Source: Octopus sinensis (Eukaryota). Taken from it: 64,000 nt of DNA. Positions 1 to 64,000 of the stretch are shown here, piece after piece. The notes beneath the pieces were generated by a model that was given only the letters and a program-made list of their open reading frames with translations, did not search any database and was not told the DNA's origin. The position numbers and the translations under genes were made by a program. Every line of letters starts with the position of its first letter. Within the stretch, counting starts at the first letter, position 1. The stretch is taken from contig NC_043002.1 in assembly GCF_006345805.1 (NCBI RefSeq), forward strand, positions 21,514,001 through 21,578,000. The letters are read 5' to 3'.

Positions 1-984
1 AAGAGTAGAGAGGGAAGTGGCATTATAGTAAAATACGAGATGTTAAAGTAAGTTAAATTTTTCTACAAGATCTAAGTCTCCCAAGTTGTCGTCCATCTAA
101 GTACTATCTTCGCTTGACAGTATTTAATGCCAAGGGTTGAATGAGAACTGGAGTTTTTAGTGTGACATTACTGTTTCAGTTCTGTTTAGTATCTCTGTCA
201 CTGTATTCTGTAGTTTGGTAAATCTGTTAAGGAAATCTCTGTTTTTACGCACATTAGCTCTGTTTGTCCAATCTATGATAAAGCTGTTATCATCCAGTTT
301 TTTTTTTATTTGCACATAGTGTATCTAGGACTACATTACCCAATATTTTATTCCTTTTTAATGTAGGAGAGTATTTTTTCTCAGACTGGTTGACTATAAA
401 GTTTCCTTTGTCGGTTCATTACCTTAAGTAAAAGATTGTGTTAAGATTTTAAAAGCTGTTACAGACATGAACTTTTTTTTTATCTTCATTTGTATTAATG
501 GCTAGCAAAGATCTATAGTGGATTTTATAAACAGAGTACAAGAAAGCCAAGATCTAGCTGTTATTACATTGCAGCTTGGAAATGGAAACTCCAGTTATTG
601 GTAGATTGGTTACATGACCTATGACATTATAGGATCATGTTGCCAGGGAAGATAAACCTGTTTTCATTTTCTTTCATTTCCTTACCACTTCTTTCATCAA
701 CATTTAGTTTCTCTCTCTTTCCTCTGTCTCTGTTTTTTGTTTTTTTTTTGAAATCCCCCTTTTCTCCATTGTTCTCTTCTTTTGGTCTCTTTCTCTTACT
801 CTCTGTCTTTTCTTTGCAGCTTTCTGTTTCTCCTTTTATTTTTTTCTTATTCGTCTCTCTTTGTGTCCCCCACAAGTGTCTTTTCCTATTGTCTCTTCTT
901 TCACCTTTGTCTTTCTCTTTTTTATCTCCTTCTGTACTTCTGTATCATCCCTCTGTCTTTCTTGTCTTTATTTGCCTTCCTTGT

Positions 985-1282
985 CATCATCATCATCGTT
1001 TAACGTCTGCTTTCCATGCTAGCATGGGTTGGACGATTTTGACTGAGGGCTGTTGAACCAGATGGCTGCACCAGGCTCCAATCTTGATCTGGCAGAGTTT
1101 CTACAGCTGGATGCCCTTCTAACGCCAACCACTCCGAGAGTGTAGTGGGTGCTTTTTACGTGCCACCGGCATGGGGGCCAGTCAGGCAGTACTGGCAACG
1201 ACCTTGCCCGAGTCTTTTTACACGTGCCACTGGCACAGGTGCCAGTGAAGTGACATTGGTAACGATCACGCTCGAATGGTGC
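985..1282 (-). mobile_element. 5'-truncated RTE-type LINE 3'UTR (family A) with (TGA)n tail
   Basis: (CAT)n-cgtttaacgtctgctttccatgctagcatgggttggacg...ggatgcccttctaacgccaaccactc...tttttacgtgccac modules; near-identical copies recur throughout the window. Confidence 0.8.
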
Positions 1283-1439
1283 CCCATTCATTCTTTGTCT
1301 CCTCAAAAGTTGTGGTCAAGATCATAATTGCTGAGCTTTCACACACATTCTAATTGTAAATAACAAAATGAAAAATATAAGAAAAAAGAGAAAAATTGAG
1401 GAGAGAAAAAATTTAAATGAAAGTTAAACGAATGAATAC

Positions 1440-1960
1440 AGATGACATGTATTGAGATGGATGAAACTGTATAAAAATTGAAGCATTATGAATGTTAGAT
1501 GAAACTGCATAAAAATGGATGAAAATTCAATAAAAATTAATGCAAAGTGGATAAAAATTGATGAAAATTAGATGAAACAGATGAAACTGCATGACAACAG
1601 ATGAAACTGTATAAAAATTGATGAAAGGCTGATGAAACATGGCTGAAACTATGAGAATGGATGAAACTGTATAAAAATTGACCATATTATATAAATGGTT
1701 GAAAATTGGATAAAAATTAATGTAATGAAAGCTAGATAAAAATTGACAATAATTAGATGAAACATAGATGAAACTGCTTGGAAATGGATGAAACTTTAAA
1801 AATTGATGAAAATTGGAAGAAAACAGGAAAATTAATAGAAATGAATGCAAGCAGGAAAATTTATAGAAAAATTAATGATATGAAGATAAATTGATTAAAA
1901 CAAGCAAATAGACAGACATAAATTGATGAAAATGAATGAGATGAAATAGATGAACCAGAA
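1440..1960. repeat. Degenerate ~10/20-bp minisatellite (gatgaaactgtataaaaatt-like)
   Basis: Repeated gatgaaactg / ataaaaattg units visible throughout. Confidence 0.8.
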
Positions 1961-3977
1961 ATATGATTGGATAGAAAAAAATGAAGATTCAGTGTGTGTG
2001 TGTGTGTGTGTGTGTGTGATTTAACAGATATTTAATTCCAAATTAATCTTTTTAGGTGGGGGTGGGGGTTACTTCTTAATCCTGCTTATCAAATGTAAGC
2101 TACTAGAAAATCTCTAACATCAATAATGTTGCCAGTTTTAAATACTTCCTTGAAGTTCTGTTTTATTAATTTATATAATGTATTGTTTGTTTTAGTTGTA
2201 GGGTCTGTGATGGTGCTGGGGAATTTAAAAACAATTGTGAATTTTAACCTTTACTTCCTCATCTTTTTTGTGGGGTGGGGGTGTTGAGGTACATGGTGGC
2301 TGGATTTATTTTGTATTAATTGGTTTTTTTTTTTATATTCAGAGGTCTTTTTGTTTTTGGTGGAGATTTGTTGTTGACTAGACAGGATGGATTTGAATAT
2401 TCTTATCACTGTTGGCTTGACTGCCTTCACCTGATGTGTCAGAAGAAGATTGTGGTTGATGTGTGATTTTTAAAAAGTGATTAAGTGAAAGCAGAGCACA
2501 AATCGAATCAAAACAAAGCAAATGAGGCAAAGCAACAGATTTTTTTTTTCCAAATTCCTAATGGTTTTGTTGCCACTTTCGTAACCCTAACCCTCAATAA
2601 CAAAGATCTCTCACAAAGGTGTAACCAACCACCATTAAGCTACAACCATACTTGAGTGATCTTTTATAAAGCTTCACAGCTCCAGTCTGTTAAACTGCTC
2701 ACACACACACACACACACATAGAGTTAAATAACATCTGTCATGCAGTGTTGAGAGTTTTTGATTTTATTTTTAATGTTTTAATTCTTCAAAATTTTATTT
2801 TGCATATTTCATTCTGTCTTTTGCTTGCTCTATCTCTTTCTTTCTTTCCTTCCTTCTTTCTTTTTTCTTTCTTTCTTTCTTTCTCTTCTTCTTTCTCTCT
2901 CTCTTGCTCTCTCTTTCCATTGTCTTGTGCATTTTTATCCTTACTCCTTCCCCTCTCTGTTTCCCTCTCCCACACTCTCCCTGATACAAAAGATAGATTG
3001 ATAAATAAAGAGAGAGAGAGAGAGAGGGAAAGAAAGAACTTGATAGAGATAGCTTTATAAGTAGATAAATTAACAAGCACTTCTCACTTAAACCCAAGTC
3101 CACAATTTTTGACAAAATATAGTTGGTTAAAATCAGCCCCAGTACTTGACTGGTATTACTTGATCCTATCAACTCCATCCTGGAAAGATGAATGTCAAAG
3201 GGAGAGGAGAGAAGATAGTAATTCAGTGAAGGAGAAGTAGTGAGAGTAATTGCCATGACTGAGAGGGAGTGAGAGAAAGTAATAGCAATGAGAGAGAGGA
3301 AGTGGCAAAGAGAGCATCATGTATCTTCTACTTTAAGAATAACTATTATAATACTTTTGTGTATTTCTCCATCACAACATATGAATGAGAAAGGAAGGGG
3401 TGGAAGTGGGATGATGAAAATCAACAGTGAAACAAAAATCAAACAGCGTTTCAACTCTGTGTCAGTATATGCGTGTGTGTGTGTAAAAGGGAGGAATGGT
3501 AATGTTTGCATATGTGTATGTGTTTGTGTAAAATATATTTATATATTTGAGTGTTTGTGTATGTTTATTTAGAAAGTTACATAGAAAATAGAATTACAGG
3601 CACGTGCATTTACACATACACACACACACATGTAAATATATATATATATATATATGTAAACAGACTCACTTAAAAAGGAAGGAAGTGGGCTGTGACAAAG
3701 TATAGAAAACCATGTTCGCTACAGACTGTGCTACTCATACATATAAATGTACACACACACACTAACACTCATACAAAGTCGACGCACTGTTTGATTTTCT
3801 TTTTTCCATCTTTTTGTACTCGTTTAATATATAAAATACTACAATTAGTTGTCATTTTTGACGGCACGAGGTCAGCTAGTAATAATAATAATAAAAATGA
3901 TACTTTCTTCATTGGCCTAATGGGCTGACAAAAACATTTAGGACATTACAAAGACAAAGGACAATGGGGATTATACA

Positions 3978-4221
3978 CATCATCATCATCATCATCATCA
4001 TCGTTTAACGTCCGTTTTCCGCGCTAGCACGGGTTGGACGGTTTGACCGGGGTCTGGGGAGCAGGGACTGCCCCAGGCTCCAGTCTGATCTGGCAGTTTT
4101 TTCTACAGCTGGATGCCCTTCCTAACGCCAACCACTCCGCGAGTGTAGTGGGTGCTTTTTATGTGCCACCTGCACAGGTGCCAGAGGGGTCTGGCATCGG
4201 CCACGATCGGTTATTGCCTTT
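3978..4221 (-). mobile_element. RTE-type LINE 3'UTR (family A), CpG-rich young variant
   Basis: (CAT)n tail then cgtttaacgtccgttttccgcgctagcacgggttggacgg...ggatgcccttcctaacgccaaccac. Confidence 0.8.
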
Positions 4222-5703
4222 TTTCGTTGCATTGCGGCAGGGGGGGAGGGTTCCGGCAGAGAGGAGAGAGGGAGAGAGAGTGGTAGGGGGTGCATGTAAT
4301 ATAGGGGAGCACCAGTGGGGAAGGTTTGGGGTAAAGAGAAACGATGACAGGTAGGGTTGGTGGCAGGTTCTAGACAGAATGAAAAGTAGGAAGTAAAACG
4401 TAGGATATCAAGAGTGGGGGAGGGGGCTGGAAGGAGATAGCCGGTTGAGGCAGTGACACATTTCAAAACAGGAGGAACATAAGATAACAGGTTAAGTGGG
4501 ACGTTTGATGAGCTGCAGCGCTAGCTGCTTCTGTCCAGGGGGAGAGAGGCAGGGGTAAAATACATAATGAGAAAGTATATTGAGGAGGAGGGGTAGGAGG
4601 AACAGACACACGTAGCGGTGGCGGTGGTAGAGGGGATATCTGGTGAGGATGGTGTAAACAGAGTGTTCTCCGGTATGGGTGGTGGGGGTGGGAGGGCGGG
4701 CGAACCGCGAACGAATGGCGGGCTGCGAAGATTTTGATTGGGGACAGTAGACTTAAAACAATTGGGGTTTGAAGAAATGAACAGAGTAACGAACAAATTA
4801 ACTTGGTACCGAGGGGATAAACAAATTAAAGGGTTATATTTTAAGAACAAGCAGAATTAGTGAATAGATTCGAACATTTAAGGGTTAGCAGCAAATGTAT
4901 GTGTGTAGTACAAGAGTCAGGAAGAGATGAAATGAGAATTCTTAGCTTGCTTGCTATGATCATCGCTGTGTGGTCAAGAAGGGGTGAATGAAAGATAAGC
5001 ACACGAGGTGATTATTTATATAGGTTCACCGGAAGTGGGTTGGAAAGACTGTAAATAATAATAGCAATGACCTCTGAAGAACGATGTTGGTTAATGTAGT
5101 CTAAGACACTTTTTAAAATGTAATCATGTCATAATGACACTTGGAATACTTCTGATCTTAGGCCAGTTCATTCATTTGATCTGGTGGCTAAACTGGTGGC
5201 TAAACAACTGGTGGCTAAACAATATGAGTAGCATTTTTCTTAATGTCCATTTTTTTTTACCTTTGTATGATTGGCCGGGTTGGACTGGATTGGATATGAT
5301 AGGTCTATAATGCAATATAGCGTCTCTCCTTACAACATCCTCACTCCTGATTCTACTTCATATTTTTTTTTATTTTACATCTTTTAAAGACTAATCTGGA
5401 ATTCTATTCACCGCAAGCAATGTCTACAGTTAGCAGACAGCACGACTTTGCCAGTTGTTCACCAAGCTGGTGTTATCTATTTACAATCAATAATAATTAC
5501 ACACAAATATATTTATATATATATATGTATATAATCCATAATCGTTAGTCTGACAAAATTTATTTTGGTGAACTGATGATTACAGATTAATTATTTTTAT
5601 TCACTCTCAGATTTATTTTGAGTTCTTTATTCTAAGTGATCAGACATAGCTTCTTTTGAATTGGTAACACCTGGAATATACATACATACATATATATATA
5701 TAT

Positions 5704-5931
5704 ATCTGGAAATGTAATATGTGACAATTATCCGGCCATCGGAAAAAATTTTTTCCGATAGCCAGAAAGATGAAGAGATAGCGGCGTGGATTTCCACCCC
5801 AACATCCGAAAGTCGTTGTTTTATCATGGCTACCAAATAATTGTCACATACTACATTTACAGATAAATTCCTCTATTTACATAATATTGAGGTCTCTTTC
5901 ATTCTTTTGTTGTCTTACCATTTTTATCAAT
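5704..5931. mobile_element. Hairpin-rich element between (TA)n tracts (possibly Penelope-like relic)
   Basis: 28-bp inverted repeat 5704-5731/5837-5864 (2 mismatches) enclosing a 36-bp near-perfect palindrome 5731-5766; CpG-rich; (TA)n on both sides. Confidence 0.5.
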
Positions 5932-5940
5932 ATATATATA

Positions 5941-6512
5941 TCATCATCATCATTGTTCGACCGTGGTCGAGACAATGGAATTTACCATGCTACACCAGTC
6001 TTCACGGTTCATCATAGCATTACGGAGGTCCTGTTGCTGGATGCCTGTATCCCTGGAGATTACATCAGGGTAGGAGAGTGTGCGCCCTCTGGTATTGCGA
6101 GTAGATGGCTTCCAGAGGAGAAGAGGAGAAATTGCCTCGTTTTCAGCTCTACAACAATGTCCAGCAAACTGGACTCTCCTACCTTTCACAAGAGATGACA
6201 CAGGTGGTAGTTTCCCATATATTTGCATTTTGGTTGGATGACGCTTCCACGAGAGATTTTGAGCTCTCATAAGGAGGCGAGTGTAGGTTCCATCCAACTG
6301 CCTCTCAAGCTTCTTTGATAATGTCCAGGTTTCTGAGCCATATAGTAGAATTGGTTCGACTGTGGCTTTAAAGATTTCAAGTTTGAAGTCTCTACTTAGA
6401 TTTGATGACCAGATCTTATGCATGCCATTACAGGCTGACCAGGCCATACCCTTTCTAGTTATAAAATCTTTTCCAGATGATGATATGTATGACCCAAGAT
6501 GTTTGTAATCAG
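5941..6512 (-). mobile_element. 5'-truncated non-LTR retrotransposon (RTE/RTE-X-like), C-terminal RT region, open frame
   Basis: ORF 5950..6585 contains YKHLGSYI, AWSACNGMHKIW, FKATVEPILLYGSETWTL, RRVQFAGHCCR; stop codon runs directly into a (TGA)n tail. Confidence 0.9.
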
Positions 6513-6779
6513 AAACCATATGTATGTGAAAGAGAGGATTACAGGGGATACATAAAGTACTGGAGCATATCAAAGAGGGAAGCATGCTACAGTTATTGGC
6601 TAGACAGAATGATGCAAATCAGACAGTTAAGTAATCCATTACTATGGCACGAAATGTATTGATGAAGGGAAGTTCACCATTGTTTGGTAACCCACAGCTC
6701 CAGTAGTTAGTATTATCCAAAAGTATCCAATGATTAATGGAATCATATGTCTGGTGTGAAACAAAGAAAAACAGGTGAA

Positions 6780-7586
6780 TGACAAAAATTACATATGAGG
6801 AGTTTTATGACAGTTATATAATTTTTTTTATTTATTTTGATTTTTTGTTTCTATTATATATTTTTATTATACACTTGTTAAAATATTATTTATGCTCACA
6901 CTTACAAACATAAACATATTTAATTCAGCCTGTTCTAGGATCTAAAACTGATCGTATGTAATTTTTGTCAAATATTTCCCTGATGAGATTCTTACTCTAA
7001 AACATGAATGTTTGTAAATTAAACAAAAATGAAAAGAAAATGGAGATTTACGATATTTTAATTTATTAACATAATATTATATTAGGATGATATAATATAA
7101 TATAAATACTACAATCATACGATTATTTTGATTCAGCCCCAATAATGAGTTTATAAAAATTCATGTTTTTGGTTCAGAATCTCATCAGGCAAATATTTGA
7201 CAAAAATTACATATGTGGAGTTTTAGATTCTAGAATAGACTGAATTGAATATGTTTATGCTTGTTTGTTAGTGTGAACGTCAATAATTTAAAATAATATA
7301 TATAATAAAAGAAAAATCAAAATTAATAAAAAAAATTAATAAATACTAATATAATGGTCATAAAACTCCTCATATGTAATTTTTGTCAAATATTTCCCTG
7401 ATGAGATTCTTATCCAAAAACATGAGTTTTTATAAATTCATTATTGGGTCTGAAACTAAAAAATTGTAAGATGATAATATTTATATTTTATTATATTATA
7501 TTATATCACATTATATAATAATAATAATATATTATGTTAATAAATTAGAATATGTCCATCATAAATTTCCATTTTCTTTTCATTTT

Positions 7587-7589
<3 letters not shown>
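6780..7589. repeat. Nested inverted-repeat concatemer M-/X/M+/Y/M-/X(rc)/M+/Y(rc)
   Basis: ~77-bp module M at 6780-6806(-, partial), 6944-7020(+), 7148-7224(-), 7362-7438(+); spacer X 6807-6943 recurs reverse-complemented at 7225-7361; spacer Y 7021-7147 recurs reverse-complemented at 7439-7589. Confidence 0.85.
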
Positions 7590-7635
<46 letters not shown>

Positions 7636-7764
7636 GTATATATGAGTACATAACTATATTTAATTTCATATGTACACACACAGACACATGCACATACATG
7701 ATATGTATGTGTATGAATGTATGCTGATGTATGCCTATGTGTGTGAGTGTGTATATATACATAT

Positions 7765-7819
<55 letters not shown>

Positions 7820-8033
7820 GTGTGTGTATATATATATATATATTTGTGTGTGTATATATATATATATTTGTGTGTGTATATTATATATATATATATTTGT
7901 GTGTGTATATATATATATATATTTGTGTGTGTGTATATATATATATATATTTGTGTGTGTATATATATATATATTTGTGTGTGTATATATATATATATTT
8001 GTGTGTGTATATATATATATATTTGTGTGTGTG

Positions 8034-8114
<81 letters not shown>

Positions 8115-8145
8115 CGTGCATTGTGTATGTATGTATGTATGTATA
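7589..8145. repeat. Compound (TA)n/(TG)n microsatellite with ~22-bp higher-order unit (tttgtgtgtgtatatatatata)
   Basis: Directly visible; explains the YI/CV-repeat ORFs. Confidence 0.95.
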
Positions 8146-8869
8146 CATTTCATATTCTTTTTTGTTGAATTAACCATATAGAATTACTACATACTCACAC
8201 ACACATACACACACACAATGAAATGTTTTTTTATATTGATAGTCTTGAAATATCCACACTTCTAAAGTCATATGGTTTCTGGCAGGAGGATAAAAGCGAG
8301 ATAAAAAACGGTTCTGGTTGTCATCGTCATCATCGCTGTAGTAGTGTTGAGGGTGGCAGTACTTTATATTTGTGATGTAATGATATATATGTTTTATAAT
8401 TGCCTTGCAGTATATCTCTCTGTTTCATCTTTGGTTGCTTCTTGCACTTCTCTCTTTCTCTCTCTGTGTAAAGGAAGAAATTTTCTTTCATGTCATTAAC
8501 TCTCCTGAAGTATATTTGTAGCACAGTGTGTTCCGTTCTGTGATATCTCTTTGATACACCATGTTATTTTGTATTGCATCTCTGCTATAGCTAGTTTCAG
8601 TGAAAGTATCAATTTTAAGGCAATCTATATTAAAGCAGGGTATATTTCCATTAAATCTTAAATTGCCTAATACTTGTATAATTTGCTAATCGCATGGTAG
8701 GCTCGATTTGCTGAAGAGGTCTAATAATGCTGAAACATGCCCTGAATTTTCATAATTTCTTACTGTATGTCTTCATTTAACTTTTATTCGATTACAATTT
8801 TACATATATCTGCGTTGCTCCTCCTGACAAAAATTATCATTAAGACTAATGATTTTTCTTTTCATTATA

Positions 8870-9281
8870 TCTCTTTTACTCTTTTACTTGTTTCAGTCAT
8901 TTGACTGTGGCCATGCTGGAGCACTGCCTTTAGTCAAACAAATCGACCCCAAGACTTATTCTTTGTAAGCCTAGTATTTATTCTATCGGTCTTTTTTGCC
9001 AAAATGTTAAGTTACGGGGACGTAAACACACCAGCATCGGTTGTCAAGTGATGTTCTGGGGGACAGATAAAGACACACAAACACACACACTCACTCATAC
9101 ATATATACATATACATATATACGACAGGCTTCTTTTAGTTTCCGTCCACTAAATCCACTCACAAGGCTTTGGTCGGCCCGAGGCTATAGTACAAGATGCC
9201 CAAGGTGCCATGCAGTGGGACTGAACCCAGAACCATGTGGTTGGTAAGCAAGCTACTTACCACACAGCCACTCCTGTCCCT
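8870..9281 (-). mobile_element. tRNA-headed CORE-like SINE (family B)
   Basis: Reverse complement of the copies at 18731 and 24041; tail cttttacttgtttcagtcatttgactg. Confidence 0.85.
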
Positions 9282-10784
9282 GTATATGTGTATTTTCATT
9301 TGATGAAAAATTACTTCTGAATCACTTATTAGCCTGCACTTAACAAACTGCGTTTCTGTTATGGCTACCTGTAGTGTGGTAGAAGTAGTGTAGTGTAGTG
9401 TCACTTTTAATGCAAGTTATATCTTGGTGTATCTCCACTGTCCATGCATGGCCCTGTGGCTATCTTAGAAATATCCTCATGAAACAAGGCTGGGGTAAGT
9501 ATCTGTGATGATGTTGATGACACTCTCAAGAACATAAAATGGTTAATCTTTATTCATATTATCTTCAGTTGCTGTCATTGTTTTTTAGTCCCTGGGTATG
9601 TCCACATCCAACAGACCTCTGATAAAAAGCTATCTCATCCATGATCATCCATCTTTTATTCAAACACAGTATATCAAGTGGAATGAGGGGAATAAGTGAC
9701 AGACAGTGGGACAATGTGAATGATTATAACAGGTAGACAAAATTTTGAAAGGTGACGGACAAAGTGTAAACACAGGCAAAAAATTAACTATAGAAGTTGT
9801 GCACAATGAGTAGCATGCCAGTAAAAGGAAAGGAAATGGAAGTAGACAGATGTTCCGGGTGAACTCTTTATCAAAGTAGGAGCAAGGTAAGAGAAATGAG
9901 AAAGAAACAAGGAAAGAAACAATACCCATTTGAAGTATATGTGTGTCTTTTGCTTAGAATCTTGTAGTCATATCTATGACTACACACATACACACACACA
10001 TTAAATTTAATCATGCATACTTATTCATAGAATAAGAATCTGTCTATTGCCTGCATAACATTCGAATTTTCTGCTAGCAGGTTGGTAGTGTTGCTGCTGC
10101 TGATGATGGTACTTGTGATGGGAATGATGATATGATATGGTGTGTGATGGTGGGGGTTTAGTGTGGGTGGCACTGGTACTAGCGACGCTTTTGTTGCATC
10201 CCATGCATCTACCGTCAAAACAGTTTTTTTGTGTTGTATATCTAATGTCATCTCATAGCTTCATTTCATGTTGCGCCAACCAACGCAGCAAATTCCTCCT
10301 TGTAATGTTGAAGTAAAAAAAAAGAAATCCTTTGTTGTCAAGTCTCAATGAATTATTTTCCACATTCAGCTATAATTCTTTACGTGTTGGTTGCAGAAAT
10401 ATATACTCTGCTTGGGAAGAAAATGAACTGATGCTATTTTTTGCTTTTGATACTTGGAAATTTTTTCTTGTCGCAGACGTCTTTCATTTTTGATGTTTGC
10501 TGTAAAAAAATTTCTTGATTGTCTCTCTTTTATTGTTATTTTCATTAGTGTTGCTCCAGCATGGTCTTAGTCCCATGATTGAAACTAGTAAAAGAATATT
10601 GTTAGGTCTGTGGATTGACAGAATTGTTAGTGTCAGACACAATGCTTTGCAGTATTTTATTCCAGATCTTTGTATTTTGAGTTCAATTCTGGTCAAAGTC
10701 ATCTTTGCCTTTTATTCTTCCAGGGTTTGATAAAATAAAGTACAAGTCAAATACTGCAGTTGATTTATTTGACTGCCACCTTCC

Positions 10785-10976
10785 TGATGCCAGAGGCATG
10801 AAAAAGCACCTTGTACACTCTGTGAAGTGGTTGGCATTAGGAAAGGCATCGTAGAAACCATGCCAAAAATGACATTGGAGCTTGCTGCAGCCCTGCAGCT
10901 CGCAGATTCCTTGTCAAACCATCCTACAAATGCCAACATAAAGAGCAGATGTTAGATGATGGTGATGATGATGATA
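10785..10976 (+). mobile_element. Degenerate family A RTE 3'UTR
   Basis: gtggttggcattaggaaaggcatc...gatgatggtgatgatgat tail. Confidence 0.6.
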
Positions 10977-11518
10977 TTTATGTGAAATATTGGGAAAGGA
11001 GAGAAGTGAATGGTGCTGTAATATTAACAAGAATGTGTTGTTATTTCATTAATGCAGTTTGTATTAAGCAGGCATGTGTATATATGGGCCTTGCCAGTTT
11101 ATGTATCATAATCATTGTTGTTTTATATTCACTTTCTATGCTGGCTTTGATTGGATAGGTAGCCATGGTCTGAGATACTGCCTGCCTAGATGAGCAGCTT
11201 GCATGCTCATATCGGTTTTTGGCTTGGTTCCTATGACTGGATGCCCTTCCTATCACCATCAGCTCAAAAAACTTAAAAGAATGTATTAGGTGCATATTTT
11301 ATCATCGCATCAGCATTGAGAGGTTGTCATATCTTTGTTGAGACTAAAGAACCCTTTCAACCCTATGTACTCCCTGCTCATTCACCAACCACTTTACAGG
11401 TTACTTGGTGCATTTTGTCATGGCATCAGCACCAGAGAGGTAGTCATACCTTCTCTGTCTTACATTGTATTTATAATTGTGGGTGCATATTTGCATATAT
11501 GTGTGTGTCTGTTATATA

Positions 11519-11631
11519 TATGGTTAAGAAGCTTGCTTTCCAATCATGGTCTTGGGTTCTGTGACCCGCTGCACAGTACTTAGGGTACTTCTGAGTGGGT
11601 TTGGTAGATGGGAGTTAAAAGAAGCCCATCA

Positions 11632-11662
<31 letters not shown>

Positions 11663-11900
11663 CTGTATCTCTGTTGAGACATTACTTGATGATCGTAAAT
11701 GAGCCTTATCATTATACAAATGAGGTCGTGCATTTCCAGTCTTCTGTGAAAAGCATGTCAAGTTATGGGAAAACATTACCTTACTTAGAAATATATGAAG
11801 GTTGGAGACAAGAAGAGCATCTGTCTGTAAAAAATCTGCTTTGATAAATTCAGTCTGAGCCATGCAGTTATGGAAAGTGGATGTTCAATGATGATTTTGA
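11519..11900 (+). mobile_element. SINE family B' (B head plus RTE-type tail), degenerate
   Basis: tggttaagaagcttgctttccaatcatgg head, (TG)n hinge, then ...gagcatctgtctgtaaaaaatctgc...atggaaagtggatgttcaatgatgat. Confidence 0.65.
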
Positions 11901-11907
11901 TGGTATA

Positions 11908-12195
11908 TCATCATCGTCATCATCATTTAATGTTCATTTTCCATGCTATCATGGGTTGGACAGTTTGACTGGAGCTGGCCAGCTGCACCAGGCTCCAGTT
12001 GTCTGTCTTGGTTTGGTTTCTAAAGCTGAATGCTTTTCCTATTGTCAACCACTTTATAGAGTGTACTGGGTGCTTTTTTTATGTGGTCCTGGTACAGGTG
12101 CTTCTTATGTGGCACCAGCACAAGTGCTTTTTATATGGCACCAGCACAGGTGCTTTTTACTTGGTATTAGCATGTGTGCTTTTCACGTAGTACTA
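11908..12195 (-). mobile_element. Degenerate family A RTE 3'UTR
   Basis: (CAT)n-tttaatgttcattttccatgctatcatgggttggac; repeated gtggcaccagcacaggtgctttt modules. Confidence 0.7.
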
Positions 12196-12633
12196 GAACT
12201 TGGCAGTTTCAGCTGGGTTGGTATCAAAAGGGTTAAGTTATTAATCTGTTTCTGTGGGCAGAAGATGGATATTCTTCTTTTGATATAGGTCTAAGAAGAC
12301 TTGAAACAAGTCAGACTGATCTCCTGTTCTCTGCTCACAAAGAGATAAAAAAAAAATCTATGATGAAACTCTTTAGATTACATTTTACAGTGAGTCTAAA
12401 ATTGTATGCTTATTTAAAAACTAATGTATGCCTTAAAAGTATGTGTGAAATTATCAAAGAAAATAATGCTGTCTAATGAGTTTTATATATCTATATATAT
12501 CTATACACACACATATATGCACACACACATATATATATATATAACACATATACATACATAGAGAGAAAGAGAGAAAAATATCTATATTTGTGTGTATGTG
12601 TGTGTGTGTATATATATATGTATATATAAATGC

Positions 12634-12677
<44 letters not shown>

Positions 12678-12847
12678 GTTCAAATGTGCATATATGTAGA
12701 CATGCATTTATGCCATGCATATGCATGTATGCACCTATATATAGTAATGTCTATACAGTTGTAAGTACAAATATATATAGTCACACACACACACACACAA
12801 ACGTGTGCACAAACACAAAGCATATATTTGCAAGTGCACACTCATGC

Positions 12848-12895
<48 letters not shown>

Positions 12896-13669
12896 ATACT
12901 CAGAAGTGCATATACTCAGAAGTGCATACATGTGTGTGTACACATGTGCACATACATATACACAGACACACTCACATATATCCACACACACACACTTACA
13001 CATACATAGTGAGTGAGGGGGCGAGAGAGCTTTATTGATCTTGCTATTTTAATACATAGGCCTTATATTTCTTTGATAGGTTATTGATTTATTTTTTGTG
13101 TTGTTTGAAATGTTTCCTCACAACTGCTCCTGTATTTTTCATATCTAGGCCTATCATATACCACAGTAACCGCATCTCTGAATATCATATAAGTGGCTAT
13201 GAGCTAATGAGGGTACCTCAGTATAATTACTTGACATGCTAGAAATAACAGTCAATTTTCCCTCAAATTACATCTTATATATTTAAAAAAATGAAAAGAA
13301 GAAGGAAGCATGCATTCAGTAATGTAATTTGGACTTCACAGTGCAGACAATAATGACTGGATTACCTTGTATCATTGGTTGGCTGCAAGCAGTGAGTTGG
13401 CAGACATATTAGCAAGTTGAACAAAACGTTTAGCAGCTTTTTTCTGGCTTTACGTTTTGAGTTCAAATTCTACTGGGGTCACTTTTGCTTTTTATCCTTG
13501 TGAGGTTATAAAAATATATACCAGTTGAGCAGTGAGGTTGATGCAATCGAATTGCCCACTCCATAAAATTTTGGGCCTTCCTGCCTACAGCAGATAAAAA
13601 AAAAAAAAATTATTGGTTTCCTTGATTGCAGATGGCATAGCGCTAAACAATAACAGCCACAACATGAAC

Positions 13670-14010
13670 AGATATCATATCCATGACAATCATATTAACA
13701 ATTATCATATACTAGGCTTTTATATTCTCATTTATATCTGTAGCTATTATAACCACAATTATCATACCTGTGACTATCATATCCATCATTATAATATCTA
13801 TGACTATCATAGTTATTTTATTTATGACTATCATATCCATGGTTATCATACCTATGATTATCATATCCACAGTTACCATGTATATAATTATCATTTCCAC
13901 AGTGATCATTTCTACAGTTATTTTATTATATTTATGGCTACTATACCCACAATTTTTATATCTATGACTATCATACCCTCAGTTATCATACTTTTGGGCA
14001 TATTATCTGC
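13670..14010. repeat. Degenerate 15-bp minisatellite (atgactatcatatcc)
   Basis: About 20 diverged units; gives the YHIHD-like pentapeptide ORF 13613..14059. Confidence 0.8.
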
Positions 14011-14037
14011 AATTTTCATATATATATATATATATAG

Positions 14038-14338
14038 CATCATCATCATCATCGTTTAACATCCGCTTTCCATGCTAGCATGGGTTGGACGATTTGACTG
14101 AGGTCTGGTGAACTAGATGGCTGCACCAGACTCCAATCTGATCTGACAAAGTTTCTACAGGTGGATGCCCTTCCTAACACCAACCACTCCGAGAGTGTAG
14201 AGGGTGCTTTTACATGCCATCAGCACAAGGGCCAGTCAGGTGGTACTGGCAACGGCCATGCTCAAATGGTGCTTTTTATGTGCCACCTGCACAGGAACCA
14301 GTCCTGTGGCACTGGCAACGACCTCGCTCGAACTTTTT
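14038..14338 (-). mobile_element. Family A RTE 3'UTR
   Basis: (CAT)n-cgtttaacatccgctttccatgctagcatggg... Confidence 0.8.
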
Positions 14339-14459
14339 ATTTATTTATCAATCTGTATGCATGCATGTGTGTGTGTGTGTATGTGTGTAGGTATCAGCTG
14401 CAATATTCTAAAGTTATGCTCTTTTATACATTTGTTTAATTATATACTTTTTCATAAAA

Positions 14460-14690
14460 GGTGGCGAGCTGGCAGAACTGTTAGCTCGCTGAGCGAAATA
14501 CGTAGCCGTATTTCATCTGCCGTTACATTCTGAGTTCAAATTCCGCCGAGGTCGACTTTGCCTTTCATCCTTTAGGGGTCGATAAAATTAAGTACCAGTT
14601 ACGCACTGGGATCGATGTAATCGACTTAATCCGTTTGTCTGTCCTTGTTTGTCCCCTCTATGTTCAGCCCCTTGTGGGTAATAAAGAAAC
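14460..14690 (+). mobile_element. tRNA-headed SINE family C (Meta/MESC-like core) with TSD
   Basis: ggtggcgagctggcagaa...gagttcaaattccgccgaggtcgactttgcctttcatcctt..ggggtcgataa; TSD atatactttttcata on both sides; core assignment is from memory of the MetaSINE consensus. Confidence 0.85.
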
Positions 14691-15696
14691 ATATATACTT
14701 TTTCATACATGTGTATGTGTGTGTCTATTTTTGTGTGTTATATGTAAAATTGTACATAAAAAAACCTCAAAGATTAACTGAAAGAGCACTCTTTACAGTC
14801 AAATAAGATGTTAAATGCAGGCATACACTCAATGACATCAAAAATTATTTTCTTCTTATTGCACATACTCTACTCCAGCCTGAGATGCTTGAGGCTAGTG
14901 ATGTCTGCAAAAAGCAGACATCATTCAGAGTTTAGTGAGGGTGCCTTCTGTTGTCACTCAGCAGGCTGTCAACCAGCTTGCCCTCCTATTCTGGGTCAGC
15001 GGAACCCCCGATTGAGACAAGGTCAGCTTGAACCCTCTTTGTTTCCATAACCCTTTGTTCATACTCTGTATTACCTTGTTGACATTTCCCTGACTTGCTC
15101 TTTTTATATGCACATTTATTCATATAACACACAATACATATATATATATATGTATGTATATGTGTATGTAAAGTGTTGATATTCCAAACTTGTTTTATAT
15201 GTATGTCCAATTGGAGACTTCAGAAAGACAGTTCAGAGAAAAGTCCTTTGAGGAATAACATGAAGAGCCTAATATTTAATGGAACACTATCCATAGTGCT
15301 GATGATTCTGTGAAGTTGTTAGAAAACAGATTAGATATCTCTGATTAATGAGTAAATCTAAACTAAGGAGGTATATTATTTAGATATCCTTTTTTTTTTC
15401 TCACTTTCATCTTTTTTTTGTTCTTATTTTTCCTTCCCTCACTTCTTCCTTTGTTCATTCTTTCTTTCTTTCTTCATTTATTTGTTTCCCCATTCTTTCT
15501 TTCTTTCTTAAGTGTTTTCATTCATCCTATCTTTTTTCTTTCTTTCCTTACTCCTTCAGTCCATTTCTTTCTTTCTGTTTTCTTTTCTTTTAGAAAAAAT
15601 TCTCTCTTGTAGTTTTCAGAAACTGAAATAGAACAGTTTTACAGGTGAAGTCTTAAAAAAATATTAGTTGTGTGTATATAATATATATATATATTG

Positions 15697-16052
15697 TCAT
15701 CATCGTTTAATGTTCGCTTTCCATGCTAGCATGGGTTGGACGATTTGACTGAGGATTGGCAAACCAGATGGCTGCACCAGGCTCCAATCTGATCTGGCAG
15801 AGTTTCTACAGATGGATGCCCTTCTTAATGCCAACCACTCCGAGAGTATAGTGGGTGCATTTACGTGCCACCAGCATGAGAGCCAGTCAGGCGGTACTGG
15901 CAATGGCTACACTCAAGTGGTATTTTTTACATGCCACCAGCACATGTGCCAGTAAGGCGACACTGGTAACAATCACGTTTGAATGGTGCTTTTTACGTGC
16001 CACCAGTACAGAAGCCAGTCAGCTGCTCTGGCAGTGATCACGCTTAGATGGT
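15697..16052 (-). mobile_element. Family A RTE 3'UTR
   Basis: catcatcgtttaatgttcgctttccatgctagc...; three to four gtgccaccagc modules. Confidence 0.8.
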
Positions 16053-16924
16053 AATTATGTAACATCCTCTGGAGGTAGAGAGAGCTTTTGATAAATTAAA
16101 AATTATGTTGTATGTTATTGGATATACCTGCATTTTTCTATACTGCTCAATTACATAGCATTGGCCATTCTGAATTATTTTTCTTAGCTGGACCCTCAAT
16201 GTGTTCCACTTATTTTTGAAAATGTCCCTAGAGATGTTGTCAAACAGTTATTGAGCTAGAAACATGTGTTCACGATTGTTCTTTTATCGTAATTCAATAA
16301 GCTTGTCCTTTTCCTTAATGGCATGTTAATTTTGGAGAATTATTCACCTGTGAGATTAACTCCCTTTTTAAAATAGAATTGATCTTAATTGCTATTTGGT
16401 AATTACTATACATACTTTTGGAGGTAGAAGAGTTTAAATAAGTTAGGAATTTATGCCATGTGGTATCTGATATATCTGAATTTTTCTCTCTATCTCTTTC
16501 TATATATTTGTCTATATATATTCCTTTTTTCCCCTCTTATTTTCTTTATCTTTGTTGATCTGTTGCTAACTTTCAAGCAGTTATGAAAGAAGGTACAATA
16601 GCTTGTACCAAACCTGATTTTCTCAAAATTGTAACTATCTTTAAGAATCAGAACTGTTTTGAATTGTTCATTAGTGCTATCTTTTTACCGAAAACAAGAT
16701 TTTGGATTCACTTGTGCCATTAGTTTGGCAGTAATATCTGTTTACTTCCTTCTGCTAGTCTTCTAAATCCCTAAAATATACTATCTCTTCTATGCAGTTC
16801 AGATATACAGGAATATAACTAAATACAATGAAAGCTATTGGCAGCATCAATATCTTCAATATATTGGGAAGTAGATGTCCTCTGTACACAGAGGGAAAGC
16901 GACTGTCATGCTCTGACAGTTACA

Positions 16925-17046
16925 GGTGCAGATATGACTGTGTGGGTAAGACATTTGATTCTCAATCATATTTTGGGTTTAATCTTTTCATTCTAACGCC
17001 TTGAGCGAGTACCTTGTGAGTGGATTTAGTTGATAGAAACTAAGAG

Positions 17047-17084
<38 letters not shown>

Positions 17085-17370
17085 TACACACTGACATGTA
17101 TGTATGAATGTGAGTGTGAATGTATGTATGGTTGTGTCTCTTCCTTTTGATGTCACATGATAGTTGCAAATGACTGTCATCATCATACAAGCAATGTCAT
17201 TTACTTCCAATAGTCTGCAAAAACATGTCTGGCTGGAGTGAAATATTTCCTTGCTTGGAAATAGGTAAAAGTTGGTGTCAGGAAGAGCATCTAGCTGTAG
17301 AAAATCTGCTTCAATAAACTATGTCCCACCCATGGAAACGTAGAAAAGTGGATGTTAAAATAATAATGAT
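16925..17370 (+). mobile_element. SINE family B' (B head, microsatellite hinge, RTE-type tail)
   Basis: aggtgcagatatgactgtgtgggtaag head; ...gttggtgtcaggaagagcatctagctgtagaaaatctgc...gtggatgttaaaataataatgat. Confidence 0.7.
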
Positions 17371-17439
17371 TACTTGCTCATTTCTGCTATTATCACCATT
17401 AGAATCCATAAGAATACTAAACCAAAGAGGGAGTCCATC

Positions 17440-17620
17440 CCAAATCACCAGACCTGCTTAAACTCTCAGCAAATCTCCTTCAAGACATACCCTATTGTTT
17501 TAGAAAGAGAGGATAAAATTAAACCATGTAGCCCTTGATAGACAACAAGATGGAGTAGTTATGATTGGAACAACTTTAATCATAAGTCTGCTCGATCAGG
17601 GCTGGCCTATGGTTAAACAA
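17440..17620 (+). repeat. Dispersed repeat family F (ctagaaatagcagccaaatct...gatcagggctg), unclassified
   Basis: Related copies at ~19400-19570, ~37120-37300(-), ~39270-39470(-), ~43340-43400(-), ~56715-57070. Confidence 0.55.
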
Positions 17621-18249
17621 CAGTAGTTGGTATAGAGTAATGGAAAGTGTGTACTATATCCAACTGTCACACTGCACCCAATACAATTATCTTCTCTCTA
17701 TCAAAATGTGCAGCATGCTCCTTGTTTCAGTGAATATAGTGCTGTGAAGCAGAACATGATAATCCACAGAGCATCAGTTCACCTACCTGTTAGTAATTAA
17801 CACTATATTTTGAATTGGATCAGTTCATCTACCTGTCAGCAATAGACACCTGTTCTCATGGGTGTGTTACCTGAAAATAACTAGAGTTCTATGCACAGGG
17901 AAATTTATCTAACATCTGCTGAAAACTGTGAAACTAGAGCAAAAGAAATCTGAGCATGAGGCTTAATAGACATCTATATCTTCATATTTATTCCAGCTAT
18001 TACTACATTTCTACAGCTACTTGGTAAAATTATATCTAGTTAACCACCATATCACCTCTATAGCTATGAACTACTATAGACATAAAATTTAGTGCAGTAC
18101 CCCAAAATCTCTAACAAACTGAGTGCAGGCATAGCTGTGTGGTTAACAAGCTTGTTTTGCAACTACATGATTTCAGTTTCATGCCCACTGAGCCATACCT
18201 TGGGCAAGTGTTTTTTATTGAAGCCCACCAAACACAGATCAATTCTTTT

Positions 18250-18460
18250 TTTTTTTTTTTTCAGGTCTTCGGTTCAGAATGGATTCTTCTTTATCCATTG
18301 AGTGCTAACCATTGTTGTTCTCATTGGATATAATTATAGAGAACTTCTCATCTCTTCTGACCATTCTTGCCAGGAAAGGTTCAGTGGCAAGCATAGTCTT
18401 CAATTACTAGCAGTAGGGAACTCTTTGATTAAGCAGAGATGCAATCAGACAACGAGGGAT
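18250..18460 (-). mobile_element. Degenerate mariner (DD34D-like) transposase fragment nested in a family B SINE
   Basis: Minus-strand frames give IASLLNQR..ATEPFLARMVRRDEK / LYNYIQ*EQQWL / DKEESILNRRPE, resembling mariner EPFLxRIVTGDEKW..Y.N...QWL; SINE head at 18123-18230 and SINE 3' half at 18480-18695 flank it. Confidence 0.6.
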
Positions 18461-18730
18461 ATTTATATACACACACATATATATATTTGTGTGTGCATGG
18501 TTTGTGTCCTGTCACGATGTGACAACCAGTGTTGGTTTGTTTTCATCTATGTAATTTAGAAGTTTGGGAAAAGAGACCGATAGGATAAAAATATCTGACT
18601 TAGAAAAATATGTACTGGGGTTGAATTGTTTGACCCCTTCAGTGCAGTACCCTAGTATAGTCACAATCCAATGACTAAAATAAGTAAAAGATAAAACTAC
18701 CTAGTATCTTCAAAATTAAGATGAACTATC

Positions 18731-18905
18731 AGCGCAGGAGTGGCTGTGTGGTAAATAGCTCAATTACCAACCACATGGTTCCAGGTTCAGTCCCACTGCG
18801 TGGTACCTTGGGCAAGTGTCTTCTACTATAGCCTCGGGCTGACCAAAGCCTTGTGAGTGGATTTGGTAGACGGAAACTGAAAGAAGCCTTTCGTATATAT
18901 ATGTT

Positions 18906-18959
<54 letters not shown>

Positions 18960-19177
18960 CTATATGTTTGTGTGTCTGTGTTTGTTCCCCCAACATCGCT
19001 TGACAACTGATGGCGGTGTGTTTACGTCCCATTACTTAGCGGTTCAGCAAAAGAGACCAATAGAATAAGTACTAGGCTTACAAAGAATAAGTCCTGGGAT
19101 CGATTTGCTCGACTAAAGGCAGTGCTTCAGCATGGCCAAAATCAGATGACTGAAACAAGTAAAAAAGAAATAGAGTA
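18731..19177 (+). mobile_element. Full-length SINE family B
   Basis: Box A/B head gcgcaggagtggctgtgtggtaa..ggttcagtccc; CORE-like ccttgggcaagtg; (TA)n(TG)n hinge; tail gactgaaacaagtaaaa. Confidence 0.9.
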
Positions 19178-20039
19178 AGGGATATAACTCAAATAACCCA
19201 CTGACATAAATTTAAATAATTGCTAAATTGTGATTTACTAAATGCTATACATAAATAAATTTGGTAGAAAATTTTTCAGATAGTATTCCACTATTTTGAC
19301 TGCTTCATGGAAAAATAACAATAAGTATTCATATATTTACTTACAAATGTATGTGCCTATTTGCACCAGAATTCTTGCTCAAGCTGGTGTAGGAACCATA
19401 ATGTGGTGCTAGAGATAACAGTAAAATCTGCCTCAATATCCCACCATGTTAGGTAAAAGCCTGCTAGATAATATCGTCTTGGGTTCCCTGTATATGAGAA
19501 AATGATGGGACAGTCATCACTAGAATGTGTTTCATCATAGGTCTACTTGATCAGGGTTGGTTTGGGCTGTGCAATAACATACTTGCAACCCACCTGTCAA
19601 CACAAACTCCCTTTGTGCCCACATTCACACAGTCACATACAATCTCATGCACAATCTCGCAAAATCTTTCAAACACACACACACAAGCTCCTCTCTCTCT
19701 CTCTCTCTCTCACACACACAAACACAAGCTCTCTCTCTCTCTCACATACACAACATTTATTGGACTGGAATTACAATTCCTAATTTGGATACAACGTCAC
19801 CAGTTTGTGTGTGACAGGGGTTCGAGGAGTGTGTAGAGTGAATAGAACCAAATTTAGTAGCCTTAAAAATATGGAAGGTAATGTTTACTTTGACGGGATT
19901 TGAACCGATAACTTAAAAGGGCTTTAGTTGGGTGTTTTACCTACTCAGCTACTACAAGATTCTGTTGAACTGAAATTTGGGAATGAGCACATGTGTGTGT
20001 ATGCAATTGTGTGTGTGTGTATGTGTGTGAATAGCATAT

Positions 20040-20120
20040 TGGGAAGGCCATCAGGCTGTAGAAACCACTGCAAGGCAGACATTGGATCTTGTAGAAACCA
20101 CTGCAAGGCAGACATTGGAT
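20040..20120 (+). repeat. 33-bp tandem duplication in a family A tail fragment
   Basis: tgtagaaaccactgcaaggcagacattggatc x2. Confidence 0.8.
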
Positions 20121-21525
20121 CACACATACATACATTATAAGCTGTGCTTCTGCATGCATATGTCAATGGAATGTGTGTATAAAGTATATATGTTTGAGTG
20201 TGAGTGTACATGTATGTACACGTGTGTGGTTTGGTTTCCATTTAATTAAAAAAACATCTTTTTAAAATTAAATCAAATGGAATGTTGATATTTTGTTTTG
20301 ATTTCTAGAAAATTAACGAATTTTATAAAATGTTTGTGTTAATAATTTTGTGAGAGCACACACACACACACACACACACACACTTTCACATATGCACACT
20401 AATTCATAGTTTTATATTCTGATTTTGTTTATTTAAGATGTATACTTTATAGGAATGTAACTATTTCAATATAGAGTGTATCTTCTATTTTCTTTCTTTT
20501 TTTGCATAACTTGAAATATGACATGATATATATTAAAATAGTTATGTTACTTTAAGGCCATGCTTCATTAATAACAGAATATACACGTGTTTGCTTGTTT
20601 TAGGTCTGTTTTTTTTCTTTCTATAATTGTATGGGTTGGACAAATATGGTATTTGAAGTTTCGTTTTAGAGCTGGATGCCCTTCCTGTTGCTAATCCTTA
20701 ACTGTTTTGTAAATAAGTTATCTCTTATTCCATATGGGTTCAAAGGCACGAAGTGACTGAATAATTTGATGACAAGAGAACTGACAATAACAACACTGCC
20801 TGCCATAGATTTTAGTGAAGTGATTACTGAAGTATAGAAACACGCTGACACCTGCATATACATGTATATATGTCTTCTGTTATTGCCCCAAGCCTTCTGC
20901 ATGGATTTTGTTGACAGTAACTGGAAGAAGCCTGTTATATATATGAATACGTGGATGTTTGCATCTCCTTGTCTTGACATAAATGGATGGTTGTAAACAA
21001 GCATCACTGTCATAGAAATGATATTATCCATTTCCAATGCTCTGCAAAAGCATATCTGGTTATATTACCTTTCTTGAGAACATGTGTGGTTTGGTGACAA
21101 GAAAATCCAGCTATAGAAAACCTGCCTTGGTAAACTTTGTCCAGCCCATGCAAACATGGACAAGTTTAAAATAAACCAATGATAATGATAGAGTTTTTGT
21201 GCACCATGTACACACACTAGGCTTTGATCATATACTTGCCCAAAGAAAGCTAATAAATGTTTGCCATCCAAAAGAACATATATTTCTACCAGTCAAAAAT
21301 AAATGTTGTCTTTCTACTAGTTGGCTGAAAATATTGTCTATACAGAATGCCAAACTACAGGAATCTACATTGCATTTAACTGAGAAGAGACATTTGTGGT
21401 AGCTGTAGTAAATGCTGCAGGAAATAATTAGGCTAAAAATTAATCTTTGCTATGAAGCTCATTAATAAACAATTGTCATACTCACGATTGAATCAACTTC
21501 CATATTTATATATTTATATCTGTAT

Positions 21526-21565
<40 letters not shown>

Positions 21566-21739
21566 TGTGTTTTGCCTTGCCATAGGCCCTCAGTACCTAG
21601 ATGTCTAGATGGTGCCATCAAAACATATGGTGTGTCTTGAGCACTTTTATGTCTGCTAGAATCCATCCCTCTCCAGATCTAACCGTAACCATTTCCTACT
21701 GAAATACAGACAGGTAGAAAGGAGTGGAAGAAATGGGAA

Positions 21740-22025
21740 AGATGTATGTATGTATGTATGTGCATAAATGTATGTATGCTTACATAATTATATGTGTGTG
21801 TGAGTGTGTGAATGAGTGTGTGAGTGTGTGTGTAAATGAATATTTAAGTAAGTGTATGAATGTACATATATGTATGTGAGTGTATGAATGTACATATATA
21901 TGTATGTATGTGAGTGTATGAATGTATATATATATGTATATATGTGAATGTATGAATGTACATATACATGTATATCTGTGAGTGTATGAATGTGCATGTA
22001 TGTATGAATGCACTTATGTATGAGC
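21740..22025. repeat. Cryptic TG/TA minisatellite (tgtgagtgtatgaatgtacatatatgta-like)
   Basis: Directly visible. Confidence 0.8.
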
Positions 22026-22778
22026 ATATATTTTTGTGTATATAACGCAAGTGGTGTATTTAAATGTTTGTATATGTTTTTAATTAATATTATTATATGT
22101 TATTATTATTTATTCTCTTCTAAATTTTTTTCCCCCAACTGAGTGTGGTATACTCATGAAAGTTAACTCTACTCCACCACTACCACCACCACCACCACTA
22201 CCACCACTCTCACACAAAGTCTATTAGAATTTCATCTTATTCGCAATCTGAAGCTATGTAAATATAACAACAACATCAACAACAGAATTAATTAGCGAGT
22301 AATTTAAACAAATTCAAATTAGAATTTTAAAAAAGAAAATTTTTTTATTTGTTATATTTAGAAATTTTAAATATTCCTAACATCTGCTGTTTCAGCTTAC
22401 ATATTTAATTGTATTTCATAATTATTATGTTTATTAGTTGCTGTTGTTGTTGTAGTTGTTGTTGTTATTGCTGATGTGGTGGTGGAAAATAATGAAATTA
22501 TTATTATCATTATTATTTGGTGTTTGTTCTTGAACTTCTAAACTGATAATAATCTTGATGTGATGATGATGGTGATGGGATTGTAATGATATGGTGATGA
22601 TGATGATGATGATGATGATGCAGACAATGTTGGTGATGATAATAGTAGTGATGGTGATGATTGTTATTTACACTATTCTTTTGATGAAATGTTTCCATTT
22701 CATTTGCTGTCTGCTTATTAATTGATGACTTCATCTTCGATCTCCCTCTCTCCTAGTGTGTGTATGTATGTATGTATG

Positions 22779-22827
<49 letters not shown>

Positions 22828-23109
22828 TCATTTGCAGAGAGAAAGATAGTAATCAGATATTCCCTCTCCAATTTCTACCCCCACGCCACTGACTCTTTGT
22901 AAATGAATGTGTGTGTGTATCGTGTTTTTATGTCAAATTATAATGAAAAATAATTTAACATTAAGCCAAAGAATTACTCAATACTTCTTTTTAGAGTATG
23001 AATTTATTACATTTTTACAAGAAAAAAAGTGTCAGTGACTTTAAAGATTTGATCTTCATCAGACTGAGTGAAGAAGGGTTTCTGGCTTATATATATATAT
23101 GTGTGTGTG

Positions 23110-23330
23110 TGGCTGTTGCCAGCGCTGCCCCGACTGGCCTCCGTGCTGGTGGCGCGTAAAAAGCACCCACTACACTCACGGAGTGGTTGGCATTAGGAAG
23201 GGCATCCAGCTGTAGAAACACTGCCAGATCAGACTGGGCCTGGTGCAGCCTTCTGGCTTCCCAGACCCCACTCAAACCGTCCAACCCATGCTAGCATGGG
23301 AAGCAGACGTTAAACGATGATGATGATGAT
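23110..23330 (+). mobile_element. Family A RTE 3'UTR
   Basis: ggcgcgtaaaaagcacccactacactc..ggaagggcatccagctgtagaaac..gacgttaaacgatgatgatgat. Confidence 0.85.
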
Positions 23331-23359
23331 ATAGTCTTACATGAAATACATTTTATATA

Positions 23360-23903
23360 CAGAGTGTCTGGGCTAAATTTGACAATTTGCATAAAAGGAA
23401 AAGAAAACACAATATACCCTAAAATAATATCAACTAGTTTATTCTGTGGGAAAACAGTTTATTCAAAGTAGCTGCACTCAGCTTCTACCATGGCCTCAAA
23501 ATGGCTCCAGAAACTGGTACATGTGTTCCTCACAGTGTCTGTGGGAAGATCTTTGAACACTTCCATGATCTTGGCCCCCAGCTTGGCCTTGGTGTTGCAG
23601 GCAGAGTGGTTGGTATCTTTCTCAATTCATGGGATTACAATCAGGGAAATTAGGAGGCCAGAAATTGGGGCTGGCGATGTCAAAGACATTCTCTGAAACC
23701 CACTTTCGACTCTTTTCAAAGATATGGCAAGGAGCTGAATCCTTCTGCCTCACATATGGCCTTCCAGCAGCAACTGTCTCCAGTCAGGGATTGACCACAG
23801 TTCCCAACAGATTCACATAACTGTCTGAATTGAGTCTGAGGCTCTGTTCAAAGATGTGGGGTGGTATCACTTCACCCTCATTGGAAGCACACACAAAAAC
23901 CAT
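23360..23903 (-). mobile_element. Tc1/mariner (maT/DD37D-like) transposon 3' half, pseudogenised
   Basis: Minus-strand translation MVFVCASNEGEVIPPHIF..YVRQKDSAPCH..FWPPNFPDCNP..FEAMVEAECSYFE*; terminus ta|cagagtgtctgggc. Confidence 0.85.
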
Positions 23904-24040
23904 CCTTCCTATTGGCCACAGCGTTGTAGTGTCCATCGCAATTGTTCATGCCATATCTTACAACGTTTACATGTTCACAGAACATTAAGCAGCAGTTGTG
24001 ATGTCTGCATTTTGGTACCCAGTGCAAATCATCATGATAC

Positions 24041-24206
24041 AGGCGCAGGAGTGGCTGTGTGGTAAGTAGCTTGTTTACCAACCACATGGTTCCGGGTTCA
24101 GTCCCACTGCGTGGCACCTCGGGCAAGTGTCTTCTACTATAGCCTCGGGTCGACCAAAGCCTTGTGAGTGGATTTGGTTGACGGAAACTGAAAGAAGCCC
24201 GTCATA

Positions 24207-24271
<65 letters not shown>

Positions 24272-24492
24272 TGTGTGTGTTGTGTGTCTGTGTTTATCCC
24301 CCTAGCATTGCTTGACAACCGATGCTGGTGTGTTTATGTCCCCGTTACTTAGTGGATCGGCAAAAGAGACCGATAGAATAAGTACTGAGCTTACAAAAGA
24401 ATAAGTCCCGGGGTCGATTTGCTTGATTAAAAAAGGCGGTGCTCCAGCATGGCCACAGTCAAAATGACTGAAACAAGTAAAAGAGAAAGAGA
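24041..24492 (+). mobile_element. Full-length SINE family B (young)
   Basis: aggcgcaggagtggctgtgtggtaagtagc...ggcggtgctccagcatggccacagtcaaaatgactgaaacaagtaaaagag. Confidence 0.9.
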
Positions 24493-25085
24493 AATATAGA
24501 TAACTTCAGATGGTTTTGTCGTTCATGTCAGCTAACTTTTTCTCAACTACATCTTTAATTTTCATGTTATCCAACACCATTGATTGTTCACCACTTGACA
24601 ACCTGTGTTGATTTGTTTATGCTTGTGTAACTTTGCAGTTCAGCAAATTTGAATGATTGAATAAGTACCAGACTTAAAAAAATAAGTTCTGGAATTGATA
24701 TGTTTGGTTAAAACTCTTCTAAGCAGTGCGGTGCCTCAGTATGGCCACAATCCAATGACAAAAACCGGTAAAAAAATAAAAGATACATACATACAGCAAA
24801 TGTGCAAAAATATTGAGTACTTCATTGAATAAACATATATATATATATATATAAATTGAGATAGGGGTTGTAAATGCAACCCACCATGGGATACCATATA
24901 TCCAATATACTGCTAGTGAGGTACCCGACAAAGTTAATACATAAATGTTAAGAATTGCGATACAATTAATTCATTTATTGTATTATATGGGCAAAGGTAA
25001 AATGTTTTACCACAAATTCCTAATACAAAATAAGAAAATGGAGAAATACATCGAAATCAAATATCAATTACCAGATAATACTCGA

Positions 25086-25132
<47 letters not shown>

Positions 25133-26104
25133 TACACACTCACACATACATATGCATACACACACACACACACTCACACACACACACTCACACACACACA
25201 CACAAACATGAATGTTCATGGTAACGTGTATGTGTGTATATTCATATACATTTATCCTCATTGAATATTTTGAACATTAAGTAGTCTGGAACAAAGTAGG
25301 TGCCATTGTGTCGTTTTTGTGTTAAAATCAAAGACGACATCTAAGTTATTGTGGTTGGTCTGATCTGAGTAGAGGGTAAGAGTGGCTGAGAGAATTGCTT
25401 CTATGTCACCCCCCCCATCACTACCACCACCACCACCACCAACGTAGCAAACCAGGATTAATAGTAAATTTTTATATATAATGAGTGAATGAAAATTGTA
25501 AATTTTAAATTGGCTTTATGAATATTGTTTTATATTTTTTGTTTGTTTTATCTCTCTGTATGCTTGCTTGCGTGTCTGTAGTATGCATGTCTACATATTT
25601 ATGTATTTAAGTATGAACAGATATGAACAGCATATTGATGTGTGTGTGTGTGTGTGTGTGTGTACATGTAAGATATGCTTTCTCATTTGTCATATTTGAC
25701 AGTGACTTAGCAGTTGCTTAATCTGATATTAGACAAGCACAAGGTTCCTTTTTCACAGTGAATAAGAGCTGCACATACATCAGACCTACTCTCTCGGTTT
25801 TACGCAACACATTCAGTGGAAAGATAAAATCAAGACAGCTATGTTTGTATGAGAATGGGAGAGATTGCTAACATGGTTAACCAAATCTCCAGATCTTGCA
25901 GTATCTCGCTAACTTGCTGTGTGGCCCAAGGCCATTAAATATTACATCAAATGTTTGCTCTGCATAATAGCATCTAACCCAGCATGATGGTTTGTTGCCA
26001 CCTGTGCTTGTTTTTCCCCTGTTGGCCTGCTGCTGCAAACTTCAAAGTTACAAAGATGAAAGTTACTTTGTTTTTCTATGTGTCTTTTAAATGAAATGCA
26101 GACA

Positions 26105-26440
26105 GGTATGGTTAAATACAGATCTAGGACTTTTCATCTAAAACACTTTGGTCTAATGCACTATAGTCTGAAGAACTTTGATCTAAAGTGACTTTTGTAT
26201 AAATACACTATAGTCTAAAGAGATTTTTGTCTAAATGCCCTTTAGTATAAAGATATTTTTGTCTAAACTCACTTTGGTCTAATAACTATTTTGTCTATAG
26301 AATCTGAGAAAATAATTTAAAAGATCTAAATAACTATACTTTGATAATCCTTTTTGTCTTTAGACAAAAATACTTAGATGAAAGTGTCTTAGACTACAGT
26401 GGTTTAGACCAATGTGTTTTACACCAAAGTGCCATTTACC
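26105..26440. mobile_element. Foldback-like element with modular ~15-bp subrepeats in inverted arms
   Basis: Left arm repeats cactttggtctaa/tttttgtctaaa; right arm repeats the reverse complement ttagaccaa/ttagactacagtg/accaaagtg, ending gccatttacc. Confidence 0.6.
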
Positions 26441-26654
26441 TTATATATACATACATACATACGCATGTTCGTATGTACAAACTACTGAATGGCCTTTGAT
26501 TCTTTTGGGTTCTTCCAAGTTTTGACTGATTTACTGGTCTTGCTTTTCATCGTTCAGAATGTCTCGACATGATCAGGCATCAGGTTGTACTGGTTACATG
26601 TTACTATTAAGAGTCACACATGACCTAACAATATATACAAAATATGTGTGTATG

Positions 26655-26870
26655 AGGTGGCAAGCTGGCAGAAATGTTAGCATGCCAGGCATAATGCTTA
26701 GCAGTATTTTGTCTGTCTTTATGTTCTGAGTTCAAATTCCGCCGAGGTCGACTTTGCCTTTCATCCTTTCAGGGTTGATAAATTAAGTACCAGTTGCATA
26801 CTGGGATCAATCTAATCAACTGGTCCCCCTCCCCAAAAATTTCAGACCTTGTGTCTGGAGTAGAAAAGAA
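26655..26870 (+). mobile_element. SINE family C (alternative tail) with TSD
   Basis: Core gtcgactttgcctttcatcctttc; tail ccccctccccaaaaatttcagaccttgtg; TSD aatatgtgtgtatga. Confidence 0.85.
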
Positions 26871-27055
26871 TATGTGTGTGTATGAATGGGTGGATGGATG
26901 GATAGATAGATAGAAAGACAGACAGGTTGGTAGGTGGATTGATAGAGATGGCTAAGCAAGTATCATAAAACTCAGTAAACTTTTGATAGAATAAATGTAT
27001 CTATCCATTCTATATAACATATTGAGTTCTATATCAGATAACGTCTGCACTATCT

Positions 27056-27314
27056 TTTATTCTTTACTTGTTCCAGTCATTGGACTGCAGCCATACTGGA
27101 AGTGTTTAGCTGAGCAAATTGACCCCTGTACTTTTTGTTTCTTTAAGTCTGGTACATTTTCTATTGGCCCCTTTTGCCAAACTGCTAAGTTACAGTAACA
27201 TAAACAAGCACAAAAGCACCTGCACACACACACACATACACACACACACAAATACACATGCACAAACACAAACACAGACACACACACAAACACACACACA
27301 AACACACACACACA

Positions 27315-27398
<84 letters not shown>

Positions 27399-27556
27399 GG
27401 ACTTCCACACAGTTTGCACTTACTAAATTCATTCGCAAGGTATTGGGTGGCCCAGAGCTGTAGTAGAAGACACTTGCCCAGGGTACTGTGTCGTGGGACC
27501 GAACCTGAAACCATATGGTTGCAAAGTAATCTTCCGAACTACATAGCTATGCCTGT
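27056..27556 (-). mobile_element. SINE family B with expanded (CA)n hinge
   Basis: Tail ctttacttgttccagtcattggactg, ~170-bp CA tract, head cacttgcccaggg..gaacctgaaaccatatgg. Confidence 0.75.
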
Positions 27557-27604
27557 TCCTATATATTTAAAATACATTAGAAAACATATATCTTAATATA
27601 CTGT

Positions 27605-28215
27605 ACAACCCTTACTGGATGGTTATGAGATGTGGGCTTTGAATGCAGAAGAACCACAGAAGGTAGAAAGAAATGAATTAACTCTTTACTATTCAGATTT
27701 TTCTGAGAAATGTAAAGCTTAATTTATTCACATCATTTTGAATTAATTAGGCATTGTTTTGTAACTTTCGGAGTTCAGTAATGTGATTGTTGCATTTTTA
27801 AAATGACATTGTCGGGTAGGTGGGAAAGATCAGCTCTGGCTGGCTTGAACATAAAAGAGATAAAACATTTGGGCCGGATGTGGCCGGTTTGAATGCTAAA
27901 GGGTTAAGCACGCTCTGATGGGTGTGTAAAGTATCTGTGCATGAACACTAGAGTACAAATGAACTGAGAGAAAAACTGGGTTGAAAGAGAATCAAATGTA
28001 GGGTGCAAGAGAGAAGGTTGCATTGGTTTGGACATGGGGCGCATATGGAGGATGAGTGCTTTGTGTCCGAATGTAGTGAGGCCCATGGAAGAGAGAAACT
28101 GAAGAAAACATGGAGCGAAGTGATAAAGGCTGACTTGATGCAGATTCTGATACAGGAGAGGACAAAGAGCTATAACGATATGATCATATGCAATACAGTA
28201 AGAAGACCTGGCCAT
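27605..28215 (+). mobile_element. RTE LINE C-terminal RT relic, interrupted by a piggyBac MITE
   Basis: LLDGYEMWALNAEEPQKVERNE | LSTL*WVCKVSV..ELREKLG..VQERRLHWFGHGAHMED..KKTWSEVIKADL. Confidence 0.8.
27682..27903. mobile_element. piggyBac-type MITE
   Basis: TTAA TSD both sides; termini ctctttactatt...aatgctaaaggg; homologous to 54071-54294. Confidence 0.8.
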
Positions 28216-28336
28216 CGGTGTTGAAATATGTTTTGAAATCATGGTAGCGATCTCATTATGCATATGTATGTATATGTATACATAAATGTGTGTGCAATTA
28301 TACACAGTTTCTCTGTCCACTCAACATCTTATTCTC

Positions 28337-29839
28337 TGTGTGTTCTGTATATGGTTAAGTCTGCATACGAAAAGAAAAAGAAAAACTACTCAATAGAAAA
28401 ACTATTTGTCATAATGCTGAGATTAGTATCTGCTTACTGATCTTTGCTGAATTATATGTATAACTCTGAGTAGTAACAGAGCAATCACATCTTTCTTTCA
28501 ATAATTCTCTCCGGACCCACACTCATCTGTTTTCTATTCTCCCTTCCTCCACATGTTTTACCTATATTTACTTTTATAATAGGAGTTAATTCTGGAACCC
28601 CTGTACACAACTAACCTTGTCACCCTTACCACTTTAGTCTTGGACATTGCAAGGTGAACTCACTAGTGCTGGTGCCATGGAAAAAGTACCCAATACAGTC
28701 TAATAGCTGACTGGCATTAAGAAGGGCTTCCAGCCATTGAAACCATACCAAAATAATATGTGATCATGATATGGTTCCCAGATGTGTTGGATTCTGCAGA
28801 AATATCAAACTCATGTTAGCATTAGAAAGTGGACATTAAATGATGATGATAATATATATGTGTGTATGTGTGTAGGTTAAGCCTTTTACAAAGTATTTCC
28901 CTCTTCACCATAAGTTCTACAAAATGCCTAACAGAAATTCCATAGCTGTCTTTTTTCTGCTTCAGCTAATTCTGCCCACTCTTTGTCATCTAACTTGAAT
29001 GGCATCAAACTTAACACCCCTTCTTCACACACAAACTCACAAGTGCAGCTACCCGACTGAATGCCTAGTGGACCATAAATGTACTTCTGAAGGGATTACC
29101 ATAAAGATTGTCACAGTTGCTAACCAATACATCGGTTTGATTTCAAATTTATTCAAATGATATTATTCAAATCAACATCTTTACACTTTACATCATCAAA
29201 CATGAATCGCAGACAAAAGTTTGTCCCCATTTATCTGGAATCTTAAATCTAATTAGTCAAACTATAATATCAAATAGAGATTTCTGTTTTGCTAAGCCTT
29301 ATAAGTATTCCATTGGACTGTGTAAGCTTTTCATTTCTGACAACTTGCAATGTTGCTTCCAAGTCTTTCTCTTCTTAACCAACATTCAGACTTTATGTCT
29401 TCATGTGTCCATAAACAATTCAGAGCTCTTAGATATTTTAAACAATTTTTCAGACCAAATAGATGAAAGTACTCAATGAGAATGAGTTCTTCCAATGAAT
29501 AAAAGTATTTTATATGCATAACAATTTGAACATACGAAAACTACACTGTCCAACTGATTTCTTCAACCATTGTTGGTCTCTGGAGAAGAAGTGTTCAATG
29601 TAAACATAGGGTGCAATAGTTTGTTTAGACCAGTTCAGAGTAATAAACGACTGGACTGGTTTAAATAAAGTATCTGTTTGACCGTGTGTGTGTTCTGTAT
29701 ATGGTTAAGTCTTCATACGAAAGGAAAAACAAAAACTACTCAACAGGAAAACTATTTGTCATAATGCTGAGATTAGGCTCTGTTTACTGATCTTTGCTGA
29801 ATTATATGTATAACTCTGAGTAGTAACAGAGCAATCACA
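28337..29839 (-). mobile_element. Non-autonomous or deleted LTR retroelement (TRIM-like) with 153-bp LTR pair
   Basis: Direct repeats 28337-28489 and 29687-29839, TG...CA, 8 mismatches by eye; purine tract (tctttctttc on +) abuts the left copy. Confidence 0.65.
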
Positions 29840-30803
29840 GCTCTACTAATATATATATATATATGTATATATATATACACACACACACACGTGCTCATGT
29901 GTGAGTAGGCTATGCGTACATGTAATGTATGTTTGTACACACACACACACATATATATATTTGTGTGTGTGTGTTGTGTGTGTGTGTAAATGATTGTGAA
30001 TGTCAGAATCAATATAGTGTCTGACAAAGTAGGTTGATGAAATAAGTACCTGTCAGGTAGTAGTTGATCTTATTAGTATCAGTAGTTTTCACATTTCGTC
30101 ATCACTGAAGTGAAATGCTTAATTCTCATCCATTCTGATAAAATAGTAAATATGGTGGCAGTAATGGTGTTAGTGGCTGGCAGGGTGGTGGTGGTATTGC
30201 TGCTAATGTTGATATTGACAGTGGTTCTGATGTTGTTTAGTGTTTGTATTGGAGTTGTTGATGATGGTGTTTTTTGTCTTGTGGAGATCTGTGTTATTGA
30301 TCAACCCCCACACCAGATCTGTTCTGATTAAGTAAAAAAGCCTATGACCATTCACTATGTTATTCAGGTATGGTATTTCCTGGGTTGAATTATCCGCCAT
30401 GTCCTTTGTTTCTTTTTTAAAAAATCACATGTGATTTGAAACAAACATTTGCTGACATTCCTAGCAGGTCAAACTGCCATGTAGAGGTTACTTCTTTGGC
30501 TTGTGATTCCCTTGTTGTCTCTCAGCATTCATTCATTTGATGCTAGATTCTTTTTACTTTAGTGAGATAGATCAGTGTTATCTTTACTAGTTTCAGCTCA
30601 AGAGGTGTGGCCATGTTTGGGCACCACTGTTATAACAAATGCATTGGCTGCTTGGAAGGCAACCCATGCTATCAGTTATTCAAAATTTCTATCTTGTACT
30701 TGACTTGACTTGACTTCAATTTTCCCAAAAACGCATGTATCTATTGTGAACAGACAGTTTTGTATATAGCACATGTGTGTATGCATATATATACATACAC
30801 ACA

Positions 30804-32061
30804 TAAATTGTCACCATTTTATATTTTTAATTTTCACATGCACATTAGTTTTGATTTCGTTGACTACACAGTAGTAAGGGCTGCTGGACATTCTCTCTGA
30901 GAAAAACAGCACCATAAAACAATTTACTGCGCCAGAAATTTGGAAATGAAATGCTCTACTGCTTGGCATTTGTGCCAGAAGCCCCAATACAAACATTTCA
31001 GAGTGTTTGGATGTCAATCTGAGGACAATGCAGAAGATTTGGAAAGAGTTGGATGAGTCTAATGGTGATTAAAAAGGTATGGCAGCTTGGAAAACTCATT
31101 CTGATGAAAAAAGAACTCTTGAATTTGTTGGTGAGATCCAGGCCATGATTGACAACAATCCTTCCAAGTCAATCAGGTCCGTTGCGAGGGACATGAGAAT
31201 GTCTGAGTTCCTTATCAGGCAGGTAGTGCTTGATGACATCCAGTATTCCTCATACAAGATGAGAAAGGGCTAATTTTTATCCTAAACCATCAAGGACAAG
31301 TGGAAAGACTGTGCTATGAAGCTTTTGAACAAACTCAAGCATATCCTCCAAACGAACATGGTTTGGTTCTTTTCAGACGAGAAAAATTTTCTCTCAGGGT
31401 CAGATGGTGAACACATAGAACAAACGTTGGCTTGCTGTCTCCCTAAAACATGTACTGAGAGTGATAAAAATCAAACATCCAGTCAAAATTATGGTGTTTG
31501 GAGTGATCACTCATGATGGTGACATTATGCCTCCATTCATCTTCCCACACATCTTTAGACTCAGCATAGAGACCTACATCAAGTGCCTGGAGGAGGTAGT
31601 GCTGCCCTAGGTCAAGTGGGTGGCTGCTGAAAGACCCTATGTCTGGCAACAGCACTCTGCACCATGCCACACAAGCAGGGGGACCCAGTCATAGCTGTCA
31701 GACAATTTCTGTGACTACATCACCCCTAACATCTGGCCACCCAACTCCCCAGACTTGCAACCCCACTTGATTATTATATGTTGAGTGCATTTGAGTCAGC
31801 GATCAACAAAACTTGTAATACCAAAGATGAACTGAAGGCAAGTATTATGACAGCATTCACCAACTTAAACAAGGTGACCATACAGAAAAGTTGCACATGG
31901 AGACCATGGTTGAAGCCAATGGCAATACTCTTGAATAAACTTACCCTTTAGTATTTCAAGATATTTTTATTTAATTTTGGGAAATATATCTGTTAAAATG
32001 AGATGCTAGTGCGATTTTTATTTTTGAGTAATTTAGATGACAGTTTATTCACCGCACCCTG
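30804..32061 (+). mobile_element. Near full-length Tc1/mariner (maT/DD37D-like) transposon, pseudogenised
   Basis: NPSKSIRSVARDM, WFFSDEKNF, IMVFGVITHDGDIMPPFIF, YVWQQHSAPCHTS, IWPPNSPD-(fs)-NPLDYY; right terminus ..attcaccgcaccctg|ta; left TIR eroded (ataaattgtca). Confidence 0.9.
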
Positions 32062-33889
32062 TATATATAATGGTGATGACACACATGCACACACACACAC
32101 GGTGTCCATAGATAACCATTACAATTTGAAAAATCCAGTAAAAAATTTAAAATAAGGATAACTTCGTAAAACAAGGTTTTAATAGAAACATCTAGCCGTA
32201 GAAAAAAATAATGTTGGTTTCTGATTTAGGCAAACATTCGGAGTTTTTAAGAAATTTGGTTAGATCATATCATCAATTCCAGATGAAAGGCAGAACTTGA
32301 CATTGGTGGGATCTGGAAATGCAAAAGTGTAATAAAATTTGAACAACAACAACAACAATAATAATAATAATCACAACAACAACTTTTATGTCCTGTGACT
32401 TGATTGTGAAGGAAATATAAATTCAATGTATAAAGTTAGTGGGGTTCTATGCAAAATTGGTTATGAAAAAATAAAAAACGAAATAGGCATGGCATACAAA
32501 TATATATAAAATATATGAAAGATAATGTTTCAATGAGCAGACAGCCACCTTGGGGCTGATCAAGGAACCCTACAGATCCAGGATTACTCAAACTAGTAAG
32601 ATCAAGTGCCCTCAATTATAGAAATAAATTTAACAAAGCCAAACAAAATAACAACATAAATGAATAAAAAAAACAAATATAATATAAATAGTAAAAAAGG
32701 ATTATTTGCACTAAAGAAGTTAATCTGACTAGATCCCTGCAATTAGTGTATAAGAGAAACAATGCAGTGATCCTGTACCCCCACCCCAAAGCAGGTGACG
32801 TCATTAACATGCTAAATCTATTATGGATTAACTGCAATTTACACCATCTGTTTAGCGGGTATAAAGAGTTGGGACTTAACGACTCACAAATCTTGCGTTC
32901 AAATTTACCATTAACCTTTCGTTGCGAACTTGAGCAAAACATTTTTGACCTACTTCGTCTCAGTTCAGCCTACCTCTTGGGTACAAGCACTAAGCCGTTG
33001 GTTATTTGGCAGTAGTGACGGTGAAGGTGGTGGGATGTTGGTCGTGGTGGCAAGGGTGATGTAGGTGATGGTGGAAGCTGTTGTGATGGTGGTGGTGTTG
33101 GTGATGGGTTTAAATATTTTATTTTAAAACTTATGAAGAAAGAGTTCATGATTCCCAGTGTTGCGTCATAATGTATTGTAAAATTGACTAGAAATTGCAA
33201 ATCTGATAATTGGAAATGAAGCAGTTTTATAAGATGTTATAAATACCAAATGGAGACAGACTGACTGACCGGCTGTCGGCACTTAAACCATCCATTTATT
33301 GCTTAGCCAGACAATTGTATTATTGATTACATTACAGTTGCTCAGGTAAGCAATTGTTAGTAAAGTAGATGGTGTACTATAGAAATTTTAGAAATTTTAA
33401 TAAATTAAATGATGATTTGCATGTCTATTCTTTATATGTTCTGGCAGATTCAAACACTAACATGCTAGTTGCTGTTGTATATGTCACAGGAGAATGACTT
33501 CTCCCCTTTTACAATGACAATGTGTTCATAATGTGCTTGGCTCATTGATGCAAAGGAATCTGGGATGCTGGTGTTTTGACCTATGTTTTATCAGCTGGAA
33601 GTACATGGATCTTTGAGCCTAAACAAGCTAGTAGCTTTGTTTATTGTTTCAGCCAACAAACCATTTTTTTCTGATCAGTGCTGATATCTGCCAACCAATG
33701 AAACAACAATTAGTTGCAATATGATCTGAAGGTTGTGAAATAAATCAAAATTTCACTTGTAGTGATGAAAAAGAGAAAAAAATTTTTTTGATTAATTATG
33801 GTTAAGACAGTCAAGGGAGATAACTCTGGAGTTTAAATTAAATAAAAATACAATGTGTGCATTAAGTGGGTGAATGAATCTGATCTTTT

Positions 33890-34140
33890 GTAGTGTGATG
33901 ATAACTGGACATGTCTTGGTATTAGATCTCAGCAGTGAAATGAGAAATAGGTGTGTTGATGTGTATCATATTGAGAAAGAATTAAAGAGTGAGGGGTGGG
34001 CAGGAAGGACAGAAGGAAAAGGACAACTGGTAGTACTAGAAAGGATTATAGTCAGATATATAGAGGACAGGTTACTAGTAAGATGGTACTTCAGTATTGG
34101 TGGCTCCAGTACCATTCCTCATTACAAAGATGTCATGGCA
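33890..34140 (+). mobile_element. Possible highly degenerate LINE AP-endonuclease fragment
   Basis: MRNRCVDVYHIEKELKSEGWAGRTEGKG weakly resembles RTE endonuclease LxRRxVDVCCIQEVRWxG..ARxLxGK. Confidence 0.25.
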
Positions 34141-34499
34141 CATTGAGATATACATGCATGTGTGTGTGTGTACCTGTGTTTATCCCCCCCCCCACCAACA
34201 TCACTTTACAACTGATGCTGGTGTGTTTAAGTCCCTGTAACTTAGCAGTTCGACAAAAGAGGCTGATAAAATAAGCACTAGGCTTACAGAGAATAAGTCC
34301 TGGAGTCAATTTGCTTGACTAAAAGGCAGTGCTCCAGCATGACCACAGTCAAATGACAGAAGCAAGTAAAGGAATAAAAGAACATGTCTCAATAAACCCC
34401 TATTATCCCTGAAATTTGCTTTTTATATTTACTATGGTTTGCTTGAAGCAAACTTTCTTCCTACACCTTGATCTTTTGATCTTATATATATATATCAGC

Positions 34500-34602
34500 G
34501 TCTCTGTGGGGCAATCGGTTAGCACATTCGGCTGTTAACCAAAAGGTTGGTGGTTCAACAGTGGTGGTGCCCCAGTATGGCTGCAGCCTTCGGGCTGAAA
34601 CA
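34500..34602 (+). pseudogene. 3'-truncated tRNA-Asn(GTT) copy fused to a retroposon 3' tail
   Basis: gtctctgtggggcaatcggttagcacattcggctgttaaccaaaaggttggtggttcaa matches the first ~59 nt of metazoan tRNA-Asn; followed by gtggtgccccagtatggctgcagccttcgggctgaaaca. Confidence 0.85.
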
Positions 34603-34621
34603 TTTTTAAGGATTTTAAGGT

Positions 34622-34793
34622 AGGCGCAGAAGTGGCTGTGTGGTAAGTAGCTTGTTTACCAACCACATGGTTCCGGGTTCAGTCCCACTGTGTGGCACCT
34701 TGGGCAAGTGTCTTCTTCTATAGCCTCGGGCTGACCAAAGCCTTGTGAGTGGATTTGGTAGACGGAAACTGAAAGAAGCCCGTCGTATATATG

Positions 34794-34824
<31 letters not shown>

Positions 34825-34943
34825 TTGTGTGTCTGTGTTTGTCCCCCTAACATTGCTTGACAACCGATGCTGGTGTGTTTATGTCCCCGTTACTTAGCAG
34901 TTTGACAAAAAGAGACTGATAGAATAAGTACTGGGCTTACAAA
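34622..34943 (+). mobile_element. SINE family B, 3'-truncated
   Basis: aggcgcagaagtggctgtgtggtaagtagc...gatagaataagtactgggcttaca. Confidence 0.9.
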
Positions 34944-35697
34944 CTTATTAGGGCAATATTCACAGCTGGATGCCCTTCTTGTAGTCAAGCCTTACATTTC
35001 AAAGAAGGGAATACATATTTCATTGGTATTCACAAATGCAAAGATATAGGAAATTTCCATAGGAATATAAACAAGACATCACTGTTTATATATTCTTTAC
35101 TCTTTTACTTGTTTCAGTCATTTGACTGTGGCCATGCTAGAGCACCGCCTTTAATCGAGCAACTCGACCCCAGGACTAACTTGGAAAAGCAGATATACAA
35201 TAAATAAAAGATGAATATACGTCTGTGTGTGTGTGTGTGTGTTTGGTATAATGGGAAACACATGACACAGTACACATCATACTGCTAATTGTTTAATAAT
35301 AGTATTAACTAATTACAAATTAATCTTAGATTTAAATCAGTTAACAAAAGCATTAAGAAACCAAAAAGGTAAATTAGTAAAATACAAGGAAAGAACAAAT
35401 GTAAGAGAAAAAGGGAAAGAAAGAAGGGGGAAACGGCCTTTAATCTTTGCACTTTGTAGTGAGGAATGTGAAGTAGCTTAGTGAGATTAAAGAGTTAAAC
35501 AATACTCATCACCACCATCACTACCACTCTCTCTCTCACCACTCATTTAAGTTTTTCATTTATATACACATCTGTAGTGTGTGCAAGTATATACATATAT
35601 ACTTGCCATGATATATATACATATATGCTTGCCAGTCACCATGATAGATTGTTAGCCACTACACACATTTTTCTCTCTCCTTGTTTCTCCTGTGTCC

Positions 35698-35735
35698 CTT
35701 TCTGTAGAAGAGCGTAGGCTCGAAACGTAAAAGAC
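35698..35735 (+). ncRNA. Minimal type I hammerhead-like motif (A6U variant) in a Penelope-like tail (~35625-35822)
   Basis: CUUU-CUGUAGA-A-GAGC(GUAG)GCUC-GAAAC-GUA-AAAG: stem I 4 bp, stem II 4 bp, palindromic ACGU stem III. Confidence 0.6.
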
Positions 35736-35847
35736 TTTTTCTATTCCTGAGCGTTATACTAATACATCTGTTTGCTTTGTACACCACCTGTCTTCATCTT
35801 TTTTTTTGTAAACTCTCCCTGTATACATATATATGTGTGATGCTTGA

Positions 35848-36145
35848 GGGTATGCAGCTTAGTGGTTAGGGTGTTGCACTCCTGATTGCCAGATTGTAGT
35901 TTCAATTTCTGGAGCAGACAGTGCATTGTGTTCTGGAGCAAAACACTTCACCTCCTGTTGCTCTGCAATCTCTTTGATAGCTGGTGTGTGTGGCATACCG
36001 CAAACCCGTACATGCAATGTTGATTTGATTGAGGGCATGTTCTAAGCTGCAGCACAAGCATTTGTTTATTATAAACAAACCTTCTGTGCTGGTTGTTTAG
36101 CAAGAACTTTCAGAACTCTCATCTGTTGTCCTTGACTGGGAAGTT
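35848..36145 (+). mobile_element. tRNA-headed CORE-type SINE family D, degenerate
   Basis: gcagcttagtggttagggtgttgcactcctgattgccagattgtagtttcaatttc..gcattgtgttctggagcaaaacacttcac. Confidence 0.65.
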
Positions 36146-36759
36146 CATTGTGTGTGTGTGTATGTGTGTGTGAGTTTGTTTTTTGCTACCTCATATTCAT
36201 TTTATATTATAAAACAACAATAACATATAAACATATAGGAAGCGAGGCACGTTGGCTGAGTTGTTAGAGTGTTGGATAAAGCACTTCATGGTATTTCTGC
36301 TGACTCTTAGTACTTTAAGTTCAACTCTCACCAAAGTCAATTTTGCTTTTCATGCTCTCAGTGTTCATAAAAGAGTACCAATGCAAGGCAGTGAGTAATG
36401 GCAATTGTTAGAACATGTGGTATTTGTTCCAGCATTTATACTCTGAGCTAAAATCCCATTGTGGATGGATGTGTCACTCATTTTAACATCACCACTAGAC
36501 TCTTTAGGTGCCTTCAACAGAGTCCATTCTGAAATACACTTGTTCCTGATATCGTACTACCAAGTGTGGGATTGAACCCCAGCCTTCATGATTATAAAAC
36601 AAGCTCCTTAACTAATCAGCTATGCTGATTCATGTATGTATGCGTTTGTGTATATTGTCAGCAGTTCATGACTGTTTTGCCATACTGGGGTTCTCTTCCT
36701 TCTCTGAGTCATTAAGAAAAAAGAAACCTGAAAAGCTAACATTGTCAATGTGTCTATAT

Positions 36760-36981
36760 TGTGGCAGAATCGTTAGCACGATGGGCGAAATGCTTAGCAG
36801 TATTTCATCTGCCACTACATTCTGAGTTCAAATTCCGCCGAGATTGACTTTGCCTTTCATCCTTTCGGGGTCGATTAAATAAGTACCAGTTATGCACTGG
36901 GGTTGATATAATCAACTCAATCCGTTTGTCTGTCCTTGTTTGTCCCTTCTGTGTTTAGCCCCTTGTGGGTAGTAAAGAAAT
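36760..36981 (+). mobile_element. SINE family C with TSD
   Basis: Core and tail match 14460; TSD tatattgtg. Confidence 0.85.
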
Positions 36982-37474
36982 ATATATTGTGTCTGCAACA
37001 GTATTACAAACTATTATTATAGTGCAGTTATAGAATAATAAGATGGTGGTGAACGATTTTTTTTTTTTATGGTGGGTATGTAATAACTTTTTTAAAATTA
37101 TCTTGAATCTGATGATGTTATTGTTGATACTATTTGGCCTCTGGTCAATCCTGATTGAGCAAACCTATGAGTGGAAGTTTTCTCGTAGTGACTTTCATGC
37201 TTCTTTTGTGTTTGTTTCTATATCTGGGTCTGGAACTACATTGCCCACCATGTACTTTTTATGTGTTAGGGTGTGATTTGAAGGAATTTTGTTGCATTTA
37301 TGTTGTGACAAATACATAGGAATAACCATCATTTATATAAAGATTATCTGGGCCCTTCATTCTTATGATTATCTGGGCCCTTCATTCTTATGACTACATG
37401 TGCTCTCTCTCTCTCTCTGTCACTCCCTCTCTCTCACTCTCTCTCTGTCTCTCTCACTTCAACATCACTACACA

Positions 37475-37833
37475 ATCCATTGTTCACTTTCAATGTTCAT
37501 GTTGCCACCACTTTCACAAAGAACCTTACAGAAAGCTTTCTCCAGATCAGCAACCACAAGAAACAAATTCTCTCTCTTAACCCTCTACTTCTTTCTATAA
37601 TCACCTTATATAAAAGCTACATCAGTCATTCCTGGCGTAAATCCAAAATATCTTTCATTGATTTTCGTTTTCTTCTCTGTCCTGTTCTCTGACATTATTT
37701 CCAATACCTTCATTCCATGCTTCAGTAATTTAATTGCTGTAACTGAACCACAGCCCAGGGATCACTTTTCCCTTGCACAGAGGAACGAGAGTATTCAATA
37801 ACCAATCTGCTGGGATATGATTCTCTCTCACCC
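37475..37833 (-). mobile_element. RTE LINE reverse-transcriptase N-terminal relic
   Basis: Minus strand: HIPADWLLNTLVPLCKGK..TAIKLLKHGMKVLE..INERYFGFTPGMTDVAFI..NLFLVVADLEKAFCKV (RT domains 0-3, with frameshifts). Confidence 0.85.
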
Positions 37834-40081
37834 TCAACTTACAGATCTCTTCACACTACCGATCATACATGATAAAAAACACAATATCGCATATACGAAA
37901 CACAACAAATATAAACTCAACAAATATATAACAACTGACGTTGTATGCAACAGACAAAACACTAAAATAACATCAGAAACAATAAAAGAAACCCCACTAT
38001 GCAGCAAAATTGACGTAGCATGGAAACACATTTGTACACACCAAAAGACCGTAAGTGCTGCGTGTACCCCAGGAACACAAAGGTACACCTGACAATGCAT
38101 ATGAAACTATTGAATAATAATAATAATGATGATGATGATGATGATTTTTTTTATATTGGCCCATGGCCACGTTTTATTTAGAGAGGAATACAGTGAATTA
38201 AATTGACTCCAGTAGTTGACTGGTTTGTATTGTATTGACCCAGAAGGATGAAAGGAGACTTTGCAACCTTCTATCTTAGTTTGAAATCATTATTGATTGA
38301 AAGGTGACAATTAGACATAAATGATAGAGCAGCACATTGAATGGTTTATTGTATTTATTTTCCTTGCTTCTTTGAGTCCAAATCCAACCTTACTTACACA
38401 CACACTCATATACTCACAAAGGCACCTACACACACAACATGCGTACAAACATATGCAGTCACAAGGTCTTCATTTCTTTGTTTCTCATGCCTCTCCTTCT
38501 CAATTTAGTCTTTCTCCTTTCACCAATGTGTTCCTCTATTCATTCCGTATCTATATATCTATCTATCTATCTATCCCTCTCTCTCTTTCAACTGTCTGCT
38601 GTGCTTCTCTCCTCTGGTTATGTGTACTCACTGGTTAAATCTCTAATGCTGTTATTGACTGATCTTTCACAATGGCCCGACCAGCCAATCAACTGAACAG
38701 CCAGCCAGTCAACTGATCAACCAAGTGCTGGACTGACTGACCAACTGACCAACACTGCTATGTGTTCAGTTGCCAATCAATTCAATAACGTTAGTAACAG
38801 TGGACATAAAAACAAAAGCAGCTGTTGTTTTCCAGATCATGCAAATATTTATCAACATCTGTTTTACTTCACAAACAGTTTGGGAGTTTTGGTGAAGAAG
38901 AGTAGGTGGGTAAGTGACTGAGTTATGTGGATGTTTCATCAGGTGGTCTACCCCATAAGTTGTGTGTTCAAATCTACAATAGGTGATTTGATGTGTATCA
39001 ACTTATAAATTAACTGATAATATTTCAATGCATGTAAGGCGACCAGCTCACATAATTGTTACTGTGCCGGGCAAAATGCTTAGGGGTATTTCTTCCGACT
39101 TTGCATTCTGAATTCAAATACCATTGGGGTTGACTTTGTCTTTCATCATTTTGAGGTTGATAAAATAAGTACCAGTTAAGCACTAGGGTTGACGTAATTG
39201 ATTGGCCCATGCCCATGAAATTGCTGGCCTTGTGCCAAAATTTGAAACGAGTATTTTAATGTAACTGTTGTTTAATCGCCAAGTCAACTCTGATGAGCAA
39301 ACCCTTGCTCAAGAGCATTCCAACTGTGACCCTCTCATCCTTTTCTCATCTGTAGCATATCCAGAACCACACTATCCAATGCATCTTTCTTAGTCAAGGT
39401 AGAGAGGTGTAACAGGTATTATTTATTAGGCTGTTTGTTTTAATAAGATGAGTGACCATGAAGAGGTTCTTTGTTAACTTGTTTATGTAATATTAGACAT
39501 TCAAAGCACTAGTTTGGAAGATAAGAGAAAATAATGCCCACTGATTGGCCTCAAACCATGTATTATTTCTCTTGGGAATAAACTAGTTAAAGTAGCAGAA
39601 GCAAATGATAATTTGTGGTTTGAGAAAGTAGAATGGCAGGTGCCTTATCATATAATTGGTAATGTTGCCACATGGTAAACAGTGGGTGCTGGGTTCAAGC
39701 CTCATTGCTCAACCTGTTTCTCTGTTTGGTCTAAAATTGATATATATAATGCCTAATATGTTATAATTGTTGTTTAGCCCTTGGTCATCTCCTCCCTCAG
39801 AGCTGATCTATAGTGAAAGGTGTACAAGTTGTGACTATCCTGCCTTTATTCATGCACAGTGTATCTAGTATTATCCACTGTAAAATATCGTCTGTTTGCA
39901 GAGCAGTAAAGTATAGTTTGACAGTGATTTGACTACTATTTACAGCAGGTTGATTAACTATAGATGGTAATGCCCTAATATTGTTTTGACAGTATGTCTG
40001 TGACATTATATAAAAATATCAGTTACTTCGCTTTTGTATTTGGTTTGCGAGATTCTTGATATGAATTCATGTCTTGAAGCA

Positions 40082-40266
40082 AATTTTGTTGTCTTCTGGG
40101 AGAATCATTACATCAATATTAATAACACACACCAATTCAATTCCACCTCTTTATATTTAGTCATTTTGTTAGATATTTAGCCAATTGCCTTATAGCAAAG
40201 AAGTGGAATTGAACCTGTGCATGTGTTATTATTGGCATGATGACTCCCTTGAGACACAGCAAAATT
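40082..40266. repeat. Degenerate inverted repeat (~70-bp arms)
   Basis: aattttgttgtc..gggagaatcat..aataacaca..ttcaattccacctctt versus aagaagtggaattgaa..tgtgttatt..atgactccc..gacacagcaaaatt. Confidence 0.6.
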
Positions 40267-40747
40267 ATCAGTTACATTGGTAATATATTTACAGTAGCAG
40301 TTACACTGAGGCTATATCATTATATTTGTTATATAATGTGCATATATCAGCTTGACTTGATTATCAGGAGCTGGAGAACAGCTTCATCATTATCATCATC
40401 ATCATCATCAACATTGTCATTTAACATCCGTTTTCCATGCTGGCATGAGCTAAATGGTTAGACAGGAGTTGGCATCTAGTGAACTACACCAGAAGTAATA
40501 CATCCTCTCCTTAGATTAATGTTACTGTTCCGATGAGAATCTGGGGCTAAGAATTGGCTACTAGTTGATTGATGCCATGAAGCATGGAACTCTCCTGCAG
40601 CTTTGCTTCTTGTTGTAATTCTTAAAATGAAAGAGTAGTTGGTGGGGAGATTTGATTCTTTGGGTCTAGTCACTATCTAATGATGAAAATCAGTAAAAAA
40701 AAAAAGAAAAGAAGAAAAGGAAATTAAATGCACACAATATATATGTT

Positions 40748-40893
40748 GACGTTAGGAAGGGGCATCCAGCCATAGAAACATTGCCATATCAGACTGGGCC
40801 TGGTGCAGCCTTCTGGCTTCCCAGACCCCAGTTGAACCGTCCAACCCATGCTAGCATGGAAAGCAGACGCTAAATGATGATGATGATAATGAT
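40748..40893 (+). mobile_element. Family A RTE 3' end
   Basis: ttaggaaggggcatccagccatagaaac...gcagacgctaaatgatgatgat. Confidence 0.8.
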
Positions 40894-41221
40894 GTACTTT
40901 TGAATTTACAAATGGTAAAAAGAGAGCTCACTTTGTTGCCCAGAGTATATATGTGTGTATACATGTATATGTGTGCAGGCATTATTTTTGAAGCTGGAAA
41001 CCCTTCTAGTTACTCTGGAGTTTAGAATTTCATCTATAACACTTATTAAGCATTTCTGATGCAAAATCTGAAGCCACAGAATATCTTCTGTACTGCTTTC
41101 AGTTTCAAAAATGACCCTTTGATTTTTCTCAAGCATTGCTCCACAGAGTCAGCCCCTATAACTACCAAACACTTACTAAATCTTAACAATCTCTCTTTCT
41201 CTCTCCCCGTCTTTCTTTTTC

Positions 41222-41602
41222 GTATATATGTATTTGTGTGTCTGTGTTTGACCTTCCACCATCACTTGACAACCGATGTTGGTGTGTTTACATCCCTGTA
41301 ACTTAGTGGATTACCAAAAGAGACTGATAGAATAAGTATTAGGCTTCCAAAGAATAAGTCCTGGGGTTGAATAGTCTGACTAAAGGCAGTGCTTTAGAAT
41401 GGCCACAGTCACATGACTGAAGCAAGTAAAAGAGTAAAAGAAAATATATATATATATATATATATATAAGATGAGCGTCTTTCAGTTTTTGTATACCAAA
41501 TCCATTTACAGCCCAGAGCTGTAGTACATGACACTGGGACTGGATCTAAAACCACGTGGCTGGGAAGCAAGCTTCCTAACCACACAGTTGCGCCTATGCC
41601 TG
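41222..41602. mobile_element. SINE family B halves in opposite orientation
   Basis: 3' half on + (41222-41442), (TA)n, then 5' half on - (41470-41602). Confidence 0.7.
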
Positions 41603-42064
41603 TAGCCATAACTGCATGGCAAATTGTAAGTCTTTATTTCAGTGGCAATTACTTTAATGAACCTATCTTGCAAAAGTTATTGTCTAGATAATTAACCTAG
41701 GAGTTGTAGGTAAAAGAAAAACAACAAAGCAAAGCAAAACAATGACCTTGATCTCTGACCTCTGTCAGAGTAACTGTCTAATACTGAATGAACAGGTTTT
41801 CACATCCTCCTAAAGACTATTTAAGTTCATTTCCTCGGCTTTTCCTTTAGTTTCTTGTTTATCTTCTATTGTCTACATGTTCTACTGCACTCTTTAACTG
41901 CCAATTAGTCAATGCTTTCTTTTTGTATAAAAATAAATAAATAAATAAACTATGTAAATAATTAAATAAAATAAATTGAGTCTGGAATTTATCCAAATCT
42001 CGATTAACACATCACAGGTTGAACCTAACCAGACCTTCAACAGTTTAAAGCAGTTAACCATTTT

Positions 42065-43310
42065 CAATAATAATTGTTTCTAATGTAAGCACAAGGCCAG
42101 AAATTTGAATGAGGAAGTGGGCTGATTATATTGCTACATGCCTGAATGGTAGTTGATTTTATTGACCCTCGGATGGATGAATGGCAAAATTGACTTTGGC
42201 AGCATTTGAACTCAGAATATAAAGTTGCTGAACTAATACCACATGACATTTTGCTCCATGCTCTAATGGCTCTACCAATCCACTGTTTTCAACAGCAACA
42301 ACAGTGGAGGAACAATGGCCAAATGGTTAGGGCAGCGGACTCGCGGTCAGAGGATCGCGGTTTCGATTCCCAAACCAGGCGTTGTGTGTGTTTATTGAGC
42401 GAAAACACCTAAAGCTCCACGAGGCTCTGGCAGGGGGTGGTGGCGACCCCTGTTGTACTCTTTCACTCTTTCTTCCTGTTTCTTGTCCCCGACTTCCTGC
42501 ACAACCGCTGAGCCTGGATGCGCATTCATCCATCCGTCGATGCTCTTGGTGTCAGGGGTTGACCTGCTTTCTCTTCTGCGGGTCTTACGAATAGCAAAGG
42601 ACCACGTTTCAGACTTCTCCCATCTTGTGAGCACTGGGACGAAGACTGTTCGCTCAACAGCAACAGCATCAACAGCACAGCAACAGCAACAACAATAATA
42701 ATTCTTTCTACTATAGGCACAAGGCCTGAAAATTTGGGGGAAGTGGGCCAGTCAGTTTCATCTACCTCAGTGCTCAACTGGTACCTATTTCATAGACCCC
42801 CAAGCAAAATTTCATTAAATATTTCATCCAGCATGCTAACTACTCTGTCAGTTCACTGTTTTTGCAATGATAACAATAATGGCTTCAAACTTTTGGTACA
42901 AGTCTAGCAATTTTGGGGGAAGACGTAGGTCAATTGCATTGACCCCACTGCTCAACTAGTACTTAGTTTATTGACCCTGAAAGGATAAAAACCAAAGTTG
43001 TCCCTGGCAGTGTTTAAAACTCAGAAGGTAATGTTGGAAGAAATTCTGCTAAAGATTTTTTCTGGCATTATAATGATTCTGCCAGTTCACTGGCTTAACA
43101 ACAACAACAATAATAATGATAATATAATGCTTAGCAGTATTTTGTCTGTCTTTACGTTTTGAGTTCAAATTCTGTCGAGGTCAGCTTTGCCTTTCATCCT
43201 TTCGGGGTCAATAAATTAAGTACCAGTTGCATACTGGGGTCGATCTAATCGACTGCCCCCCCCCAAAAAATTTTGTGCCTTGAGCCTAGAATAGAAAAGA
43301 ATAATAATAA
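42065..43310. mobile_element. Cluster of family C SINE copies (several -, one + at ~43127-43300)
   Basis: Repeated ggcacaaggcc..aatt / ttattgaccc..aaaggatgaaagg motifs separated by (AAT/CAA)n. Confidence 0.7.
42305..42655 (+). mobile_element. tRNA-derived SINE family E inserted in (CAA)n
   Basis: ggaggaacaatggccaaatggttagggcagcggactcgcggtcagaggatcgcggtttcgattccc head; GC/CpG-rich body; (CAA/CAG)n on both sides. Confidence 0.75.
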
Positions 43311-44790
43311 TAATCCTTTGTACTTATAGGTTATTAGGTATGATCACAGAGATTTGGCTGCTTTGTCTTGCAGTTTTTGAGTGGTCACATAGTAGCTCTC
43401 CTTTTGGCTTGCAGGTTTCACATAATAGAGTATTTAAACTAAAACACTATGATCTGACAGGGTACTTTTTATGTAAACAGGTCAAATGGGTGGTCCTTAT
43501 ATGGACAGGAAACAAATTGATGTGCTTTGACCTCATATTGAAGTGCCCACTAGCCCAGCAGGTAATAGCCTGTTTTTATGTCTAGAGGACAATTTAACTG
43601 CTTCCCCTCTTTGTCTGCCCAATGACTTCAACCTGAAGCATTGATCTTGAAGGGGGCAAGAGTCATATATATATAGTGCATAAATGCATACATATATATC
43701 TGTGTTTGTGTGTGTGTGTGCATTGCATCATTGTCTTCATATCTGCTCCCTTGGGTACCCCTTATAGCCAATCCTTACCCTGCTAACTTGATCCTTGGTA
43801 AAGATTTTGGAGTGTAAGTTCAAATCTTTTGAGCTCTACTAAGTGTTTTCTGTATAGAGATTATCTTGGTCATATCTTTTAACTCTGTAAATGCATATAT
43901 GTATATGTATACATGTATAGGAACATATATATATGCTTGTATGCATGTGTCCATATATGTATATCTGTATTCATATATGGCTATACATACACATGTGTGT
44001 GTGTGTACATAAATAAACAATGGTGCATAGCAGTCAAGCAGTCAGGTTTGGGTTGGCCTGATAATAGTATTCAATCAGACCATTTTAACTGTATCCAAGT
44101 TGGTCAGTTCTTTAATTATGGTCACTAACTGTTTGCATAAGTCATTGACCAATCCGGGATTGAATCTGGCAGTTGTAGGTTTGTCAAGAAAGTAGGAGAG
44201 AGAGAGAGTGAACGAGAGAAAGAGAAAGTGAATGATAGAGATAGAGAGAGGGTGAATGAAAGAGAGAAAGAGAGAGGGTGAATGAAAGAGAAAAAGAGAG
44301 AGGGTGAATGAAAGAGAAAGAGAGAGGGGGAATGATAGACTGTGATATACTTAAAACCAGCCACTACTTGTTTCTTCTGAAGTCTACTTGAAAGGTAGTA
44401 CAGTATTTATATGCTCACCTACCCTCATCAGATACATATACATGCATGTTTGCACACATAGATGCATGTATGCTTGCATTCATTGCACAAACACAAAGTA
44501 CCTCCTGCTTGTACTGATATAGCCACACATATTTAAATATATACAAACAGGTAAAAATCTGAGGGAACCAACATTCATGCACTCACATGCTTACAAGCAC
44601 ACACACACACATTTTAATTCACTCACACTTCCATTCTCTCACATACATCAAGCATTCTCACATATATACACACTCATAAACATCATATGAACTACAATGA
44701 AGTTATTGAGTTTCTGTTGTCATAATTTATGTCTATCAACTTATGACCAATAAAAGAATTTATTATCATTACTTTCTATTACTATTGCTA

Positions 44791-44821
<31 letters not shown>

Positions 44822-45119
44822 TAAGGCAGTGAGCTGGCAGAATTGTTAGCACGCAGGCAAAATGCTTAGCTGCATTTTGTCTGCCACTACATTCTGAGTT
44901 CAAATACTGCCATGATTGACTTTGCCATTCATCATTTTGGGGTAAATAGAATAAGTATCAATCGAGTAGTGGGGTTGATGAAATCAACCACTTTCCTCTC
45001 CTTAAATTTGGAGGCCTTGTGTCAAACTTTGAAACTGTTATTATTATTGCAGAGGCAGTGAGCTAGCAAATTCATTAGGACATCGGACAAAATGCATTGT
45101 GGAATTTTATTTGGTTGTG

Positions 45120-45262
45120 ACCTTTGAAATACAAATGCTCCTCATTTTTGTCAGTTGAGGGAACTGGAGCAACATGAAATAAAGTGTCTTGCTCAAGAAC
45201 ATAATGCACTGCTGGTATTGAACTTATGACCTTGTGACCCTAACCACTAAGCCATGCACGTT
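45120..45262 (-). mobile_element. SINE family D fragment
   Basis: gactggagcaacatgaaataaagtgtcttgctcaagaacataatgcac..ccctaaccactaagccatgcac. Confidence 0.7.
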
Positions 45263-45308
45263 CATTAGAATTTTGTACCAACAAAGTACTAGGATTGATG
45301 GTATTGAA

Positions 45309-45658
45309 CAGTGCTTCTCAATCATTTTTTTATCTATAGACCCCTTTGATTACCATTTCATTATCATTGGTGGATTACCATTGGTGGATCCCCAAAGTCA
45401 TTCAATGTTTAAAAACTAGTTTTATAGAAACTTCTTTCAAAATTCCTATTTTGCTTTTCACACGTCAACTTGCATAGGTTGAACTTTGTAAAACATTACA
45501 CAAAGAAACTTAGCTGTTTCTTGTAAAATGCATACCAATACAAACGTCTAAAGCAAAGGTTTTTCAAGGACCCTTGAAATACAATAGTGGATCCCTAATA
45601 TACTATTTTGTTGTGTGAGCCCACAAAATTTTATATGGACCCTGGTTGAGAACCACTG
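45309..45658. mobile_element. hAT (Charlie-like) MITE, 350 bp
   Basis: TIR cagtgcttctcaatc / ggttgagaaccactg; 8-bp TSD gtattgaa / gtattgac. Confidence 0.85.
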
Positions 45659-46019
45659 GTATTGACTAACCTTCCTGGAGACTGAACCTGGAACTATGTA
45701 GTTGAGAAGCAAATTTCTTAACTCTACAGGTTATGCTTGTGTTATATATATATATAATGTGTGTGTGTGTGTATATATATCCCACTCATGCCAGCATGGA
45801 ATGTGGACATTAAACAGTGAATGATATAATCAGTGAAAGATTGGCTGTAAATTGATTTGTTGAATAAAAAGTTTTGTTTTGTTTGGACATACATCACTTT
45901 ACATGGGGAGAAATTTAGCCAGCTGGTCATTTTACCAATCTCTCTTTCTGAAATGGCTAGATACTTGTGAAGGTAGTGCTTTGGCATAGCTGCACTTGAA
46001 AGAGTGAAAGTAATAATAT

Positions 46020-46525
46020 AAGAAGGAGATATGCTGTGACTGTGAAGACCCAACAAATGAAGTGAGTTCATAGCTCGCAGGATGGCCTGCTGTGCTTCTC
46101 TTGGACCGTAGGGCAACTTGCTGTGCTTGAGGAGACCTATTGAGTCAAGTACATCAAAATAAAAATCAAATGGAAATTGTAGTTGTGATACCCGTGCTTG
46201 TGGCACGTAAAAAATACCATCCGATCATAGCCGATGTCAGCGCCGCCTTGACTGGCATCTGTGCCGGTGGCACGTAAAAAGCAACAACCAATCGTGGACG
46301 TTGCCAGCCTCCTCTGGCCCCTGTGCCGGTGGCACATGCACATAAAAAGCACCCACTTCACTCATGGAGTGGTTGGCGTTAGGAAGGGCATCCAGTTGTA
46401 GAAACACTGCCAGATCAGACCGGAGCTTGGTGCAGCCTCCTGGCTTCCCAGACCCTGGTCGCACCGTCCAACCCATGTTAGCATGGAAAACGGATGTTAA
46501 ACGATTATGATGATGATGATGATGA
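46020..46525 (+). mobile_element. Longest family A copy: apparent RTE ORF end plus complete 3'UTR
   Basis: RRYAVTVKTQQMK* followed by a UTR with three gtgccggtggcacgtaaaaagc-type modules and a (GAT)n tail. Confidence 0.7.
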
Positions 46526-47547
46526 ATGACAAAATGTCACTGTCTCCAAGAAATCTTCATTGATGTTGTTGGTAGTTTTTGCCCGCCTCTTACCATTAAT
46601 TCCAGTATTTCCATTGTACCTCACTCATTCACGTAGAAGCAAACACATATATAGTTCCATGCGCATACACACACTGACATATCCATACATACATCTGCAT
46701 GCTCACATGCATGTACACATGCACATGTAATCATACTTATTCAACCATAAATGTGTGAACACACACACACACACACATTTACACACATGGTCCTCCTCAT
46801 TTAAACACACATACTCACACCCACACGCAAGTACATACTCATTTTAACACGCACACACAAATACGTACATGCTCATACAAGCCACATGTACACATTCATA
46901 CACATAATTAACCTATAATTATACTGATTCTTATGACTATAATTAATCGTCAATCACGATTAATTAGACCCTCTGTTTTATGATTGCTGTTTATCATAAA
47001 TACAATTGCTGTAGCAAATGTGTAGCAAATGCCAGTGAAATGTTGATTTGTACCTGTGTGTGCATGCATGTGGTTATGTGTATGTGTGTGAGTCTAATAT
47101 CATTATAAATTACTATTGTTGTTGTTACAAGTGCAGGGGATTAGCATAATTGGTAGAGATATAGACAAAATGTATTGTGATATTTAGTTACATCTGTCTG
47201 TCTGTCTGTGTGTCCGTCTATCCATCTTTTTGTCTATATATCTATCTGTCTGTCTATCCATCTGTGTGTGTGTGTGTGTGTGTGTGCGTATGCATGCTTG
47301 TGTATGTGTGTGTGTGTGTATGTGCGCGCACATACATGCACAGACGTGTATGTGTATACTATGTGACTCTCTACAAATGCATATTGAGCACTATGGGATT
47401 TTGTTTGAATAAATAGTATCTGACTGCACGTGTGCATGTGTGTGTGTATATATAATTAAATAATAAGGGTAGAAATTGATATTAATCAATTAAAACCAGT
47501 GGCTTAGCATATTTAATAATCCGAAGATTAAAAGTTGTGTTACATAC

Positions 47548-47799
47548 AAAATTAAGAGGAATGACTACTAACTAAAGTGGACATTTAATATGCTAAACGT
47601 AGATGTCAAATTGCCATTACCACGAAGAGTGTGTTCTCAAGAAAAATCTCAGCAAAAACACCAAAATGTAAAACGGAGGAAGACAAATGAAAATTGTTCA
47701 TTTTTACATTTTGGTGTTTTTGCTGAGATTTTTCTTGAGATTTGACGTCTATGTTTAGCATATTAGGTGTCCACTTTAGTGGTCATTCCTCTTAATTTT
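47548..47799. repeat. Long inverted repeat/hairpin element in (TA)n
   Basis: Left arm 47548-47673, 28-nt loop, right arm 47702-47799; ~23-nt bulge in the left arm. Confidence 0.9.
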
Positions 47800-50339
47800 A
47801 TATATATATATATGAAACAGCTTACTTTTTAACCATGTTCTGTTGCCACTTGGACACATGGTACTTGTAGCACAAAACCAATACAACTTGAAGGATAAAA
47901 GAGTGGGACTAGTTCTTCCCACCATAATGATAGTCCCCTGCTGCTTTGTGTGATAATTTAGTAAGCATTTAAAAAGGCTAAGAGAGTAAACAGCTACAGA
48001 AAATTTGGAGGGTAAGACCCTAAGGTAGATATGTATCATTATACTTAACTAGTATCTGGTATCCCATGTAGCTACATGGATGCTGTGTATTTACTTGTTT
48101 CATTCATGATGCATCCGTGAGTGGAGTAGTGGTAAGTGCACTTGGGGCTAGGCTCTTATTTCTGGAAACGGGTAGTAAGTGTACTCAATGCCGGGCACTT
48201 GCGTTTGGAAATAGGTGGTAAGTGTACTTTCAAGCTGTATGACTAACTAAAAAAATTTTGTGATGCACTGGTCTCCGTATTCTTTGATATGTATGAAATG
48301 TTGTACTGGTATACCTAAATAAGTGATCAAAACCTTAGTTTGAATATATGTGTGTATGCATGCATGCGTACAATTTTTGTTAGGTATGCAATGCTAACTT
48401 GAAAGCTTTAGTGCAAGTGGACTAAAGAGATGGCTGATCTATAAAGAACAACACGGGAAGTGTGCAGGGGCGAGACATGCGATGTTGTTACTACAGACGT
48501 GATGACTTGCCAGAGGATAATAATGAAAGCTGTGTGTCAGTGAAGATGACATTGATGGTATGGTTAGATCTTAAGAGCCTTTGATTCACAAACAAGATCA
48601 AAATGGTACAAGATCAGATGAGTGGTAATACTTTGTTCTTCAGATCTGCCCAAGTCATGCCAGCACAGAAGGATATTAATTAAAAGAATGATGATAAGAA
48701 GACACACAAACACACATATATATACGTGTGTGTGTGCATGTATGTATATATGTATGTTTGGTTGTGTGTGTGTGTGCTCAGGTCTGACTGTTTCATTCCA
48801 CCTTCTCTAAAGATAGTTACAAATGGTGATGGCAACCAAATTAACCCTTTCCTCCTTATCGTTGTGGTAGTTTATATAATCCATGCTTATACTGAGAATT
48901 ATCCAGGGTAGTCGCTTAAGAGTACAAACAGCTCAACATCAAACTGGTTCACAGATCTTCCAATTTAAAATCTAAATCTTTATACTTGCCTACATACACA
49001 TGTATGTATGTATGTATGTACGTATATAGATATATCTTTTCAATTTGTCTATGGAAATGTTTTGAATATGCAAATAAAGCTCCTATTCCATTATGCCGGT
49101 GACAGTCTAATGATGCTGACTGCTGAACCAGTATTTTGGGGTTGCATCGAACCATACCGATATATTGTAGGATAAATATAATAATAATAATAGTAATAAC
49201 AATAACCCTAGGATGAAATTTATACACATTTACTGTATCGTTATGTGCATTTTCACAAAACACACACACACTCACACACACTGCATACATAGCTGAGCAC
49301 TTGTTGACTGTAGTGTTCATTTCTCAATGTGTTTAATCAATCAAGTTTTTGCCATTATTTAAGTTTTAGCCACATGTGACTTGGAAGAGAAGATCTAGCT
49401 AGTGGATTGTAAGCTTGGATTCCATTAATCAAGCAAGCCAAATGATGGAGATTATTGCAAGCTGATGCAAGAATGCAGTGTTTAGTGCTACTAGGCTGTA
49501 AGGGAGGCAATCCAGATAAAATTAAGTGTGGTTAGCTAAGAGATTTTAATACCTCGTTATTCCCTTTGATGTAGTCATTAACTGCTGTTAATTTCTGCAT
49601 TGATTGGTTGAAACTGTCCCTTGAGAGATACTCATCTGTGGTGGCAATAGGAATTCACTTCAGAGATACAGGCTGCTTCAGTCTATGCTGCTCCTCAAAT
49701 GTACCTTCCTCATATTCTAAAGTGTTATGTAACTGCAGCTTTTGCTTGTCTGAGAAGCTACATATATTAAAACAGCTGTGTTATTTCTCTACAAAAAAAT
49801 CCGGTATTATTTCCAATCAAGGATGAGCATTTCTCTTGGGATATTTTTTAACCAATCAACTGAAAAAATAATGCTAGCTAAAAATTACCACTAAAAGAAA
49901 TTATGAGAACTAAACCTGCTTAATAAAAGTTAACTATGGTCAGAGTGCTTTCCATGCATTCCCTTACATTGTGGCAACCTCAGTGCCTCACAACTACAGC
50001 TTGCAACAAGTTCCATCTCATGGCAACCAAGCTTACTCATAACCAATAAAACAAGCTTCTTTAAGTTGCATTTGGCAAGCACCTGAATAATTACGCACGT
50101 GACTTCATGTGTCTGAGACTTCAATCTTAACGACATATAAATACAAATTCTATGCAATGTATTTTGTTCTCTTTTCCTTTAGTGGCACACTTAAACATGT
50201 GTATATGTGTGTGTGTGTATGAGAGAGAGTGTGCGTAATGCATATGCACAAATAAATATATACAAATACATTTATATGCATGTGTGCTTCTTCATGTTTA
50301 CATATACCTCTCAATGTATATTTATAAATGCATATGCTT

Positions 50340-50697
50340 CATCATCATCATCATCATCATTTAACGTCCGCTTTCCATGCTAGCATGGGTTGGACGGTTC
50401 AACTGGGGTCTGGGGAGCCCGAAAGCTGCACCAGTCCAGTCAGATCTGGCAGTGTTTCTACAGCTGGATGCCCTTCCTAACGCCAACCACTCCGAGAGTG
50501 TAGTGGGTGATTTTATGTGCCACCGACACAGGTGCCAGACGAGGCTGGCAAACGGCCACGCTCGGATGGTGTTTTTATGTGCCACCGACACAGGTGCCAG
50601 ATGAGGCTGGCAAAACGGCCACGATTGGATGGTGCTTGTTACGTGCCCACAGCACGGAGGCCAGTCGATGCGGTACTGGCTACGGCCACGTTCGGCT
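50340..50697 (-). mobile_element. Family A RTE 3'UTR with internal ~60-bp duplication
   Basis: tttatgtgccaccgacacaggtgccaga..gaggctggcaaa..ggccacg x2. Confidence 0.85.
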
Positions 50698-50770
50698 TAT
50701 ATATCATATATATGTATATGCACATAGACATGTGCACAGAGGTCTGCTTAAACACAAAGACACATGTATT

Positions 50771-50808
<38 letters not shown>

Positions 50809-53435
50809 GAAAATACGGTTGTATGTATGTGTGCCTCTTCACATCTATATATGCTTCTCTATATACTCATATATGTATATACGTATACTTATATAATGTG
50901 TGTATATATTTATATATATATATATGTGTGTGTATCATTTTATATATATATGTATATACACACACGCACGCGCGCGCACATATGTATATAAATAGATGTG
51001 TGTCTTCTTCATATTAAAAAAATCTTAGGATCTTTCTGGAATTTAATTTTTTAAAATTTCCTTTTTATTATCTCTAGTAATCTACCAATTTCTAATTCTT
51101 TCTCTTTCCATCCTCTCTCTACTCCTCGTATTCTTTCCATTCTCGTCTCCTACTCTTCCTGTTCTGAAACTTCTCTCTTTACAAGTGATTTCTGTTGTTG
51201 TTGTTGTTTTTTTTCTTTTTCTGTTTTTCTTTTCTCTTTCCCCCTCTCACTTTACTCTTCTATGAAGATTAGAATTTTTTTTTTCTATTTTGTCTATTGA
51301 CAAAATTAATTGCTGTAATGAAAATATCTTAATAATTTCAGATATTTTCTCAAAGATCTACCAATGGTAAGGTTTGTTTTAAATTGAATCTCTTGCCTAA
51401 AGCTAAAACCGTTTGTTTGATATTTTTTTCTTTTTTTATTATTTTGATTTTTTTTTCAAAATTTTCATTAAGCGATAATTTCAAATCCAATTTATTATTT
51501 CTTCCTTTTATTTATATACATATTTTTTTGATTTATTTTGCTAATAGAAATTCTAGCATAATTTTTGCCAACAAAAAGTACTACTATTAATAAATAAATA
51601 AATGAATAAATAAATACATAAAAAAGACCTCCTCCCCACTAAAAAAAAATCAATAAAATAAAAAAGCCAACAAAAGGAAAAAATGGGAACAAAAGTTCAA
51701 AAAACAAAAAAGTCAAAAGCAGACCAAATTTTCAAAACCCAGAAATATGACAAACCAATAAACGAATTAATTGTTAAGAAATATTTTATTGCTTGAGTTT
51801 CTGGAGCAGACAAACTAAGTGGTAGGTGGGTTTTGGTGGTGGTGGTCGTGGTGGTGGTGGTTGTGGTAGTGATAGTGGTGGTGGTGGTTCAAATAAAATT
51901 AATTATTTATATTATATTTGATATAAAGACATACTTTACAATGGTTTAATATGTCAGGTATAATTTACAATTGTCACCCCTGTCTCTGCCCTCCCTCTCT
52001 CTTTCTGCCTCTTTCTTTTTCTCCCAATATCTTTCCCTTCTCTCTTTCATCCAAATCATTCCTTCTCTTTCTCTCATCCTTTCTCTGTATCAATTTCTCT
52101 CTCTCTACTTTCCTCTGCCTCTCTGCCATTCCTTGCCGCTCCCCTCTCTCTCTACTTTCCTCTGCCTATCTGCCATTCCTTACCTCTCTCTCTCTTTCTC
52201 TCTCTTTCACTTTTTACCTTTCCTTGTATCTCTCTACCTTTCTCTGTCTCTCTCTTTTCTTCCTTCTCCTCACTCTCCCTCTTTCAACAAAATTGTCAGA
52301 GATCACAGAAAATCAATTTTTTTTTATATATTTCAATCTATTACATTAATAATTCTATCATTGCTAATTATTTCTGTTCTCTCTTCCCTCCATTCTTTCC
52401 CTCTTCCCTCCTCTCTCTCTTCTTACTCCTCCAGCTCTCCTTTGAAGCTTTGTCTTCATCTTCTTGACATCTACTCTTTGCTTTATATCTCTCCACCTGC
52501 CATTTCACATCTCTCTTCTTCCCATCTCATCCCTCCACATCTCACCTCCTCTCCTCATTCCTTCTCCCTTTTCTCTTCTCCCACTTCTTTCTTTCCTTTA
52601 GTCATTGTTCCTTTAACAACTTAGTGCAACTCATAGAGTACAGGTTGTGGACTTTTGACCTTTCATAATATTAAGCATTATTCCTCAAGGAACGACTATA
52701 TATCTGTTTACTCCAGAGGAGCAGACATCCTAACACTGCCGTCATTTCCTTGTGGTTGCCGAAGGCAGAAATGTTTTGGCTTATCAGAAAATTTAACAAT
52801 TACAGTTTTCTCTCCTACTTACCTTGTAACCACTGTTATTTACTGCAGAGAGGAAGGGTGAGATAGAGGGAGAGAGAGAAATTATACCTTAACTTTCTGG
52901 CTATTTATCTAAGTAGAGAGGAAGCTAGTTTATTGAGTAATACCATAGTGCATCAGTAAGAAAGTACAGAGCAATGGGTTACAGCTTTATTGTTATCAAA
53001 GCCTTCCGTTCATCAAAGTTTTCAATCTAGATGTATATTAAACTGGTGGTCACTGTTGCTATAAATCTTGTGATGTCAGCTTGTGAAGCTTTGCTTGTCT
53101 GTCACCTTGTTATAGTTCTATGGACGCTGGAGATTTGAAGACAATAGAACATCAAAATATTTAGCTTCGTCCTTTCATGTGGGTTGGAAACCAATTTGTA
53201 TTTCTTTTCTTCCTTGAATACTTTATTCGTTTTGCTAAACAGAAATTCTAGCATAGTTTGAGCCGTAAAATTTATACCCACCACTTCCCAAAAATAAAAC
53301 AACAAAAACAAGCTTGTAGACTTTGCTTTTCATTGTCCAAAGTTTTTGTGGAATAATTACCTGACACCTGCTCTCCTGGAGCTGTTACAGTCAGCAATTC
53401 AATAAGATAGCATGCATATTTATGGTCATAAACAC

Positions 53436-53689
53436 CAGTGGTTTTCAACCAGGGTCCATATGGCCCTTGGGGGTCCATATAAGATTTTGTCGGCAAAATA
53501 TATGTGCAATGAATTGGTTATACTTTTACAATGCACAAAATATTTTAACAAATTTTTATATACTTTTTAATAATATTTTATTTAAAAAATATAATGGGTT
53601 TTTTCTAAACATCAAATGGCTATGAGGATCCAGTAGAGGAAAATAGGAACAAAAGGGGTTCATAGGTTAAAATTGGTTGAAAACCACTG
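53436..53689. mobile_element. hAT (Charlie-like) MITE, 254 bp
   Basis: Perfect 15-bp TIR cagtggttttcaacc / ggttgaaaaccactg; 8-bp TSD ataaacac / atatacac; related to 45309-45658. Confidence 0.9.
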
Positions 53690-54070
53690 ATATACACTGT
53701 AGGAATGATAAAATCGGTACAGTATTGGACTTGATATATTGGTGTATTTCACAACATTTATGTTGTAATTTCACTTCCTGCCATGGTCAACTTTATATTT
53801 CATACTTCTAGGGTTAATAAAATAAGTACTAATTAAGTACCTGGGTGGATTTAATTGACTACACTCTGTTCCCTAAATTTCTCTTCCTTTGTACTTATGC
53901 TAGAAACCATTATTATATTCGGTAACATGGGGTTTGTTACATTGGACTCAGTTTCAAAACAGCTCATAGCAGCTGATGTAAATTCAGTTGTCTAAATTTA
54001 CATTGTTAATTATGTGCAAATAAGCTTTCTGGATGGTCAAGATGTTTGTCAGAGCAAAGCCTGCTCTTAA

Positions 54071-54294
54071 CCCTTTAGCATTCAGATTACTCTGTCTAAT
54101 GTAATGCATATTCATTCACATTGATTTGAATTATAATCTTGTGTTATCTTGTAGCTTTAAGATTCCACAGATGTCATTGTATATTTTTTACAATGACATT
54201 GTAGAGTAAGTGTGAGAGATCAGATCTGGTCAGTTTGAACATAAAACAGGTAGAAAATTTGAGGCTGTATATGGCGAGTTTAAATGCTAAATGC
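54071..54294. mobile_element. piggyBac-type MITE
   Basis: ttaa|ccctttagcatt...aatgctaaatgc|ttaa. Confidence 0.8.
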
Positions 54295-55027
54295 TTAAAC
54301 TGCCTGGTTTGGGTTTTTAAGGCTGAGAGTTACAGTCTTGATTTAAGGAGACTAAAGAACTTGGTTTGTGTCACTAGTGCTGTAAAGAACATAAAAGGTG
54401 TTTTATAATTCGGAAATATTGTGCTGGCTGGGTGAAGCAGTAGTTCAACAATTTCTTGGGTGTAAGAAAACTATTAGTCAATAGATTTTTCTTCCCGAGC
54501 AGTGAATGATGCCAAACCAGGGACTCGTCTTGCAACAACCTCAAATGAACCAAGCAGATAAATCAGTGAAGAAACCCCTACACGGCCATTCAATCTGCTA
54601 GAAATAATTATTTAGTCCTTTAAATCATATTTTATTGTTTTAAAGGAAGTTGAGTACGCCAATGATAATGTAGCCTTATATAGACTGCTGTTGGAAAGCA
54701 ACATGTGATGGTCATAGTTGGAGTGTGTGTGTTCATAATGCTGCTCACATTACATCTGAATATGGAGGCCAGAAGAGGTTCTCTATGATATGTATAGCCA
54801 GGAATTTGAAATGACTCACACATCAAATTTCCCATCTTTTGCCATCAGGATATTGCGCTGGAATGGCAGAAATAGTGGAGTGTTCAGTTAATTGACTCCT
54901 TTATGATATTTAGCTTCATCCCTCTGGGTGCTGGGTTTATTTCCCACTGGCCTATTAGAGTCCTGCTTTGACGTTTATCCACCAAGGACTCCATAGGATA
55001 ATTGCTATTAGTGCACCATTTTTGTGC

Positions 55028-55087
55028 TATATATATATGTGTGTGTATATATATGTGTGTGTATATATATATGTGTGTGTATATATA

Positions 55088-55121
<34 letters not shown>

Positions 55122-55140
55122 CTATGTATATGTATATACG

Positions 55141-55176
<36 letters not shown>

Positions 55177-55177
55177 C

Positions 55178-55209
<32 letters not shown>

Positions 55210-55320
55210 GTATATACGTATATATATATATATATATATGTATATGTATATATATACGTATATATATATATATATATGTATATGTATATACGTATATATA
55301 TATATATATATATATACACT
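55028..55320. repeat. (TA)n-based compound microsatellite with higher-order tacgta unit
   Basis: Directly visible. Confidence 0.95.
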
Positions 55321-55974
55321 CACACACAAAAAGAGAGCTAATTTTAGAGTGTGGTATGTATGTATATATTATATATATACACACACATGCTTATACACAC
55401 ATGTATACAGATGTATACTTACACACTCCCCATCTTTCTAATGGATACATTATTTTTCTTTGATTGCACATGTCTTGAACATCTACTTGTGTTCTCCCCT
55501 ACTTGCTGGTATGTGGTGTTGAGCGATCAGGGGAAATAGTTGGGCACTTGCTTAATGGCTTCCCATATATATATATATATATAAATAAAATCTCTTTGAC
55601 AGTGAGATTCAGCGATTCAGCTGTTATGTCACTACTGGGTTTCTGTCACTGATGATCCTGGGCAGGGTGAAATCATATCATATGGTAGTTCCAGCGCCTG
55701 TAGCAGATGATTCTCCTCTTCCAACAATATACATATGAGTGCTTTTATGCACCATGCATCCATATGGGAGGGTCGCCAAGGTAAATAATGCAGTATTTGG
55801 TGTTCTTGTGCATCCACATTAAGTTAGCTTTAACGAATGTCTTTTGATATTAATACTGCTTCTGTCACTATTAATTGAATATATGATTATGTGAAAACTT
55901 TTCTCCACTAATTCCATCCTACCTATGCAAGCATGAAAATATGGATGCTAAAGCACTGATAATATTGATTATGA

Positions 55975-56014
<40 letters not shown>

Positions 56015-58539
56015 GTCTTGCAACATACATTGCTATGCCTTGCTGCAATGTAAATGCAGTGTCACAGAAGTGTTTGTTTTCTTGGGATAGAGTTAATGAA
56101 ATTATATATGCAGTTGACAAAATATGCTGGTTTTCATATGCTTAATCCATGTATACAGATATTAAAATATATATCTGTGTGAGACTCCAGACTTTGAAGT
56201 CTCTGTGTTTCATATGTTACATATCCAATCATCTGAGGATTATAATTTCATGGGCTATACTTGCTCACATACACACATTCACACATATCAATGAGAAATG
56301 ATGTGGAATAAAATGTGATGTTCTGCATTCATATTTTCCAGACTACCATGACTGTTTTTTTTTGTGTATGCATTTGGGGTTGTGGTGTAGCCTAGTCTGA
56401 TATATCAGCCTTTATCCAGCTAATATATTGTATATTGTTGGAGCAATTTACAGCTGGGTATCTTTCTTGTTATTAAACATTTATCTGTGAAGTAAGAGTC
56501 TTGAAAATTACTTTTTCTCATTCTTTCCAACTGGAGTTATGTGACTTGTTCAGTTACATAATAGTAAGGCTCTGTTTAGATTTGATCTTCTTATCATATG
56601 GTCAGTAGAGCTGCACCATAACCATATAGCCACACATATTTTTGTCGCTGACAGAGGCTGACTAGTTTTGCCAGGTTCTGACTTTACTCATGCTTTTTAT
56701 GAGTTGACAAAGGATCCTCTATGCTGTCACTGACTGGCTTGAAATAGCAGCCAAATCTTACTCATATTGAATTTTGCTATTTTGGATAGTGAAAGGACAC
56801 ATATGATAATGTAGATCAACATTCTGCTAGAAAAGGAAAAAGACAGGATAGTAATCACAGTGAAAAAGCAGCCTCTGTGTGGTCACTGACTGGCTAGAAA
56901 TAGCAGCCAATTCTCACTCATGGAGCCCTACTATCTTGAATAATGAAAGGATATGAGATAATGTAGGCCTACATTCCTTTTAAAAAAGTAAAAGAGACAA
57001 GATGATTATGGTCAGGTGTTTTTTTTTTAATTATAGATCTGCTTCTTTAGGGTTGCTCTGGGTCTAAGCAACAATAATAACAACAACATACTTTTCTGTT
57101 AGAATTACATATATACAGCATCTATAAATGCCAGTATATAACAGCTTTTATTAATGATATAAAAAACATGAAGTAGATAGAAGTAGCATTAAACATGTAA
57201 AAGGAAACCTGTGTGATAATAACAGTACTCAGGGGTCACATTGACTTGTTAATTGTAACTGGGGGAGAATCCCAACGTGGTTGTTTTGACATTATGGATA
57301 GATCACCTCATAACTACTAAGAATGCATGTTATAGAACAAATTGGATGGTTCTTCAGTTAGCCACCTATATCAAGAAATTATTTTTTTTTGCCTCTTGAA
57401 AAATAATAACAAAATCAATTTTCTGATTTATAGCATATATTTATATATATTTTTTTGCTTCTGGATTATTTAGTGGTTTTTATTTTCTATTTGGAAAGAT
57501 TTTTTTTTTACACTGCTTATTTTGAGCACCAATCTATTGATTTCTAACTTGTTATGTGGAGTTTGATTCGAGATTTTCGAAGGGGTAGAGTTGTGTTCTG
57601 GTTTCAATATTTAATTTTTTTCTCTCTTCACTCTGAAAATTGCTTCCAATATTGTTTTTTATTCGCTATGTTCTTTTGTTTTTTTTTTTTTTTGCATTTC
57701 TATTTTTTCTCCTGAAATTTTGAATCGACAAAACTGATATAATTATTTTAAATGACCAACAGGCTAATATTAATCAAAGAATGATCTATTGAAGTGAGGT
57801 GAAATCAAAACTTAAAAAAAAAAGTAATAATAAAATACTGAAAATTGAAATTTAAAATCAAATCAGAAATCGGTTATAAAAACAAGAAAAAACAATAACA
57901 AACAAAATCAACCCGAAATAAACTGAAATTTAAAATTTTTATTTTTTAAAAAATCAAATTTGAATTTGAGTTTGTTTTTCAATTCCCAGGAACCCTACCC
58001 ACGCAACTTCAGTTTATTAAAATAAACATCATCTGAGTTTTATAATCGATGTGAAATTTTAATTCACCCCCATTTCTCTCCTTAAGCAACTAAAATGAAA
58101 CTGTAAAGCTAAAAATAACACCCTTTTTCTGCTCCCCCTCCAAAAAAAGAATGAAATGAGAATAAAAAACATTATTCAAATTGAAAATTTTTGTATTCCT
58201 CGTTTAATTTTGTTGAGCAGTCAAGTAAAACATGATATATATATATATATATTTAACTTCTGTGTGGTTGTTATTTAAAACACATTTGTCCTTAAGATGG
58301 CAATCTGTATATTTTCACTTGTTTTTTTACTTTTCTTGAAGTTTGGTATTTATTTTCTGTTATATACATATGTATGTATGTGGGTGGGTGTGTAGGTGAG
58401 TTTTCTTAAAATATATATAAATGAGACAAAAATTAAACAACAAAGTCAAATAAAGGTACATTACATAACATATGAGATAAATTCTCGATTTATTGAAATC
58501 GTCTCTGCTTAGTGGCAGTTGATGGTATTAACATTGAAA

Positions 58540-58768
58540 GCGGTGAGCTGGCAGAAACGTTAGCACGCCGGGCGAAATGCTTAGCGGTATTTCGTCTGCA
58601 TTACGTTATGAGTTCAAATTCCACCGAGGTCGACTTTGCCTTTCATCCTTTCGGGGTCGATAAATTAAGTACCAGTTACGCACTGGGGTCGATTTAATCG
58701 ACTTAATACCTATGTCTGTCCTTGTTTGTCCCCTCTGTGTTTAGCCCCTTGTGGGTAATAAAGAAATA
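58540..58768 (+). mobile_element. SINE family C, young, with ~17-bp TSD
   Basis: TSD ggtattaacattgaaag on both sides; CpG-rich body. Confidence 0.9.
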
Positions 58769-59207
58769 GGTATTAACATTGAAAGAAGGGAGGATGATCT
58801 CAAGAATCAAGAATTCTCAAATACTCATCATGCCTTTCAAGAAAAGACAGTCTGATTGTCTGAAGACAACTGGATAACTGTGGAATTGTGTTTTTGCACC
58901 AGTAAAGGTATCATCGGCTCAGCATTTGTCTTATCTTAACTTCGGCAGACATATAGACATATACACTTAGACATATTCAAAAGGGAATAGAAAACATTCA
59001 TGGCTTAAGCAGTTTGCATAAGTGAAATGAAATTGAGCTAAGAAAAAAAAATCTCAGAGTGGTCATTGGCATGTTTTGGAAAAAAACAAAGATGAATAAA
59101 ATATCAAAGAACAGTCAAGATTAAATCATGATGTATTGAAATGATCTTACTTCCCGTGATAGACCAATAATCACTCACTGGCAATTGGTATATATATATA
59201 TATATAT

Positions 59208-59398
59208 TCTTTTGATTCAGTCATTTGACTGTGGCCATGCTGGAGCACCACATTTAGTCGAACAAATCAGCCCCAAGACTTATTCTTTGTAAGCTTAGTA
59301 CTTATTCTGTCGGTCTCTTTTGCAGAACCACTAAGTTAAATGTAAACACACCAGCATCAATTATCAGGCGATGGTGTGGGGACAAACACAGACACACA

Positions 59399-59433
<35 letters not shown>

Positions 59434-59624
59434 ATATATATATATATATACATATACACACACACAACAGGCTTTTTCCAGTTTCCGTCTACCAAATCAA
59501 CTCACAAGGCTTTGGTTGGCCCGAGGCTATAGTAGAAGACACCAAAGGTGCCATGCAGTGGGACTGAACCTGGAACCATGTGGTTGGTAAACAAGCTACT
59601 TACCACACAGCTACTCTTGTGCCT
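59208..59624 (-). mobile_element. Full-length SINE family B
   Basis: Reverse complement of the 24041 copy. Confidence 0.85.
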
Positions 59625-59679
59625 ATATATAATATCTTTTTTTTTTTTTTGCCCTAAATCAGAAGCCATTATATTTTGC

Positions 59680-60930
59680 AACATTTCTTCTGTCTCTTTA
59701 TGTTCCGAGTTCAAACATCACAAAGGTCAACTTTACTTTTTATCCTTCTCAGGGATCAGTAGAAGAGTACCAATCAAGTACTGGTGTTGATGTACTTAAC
59801 TAATCCCCTCTCCTTAAAATTGCTGGCCTTGTGCCAATATTTGAAGCAGTTATTTAAAAAAAAAAAAAATTTGTTGTCAGGTTAATGCAGGCTGGTAGAT
59901 AAATAGTCTTTAGAGCATTGGAAAAATGCCTTGCAATAATTGTTCTGGCTTTTAGAATACTGGTTCAAATCCCACAGAGGTTAAGTTTGCCTGTCACCTT
60001 TTCGGATTTGATAAAATAAAATATCATTTGATTTAACTGACTGCCTCATCTATACTAGCTGCTGGCTATATGCCTGAATTTGAAATTATATTTGGGTAGT
60101 GAATGAAAAATCTCATAGGGGGCAGAGGACAAAAGCAGTAAAGTGCTTGAGAACTGAATCAGTAAGGTGCTTGGCAAAATGCTTAGTTGTCTTTAGGTAT
60201 ATTTTGAGTTCTAATGCTACCAAATCAATCCAAGATCAATAGAGTGCTTGGGTTAATTTGATGTATATACTTTTCTAAATTCATAACCTAGTGATCATGT
60301 TAAAAATCATAATTTCTGTTATTTATAAAAGTGCTCATGCCATGAGGGGCGTTGAACTGTAATGAGAAACCTTATATATATATAGCACAAGGCCAGCAAC
60401 TTTTTCAAGGGAGAGGACTAGTTCAACCCTAGTGCTCAGCCAATTCTTATTTTATTGACCACTAAAGGATGAAAGGCAAAGATGGTCTCAACAGCATTTT
60501 AACTCAGAATGTAAAGAACCTGAAGAAATACTGTTAAGCATTTGGTTTGATGTGCTAACAATTCTGCCAACTCTCCCTTAAATAGTAATAACAATGGTTT
60601 CAAATTTTGTCACAAGGTTTTTAATTGTGGCAGAGGAGGTAATTTGATTACATTACTTATTTTATTGATCCTGAAAGGATGAAAGGCAAAGTTTACCTTG
60701 GTGGAATTTGAACTCAGAACATACAGATGAACAAAATTCTGCTAAGCATTTTGCCTAGTATGCTTATAATTCTGCCAGCTCATTGCATTAATAATGATGA
60801 TGATGATGATGATAATACTGATAATAATAATGGTTTCTACTTTAGGTACAAGGTTTGTAATTTTTGAAAGGAGAAGGTTAATCAATACCATCAACCCCTT
60901 GACTGATACATTACTTTGTCAACCCTGAAA
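59680..60930. mobile_element. Array of degenerate family C SINEs (+ then -)
   Basis: Repeated aaaggatgaaaggcaaag / gaactcagaa / tctgccagct motifs. Confidence 0.65.
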
Positions 60931-62013
60931 CTATCAATGAAATGTAGTAGTAGTAGCAATGATAATTCTTTCTAATTTTGTCACATTTCTAATTTTGTCA
61001 CAAATGACAGTGCCCCAGCATGGCCACAGCTCGTGAGCTGAAACTAGATAAAATAAAAAATAATTGCAATCTTGCAGCTCCTTCTTCTTGGTCCTGATTT
61101 CAGTTTCATAGCTTCACCTTTTGATTTTCATCCTTCCATGGAGGTCAATAAAATAAGGTACCAGGGTCCATATAATTAATTCCACCCTGTTCTCAAAATT
61201 CTTCAACTTGTGTTTCGGTTAGAAGCCATAATTGTTATTTATAAAAACCTGTTTTCGATACTTGATAGATTGACATTCACCTTTCTCGAGTTAGTTTGAC
61301 ACAAAATCAACCTCAATTTGTACCATGTCTAGCCTAGTCTGGGTTCACAAGGTCATGTCAGTTATTTTAACCTTCCCACACCGTCACCTCTGACATCTTT
61401 TGTCTCTGGTTACTCATTGGCCTAACTAACTGCAGTTAGTATTGAAACAAGTGCAAAGGTCAAACTGCATTGCTGGTTAATGATAATTAACTTCTATTTT
61501 CCTATTTTCTTTTCACTGCAGCCCTCACTTTCCATGTCCAGGACTTCAGTCCCTAAATATTTTTCATGTATATGATACACTCCAGTTTATTTCTTTAAGT
61601 CAGGACACTGTATACCCTCCCTTCTGCCCCCCCCCAACTTGATAGCCATGTTGTCCCTTCCAATCATTACCACTTACACTAATGGTTTATGCCACTACTT
61701 AGATCTCTCTGATAGTGGATGGTGGTGATATTTGTGAGTTAGTATCCCATATTCAAGCAACATTTTTACCAAGCTTCCCACACTACCTCTGCATCGATCA
61801 TAGATAGTATGAGGCAGGGGAACCTATTCATTAATTACTTTGCTGGATTATATCATGATCATATTCATGACCATAATCATGATCACCATCATCATCATTA
61901 TTGATCCATTTTCCCATTGTCGCATGGCTTGGATGGATGTTCTCCAGCAGCATTTTGACACTTGTCACCATCCTTTTTTCTCTAAGGTTATATTTGTTTT
62001 GCTCTTCTACAAG

Positions 62014-62048
<35 letters not shown>

Positions 62049-62118
62049 CGCTCACACAGGGTACACTTGTGTGTGGAGTACTCAGTCACTTGTATGTTAA
62101 TTTTATGAGTAGGCTGTT

Positions 62119-62338
62119 CTTATTTCTTTATTGCCCACAAGGGGACAAACAAGGACAGACAAAGGGATTAAGTTGATTACATTGACCCCCAGTGCGTAAC
62201 TGGTACTTAATTTATCGACCCCGAAAGGATGAAAGGCAAAGTTGACCTCGGTGGAATTTGAACTCAGAACGTAAGGACAGACGAAATACCACTAAGCATT
62301 TCGCCTGGTATGCTAACGTTTCTGCCAGCTCGCCACCT
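62119..62338 (-). mobile_element. SINE family C with 18-bp TSD
   Basis: TSD ttatgagtaggctgttct on both sides. Confidence 0.9.
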
Positions 62339-63023
62339 TATGAGTAGGCTGTTCTGTTGATCAGATTGACTGGAGCTTTTGTCACTTTAACTGATGTCTG
62401 TGCATCTGTAAGAAACCACTCTGCCACCCTTGTACATCATTCACCTCTAGCCCCATCTCTAACTATCAATTTCCTCACACACCCTTATAAATTTATCCTG
62501 CCCCACTCTTTTCATTCCTCAGCCTGTATTTTCTCTTATACTGACTCTATTATATCTTGAGGGTATGCTCTGACTCTTCAATTCCAAGATCTTTGTCTCC
62601 TTTCTAGCTACTCTTACCCACTCCTGTATTATGAAGAATAGCCATATCTCTTCTGTAGTAAAACATCTGTGCTCAATCCTCCATCATATTTTAGCATCTC
62701 AACTCCTGGCACAGAGCTACCTCCTTCGTTGCTATAACCTCTCTCATGTGAGGGGTCTTCATTTCCAAAGTTACTTTGCAATCATGTTATGTAAAATGCA
62801 CCCAGTACATTCTGTAAAGTGGTTGGCACTAGCAAGGGCATTGAGCCATAGAAACTATGCCAAAGTGGATGCTGGAGTTCAATGCAGTTTTCTGGTTTGT
62901 AAGATCTTGGCCAACTGTTCAAACCCATCAACCTATATCTGCTTGGAAGACAGACACACACACACACACACACACTTGAATCCTGCCTCTTAGAATCTAC
63001 ATTCTTATATACATTAGGTAGCA

Positions 63024-63341
63024 CTCTGTCGCTTACAATGACCAGGGTTCCAGTTGATCTGATCAGCAGAACAGCCTGCTTGTGAAATTAACATGCAAGT
63101 GGCTGAGCGCTCCACAGACATACGTACCCTAAGGTACATAGTTCTCAGGAAGATTCAGTGTGACACAGAATGTGACAAGACCAGCTCTTTGAATTACAGG
63201 TACTACTCATATTTGCCAGCTGAGGGGACTGGAGTCACATAAAATAAAGTGTCTTGCTCAAGAACACAATGCACCACTGGGAATTGAACTCGCAACCTTA
63301 CGATCATGAGTGAATATCCCTAACCACCAAGCCACGTGCCT
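63024..63341 (-). mobile_element. Full-length SINE family D (tRNA + CORE-like; octopus OR-type)
   Basis: Minus head ggcacgtggcttggtggttagggatattc..gagttcaattccc..cattgtgttcttgagcaagacacttta. Confidence 0.75.
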
Positions 63342-63504
63342 TGTATGAGTTAAGAAGCAGTTAAAAGACTAGGTTTTAAGAAAGTTATCTCATGTTAAAA
63401 GACTGCCTCTAAAGATTTCCATCTGGTCCAAACCATAGTTAATAGTTTCTAACCCCCTTACCTTGTGAGTGATTCTGGGTGAACAGAAACTGGGAGTCCA
63501 TTAA

Positions 63505-63921
63505 GGTGGCGAACTGGCAGAAACGTTAGCACTCCAGGCGAAATGCTTAGCGGTATTTCGTCTGCTGTTACGTTCTGAGTTCAAATTCTGCCAAGGTCGA
63601 CTTTTGCCTTTCGTCCTTTCGGGGTTGATAAATTAAGTACCAGTTACGCACTGGGGTCGATGTAATCGACTTAATCCCTTTGCTTGTCCTTGTTTGTCCT
63701 CTCTGTGTTTAGCCCCTTGTGGGTAGTAAAGAAATAGGTATTTCGTCTGTCTTTATGTTCTGAGTTCAAATTCCACCAAGGTCAACTTTGCCTTTCATCC
63801 TTTCGGGGTTGATAAATTAAATACCAGTTATTCACTGGGGTCGATATAATCGACTTAACCCATTTGTCTGTTCTTGTTTGTCCCCTCTGTTTTTGGCCCC
63901 TTGTGGGCAATAAAGAAATAA
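63505..63921 (+). mobile_element. SINE family C dimer (nested copy)
   Basis: Outer TSD agaaactg(g/t)gagtcc; inner duplication ggtatttcgtctg. Confidence 0.85.
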
Positions 63922-64000
63922 GAAACTGTGAGTCCTTGAATGAATACCTTGTTTATAGAACCAGGCTTTTTTTTTTTTTTACTTTGGAAACTGTCTGGCT

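What the first reader, a model, noticed from the sequence alone, without database searches (positions are those of the whole stretch)
6780..7589. Flip-flop concatemer: M-/X/M+/Y/M-/X(rc)/M+/Y(rc) with a hammerhead-like core in M
Seen: a ~77-bp module M (aaaactcctcatatgtaatttttgtcaaatatttccCTGATGAgattcttatccaaaaacatgagtttttataaatt) alternates strand four times, and each of the two ~130-bp spacers recurs reverse-complemented. This gives two overlapping palindromes, one centred on Y and one on X(rc). Established: this geometry is what rolling-hairpin or repeated snap-back copying produces (flip/flop termini, as in parvoviruses), and Penelope-like elements carry minimal hammerheads and often have inverted terminal repeats. 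Inference: this may be a fossil of a small non-autonomous hammerhead-bearing retroelement copied by iterative hairpin self-priming and inserted beside (TA)n. The core is decayed: CUGAUGA and a GAU-UCUU-AUC stem II are present in the 7398 copy, but GAAA reads AAAA, consistent with CpG decay.
Basis: partly seen in the sequence, partly recalled or inferred. Interest (0 to 1): 0.75.

Follow-up and report, generated by a model that had tools for sequence, protein, structure and literature searches.

The report
Thrice-folded Penelope retrotransposon end with hammerhead
This mirror-image stretch is three decayed pieces of the end of a Penelope-like jumping gene, each carrying a broken self-cutting (hammerhead) RNA motif; back-to-back pairs of such ends are already known, and the extra third piece here likely arose when the new DNA folded back once more during a single insertion.

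Summary
The alternating geometry is real and three of its four joints are bridged by contigs of independent runs. But X, M and Y are not separate modules. X-M-Y(rc) is one continuous stretch, the hammerhead-bearing end (pLTR) of a dispersed Penelope-like retrotransposon. In other copies it runs straight into an RT + GIY-YIG ORF with the motifs of the Hydra clade. Head-to-head pairs occur at 19 of 62 family loci, with varied joints; this inverted-pLTR layout is published. Only the window has three strand switches among those 19. Both arm pairs are about 11% diverged, so the extra arm likely formed during or soon after one insertion, by one more fold-back. No rolling-hairpin replicon or independent non-autonomous element was found: the window's joints recur at no other fetched locus. 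The scan has already noted very similar Hydra-clade inverted ends, here and in other genomes. Verdict: new family member and a tidy mechanistic fossil; low interest.

The parts
5953..6779 (-). Older repeated fragment with a 222-codon open frame that looks like the C-terminal part of a LINE-type RT protein (label recalled from motifs; no family search). Cut at 6779, where the PLE insertion joins it with 2-3 shared bases.
   Evidence: frame in L001; 40 matches at 72-83%, 40 of 95 candidates scored; relatives continue past the joint
6780..6807 (-). 28-nt antisense piece of M (family positions 780 to 753); end of the fold-back copy; identical to 7361-7388 reversed
6803..7020 (+). Extra arm: sense X + M (family 609-830). 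With 6780-6807 it is an inverted copy of about 7148-7388 and includes the joint made there. Its hammerhead is cut off inside stem II (CUGAUGA 6980-6986, no GAAA).
   Evidence: 25 differences in 224 aligned
7022..7365 (-). Inverted, 5'-truncated pLTR copy (family about 970 to 609): Y, M-, X(rc)
7098..7200 (-). Decayed type I hammerhead: CUGAUGA 7188-7182, stem II intact at its base, G12 changed to A (7129), stem III C changed (7125), GUA site at 7120-7118
   Evidence: (fold z -0.66)
7361..7365 (.). Head-to-head joint between the two main arms, with about 5 shared bases (TAAAA); its mirror image is at 6803-6807
7361..7588 (+). Sense pLTR copy (family 753 to about 970), ending at the family's first fixed 3' end, followed by (TA)n
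   Evidence: 22 differences in 203 to the inverted arm
7387..7485 (+). Decayed type I hammerhead: stem I 7387-7397, CUGAUGA 7398-7404, long stem II 7405-7456, G12 changed to U (7457), stem III C changed (7461), GUA site 7466-7468
   Evidence: (fold z -0.81)
7589..8114 (.). (TA)n-rich microsatellite, the likely target site

Best explanation
The stretch is one decayed insertion of three 5'-truncated pieces of the hammerhead-bearing end (pLTR) of a Penelope-like retrotransposon with Hydra-clade motifs, likely built in a single event by two head-to-head cDNAs plus one extra fold-back. Shown: piece identity, joints, link of the pLTR to an RT-GIY-YIG ORF, two fixed 3' ends, equal age of both arm pairs. 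Step 1 (inferred, by analogy with Poseidon in vitro): the element's protein nicked (TA)n and began reverse transcription at the first of the family's two internal start sites. Step 2 (inferred): two copies, stopping at family positions about 609 and 753, were joined 3' end to 3' end through about 5 shared bases, giving 7022-7588, the textbook inverted pLTR. Step 3 (inferred): the strand running leftwards reached the end of the left arm, folded onto its own M, copied about 240 nt back across the new joint (7020 to 6780), and was joined to an older repeat through 2-3 shared bases, with loss of target DNA. The hammerheads are passengers; in the active element they would probably cleave as dimers through the palindromic stem III. 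The locus is now inert.
For: Family: 131 matches, 40 of 332 candidates scored; 62 distinct loci with the hammerhead region. ORF link on the same strand, order X-M-T-tail-ORF: L019 (89% to the family over positions 720-1104), L126, L128; L131 shows T-tail-ORF; inverted pLTR before an ORF in L132 and L112/L129. Motifs RWK, DKT, DI.NYY, DITMGS, YRDD, SNHP, CxCx5C, YIG, CxxC and CxH occur in natural frames and match the Hydra description. The unnamed 714-aa P0001 aligns along the ORFs (E down to 2e-66). Architecture: 19 of 62 loci are head-to-head; 12 of those 19 have one arm ending at each of two fixed sites about 110-130 nt apart, like the one-sided 'tail' and two RT start sites. Order and timing: the left arm contains the mirror image of the 7361-7365 joint; arm pairs differ by 25/224 and 22/203; the three M copies share only the same 2 differences from the family. 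Hammerhead: in 29 distinct hits of a pattern that did not include these positions, GU[A/C/U] follows GAAAC by 4-6 nt in 24 (control offsets 1-12), and stem I pairs in 66 of 87 cells vs shuffle mean 57.3, 0 of 5000 shuffles reaching it, with C-G/U-A exchange.
Against: Steps 1-3 are read from geometry only. Both main arms end at the first site (2 of 19 head-to-head loci do so), so snap-back on one cDNA fits 7022-7588 equally well. The fold-back joint at 7020/7022 has at most 1-3 shared bases. Equal divergence cannot separate 'during insertion' from 'shortly after'. No intact ORF was found; Pfam and PDB gave no significant hit; no tree was built. Rfam found no hammerhead on the window or on an intact copy. 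The stem I shuffle ignores relatedness. The locus survey is biased towards inverted copies because it was seeded with this inverted query.
Confidence: 0.72

Rival explanations
1. Same PLE origin, but the extra arm (6780-7020) is a host DNA-repair product: the fresh palindrome broke or stalled a fork, and fold-back or microhomology-mediated repair made an inverted duplication with deletion of the left flank, soon after insertion.
For: Palindromes are breakage-prone (established knowledge). The left joint abuts a truncated older repeat with 2-3 shared bases, and no continuation of that repeat was found to the right. Only 1 of 19 head-to-head loci has three switches.
Against: The fold-back starts exactly at the element's fixed 3' end (7022), where a nascent strand would run out of template. 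Divergence equals that of the primary pair. The joint at 7020/7022 is shared with a run of another species label.
Confidence: 0.25
2. All three switches are serial self-priming by the RT on one strand or on an antisense RNA (the self-priming model proposed for Adineta Penelopes), with no second target-primed cDNA.
For: Both main arms end at the same site. X forms the loop expected from a snap-back with about 5 shared bases. L021 joins at the palindrome CATATG. The model is published.
Against: In L024, L050, L075 and L168 the arm reaching further 5' lacks the tail that the other arm has, which snap-back on one cDNA cannot give. The two main-arm and extra-arm fold-backs lie on opposite strands.
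Confidence: 0.3
3. One reading: a small non-autonomous hammerhead element that replicates by iterative rolling-hairpin copying and leaves flip/flop concatemers.
For: X/X(rc) and Y/Y(rc) do stand in flip and flop orientation; one joint is copied once.
Against: The three tested joints occur only in loci that overlap the window. Inner ends of arms vary from locus to locus. The sequence continues into an RT ORF. No longer alternating arrays among 62 loci.
Confidence: 0.04
4. MITE or foldback DNA transposon with Y as terminal inverted repeat and TA target duplication.
For: Several loci look like Y...Y(rc) between TA runs.
Against: 43 of 62 loci are not head-to-head within 250 nt; copies have a fixed 3' end and ragged 5' ends; the two arms usually end at different sites; the linked ORF is RT-GIY-YIG.
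Confidence: 0.02

Closest known systems
Hydra clade of C-terminal EN+ Penelope-like elements, incl. Hydra-1_Obim and Penelope-13_HM (Craig et al. 2021, PMC8557442; section 11, passages, File S1 Hydra sheet, File S2 and parts of the protein alignment read)
   Same: RWK, DKT, CxCx5C linker, GIY-YIG without CCHH, CxxC and CxH; type I hammerhead with tiny stem III near the 3' end; (TA)n targets; 5'-truncated inverted copy (noted for Penelope-13_HM).
   Different: The hammerhead differs from that of Hydra-1_Obim in File S2, and stem II spans about 55 nt against short hairpins there. About 1.8 kb of AT-rich non-coding sequence precedes the end, so the unit is likely over 4 kb (pieced from different copies) against 'generally <3 kb'. 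The one-sided tail is about 110-130 nt, not 30-40.
Inverted-pLTR insertions of Penelope elements (Arkhipova et al. 2013, PMC3846280, passages read; Craig et al. Fig. 2 legend)
   Same: Head-to-head inverted 5'-truncated copy, palindromes or microhomology at the joint, tail on one side only.
   Different: A third arm that re-copies the first joint; no ORF in this insertion; no target duplication seen.
Poseidon PAc of Anolis (Frangieh et al. 2024, PMC11167929; parts 1-2 of 4 read)
   Same: Two fixed RT start sites downstream of the hammerhead, AT-rich targets, both strands nicked and extended.
   Different: Different clade; here the ORF starts beyond the tail rather than inside the hammerhead; nothing was assayed.
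Minimal and canonical type I hammerheads of metazoan PLEs (Cervera and De la Pena 2014, PMC4209133; part 1 of 4 read)
   Same: Conserved core, 1-2 bp stem III with palindromic loop (AATT; AGCT in a sister family), motifs often paired on opposite strands.
   Different: Very long stem II; no Rfam model detects it.
Parvovirus rolling-hairpin flip/flop termini (recalled; no call)
   Same: Loop segments appear in both orientations.
   Different: No recurring joints, no multimers; the partner protein is an RT with GIY-YIG.

Membership tests
Hydra-clade PLE | Single ORF, RT followed by C-terminal GIY-YIG | tested here: met
   Order DKT, RT, linker, YIG on one strand in L126, L130, L131; all copies broken
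Hydra-clade PLE | N-terminal RWK motif | tested here: met
   L019, L127, L131, L132; RWF in L133
Hydra-clade PLE | DKG changed to DKT | tested here: met
   L019, L126, L131, L132, L139; VKT in L136
Hydra-clade PLE | CxCx5C linker | tested here: met
   L126, L131, L137
Hydra-clade PLE | No CCHH cysteine pair between GIY and YIG; CxxC and CxH in the EN tail | tested here: met
   Read by eye in L130 and L131 frames; CxxC and CxH in L130 and L137
Hydra-clade PLE | Hammerhead near the 3' end, upstream of the next ORF | tested here: met
   L019 and L128 (same strand), L132 (inverted); the pattern did not match in L126, L127, L129, L131 or L133
Hydra-clade PLE | Insertion into (TA)n | tested here: met
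   7589 onward; ends of other copies; not counted systematically
Hydra-clade PLE | Generally short (<3 kb) | tested here: inconclusive
   About 1.8 kb non-coding plus ORF suggests over 4 kb; no complete copy found
Hydra-clade PLE | RT phylogeny groups with Hydra | not tested
   Named Hydra proteins were only compared by eye; no tree
Type I hammerhead (family level) | CUGANGA, GAAA, UH in order with stems I-III | tested here: met
   (L007 z -2.69, L033 z -4.42)
Type I hammerhead (window copies) | Intact G12 and stem III | tested here: not met
   G12 is U at 7457 and A at 7129; third copy ends in stem II
Type I hammerhead | Match to an Rfam hammerhead model | tested here: not met
   No hit at E<=10; one search showed only the top 150 of 299 rows, none a hammerhead
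Type I hammerhead | Self-cleavage after GUH | not testable with these tools
   needs an in vitro assay
Non-LTR retrozyme | Tandem head-to-tail monomers without ORF | tested here: not met
   No monomer arrays in 62 loci; at most two tandem arms in L100 and L142; linked to an ORF
Rolling-hairpin replicon | Fixed hairpin joints repeated among copies | tested here: not met
   joints only in loci overlapping the window (fetched loci only, not the whole genome)
Rolling-hairpin replicon | Rep/HUH nicking protein | not tested
   No search made; the linked ORF is RT-GIY-YIG

The most novel reading that the evidence does not exclude
The locus is a frozen record of a Penelope RT folding back on the strand it has just made and re-copying its own fresh joint: iterated DNA-templated self-priming, one lap of rolling-hairpin-like copying by a telomerase-related enzyme. 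Together with sister loci that need two separately primed cDNAs, it would show that inverted pLTRs arise by double priming at two fixed start sites plus optional fold-backs.
Probability: 0.35. Interest if true: 0.45.

Novelty: new member of a known kind. Interest (0 to 1): 0.22.

Why it matters
How Penelope-like elements build their tandem and inverted ends is stated as open in Craig et al. 2021. This family gives natural products that constrain models: two fixed 3' ends, arm pairs that exclude single-strand snap-back, and one insertion with a datable second fold-back. Its long stem II also explains why Rfam and short-spacer descriptors miss such hammerheads. The locus itself is an inert fossil, and the layout is a variation on a published one.

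Tried and rejected
Rfam: no hammerhead on the window, on an intact copy or in the shown rows for 15 loci; the microRNA and snoRNA hits are microsatellite or chance. Pfam on 11 protein pieces incl. P0001 and PDB on one: nothing significant. Protein search with L137:7504-8688: none among 2931 candidates. Sequencing runs: no RNA holder listed; this says nothing on expression. No pre-insertion allele was recognised in 8 runs of contigs (tables were cut). The PLE ORF in L042 and the GIY-YIG frame in L031 were judged separate insertions. A TIR-like match between the two ends of the 1.8-kb stretch was dropped when the 5' side proved to continue. Alignment A2 misregistered stem III between subfamilies, so pair counts were done on anchored motifs instead. 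Hairpins behind the two 3' ends, a lead from earlier notes: a small hairpin at the first end and a variable longer one behind it in some of 14 copies; only one ORF-linked copy was informative for the second end; inconclusive. Literature: 5 searches found no description of this family or of a three-switch PLE insertion; the 2026 O. vulgaris repeat paper has no 'Hydra' or 'hammerhead' in its main text (supplements not opened). Repbase/Dfam were not available and may hold the family. Supplements of the bioRxiv preprint were not opened.

Full report
OBSERVATION. The two overlapping inverted repeats are real: 6780-7388 and 7020-7592 each align to their own reverse complement, far above dinucleotide shuffles (294 vs max 70; 278 vs max 89). 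The first M is only 28 nt, so there are three strand switches. The arms differ by about 11%, which excludes a chimeric-read artefact. Contigs of other runs bridge 6779/6780, 6803-6807 and 7020/7022, the last in a run with another species label (X13: 6856-7084, 13 differences). The joint at 7361-7365 is crossed with only 21-30 letters on one side.

WHAT IT IS. The repeat is dispersed: 131 matches with 40 of 332 candidates scored, and 62 distinct loci carrying the hammerhead region among those fetched. Alignment shows X-M-Y(rc) to be one continuous sequence with a fixed 3' end at (TA)n and ragged 5' ends, extending about 1.8 kb upstream as AT-rich non-coding DNA. Many copies run 110-130 nt past the first end to a second end: of 88 segments scored, 41 stop at the first, 28 at the second and 19 elsewhere. 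In L019, L126 and L128 the sequence continues on the same strand through the tail into an ORF; L131 shows the tail and ORF; in L132 and L112/L129 an inverted copy sits directly before an ORF; L128 shows ORF, non-coding stretch and X again, a partial tandem. The ORF copies are all broken, but natural frames show RWK, DKT, the RT motifs, SNHP, CxCx5C, YIG, CxxC and CxH, the signature that Craig et al. give for the Hydra clade (PMC8557442 section 11). By eye the frames follow the published Hydra alignment. An unnamed 714-aa protein, 35% identical to L136, aligns along them. Pfam and PDB were silent and no tree was built, so clade membership rests on motifs. The hammerhead differs from that listed for Hydra-1_Obim, so this is another family.

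THE HAMMERHEAD. The family has CUGAUGA, a stem II closed by GAUUC/GAAUC and spanning about 55 nt, then GAAA, a stem III with the palindromic loop AAUU, GUA, and a stem I with an internal loop. A pattern that fixed only the two core halves gave 31 genomic matches and 0 for the reversed control; 30 were fetched and gave 29 distinct hits. In these, GU[A/C/U] followed at 4-6 nt in 24 (control offsets gave 1-12), and stem I paired in 66 of 87 cells (shuffle mean 57.3; 0 of 5000), with C-G in 13 and U-A in 10 at the first pair; the third pair was weak. A sister family swaps the loop to AGCU, still palindromic. The shuffle ignores relatedness. Such short palindromic stems III point to dimeric cleavage (PMC4209133). 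In the window G12 is U (7457) or A (7129), stem III is broken in both, and the third copy ends inside stem II; folds are no better than shuffles (z -0.81 and -0.66). Rfam detects neither these nor an intact copy.

ARCHITECTURE. On family coordinates the locus reads -[780>753] +[609>830] -[970>609] +[753>970] (TA)n. The last two segments are the published inverted 5'-truncated pLTR. Such head-to-head pairs occur at 19 of 62 loci (biased upward by the inverted query), with varied joints. Twelve of the 19 have one arm ending at each fixed site, 2 (the window and L095) have both at the first, and 5 are other. This matches the one-sided tail and the two internal RT start sites shown for Poseidon, whose protein nicks and extends both strands (PMC11167929). 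In L024, L050, L075 and L168 the arm that reaches further 5' lacks the tail the other arm has; snap-back on one cDNA cannot make that, so two primed copies, or an RNA-level route, are needed there. The remaining eight of the 12 do not discriminate or are complex. Among the 19 only the window has three switches, and its joints are found in no other fetched locus.

MECHANISM. The left arm contains the mirror image of the 7361-7365 joint, so it was copied after that joint existed (shown). It starts exactly at the fixed 3' end of the middle arm. Its divergence from its template (25/224) equals that of the main pair (22/203), and the three M copies share only the 2 differences common to all, so copying happened during or soon after insertion (inferred). 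Relatives of that repeat continue past 6779 and no continuation was found to the right, which implies loss of target DNA or an already truncated copy. Host repair (0.25) or serial self-priming (0.3, overlapping in part with the best reading) remain open. A rolling-hairpin replicon and a MITE are not supported.

KNOWN VERSUS NEW. It works like, and by motifs is, a Hydra-clade PLE end. New in detail: an apparently unlisted family with a long stem II, long tail and long non-coding stretch, and one insertion with a second fold-back. Five paper searches found no description of either; Repbase and Dfam were not available. Papers seen: PMC8557442 (abstract, passages, section 11, parts of the supplement), PMC11167929 (parts 1-2 of 4), PMC4209133 (part 1 of 4), PMC3846280 and PMC13282606 (passages), bioRxiv 10.64898/2026.07.22.740005 (abstract and outline). 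The scan's notes already hold close parallels: two-armed insertions ending at two fixed sites in this genome and long-stem-II Hydra hammerheads in others; a look-up by this sequence found none. I had reached the Hydra and two-end readings before opening them (notes). Verdict: new member of a known kind; interest 0.22.

Noticed in passing
L072, L073, L078, L079, L084, L086, L088, L089, L090, L093 (around 1470-1600): A sister hammerhead family with the same core and long stem II but a different stem II sequence, mostly an AGCU loop III and a U-A first pair in stem I. Its element was not traced.
   Followed up: partly
L137:7274-8688: A 395-codon open frame of another Hydra-like family (RT thumb to EN) joined head-to-head to a 95%-identical inverted copy of its own C-terminal part, next to an ORF of the family studied.
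   Followed up: no
L033:650-2100; L032, L034, L040: About 1.5 kb of very AT-rich non-coding sequence upstream of X, with internal similarity between parts about 250 nt apart, and a microsatellite at its 5' side; unusually long for a Hydra-clade element.
   Followed up: partly
window 7151/7152: In run X1 a 1290-nt contig matches only 7152-7386 and has 1055 other letters before it: possibly an insertion allele in that sample.
   Followed up: no
L130:5162-6085: Asn-rich stretch between RT thumb and EN in ORF copies, recalling the N-rich inserts reported for Adineta Penelopes. Near-identical ORF copies cluster on contig C18.
   Followed up: no
L019:1290-1500 (-) and family positions 970-1040: Sequences just behind the two fixed 3' ends resemble each other weakly and can form hairpins; a candidate RT start signal.
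   Followed up: partly
window 63552-63920: Two tandem copies of a 184-nt unit, 88% alike.
   Followed up: no
window 1498-1872: Degenerate 10/20/60-nt tandem array.
   Followed up: no
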